DNA of 26,613 nt from Alteromonadaceae bacterium (GTDB taxonomy: Bacteria; Pseudomonadota; Gammaproteobacteria; Enterobacterales; Alteromonadaceae), in the NCBI GenBank assembly GCA_047614605.1, contig JBLHHD010000001.1:1-26613 (forward strand), given 5' to 3'. The position numbers and the translations under genes are program-made. Positions 1 through 26,613 of the stretch are shown here, piece by piece. The notes under the pieces are model-generated. The model did no database searches and was not told the origin of the DNA. It worked only from the letters and a program-made list of their open reading frames with translations. Position 1 is the stretch's first letter. Each line of letters begins with the position of its first letter.

Positions 1-11
1 CTACAAAAATG

Positions 12-36
12 AAAAAACCGACTTGCGTCGGCTTTT
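12..36 (-). terminator. Rho-independent terminator downstream of the membrane-protein gene
   Basis: The minus strand reads GCCGAC-GCAA-GTCGGT-TTTTT: a GC stem, GNRA loop and U tract. The closing pair works only as G:U on the minus strand, which fixes the orientation. Confidence 0.7.
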
Positions 37-132
37 CCCCCCTGCTCCCAGGGATCGTAATGTCACGCGTGGGTGCAGGGTCAGCGGTTAATCAAACTAT
101 GATTAATTTTAAGTACTTTTGCAAGCAATAAT

Positions 133-1458
133 TTAATTGTTTTGCACTGCTTTTACTTTTCGTTCGTTGCGTAACGCCATAAAGAATAGACCTGACAACA
201 CCAGTGTAACTAGGGGCAACGATACCAGCGGATGATCAACATTGAACATCGTTAAATCATATAGCCATTCGGCCACCGGGATATCGATAAATAAAGTGAT
301 TAACCAGCCGATAAATACCAGCATAAATACGGGCAAAAGCCCATACATCAGCAGGGCAAAGGCAACAAAAAAGAGCATGATTTTATCATCTTTATAATGG
401 GTGAGTTTATCCGCCAGCTTGTCACCACCAACCCGTAACGAGGCCGCTATCATTGCCAACAACAAATGCAAAGCGGTGGGGATGATCGTGGTGACAACCA
501 TTAAACCCACAAACAAACCTTTACCCCAAGGCTCGTCGCGAGCATTAAGCGCATGTAACTGCCAGTTGATGTTGGCCGCTGAAAACAGCCCATAAACCTC
601 ATTAAGGCCCATCGCCGTAAAGGGCAATAATGTACATAAACAGACCAACAACAACACAGCAATCATAAAGTCTTTAATGACATGGATAAGGGCTTGACGG
701 GCTGTGGCGGTTTTATGGATGACCTGTTGTAAAAAATAACGGCTCCAATACCAGGAGATAAAATCAAGTAAAGCGTTAAGTAAAGGCAGGGTGATAAAAA
801 CAACTAATATGGTCAGGCTGCCTGTATAATTGCCAGCGACAGCGACAAAGGTACCTAAAAACCCTGCAACAGTGATGGTTAAAATACTGCTTAAGCTAAA
901 CCCAAAGGCCCAAAACAACAAGCCACAAACCCCCCCACACAACAGTCTGTAAACTATCTCTGCCACTTTGGCTGGTAATTTAATTCCACCCCATTCAGTC
1001 CCTATAAGCTGCCGAGCGCGGGCCTCTATCGTTTCACTGTTTTTAACGGTAAATACAAGCCACCCAAACCCAGCGGTAAACCCCAGCCAATAAACAATCC
1101 GCCCATGTTGCTCTGCAATAACAGGCAACAAAGCATAACCTGAAAATAAATGGCTACCCCCTGCTATCCACGCCAGCATAAAAGCCAGCAGCGGGTAAAT
1201 TAAAGCCAATAAAAAGCCAACTGAAAAGGCTTTAAAGGCTAGTGCTTTACCAAAGATACCTTCGAGCTTTAGCAGTGTTAGTTCGATGAACCCTTGATAA
1301 CGCAGCCAGAATGGTTGCTTTCGCAGTCGGGGTATCCACTTTTGACGGGTCTTTTTATCGGCCAGTTGAATGGCGATAAAAGCAGTAATTGTAAAAGTGA
1401 GCGCCAATAAGCCAATTAGGGGCGTAAGCCATCAAGGTGCTGTAGCAGGAGAGGACAT
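133..1458 (-). CDS. Uncharacterised polytopic membrane protein (~10 TM segments), interrupted by an in-frame TGA at 1434-1432; the called ORF 133..1407 starts at TTG
   Basis: 424-aa ORF with many hydrophobic stretches. An in-frame ATG at 1458 has a GGAG RBS 7 nt upstream and reads MSSPATAP*WLTPLIGLLALTF, with a single stop between it and the ORF. Confidence 0.7.
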
Positions 1459-1620
1459 TAACAGGCTCCAAAAATTATTAATATTATGGGTGCAATCCAG
1501 TGTGCTGTTTTTTGGGGGATAAGGCAAGCCCATGTAAAAGGATGTTTTTGTTCTTCTCCTTGACCTCGGTGACTCTAATACCGTTTACATTAAATGAGTG
1601 GTTAATCTTACACCCCGACG

Positions 1621-1642
1621 GATAAATGGCGCAGCCATTTCA
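1621..1642. repeat. REP-like hairpin GATAAATGGCGCAGCCATTTCA, with an inverted copy at 10951-10972
   Basis: 22-bp exact reverse-complement match. Internal stem AAATGGC/GCCATTT. Confidence 0.7.
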
Positions 1643-1783
1643 AAGAACACTGCCCTATTGCCCTATCGGACTACTCCGACATGTCGGATACGCGGCGGGA
1701 TTGGTCCGACACTTCGGCTTCGCTGCTGCCGCTCAAGTAGAACATGATATAAATCCCCCTGCCACAACGACCCCAACCCCAAA

Positions 1784-1826
1784 AACATACGTATGCATCG
1801 ACGCTAAAATACTGCATACGTATGCA
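1784..1826. promoter_or_regulatory. Two tandem palindromic operators upstream of the glucan operon (LacI-family type), with a -10-like TAAAAT (1805-1810) between them
   Basis: AACATACGTATGCA (1784-1797) and the perfect palindrome TGCATACGTATGCA (1813-1826), centres 29 bp apart. A central CG is typical of LacI-family operators; the regulator identity is inferred. Confidence 0.7.
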
Positions 1827-1892
1827 AGGCGTTGCTGTCCACAGGCCAAATGGCGTAATTTATAGCCATCTACACTTTACAGCGTTGACCGT

Positions 1893-2735
1893 ATGACGAT
1901 CCCAAATCAAGCGCCTTTAACCTCGGGTAAATTTAAACGCCGGGTGTTGCAACACATCAATTATACCCTTGGCACCCACTCTGAGGAAGCCAGTAAAGAA
2001 GCTTGGTGGCGGGCGACCTGTTTAGCCGTTAACCTGCACCCCAGAGTGTTTATCTTTGGCGCCAAAGCGGCTCCGGGTTATTACCTGGCTAAAGAGATCA
2101 TTTATGCCATCAACAAAGTTGGCGAAAAACTCATTCCGGCAGCTGATGTGTCAGAGCAAATCTCTACCGCCGGTAAAGAAGCGTCGGGCACCGGTAATAT
2201 GAAGTTGGCACTGAATGGCGCCTTAACCATCGGCACCCTCGATGGCGCCAATATTGAAATGGCCGAAGCGGTGGGCGAAGATAACACCTTTATCTTTGGC
2301 AATACCGTTGATGCGGTTAAGGCTTTGGATAAACACGGTTATCAATCGAGTCATTACGACAAGCAAAACAGCGAAATTAAAGCCTGTCTCGACTGGCTGG
2401 ATACCAACTACTTTACTGTGGGCAGCCCCGGCGAATTGTCGGCGATTAAACGCTCTTTGCTTGATACAGGTGACCCTTACAAAGTATTGGCTGATTATGA
2501 AGCCTACAGCGAAGATCACAAAAAGATTGATGTGGCGTATAAAGATAAAAGTCGCTGGGCTAAAATGGCCATCATCAATACCGCCAAAATGGGCAAGTTC
2601 ACCTCTGATCGCGCCATAACGGACGATGTTAACAACATTTGGCACCTCAAACCTTTGCCTTGTAAAGTTCAAGCTCGACCTAAACCTAAGTCTAAACCTA
2701 AACCTAAACCTAAAGTAGAGCAGGAGAACCACTAA
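1893..2735 (+). pseudogene. glgP: Internally deleted glycogen/maltodextrin phosphorylase (GT35), 280 aa, reading frame intact
   Basis: N-terminal phosphorylase segment (...WWRATCLAV) fused directly to C-terminal-domain motifs [39 protein letters not shown] (PLP lysine), TLDGANIE and GKFTSDR. It lacks GNGGLGRL and KRxHEYKRQ; full-length enzymes are ~800+ aa. Confidence 0.85.
2679..2714 (+). repeat. Hexanucleotide microsatellite, 6 x (C/T)CTAA(A/G), encoding [12 protein letters not shown]
   Basis: cctaaa cctaag tctaaa cctaaa cctaaa cctaaa, read directly from the sequence. Confidence 0.95.
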
Positions 2736-4630
2736 TGATCAGCGAAAACGGCCAACTCAGCGATTTTGATCTGCATTTGTTGGGTGAAGGCAAACATGCC
2801 AAAGCCTATGACACACTCGGTGCTCATATGGTCGAAGTTAACGGCATAAAAGGCGGGGCCTTTGTGGTTTGGGCACCTAATGCCAGCGAAGTAGCGGTAG
2901 TGGCTGACTTTAACCACTGGCAAGCGGACCAACACTTGTTAACCAATCGAAATGGCATTTGGTCGATTTTTATTGCGGGTGTTCAGCCCGGTAATCATTA
3001 CAAATATGCGATCAAGGACAGTCACGGCAATGCATTACCTTTAAAAGCGGATCCTTATGGTCAAAGTGCGCAAAAACGTCCTGAAACGGCATCGATATTA
3101 TGCGAAACACCAGCACTTAACTGGCAAGATCAAGACTGGATGGGCAAACGTCAATTACGTAATGCCCGTGATGCGGCGATCAGTATCTACGAAGTGCATT
3201 TAGGCTCGTGGCAACGTACCGACGACAATCAGTTTATGAATTATCGTGATATTGCCGACCAACTGGTGCCTTACGTGCTGGCTATGGGCTTTACTCACCT
3301 GCAATTGATGCCCGTCAGCGAATTTCCGTTTGACGGCTCCTGGGGTTATCAGCCGGTGGGTTTGTTTGCCCCTAGTAGTCGTTTTGGCAGCGGTGAGGAT
3401 TTTCAGTATTTTGTTGATTGTTGTCATAAAGCTGACATAGGTTTACTGATAGACTGGGTGCCGGGACATTTTCCTAACGATGCCCATGGTTTGGCCCAGT
3501 TTGACGGTACTCATTTGTATGAACATGCCGACCCTAAGCAAGGCTTTCACCCCGATTGGAATACCCTGATTTACAATTATGGCCGCACAGAAGTGGCTAA
3601 CTTTTTAACCGCCAGCGCGATGATTTGGCTCGACCGTTACCATGTTGACGGTATTAGAGTCGACGCCGTGGCATCGATGTTATACCTCGATTACAGCCGC
3701 AAAGAGGGCGAATGGGTGCCTAACCATCTGGGCGGTAACGAAAACCTTGAAGCCGTGGCCTTTATTAAACAATTTAACGACACTTTGTATCGCGATCATC
3801 CGGGAGCCTTTAGTGTGGCCGAAGAATCTACCTCATGGCCGGGTGTTTGCCGACAAACCGGCGATGGCGGATTAGGGTTTGGCTATAAATGGAATATGGG
3901 CTGGATGAACGATACTTTGCAATATATGCAACGTGACGCCATTCACCGCCAACACCATCATCATGAGCTGAGTTTTGGTCTGGTTTACGCCTTTAGCGAG
4001 AATTTTATTCTCCCGTTAAGCCACGACGAAGTGGTACACGGTAAAGGGTCGTTACTGGCGAAAATGCCCGGTGACGAATGGCAACAATTCGCCAACTTAC
4101 GCGCTTATTACGGCTTTATGTGGGCACATCCGGGTAAAAAGCTGCTATTTATGGGCTGCGAATTTGCTCAGGGCAAAGAGTGGAACCATGATGTGGCACT
4201 TGACTGGTTTCATACCGAGCAACCCCTGCATCAGGGGGTACAGCAACTGGTGAAAGACTTAAACCAACTTTATCGCTCAACCCCCGCTTTGTACGAAAAA
4301 GACTGTGAAGCGGCAGGATTTGCGTGGATTGACGATGAAAATGCCCAACAATCGATGTTCAGCTTTATTCGTTATGGTAAAAACAGCGATAAACCCGTTG
4401 TAGTGGTGTGTAACTTCACTCCGCAAACCCATCAACTGTTGACCTTAGGCGTACCAGCACCGGGCTTTTACCGGGAGGCGTTTAATAGCGATGCGGCTAT
4501 TTATGGTGGCAGTAATCAGGGCAATATGGGGGGCGTTACTGCACAAAATGAAGCCTGTAATGGTCAACCCCACAGTTTGACCATTACAGTACCACCGCTG
4601 TCAACCAGTGTATTTGAGTTGACGGTATAA
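2735..4630 (+). CDS. glgB: 1,4-alpha-glucan branching enzyme (GH13), short form of 631 aa
   Basis: Catalytic motifs [14 protein letters not shown] and LSHDEVVH, plus WGYQP and YEVHLGSW. The start overlaps the previous stop (TAATG). Confidence 0.97.
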
Positions 4631-6822
4631 TGAATAATATGACTTCGAAGCCCTATCCACTGGGCGCAACTTACGACGGGCAGGGCACCAACTTTGCCTT
4701 GTTCTCGGCTAATGCCGACAAAGTTGAGCTGTGTTTGTTTGACGCCGATGGTGTTCAAGAGGTTCAGCGGATTGTTTTACCTCAATGCACGCATCAGGTT
4801 TGGCATGTTTACTTACCTGCGGTTAAACCGGGTAGTTTATATGGTTATCGGGTGCATGGCCCTTTTGAACCTCATCAGGGGCACCGTTTTAACCCGGCAA
4901 AATTGTTACTTGACCCTTATGCCCGGCAACTTCACGGTGAGCTAGTGCCCAGTGATGTTCATTTAGCTTATGACAAGCTGAGTTTACAACGAGATTTAAC
5001 CCTGGATTGTCGTGATAATGCGGCGTTTATGCCCAAGTGTGTGGTGATTGCGCCGCTGGCTAAAATCAGCGTTGATGACAAACCTCGTATTGCGCATACC
5101 GAGCGGATTATTTATGAATTACACGTCAAAGGTTACAGTCGTTTAAACAGCCAGCTGCCAGAGCCTTTACGAGGCACTTATAAAGGGCTTAGTGATGAGT
5201 CAGTACTGGATTATCTCACTGATTTAGGCATTACCAGTGTCGAATTATTACCGGTTCATGCCTTTGGTAACGAAACGTTTTTAGCCGAAAAAGACTTATC
5301 TAATTTCTGGGGTTATAACAGTCTGTCATTTTTTGCGCTGCATAATCGTTATGCCAGCGATAATTCAGTGATTGTTGCAGAGTTTCGCCAAATGGTGGCT
5401 GCTTTTCATCAGCGTAATATCGAAGTTATTTTGGATGTGGTCTTTAACCACACGGCAGAGGGTAATGAACTGGGGGCAACTTATAGCCTTAAAGGCATCG
5501 ATAATGCCAGTTACTACCGCTTAAACAGCAAAGACTCGCGTTTTTATGAAAATTATTCAGGTTGTGGCAATACCCTTAACGTTCAACATCCGCGTGTATT
5601 ACAACTGGTGATGGACAGTTTACGTTATTGGGTCGAGACCATTGGTGTTGATGGCTTTCGCTTTGATTTAGCCACTATAGTGGGTCGTGATAATGACGGT
5701 TTTGCCCCCGATGGGCATTTTTTCCACTGCGTCCGTCAGGACCCGGTATTGGCTGGGGTTAAGTTAATCGCTGAACCCTGGGATATCGGTCCTGATGGCT
5801 ACCAACTGGGCCGTTTTCCCAGCAATTGGCTCGAATGGAATGATCGTTTTAGAGATACCACCCGACGCTTTTGGCGGGGTGATAAAGGATTGTTGCCAGA
5901 ATTAGCCCGACGCTTACACGGCTCCAGTGATTTGTTCGAACAAAAAGCCGGACGACCTTGTTCGAGTGTTAATTTTGTCACCAGTCATGATGGTTTTACC
6001 CTGGCCGATTTGGTGAGTTTTGCCCAGCGGCATAACTACGCTAATGGCGAAGATAATGAAGATGGTCACAAGACGACCTTTAGCGCCAATCATGGTGTTG
6101 AAGGGCAAACCGACGACCCGACAATAATTCAATTGCGGGCACAGCAACAGCGTAATATGCTAGCAACCCTATTTTTGGCTCAGGGTACACCGATGCTGTT
6201 AGCGGGTGATGAATTTGGCAATTCTCAGGCTGGCAATAATAATGCCTATTGTCAGGATAATGAGATTAGCTGGCTACAATGGGATAAAAATACCCCTGAA
6301 CACGATGACTTGCATTCGTTTGTCCGCCGCTTAATCAGCTTACGTAAAGCGCACCCATTACTTAATCGCAATTATTATCAGCATGGCGATAAAAGCTCAC
6401 CGGTATTGGCCTGTCCAGATTTGAGTTGGTGCCATTACAGCGGTCGACAGATGGTTGATGATGACTGGCATAACAGCGATTTGCAGTGTTTGGCGATGTT
6501 ATTGGCTAATACTGCTGTGCCAGATCAAAAAGCTGTGCCATGTGAAAAAGCTGAGCCACAGCGCGATAGTTTGGCCCTGTTGTTGATTTTTAACGCCAGT
6601 ATTGACGAAGTTCGCTTTAAATTACCCGTATTTACCCACCAGCCATGTCGCTGGCAGTTATTGCTTGATACTTCGATGACGAGCGAAACGCTCGACTTTG
6701 CAGACAACGGTGACGATATACTCATTCCTGCGCTTTGCTCACTGGTACTTAGTGCCCAGGAGCCCAGCGGTACACAATCTATACATAAGAAACAAGAGAA
6801 GTATTCCCATGACGCTACTTAA
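4630..6822 (+). CDS. glgX: Glycogen debranching enzyme (isoamylase type, GH13)
   Basis: N-terminal PYPLGAT..G.NFALFS, then NFWGYN, GFRFDLA, IAEPWD, VTSHDGF and GNNNAYCQDNE. TAATG coupling to glgB. Confidence 0.97.
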   Translation: MNNMTSKPYPLGATYDGQGTNFALFSANADKVELCLFDADGVQEVQRIVLPQCTHQVWHVYLPAVKPGSLYGYRVHGPFEPHQGHRFNPAKLLLDPYARQLHGELVPSDVHLAYDKLSLQRDLTLDCRDNAAFMPKCVVIAPLAKISVDDKPRIAHTERIIYELHVKGYSRLNSQLPEPLRGTYKGLSDESVLDYLTDLGITSVELLPVHAFGNETFLAEKDLSNFWGYNSLSFFALHNRYASDNSVIVAEFRQMVAAFHQRNIEVILDVVFNHTAEGNELGATYSLKGIDNASYYRLNSKDSRFYENYSGCGNTLNVQHPRVLQLVMDSLRYWVETIGVDGFRFDLATIVGRDNDGFAPDGHFFHCVRQDPVLAGVKLIAEPWDIGPDGYQLGRFPSNWLEWNDRFRDTTRRFWRGDKGLLPELARRLHGSSDLFEQKAGRPCSSVNFVTSHDGFTLADLVSFAQRHNYANGEDNEDGHKTTFSANHGVEGQTDDPTIIQLRAQQQRNMLATLFLAQGTPMLLAGDEFGNSQAGNNNAYCQDNEISWLQWDKNTPEHDDLHSFVRRLISLRKAHPLLNRNYYQHGDKSSPVLACPDLSWCHYSGRQMVDDDWHNSDLQCLAMLLANTAVPDQKAVPCEKAEPQRDSLALLLIFNASIDEVRFKLPVFTHQPCRWQLLLDTSMTSETLDFADNGDDILIPALCSLVLSAQEPSGTQSIHKKQEKYSHDAT

Positions 6823-9001
6823 TCAGTTGGCCGCTTTGGTTGGCATTCAGGCCGGTTATACCGATGCCGCCGGACAATCGGTGCAAACCAGTGACAGATC
6901 CCGAGACGCGATATTAAGCGCCATGGGGTTTACCCTTGACGACGAGCAACAAACGCAGCAGGACATTATTCGTCTGCGCGATAGCCAGTGGCTTGAAGTG
7001 TTAGCACCAGTAAAAATCATTAAGGCCGAAGATGATCAATATAGCATCGACTTTACGGTTAACTTGGCCGATATGGATGTCTCCAGCGAGTTGATTCAAT
7101 GGCAAGTCACCACCGAAGACAACCAGCAACACAGCAGTCAGCAAAACTTGTCCGCACTCGAATTAGTGGGTCAAAAAACCATTGATGATCAGCAATACAA
7201 CCGCTATCGCCTGAATATGATGACCTTGGCGCAAGGTTATCATGACCTGAGTGTTAGCCTGGCAGGGCAAAAGTATCCGTGTCGTTTAATTGTCGCACCA
7301 CAGACCTGTTACGGCCCCAAGGATGCCGCTGATTTTAAAATGTGGGGATTGGCTGCGCAGCTTTATTCGTTGAAAAAAGAGGGTGGCTGGGGCATCGGTG
7401 ATTACGGCGATTTAAGCACTTTAGTGGACAAAGCCGCTTCTGTTGGCGCATCGGTGATTGGGCTTAACCCTTTACACCCTTTGTATCCGGGTAATCCGGC
7501 TCATCGCAGCCCGTATTCACCGACCAGCCGTTGCTTTTTGAATAGTCTGTATATTGATGTCACCAAGGTTGATAACTTTGACGACTGTAAAGCGGCGCAA
7601 AAAGTGGTTAACTCTGACGAGTTTAAAACTCGCCTGGCTGAGTTAGATAACGCTGAACTGATTGATTATGCCGCCACGGCCCAGTGCAAATATCAGGTGC
7701 TAGAATTGTTGTATGAGCATTTTCATCGTAACCAGGTTAAAAAAGACACCTCATTAGGTCAGGCTTTTGCTGATTTTAAAACCAAAATGAGCGACGATCT
7801 CTATACATTCGCCACTTTTGATGCGTTATACGAGCATTTTAGAAAGAAAGACTTTAATGCTTATAGCTGGACTAACTGGCCGTTGACTTATCATGATCCA
7901 AAAAGTGAAGCCGTGGCTAAATTTCAGCTGCGTAATAAGCGCAGAGTCGATTATTTTATGTATTTACAGTGGCTGGCTGACAGTCAGTTAGGCGCGGCGG
8001 CAGAGCAAGCGAAGCAAAGCAAGATGGCAATTGGTTTGTATCTTGATTTGGCCGTAGGTTGTGATGGTGGCGGTGCTGAGGTATGGGCAGATAAAGACGC
8101 TTATGTCTCCGGTGCTGCGGTAGGTGCGCCACCTGATCAGTTAAATTCAATGGGGCAAAACTGGGGGCTGACGCCGATAAACCCGGTGGCGCTTAAAGCC
8201 AAAGCGTATCTGCCGTTAATTAGTGCGCTTAGAAGCAACATGCGTTATGCCGGTGCATTGCGAATTGACCATGTATTTGGCCTGATGCGTCAATACTGGG
8301 TGGGTCCTGGACTGGCCGCAACCGAAGGGGCGTTTGTGACCTTTCCGCTGGATGATATTTTGCGTATTATTGCGCTCGAATCCCGCCGGGCCAGCTGTGT
8401 GGTTGTGGGTGAAGATCTTGGGACAACACCCGATGGATTTGGTGAGATCATGGCACAGTCTGGATTATTGTCTTACCGGGTATTGTATTTTGAACGCTGG
8501 CAGTCTGGTTTATTCCAGCGCCCAGAGAACTACCCAGAGCAATCAATGGTGACCGTATCGACGCATGATATGCCGACCTTGGTAGGCTGGTGGACTGGTA
8601 AAGATTTAGATTGGCGTGAACAGCTTAACTTGTATCCGCAGGTCGAAATGGCGCAACAAGAGCGGGATAATCGGGTAACGAGTCGCGAAATGTTGTTAGA
8701 TGCTCTGAGGGATGCGAATGTGTTAAGCACCGATCAGCAACCGTTGACCTCGCCACCACAGGCTAATCCGCAATTAACTCAGGCGGTACAGGCATTTTTA
8801 GCCAAATCGCCAGGGCGTATCCAATTAATTCCACTCGAAGATGCGATTGGTTTACAAGAACAGGTTAATATTCCGGGCACTATTGATGAGCACCCGAACT
8901 GGTTACAGCGTTTGCCACATACCATGGAAGAATTTTGGCAGAACGAAGGGTTAAACGACCTAATGGACGTAATGCAACGCGAACGCCCTTTAGGCGTTTA
9001 A
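6809..9001 (+). CDS. malQ: 4-alpha-glucanotransferase (amylomaltase, GH77), 730 aa
   Basis: Motifs SPYSPTSR, LYLDLAVG, LRIDH, GEDLG and STHD. The start is re-assigned to ATG 6809 (purine-rich AAGAGAAG upstream, short overlap with glgX) instead of 6698. Confidence 0.95.
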   Translation: MTLLNQLAALVGIQAGYTDAAGQSVQTSDRSRDAILSAMGFTLDDEQQTQQDIIRLRDSQWLEVLAPVKIIKAEDDQYSIDFTVNLADMDVSSELIQWQVTTEDNQQHSSQQNLSALELVGQKTIDDQQYNRYRLNMMTLAQGYHDLSVSLAGQKYPCRLIVAPQTCYGPKDAADFKMWGLAAQLYSLKKEGGWGIGDYGDLSTLVDKAASVGASVIGLNPLHPLYPGNPAHRSPYSPTSRCFLNSLYIDVTKVDNFDDCKAAQKVVNSDEFKTRLAELDNAELIDYAATAQCKYQVLELLYEHFHRNQVKKDTSLGQAFADFKTKMSDDLYTFATFDALYEHFRKKDFNAYSWTNWPLTYHDPKSEAVAKFQLRNKRRVDYFMYLQWLADSQLGAAAEQAKQSKMAIGLYLDLAVGCDGGGAEVWADKDAYVSGAAVGAPPDQLNSMGQNWGLTPINPVALKAKAYLPLISALRSNMRYAGALRIDHVFGLMRQYWVGPGLAATEGAFVTFPLDDILRIIALESRRASCVVVGEDLGTTPDGFGEIMAQSGLLSYRVLYFERWQSGLFQRPENYPEQSMVTVSTHDMPTLVGWWTGKDLDWREQLNLYPQVEMAQQERDNRVTSREMLLDALRDANVLSTDQQPLTSPPQANPQLTQAVQAFLAKSPGRIQLIPLEDAIGLQEQVNIPGTIDEHPNWLQRLPHTMEEFWQNEGLNDLMDVMQRERPLGV

Positions 9002-9013
9002 AAACCGTTGTTA

Positions 9014-9036
9014 TTGGTGCGCACATTGCGCACCAA
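9014..9036. repeat. Perfect 10-bp-stem hairpin between malQ and the amylase gene (REP-like)
   Basis: TTGGTGCGCA-CAT-TGCGCACCAA; no U tract follows. Confidence 0.65.
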
Positions 9037-9076
9037 ATCCCAAACCCCAAAAAACCTAATGGCAAACCAATTAACT

Positions 9077-10834
9077 ATGAAAAAACCTTATAAAATCCTT
9101 TCAACTATTGCTTTTACATCCGCTTTGGCACTTTCTTTGTCTGCCTGTACCATTACTTCAACTACGGTTGATGTTGCGGGAAAAAGCGGTTATCAGCCCG
9201 ATTACCTGACTCGTCCGATTCAGGATGATGTGTTTTACTTTGTCTTGCCTGATCGCTTTAATAACGGTGACAGCAGCAACGATTTAGGCTCAACCACCGA
9301 TGCTTTATCGCGTGGCGGGCTGGATAACACCGATAAAGGCATGTATCACGGGGGAGATATTCGCGGGCTGGAGCAAAAACTCGACTATATCAAGGATATG
9401 GGCGTGACGGCGATATGGTTAACGCCGATTTTGCGTAATCAGGCGGTACAGGGTGATGTGTCTGGTTATCATGGTTATTGGGTATTAGATTTCACCGAAA
9501 TTGACCCGCATCTGGGCAGTAATGCCGACCTAAAAAGCCTGATTGATAAAGCCCATAGTAAGGGATTAAAGGTGTTTTTTGACATTATCACCAATCATAC
9601 CGCTGATGTGATCAAATACACCGAATGTCATGGTCAGGACGGGGCAGGCTGGTCTACTGAGCAAAATCCGTGTTTATACAAATCGCTGGCACAAATGGCA
9701 GCGGGCGATAAATATACTACCGTGGTGCCAGAGGGTTCACAAAATGTCAAATCACCGGCCTGGTTAAATGATCCCAAGTATTATCACAATCAGGGAGATA
9801 CCACCTTTGAAGGTGAAAACTCGGTGTATGGCGACTTTTTTGGCCTTGATGACGTAAACACTGACGATCCCGAAGTGGTTAAAGGCATGACGGATATTTT
9901 CAATAACCTGGTCACTGAGTTTAAGCCGGATGGATTTAGGGTTGATACGGTAAAACACGTTAACATGGCATTTTGGCAGCAGTTTTCACCAGCGGTAGTA
10001 GCCCACGCTAAAGCGCAAGGTATCCCTAACTTCTTTATGTTCGGCGAAGTTTACGATGGTAATGCCGATGTTCTTAGCAGCTTCACTACCACTGGCAAAT
10101 TACAATCGGTGTTGGATTTTGGTTTTCAGGGGGCAATCTATCAAACATTGGTGGCAAAAGAGGGCACCAAACAGCTAAAAGCCTTATTTGACCGAGATAG
10201 TAAATATAACGACGAGGACAGTAACGCCAATGAGTTACTTAACTTTGTGGGTAATCACGATATGGGGCGATTTGGCTTTCATTTGAACGAAAAACACCCG
10301 CAAATGAGTAATATAGAAAAAACCCAACGCAGCAAACTCGCTCATGCCTTGATGTTTTTTGCCCGAGGAATACCGGTGATTTTTTATGGTGATGAGCAAG
10401 GATTTGTCGGTGATGGTGGCAATCACGATTCTCGTCAGGACATGATGCCCTCAAAAGTCGCCAGCTTTAATGATGATGACCTGTTAGGCACCAGTAAAAC
10501 CACTGCCGATGATAACTTTGATAAAAACCACCCGTTATATCAGGCATTTAAGCAATACGCAGCTATCTACCGTGATCATCATGGATTACGTTACGGTGAG
10601 CATCAAACCTTGTATGCTGGTGAGCAAGCCGGTATCTATACTTTTACCCGAACGGACGCGAACAGCGGTGAAAAGTACGTGATTGTGTTTAATACGGCGG
10701 ATAACAACCAGTCTGTCAGTTTGCCGAGCAAAACTGGCCGCTACCAGCAGATTTTTAGCGAAGGCAAAGCGACACTGGATGATAAACAACAAAAACTCAC
10801 CTTACCTGGGTTGAGTTTTGCGATTTATCAGTAA
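9077..10834 (+). CDS. GH13 alpha-amylase / cyclomaltodextrinase-like lipoprotein, 585 aa
   Basis: Lipoprotein signal MKKPYKIL...LSLSA-C24 from ATG 9077. GH13 motifs YFVLPDRF, YHGYW, GFRVDTVKH, FGEVYD, GNHDMGR and YGDEQG. Confidence 0.9.
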   Translation: MKKPYKILSTIAFTSALALSLSACTITSTTVDVAGKSGYQPDYLTRPIQDDVFYFVLPDRFNNGDSSNDLGSTTDALSRGGLDNTDKGMYHGGDIRGLEQKLDYIKDMGVTAIWLTPILRNQAVQGDVSGYHGYWVLDFTEIDPHLGSNADLKSLIDKAHSKGLKVFFDIITNHTADVIKYTECHGQDGAGWSTEQNPCLYKSLAQMAAGDKYTTVVPEGSQNVKSPAWLNDPKYYHNQGDTTFEGENSVYGDFFGLDDVNTDDPEVVKGMTDIFNNLVTEFKPDGFRVDTVKHVNMAFWQQFSPAVVAHAKAQGIPNFFMFGEVYDGNADVLSSFTTTGKLQSVLDFGFQGAIYQTLVAKEGTKQLKALFDRDSKYNDEDSNANELLNFVGNHDMGRFGFHLNEKHPQMSNIEKTQRSKLAHALMFFARGIPVIFYGDEQGFVGDGGNHDSRQDMMPSKVASFNDDDLLGTSKTTADDNFDKNHPLYQAFKQYAAIYRDHHGLRYGEHQTLYAGEQAGIYTFTRTDANSGEKYVIVFNTADNNQSVSLPSKTGRYQQIFSEGKATLDDKQQKLTLPGLSFAIYQ

Positions 10835-10850
10835 TATAGATTGACCTATT

Positions 10851-10999
10851 TTTTGTAGGAGCGGAAGCTTTGAGCCTCTGTGCCGTGAATTGTTCCATCT
10901 GCCGTGAATTATGCACAAGGTGCATCACCGCTTAAAATGGCATCATCCCATGAAATGGCTGCGCCATTTATCGCGGCACCCAGGCCGACTCCTACAAAA
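10851..10999. repeat. REPIN-like element (inverted GTAG-type REP pair) between convergent genes
   Basis: The ends TTTTGTAGGAG (10851-10861) and CTCCTACAAAA (10989-10999) are exact inverted repeats. Internal direct repeat TGCCGTGAATT at 10881 and 10900. A GTAG start is the hallmark of RAYT-associated REPs. Confidence 0.7.
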
Positions 11000-11001
11000 G
11001 C

Positions 11002-11364
11002 TTATTCCAATAAAAATCCCATCAGCGAAACATCCTCAGCATCGACCCACATAGTGCAGCTGTTGGTGCCAGTGATATAGACTTTTTTACCCCTCATTTG
11101 GGCGGCTAGCAAAAAGCTGTACTGTTGCTGACCCAGCTCGGTGCTCATATTTAATGCCCAGCGTTTTGAACCGCTTGGCAGACCGCTATAGCTGGCACAG
11201 CCAGGTGGCGAGATATGATTTTCAGTGTAAAAAAACATTAGGCTTTTGTCGGCTGCGGCAGCAAACCCGATGGTTTCGATTTGCACCAGACCATTGCCGG
11301 TACCCGCGAGGGCTGTTAAGGGGGTGAGTAACGATAAAATGGTGAGTAAAATTTTATTTTTCAT
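11002..11364 (-). CDS. Small secreted protein, 120 aa, resembling an AB5-toxin B subunit (StxB-like OB-fold; inference)
   Basis: Signal peptide MKNKILLTILSLLTPLTALA, two Cys in the mature part, and the segment QYSFLLAAQMRGKKVYITGTNSC. Confidence 0.75.
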   Translation of the reverse strand: MKNKILLTILSLLTPLTALAGTGNGLVQIETIGFAAAADKSLMFFYTENHISPPGCASYSGLPSGSKRWALNMSTELGQQQYSFLLAAQMRGKKVYITGTNSCTMWVDAEDVSLMGFLLE

Positions 11365-11429
11365 TGATGTAATCCATTAATATTGCTGATCTGCGGTTGT
11401 TGTTTGTTGCCGCTGATTGAAGAGGAGCT

Positions 11430-11438
11430 ATTCTAGCA
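11430..11438 (-). promoter_or_regulatory. Candidate extended -10 promoter (TGnTAGAAT) for the 120-aa gene
   Basis: The minus strand reads TGCTAGAAT about 65 nt upstream of the ATG; no good -35. Confidence 0.35.
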
Positions 11439-11768
11439 CTGATGGCGAAAGCTTTTCTCCCAAAGTTTACACAGAGCTGCAATCGCCAATAAACTTCGCG
11501 GCTTATTAACAAGCGCTAGACAAAAGCAGAATCAGCTAATAGAATGGCCGGGTAATTTGGGTATCAAAATGCCCATTTTCGGTCTAAAATTGATTGGTTT
11601 AAAGGGATTGAGTTTTTTGGGAAGAGGTTACTAATACACTTCACTCGTTATACACATCTTAAGCTTTATCAACTAGTACCATTTATAAGTCACTGTCAAT
11701 AGTGGCTATTGGTGTTTTGCCGATCATTGTTATTTGTTTATTCAACAGGTTTAAGGAAAGTGGTAAAT

Positions 11769-14700
11769 ATGAAAAAAAGATTAAGCTTAAAAGGCTTATG
11801 GGGCGGTTTTATACTGGCCTTGAGCGCTTTGCTCGCTACCCCGCTACAGGCGGAACAATGGATCCCCATCACCGTGGGCAAAGGTCTAATTTTCATCCCC
11901 CAAATTAATTTTCAGGCGAACAATGTTTCCCCCGGCCAATATACCTTATCCTGGAATGGGCAAAGTAATGCCAGCAGTTATAAAATCGAACGGCTGACAG
12001 CAGATGTCAATACCCCGGTTAATGCAGAGGAAGTTCAGACGCTGTGGCAACTGGTGGCTGAGGTCACCACAACTTCTTTAAGTCAGACTCATGATTTGAG
12101 CACCAATGATCTGGATGGGCATCAAAATTATCGCTTGTCCAAATGTCAGGCATCGGTATGTACTGAGCTAGATTCCCTTTATTATTACGTTGCTCAAGAT
12201 CAGCTGCAAAATGCTATCCCGCAAGACTTTACTTTAACCACGGCAACGACAACTACCAAAACAGCGCTGAACCGTCATGCTGATAGCAATGGTAACGGCA
12301 GCGATAATAGCAATAATCCTTATGCTTACGGTAAAGGTTACAGTTTTATCACTGGCCACGAAAACCCGGCAGGCCATTTGCCACCAGGACAAAACAAACC
12401 GAAGTTGTCGCAAACCAAAATCGTGTCAACCAATGCCGCTTCTGGTCCTTTGCTGGATAACGAAGTCTTGTTAACCTGGAAAGCGGTTAATCGCGCTCAT
12501 CACTATGTGGTTTCCAGAGTACCAGACAGGGGTGAGTCACCAACTTACGAGCGTCTGTATGGCGAAGGCCACAACTTATTTGCCAGTGATACCAGCTTCA
12601 GAATTCAGTTACAGGCAGGCACTTATGATTTTGTCGTTTATGCTTGTAGCCAGTTTGGTTATTGTAGTCGTCCGAGTATTGTTCGCAGCCGTACGGTGGA
12701 GATCATCCCGGATACCACCATTCAACCAAAAAATTTCACCGTTCCAGAGTTCGCCAGTCAAGGGGTTAGCTTTAAGCTTACCTGGCAAGCACCACAAGTG
12801 ACCGCCAATTTGCTTAAATATGAAGTGCTGGGTGAATTATCTGGTCTTATCGGCACTGTTTTGGTCGGCCAGCCACTGGAGCTTGAGCGTAATGTCGCTT
12901 CAGCACTGGCTGCGGGTCGTCAGTATTGTTATAAAGTTCGTGCTGTTTATAGTACTTATGCGGGTCAGTATGTTATTCCTGAATATCCCAAACCTCATTG
13001 TGTAAAGGTCGGTGGTGAGCCGGTTTTACCAGCCCCTGAGTTTCTTTCGTTAGTCGCGCAGATACCGCCTTCAGAACCTGATCCAGATTATCCAGAATCC
13101 AGAGTGCCTACGCTTTGGACCTCATTTTCTTTAACCTGGGCTGCGGTGTCGGGGGCTGATTATTATATGCTTGAACGTGAACTGGTGCCGGGCACTGGTG
13201 ACTGGTCAGCGGTTTATGTGGGTGAAGGGACTAATAAACGTCAATTCTTCAGTGAAGATCGTTTTGAAATGTATCGGGTTAGCGCCTGTAGAGCAGACCA
13301 TCAATGTGGTAATTATCGTCGTCTACATTTTGATTCCACAGCGGGGATCAGCGAGTATACCCTGCAAGAGTATAAAAAACCGGCTTGTTTGGTTGTTCCC
13401 TCAACCGTTGATGCGCAGGAAGATATTGTTGTTTCCTGGTGTGCACCACAACAAACCGGGGTAACCAGTTATCAGTTATTAGATGCTAGTGGGACAGTTA
13501 AAGCGACGGGTTCGCCGACTACATTCTCACGAAGCATCCAAAACCTGGTTCAGTCATCTCAACCGGGTCTGGATTATGGCGCACCTTATTGCTACAGCGT
13601 AAAAGCTTATTTTAGCGGTGATGCAACAGGCTACGAACATACCCAGCAGTGTGGTCAGGTTAAGCAACGAGCGGCGACACCGACGATTAACCCTAATGGT
13701 GGCACAATTCTCAGTAATGAGACTATCAGTTTAGCTTCACCGGATAGTGATGCGTCGTTTTTCTATGGCGTGATTTCTCCTGGCGTAAGCTGCGATACAC
13801 TGACTACCACCCAATGGAAAAACTACAATAGCACAACGGGTATTTCGTTAAACAATGCCAGTAAAGTCTGTGCTAAAGCCAGCAAAGTTAATTATGCCCA
13901 GAGCCTTGTTGCCAGTGCCGAGTTTACTATCGCTCCAGCACCTGTGACCAGCATTGCTGATGCAACAGTTACCACGTTAACACGCCCTGGGGCTACAGAT
14001 ATTGTCGGACAACTGACGGGCAGCGGTGCAATCAGTGGCGGCAGTGTTAATTACGATATTCCTATTCAAGTGCCTCCCGGACGTCAGGGTATGGAGCCGT
14101 TATTGTCATTTAGCTATAACAGCGGTGCTGGTAATGGTCAGCTGGGTAAAGGTTGGTCACTGGCCGGTCAAGAGGCTGTTTCACGTTGTAGTGCCAACTG
14201 GACACAAGATGGTACCGTCGACAAGGTTAATTTATCCAATGATGATTTATTATGCCTTAACGGTCAAAAGCTCGTGGTTGTATTAGGTAGTTATGGGGCG
14301 CTTTCATCTGAATACCGGACCCTGCAAGACAGTTTTAGCAAAATCGTATTAAAAGGTGCTGCGTATTCATCTACATCTTCGTATTTTGAAGTGACCAGTA
14401 AAAGTGGTCAGGTCAGCTATTACGGTAATACTACCAACAGCGTGTTTAAAGCCAAAGGTTCTACGGTGCCGATGAGCTGGTCCATTAACAAGGTTTATGA
14501 TAATGGCGTAACGCAAAACAACATCACCTATAAGTACAGCAATGCCAACGGTGAGCAGCTGTTGACGGATATTTATTATACCGGCCAGGTAGATGTCGAT
14601 GGCGATCGCCGGGTGCAGTTTACTTATGAAGACAGAGCAGATATTAGCTTTGGTTATATTGCATTAGGTTCAACCAAATCAACCCAGCGTTTGGCTGATG

Positions 14701-17700
14701 TGACTACTTATGTTGGTACTGAAAAAGTCTTTAACTATGACCTGTTATATCACGCCGTTAGTGGTGCGCTCAGCGATCATTCTCGGCTTGCCTCGGTACG
14801 CCAGTGTGGTTATGAAGTTGATGTAGCAAAGTGTCTACCGAAAAAGGAATTTACTTACAGTGGTGACTATCTGAGGTTTGATACGGTCGCTTCGGCCAAT
14901 GCCACCTTTAATACCGTCTATCACGGTGCCAACCCGTGGAATATTGCTACCCAGTTAACCGGTGATTTTAACAATGACGGGGTGCTCGATTACGTTCGTT
15001 ACGATCAAGTTCATTTTATGAGCTTTGATAATAATCAATATGCGATTGAATCTGTTTTGCCTATTCCTTTTGGCGTAGTAGCAGGGGGTGATCCTTATGA
15101 AGCCTTAAAGCTGGGGCAACTCGACTTTAACGGTGATGGCTTACTTGACTTGATAGGTGTTGACGCGAATGGGTTATCAATTGCCAAATTAGTCAAAACA
15201 GGTAACTCTTATTCTTTTGATTCACAAGCTTTGGGCATTCCGATGGTGTGCTCTGTTGAAATGCAATTAATTGATACCTATTTGGGACAGGTGGTCAGTG
15301 GACTGGATTATAAGCACCGGGGCGCTTGTAAAGCCGAAGTAATTCCTGATGGCAGTGGTGGTCACTATGTGTTCCATCGTTCGTCATTTTCACCCTTGTA
15401 TTTGTCACGTATACACCCGGATTGTAGCAATGGCATCTGTAGTACGCCGACACTGATCCCAGGTGTAGATGATGGCCCGTCACTGATAACTACTTATCAT
15501 GAAAAGCCAACCAGTCATCAGTTCTTTGATTTTGACGGTGATGGTGATCCAGATATCGTTAAACTTGAAGAAGTCAGTCAGGATGCCAATGCGGCTGTAC
15601 GACTGGTGTGGTTTAGAAATGATGAAAGTGGTCATGGCTCGGCGGCAACTAATACCTTTACCAAAGTCACCCAGTCAATTTCGACCCTGACTAAAACCTA
15701 TGCGATGGCCAGCGGTGGTAATCACTGGATGGACGCCAATGGCGATGGCTTGCGAGACCTGCTGGTCAACAGTGGTAACTGGTATATTTTGATCAATAAA
15801 GGTGGCACGTTAGCCGCACCGGTAAACACTCAAATTGGTGCTTTTAAACGCTCTAATGTTTGTGCGATGAACTGTAATCACAGTGGTCCTGCACACACCA
15901 CTCATGCTTCTGTCCGGGCCGTTGATTATAACGGTGATGGCCTTGAAGATTTCATGTTTTTGGATCGTGACGTTAGAGTCAGAGATTGTTATGAAGACAG
16001 AACCCGCTCCCGCTGTAAAGAAGGTAATGGTAGTGAATCACCGGCAGTGGCTGATTTTGTGATCTCGCCTTTGGCCTGGGGCAAGTTTTCTGTTTATCTT
16101 GCTGATGTCGATAGTGCCGGTAATGTTACGTTTACTTATCAAAGTACAGCACTTGAAGGTTCAATGGATAACTTCCATTCGGTCGATATCAATAGTGACG
16201 GTCATATGGACTTTATGGGCACCATTCGTGAATATGACGGATCAATTGCCGATAACTTGCAGACGCTGCCTACTGAAACCTTCTTTTATTTGGGCAAAAG
16301 TGACAGTACTGGGATTGCGCCTGACTTGTTGACTAAGGTGAATGACGAAAGCAACTATCAGGTCACGGGTTTTGGTCAACAAGATAGCTTTAAATACTTG
16401 TCATTTGGCCAACATAAAACGGCTGTAAGCGGTTCAGCAACCGTAGATAACAGTGATTTAAGTGGCAAGTATTATTACCGTATACCGTCTACTCAAACTG
16501 TTGCTGTGCAACATGACAGTAAAAATGCCAATAATGGCACTAATACGATCCGCTATCAGTATGGTGATCCCATTTATCATCAGGCTGGTCTGGGTTTCAT
16601 TGGCTTTGAAACCATCAAAGAAATTGATGTGGCTCAGGGCACTACCAGCGAAGTTCATTATCTGCTGGACTATCCATTAAACGGTAAAATTAGCCGCGAA
16701 GAAATACGCGAAACTGCTGATGACAGCCTGTTGCAAAGTCAAACGTTTAATTGGTGTGATGCGAGCACTTCACAGTGCGACGGTGTTAATGCAGGGACCT
16801 ACTTTGGCTATCTCAATGATAGCCTGGTTAGCAGTTTTGATCCCGCCGGTAATGCACTGAAAACCGAACAGGTCACTTATAACAGTTACGATGATTACGG
16901 CAATGTGACTCAACAAACCTCAGTGGTCAGTGATATTAGTACCACTCATACCACAGTGGCTGACAATATTTATATAGCTGGGGATGAAAGTAGCTGGTGG
17001 GTTGATAAAATTGATTATAGCGAAATTACCAAGTCGGTTAGCTACACCACTAATCATGGTATTGTTGCCGGCACCAATGGCAATAAAACCCAGCGTCGAA
17101 CACTGACGTACAAGGCGGGTAATCAACGCCAGGTTGCGACAGAGACCATTAGCGGTAGTGATACTTTAATCAAATCGGTCACCACTTATAACACCTATGA
17201 CAGCTACGGTAATGTAACCAAGGTAACCCATGCTGGTGTTGCTGATAGTGGGGTGAGTTATACCGGGGTTCAGGTAGCCGGGATCACCGAATACGATTAT
17301 GCCACCAGTAGTGGTTATTTTGCTGACTCAGAAAAAAACGGGCTGTGGACAGCTAATGCGGTGACGCGCACCTGGGATAAGCGCTTTGGTGGGGTACTTA
17401 CTGAAACTAATCTTAATGGTCTGTCATTAACCAATAAATATGACTGGTTTGGCCGATTAATCCAGGTTGACAGTAATACTTCACCGGTACAAGATATTAT
17501 CTTTAACTGGGGTGGTGATGGTGTCTTTACCACAACTACTGTGCAGGATGGGGCAGCGACAACGGTTGAAGCCTTTAACCGTAATGGTCAGCTAGTTAAT
17601 CGCAGCGTTCAGGCTTTTGCCAAAAACCCGACGGCTGAGCAAACGTCAATCGAGACATTTACTTATGATGCGCTGGATAGGTTGATTCAACAAATTGCTC

Positions 17701-25543: not shown

Positions 25544-26398
25544 ATGAAAACAAGTAAGACCTGGTGGGGTCAAAAATTTATCACTGCACTGACAGAGTTT
25601 ACCGAAGAAGGCCGTTTAACCAGAGGCCGTGCTTATCGTACTGACAATCGCGTGAAGCAGTGGGATATCTCGGGCAGTAAGATAACCGCTAAAATCCGGG
25701 GCAATAAAAACCCCTATTTTGGCGTTTACAAAGAACCCACGTATACCACCACTTTGGCGTTGATACCGATATCGACAAAGCAATGGAACAAATTGTTATT
25801 GGCTATTGGCGAAAATGCCGGGGCCATTTGCAAGTTGATGAACAATGAAATGCCCGATGATATTGAGCAACCCTTTGATACTGTCGGTTTGCATTTGTTG
25901 CCGCTCAGCAATAAGGACTTTACGGTTAACTGTTCATGCCCAGATTATGCAGTCCCGTGCAAACATATCGCCGGGGTCTTTTATCGTTTGGCAGAGCAGT
26001 TGGATCACGATCCGTTGTTGCTTTTTCAGTTACGTGGACTGTCTCACCAGCAACTTCATCAACAATTGGCAAAGTCAGCATTAGGCGAGGCGTTATTGTT
26101 ATCACTAAGTGCCAGTGACACCATGCCTGAGCCGCTAGAAAGTTATTATACGCGCCCCAAAGAACTGACGATTAAACCGCCAATGGATGTCAAAAGCTTT
26201 TGGCTGGGTGAAACGCCGTTGTTACCTTTAAAATTACCCCAACGTGCAATCGAACCATCTGCTGGCGCGACAATCTCAGCATTGTTAATCAAAAAAGGCG
26301 GAGAATTTCCACCGTTTTGGGATCGCGATAATTCATTTATCGAAGCGATGGAAGGTTATTATGCAGCCTTGCGCAAGAATGGTCAGAAGTTGTTGTAA
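25544..26398 (+). CDS. SWIM zinc-finger protein, 284 aa
   Basis: CSCPDYAVPCKH (CxCxnCxH), N-terminal TWWG.KF...L...GRL.RGR.Y, and a GGAG RBS. Starts 4 nt after the helicase stop. Confidence 0.92.
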   Translation: MKTSKTWWGQKFITALTEFTEEGRLTRGRAYRTDNRVKQWDISGSKITAKIRGNKNPYFGVYKEPTYTTTLALIPISTKQWNKLLLAIGENAGAICKLMNNEMPDDIEQPFDTVGLHLLPLSNKDFTVNCSCPDYAVPCKHIAGVFYRLAEQLDHDPLLLFQLRGLSHQQLHQQLAKSALGEALLLSLSASDTMPEPLESYYTRPKELTIKPPMDVKSFWLGETPLLPLKLPQRAIEPSAGATISALLIKKGGEFPPFWDRDNSFIEAMEGYYAALRKNGQKLL

Positions 26399-26473
26399 GC
26401 GAAGTTGTGGTGTACATATTTAAAAATGTTCGTAGGGTGTATCGCGGCGAAGCTAGGCGTTTATCCGATAATA

Positions 26474-26598
26474 GAGTCAATTCTAAGGGAAAGCGGGTTT
26501 GAGATCGTTTTCGCGGTTTTTCAGGCGAATAGTTTGACTATTTAACTGGAAAAAGCGCGTAAAATAGCCAAATCCAGATTTTCCTCAGTCGAGTCTCA
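26474..26598. repeat. Long imperfect palindrome (~125 bp), ERIC/MITE-like dispersed repeat candidate
   Basis: Central AATAGT-TTG-ACTATT, flanked by GCGGTTTTTCAG / CTGGAAAAAGCGC and weaker outer arms. Confidence 0.5.
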
Positions 26599-26613
26599 TT
26601 CTCGGACAGGCTC

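Follow-up and report, generated by a model that had tools for sequence, protein, structure and literature searches.

A 280-codon remnant of a MalP-type phosphorylase gene, probably a recent product of decay, at the head of a glycogen operon in a sea-ice bacterium

Can an operon be headed by a gene that has lost most of its codons and nevertheless reads without a break from its start codon to the next gene, and if so, is the open frame kept by selection or has it simply not yet been broken? This question is raised by a short open reading frame, hereafter the stub, that carries both ends of an alpha-glucan phosphorylase and precedes glgB in a window of 26,613 nucleotides. The window is the entire contig C1 of a metagenome-assembled genome (G000; 3.29 Mb, 530 contigs, 78.8% complete) of an Alteromonadaceae bacterium, and its DNA is present in sea-ice metagenome runs.

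The operon and its shortened first gene

Downstream of the stub stand four intact genes, namely glgB, glgX, malQ and an alpha-amylase-family gene. The operon is tightly packed, with a TAATG overlap at both the stub/glgB and the glgB/glgX joins and a longer overlap at glgX/malQ. Its features are as follows.

1786-1826 (1786-1797 and 1815-1826), palindromic, no strand: two boxes CATACGTATGCA, spaced by 29 nt and lying 107 and 78 nt before the start codon (repeat search)
1893-2735, forward strand: open reading frame of 280 codons, probable remnant of a MalP-type alpha-glucan phosphorylase gene (ORF, Pfam, structure and ortholog alignment, NCBIfam)
2735-4630, forward strand: glgB, short form, 631 aa, intact (NF003811, 994 bits against a cut-off of 741)
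4630-6822, forward strand: glgX debranching enzyme gene, 730 aa, whose start overlaps the glgB stop as TAATG (TIGR02100, 984 bits)
6809-9001, forward strand: malQ, 4-alpha-glucanotransferase, with a probable ATG at 6809 that overlaps the end of glgX (Pfam/NCBIfam)
9008-10834, forward strand: alpha-amylase-family gene, 608 aa, the last gene of the cluster (Pfam/NCBIfam)

Four genomes of the same genus (G001, G003, G004 and G005) carry an intact phosphorylase of 824-828 aa at this locus, followed by glgB-glgX-malQ in the same order as in the window; at 280 aa, the stub is by comparison much too short, as would be expected of a pseudogene. Moreover, a pair of boxes with the core CATACGTATG and a spacing of 29-30 nt lies ~80-110 nt upstream of the phosphorylase start in all four (box positions L016 1526/1555, L017 1416/1446, L018 10519/10549 and L019 1059/1088). 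This pair is probably the operator of the glycogen/maltodextrin operon. Since the boxes upstream of the stub are conserved in the four relatives, glgB, glgX and malQ probably depend on transcription through the stub.

The stub is clearly homologous to MalP and glycogen phosphorylase (GT35, PF00343). It matches Pfam PF00343 in two stretches (E = 2.7e-77, 261 bits) and the MalP structures of E. coli (1e4o) and Klebsiella (7tm7) in the PDB with E = 7e-67 and ~65% identity in the long stretch. In the alignment with these solved structures, stub residues 50-83 correspond to MalP 574-607 and residues 76-253 to MalP 626-803. The full-length family models are reached only in part, with 257 bits against a cut-off of 552.9 for TIGR02093 and 273.6 bits against 1273 for NF011561 (MalP), and the stub covers only positions ~481-514 and 537-713 of the 713 in the profile. 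As it falls below these NCBIfam full-length cut-offs, the stub is not an enzyme of the GT35 family.

The missing parts were sized by protein alignment with the four intact same-genus orthologs, combined with codon-level inspection. This alignment bears out the proposal of an earlier, sequence-only reading of the window, according to which a mini phosphorylase had arisen by two in-frame deletions and still heads glgB-glgX-malQ. The parts of the stub are listed below.

1893-2033, forward strand: retained N-terminus, codons 1-47, first helix region, 80-83% identical to the orthologs
2031-2036, forward strand: junction of deletion 1, AAC/CTG, where 536 codons (1608 nt) are missing (ortholog and codon alignment; a Logan contig runs across)
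2124-2133, forward strand: junction of deletion 2, with the surviving repeat copy GAAAAACTCA, where 26 codons (78 nt) are missing (codon inspection; the same Logan contig runs across)
2178-2204, forward strand: EASGTGNMK motif (residues 96-104), intact, with the codon of the PLP-binding lysine K104 at 2202-2204

The site of deletion 1 at ~2030-2036 and its in-frame nature had been predicted correctly; its size had been put at roughly 550 aa and is in fact 536 codons. The sequence across the join reads GCC GTT AAC / CTG CAC CCC, in which the microhomology amounts to AAC at most. Deletion 2, for which a loss of about 25 residues at 2124-2129 through a repeat had been suggested, is found at that place and has a repeat-mediated origin, with a size of 26 codons. 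In the relatives it is flanked by ~10-nt direct repeats GAAAAAATCA (GAA AAA ATC A), which encode (G/A)EKI in the same phase and support a slippage-type event. Because the repeats encode the same peptide in the same phase, deletion 2 was necessarily in frame.

Like intact members of the family, the stub keeps EASGTGNMK with its PLP lysine and lies at a locus syntenic with that of the intact same-genus orthologs. It differs from them in that only 259 of ~825 ancestral codons are left and that the glucan-binding loop GNGGLGRL, the TNHT region, the phosphate site KRxHEYKRQ and a core strand-helix unit (26 aa) are gone. The three motifs, which are present in the orthologs (GNGGLGRL and TNHT at 123 and 364 in G001), all lie inside deletion 1. 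Lacking them, the stub cannot be an active phosphorylase. Both the intact PLP motif with its lysine at 2202-2204 and the loss of the glucan and phosphate motifs, and of catalytic capacity with them, thus stand as first described.

A complete phosphorylase of 833 aa is encoded elsewhere in the same genome, on contig C121. It has all motifs (GNGGLGRL and TNHT at 140 and 381), scores 1210 bits with TIGR02093 and belongs to a cluster of the order glgX (cut by the contig start)-glgP-glgC-pgm (L021 2-6000). The sequence-only reading had proposed to look for a second intact phosphorylase, and this glgP answers it. The stub as query retrieved no MalP-type copy in G002, G010, G024 and G029, which have the GlgP-type copy, some of these genomes being incomplete. 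A chimera of the two paralogues was considered and rejected, as both retained parts of the stub find their best match in the MalP-type ortholog of G001 (80% and ~83%) and the C121 paralogue reaches only 45%.

The architecture appears confined to one lineage. The search for the same stub elsewhere, which the sequence-only reading had also proposed, gave no second case in 5.8 billion clustered proteins, JGI metagenome contigs or GTDB species genomes: a length-limited protein search yielded only contig-end fragments covering ~75% of the stub, an exact look-up of the stub protein returned no other holder, and neither of the two junctions, written as degenerate DNA patterns, was matched in the JGI contigs or the GTDB genomes. 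A 276-aa candidate in G040, which looked like a second mini-phosphorylase, is merely cut by the end of its contig.

The junctions in an independent assembly

A stub of this kind could arise outside the cell, if the deletions were artefacts of assembly or library preparation and the organism had an intact gene. The genome is a metagenome bin of 530 contigs, the one contig across both junctions comes from the probable source run, and the samples also contain a related population whose gene is intact and which leaves a loose end (GAAGTCATTTTTGAGCGG...). An independent assembly is available from Logan, built on 31-letter words. For run X1, probably the source, it yields a contig of 946 nt that covers 1930-2875 and crosses both junctions with 0 differences and 0 gaps, so that a second assembler follows an identical path; its word depth of 8.3 resembles that of the flanking contigs (9.75 and 7.28). 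As repeats approaching the k-mer length are absent from both junctions, the words that cross them have to come from actual reads. The only contigs that run on from 2033 into the missing part (GAAGTCATTTTTGAGCGG..., reading EVIFER) differ at 3 of 42 positions, which assigns them to the other population, and the stop loss and radical replacements described below fit a truly inactivated gene. In runs X2-X4, which come from three further ice samples, the strain is present at 2-5x, and none of these runs bridges junction 1; an X3 unitig (2119-2269) extends only ~10 nt to the left of junction 2, below the 31-letter requirement, and an X2 contig (2567-2876) spans the join between the tail and glgB. 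The deletions are thus real, their junctions being confirmed in one sample, and an assembly artefact, which the sequence-only reading had named as its own possible undoing, is unlikely; we give an intact gene hidden by such an artefact a very low probability.

Variation was also seen around the stub. Over window positions 1992-2033, runs X1, X3 and X4 contain the related population with the intact phosphorylase gene (3 differences in 42 nt) at similar or higher depth. Within the remnant itself, an A/G polymorphism at 1929 (stub Lys13 to Glu) is present at about half the depth in X1 and also occurs in X2, and a synonymous T/G at 2606 is found in X2; these two sites represent within-population variation.

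Relaxed constraint, stop loss and the boundary with glgB

If the stub no longer serves as an enzyme, its remaining codons may be expected to show it. Among the 207 retained C-terminal positions compared, 107 are identical to all orthologs, and eight unique replacements fall at positions invariant in 11 intact family orthologs. One of the eight, A77G, is the junction residue, and the other seven (E126A, I132T, Y156D, D172N, P176V, A208D and Y245D) are mostly radical. Each intact ortholog has 0-3 such replacements, mostly conservative (I/V, Y/F).

Unique changes were also counted, restricted to codons for which every other sequence has one and the same amino acid. On the window branch, the stub has 14 nonsynonymous and 28 synonymous changes, compared to 4 and 35 for the intact gene of G001 in the same columns (Fisher p = 0.016), that is, a nonsynonymous/synonymous count ~4 times that of its intact sister. 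Compared with its own neighbours on the same branch, the stub does not stand out significantly (14/28 vs 78/214, p = 0.36), because all four genes evolve somewhat faster in the window lineage. Of these four operon genes, it is the phosphorylase that is under the strongest constraint in G001 and under the weakest in the window. In relative-rate tests, the stub lineage shows 2.0-2.7 times the unique changes of G001, as against 1.0-1.8 times for the neighbours, a difference that alone is not significant. Taken together, these counts argue moderately for relaxed constraint on the remaining stub codons.

An AlphaFold2 model of the stub, built on a 74-sequence alignment, has a mean pLDDT of 72, with residues 1-28 and the PLP loop (89-101) below 50. 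It contains only vestiges of the beta-sheet, and residues 130-230 are confidently helical. The model would fit an incomplete Rossmann-like domain and is not decisive.

Near its 3' end the stub departs from its orthologs in another way, as shown by the following features.

2670-2672, forward strand: CAA (Gln260), aligned to the TAA stop of the orthologs, followed by a 21-codon read-through (3'-end alignment, gappy here)
2678-2714, forward strand: (ACCTAA)x6.2 microsatellite in the old spacer, now translated (repeat analysis; the X2 contig 2567-2876 runs across)
2722-2726, forward strand: AGGAG, Shine-Dalgarno sequence for glgB, 8 nt before the ATG at 2735 (read directly)

The orthologs of G001, G004 and G005 end in TAA, and it is probable, from an alignment that is gappy at this place, that the ancestral TAA mutated to CAA in the stub. 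With the ancestral stop now CAA, the tail of the stub would be the old spacer in translated form. The frame ends, as would be expected of a leader, in an overlap with the glgB start (TAATG, 2733-2737), which agrees with the earlier description of a stop overlapping that start (TAA 2733-2735, ATG 2735-2737). The glgB start in the window is the homologous ATG of G001, where a 43-nt untranslated spacer precedes it. Read from the sequence, the TAATG overlap at the stub/glgB join appears as a by-product of the stop loss, being simply the next in-frame stop.

The summed word depth of the microsatellite region (2659-2719) is 4,000-14,500 across the four ice runs, with ~8 in its flanks; the ACCTAA hexamer repeat is very abundant in other organisms of the ice samples. 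As for glgB itself, its product is short in the window (631 aa) and in G001 (648 aa) and has an N-terminus ~100 residues longer in G003, G004 and G005 (726-731 aa; L017 4018-6213, L018 5762-7957 and L019 3639-5819). As GlgB differs in length between genomes at this locus, the border between malP and glgB has changed repeatedly within the genus.

An open frame by chance, by selection or for a new role

The sequence-only reading concluded that the frame is being preserved, either for the sake of the downstream genes or for a new function. No stop or frameshift interrupts the 280 codons of the stub, so that the usual mark of a pseudogene, a disrupted frame, is missing. We asked how surprising this is. 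About 11 of the 14 nonsynonymous stub changes exceed a G001-like background, and a rough estimate would put the neutral substitutions since inactivation at ~0.02-0.03 per site. With 4.3% of single-base changes in the stub creating a stop, 840 nt would remain free of stops with a probability of 0.34-0.48. The chance of being in frame is 1 in 3 for deletion 1 and between 1 in 3 and nearly certain, owing to the in-phase repeats, for deletion 2. The probability of an open frame without selection is then, as a rough estimate, ~4-13% (0.04-0.13), which is unremarkable for a feature that was picked because it is open. Moreover, the frame is kept in one lineage only and not across independent ones. 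The claim that the frame is being preserved is thus not supported as it was worded, given a deletion 2 that is in frame by its repeats, the short time and this 4-13% chance.

We consider it probable that the stub is what remains of the MalP-type phosphorylase gene that headed the operon: a genuine remnant, specific to this lineage and fairly recent, which in functional terms is a pseudogene. Such decay of a gene is nothing out of the ordinary, the frame having stayed open by accident or under weak filtering, and it does not amount to a new type of protein. Against a remnant stand the nonsynonymous/synonymous count, which is not significantly above that of the neighbours, the confirmation of the junctions in one sample only, and the frame itself, open over 280 codons despite three separate lesions.

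The last of these points can be turned into a different account, in which the dead enzyme is maintained as an open frame by selection: its translation would shield the leader from Rho-dependent termination and deliver ribosomes to glgB, so that only in-frame, stop-free variants survive. After both deletions and the stop-loss read-through, translation still ends precisely at the glgB ATG, while frameshifted versions of the stub would stop at 2090-2200 and leave >535 nt untranslated before glgB. In addition, the operon leaves little room between its genes (TAATG at glgB/glgX, an overlap at glgX/malQ), the conserved operator-like boxes imply that glgB-glgX-malQ most likely rely on the promoter before the stub, and amino-acid constraint has relaxed while the frame has stayed open. 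Against this, the chance of an open frame is not small (~0.04-0.13), deletion 2 is in frame by construction, glgB has a strong AGGAG of its own 8 nt upstream and does not need coupling for initiation, and G001 does with a 43-nt untranslated spacer between the two genes; the pattern, seen in a single lineage, is without replication. Selection against polarity on the downstream genes is plausible as such, and we regard its having kept this particular frame open as rather unlikely. The same doubt applies to the stronger wording that decay was filtered in such a way that only non-polar lesions survived and the dead phosphorylase became a translated spacer shielding the glgB-glgX-malQ message from Rho. 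If true, the stub would be a natural counterpart of the geneticist's non-polar deletion. Far less credible is a new non-catalytic role for the stub, say as a small protein that binds PLP or associates with glucan enzymes. The PLP-lysine motif, the 107 of 207 C-terminal positions identical to all orthologs and the confident helical part of the AlphaFold2 model (residues 130-230) could be read in its favour. This second branch of the earlier proposal is argued against by the radical replacements at family-invariant positions, including two of Tyr to Asp, by a PLP loop with pLDDT below 50 and 28 N-terminal residues that are disordered in the model, and by the failure to find a second holder among 5.8 billion clustered proteins, JGI metagenome contigs and GTDB species genomes. 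The C-terminal helices of GT-B enzymes normally pack on the N-terminal domain, and the domain on which the retained helices would pack is gone; the tail, for its part, is translated spacer.

For the remnant that we favour, the following course of events may be proposed. In the genus, a MalP-type phosphorylase gene normally heads a malP-glgB-glgX-malQ-amylase operon. A large deletion with almost no homology at its ends removed 536 codons, comprising the whole core of the N-terminal domain and half of the C-terminal domain with the glucan and phosphate sites, and a slippage-type deletion between the in-phase EKI repeats took 26 codons including a core strand. The stop would then have mutated to CAA, so that translation runs through the old spacer to the TAA at the glgB start; we infer this order of events from the present arrangement. 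The product probably does not fold stably, and the stub is presumably neutral. Its 5' end, with operator boxes, promoter region and start, would have been retained because three intact downstream genes are presumably still transcribed through it. The loss of the MalP-type gene was tolerated because a complete phosphorylase exists in the glgX-glgP-glgC-pgm cluster, and the open frame is accounted for by chance, by the in-phase repeats around deletion 2 and by how recently the gene was inactivated. Polar (frameshifting) alleles may in addition have been filtered out.

The stub resembles deletion-formed bacterial pseudogenes in operons in being truncated and lineage-specific, with relaxed constraint, a lost stop and a paralogue as backup. 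Most recognised pseudogenes carry frameshifts or stops, whereas here the frame is open from the original start to the next gene, and gene callers report a normal 280-aa protein. It likewise recalls engineered non-polar deletions, which are made in frame because downstream expression is then undisturbed: an internal in-frame deletion affects the first gene of an operon and leaves its start and end intact. It differs from these in being a natural allele of an uncultured sea-ice bacterium, in which selection for non-polarity could be no more than supposed. A literature search on natural in-frame pseudogenes and polarity returned nothing pertinent.

These findings call for caution in annotation, since gene callers and family names will label the 280-aa stub as a "glycogen/starch/alpha-glucan phosphorylase", which it cannot be, and the metabolism of this sea-ice bacterium should be reconstructed from the complete second glgP. 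The stub offers a tidy natural example of a repeat-mediated in-frame deletion and a stop loss in the first gene of an operon. Many such cases, if collected, could test whether the decay of pseudogenes is biased by operon position toward non-polar lesions, which a single case cannot do.

Some features of the surrounding DNA may be added. Upstream of the operon, the neighbour in the window differs from that in G001; a 424-aa open reading frame at 133-1407 on the reverse strand, divergent from the operon, has only a sub-threshold match to the Trep_Strep membrane-protein family and no NCBIfam match. Further downstream, the stop of a 2871-aa open reading frame (11709-20324) is overlapped by a 221-aa frame (20324-20989) with no Pfam match. 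Finally, at 22453-26398, a gene for an SNF2-family helicase with DUF3670 (1028 aa) is followed by one for a SWIM zinc-finger protein (284 aa), and these two form a recurrent gene pair.
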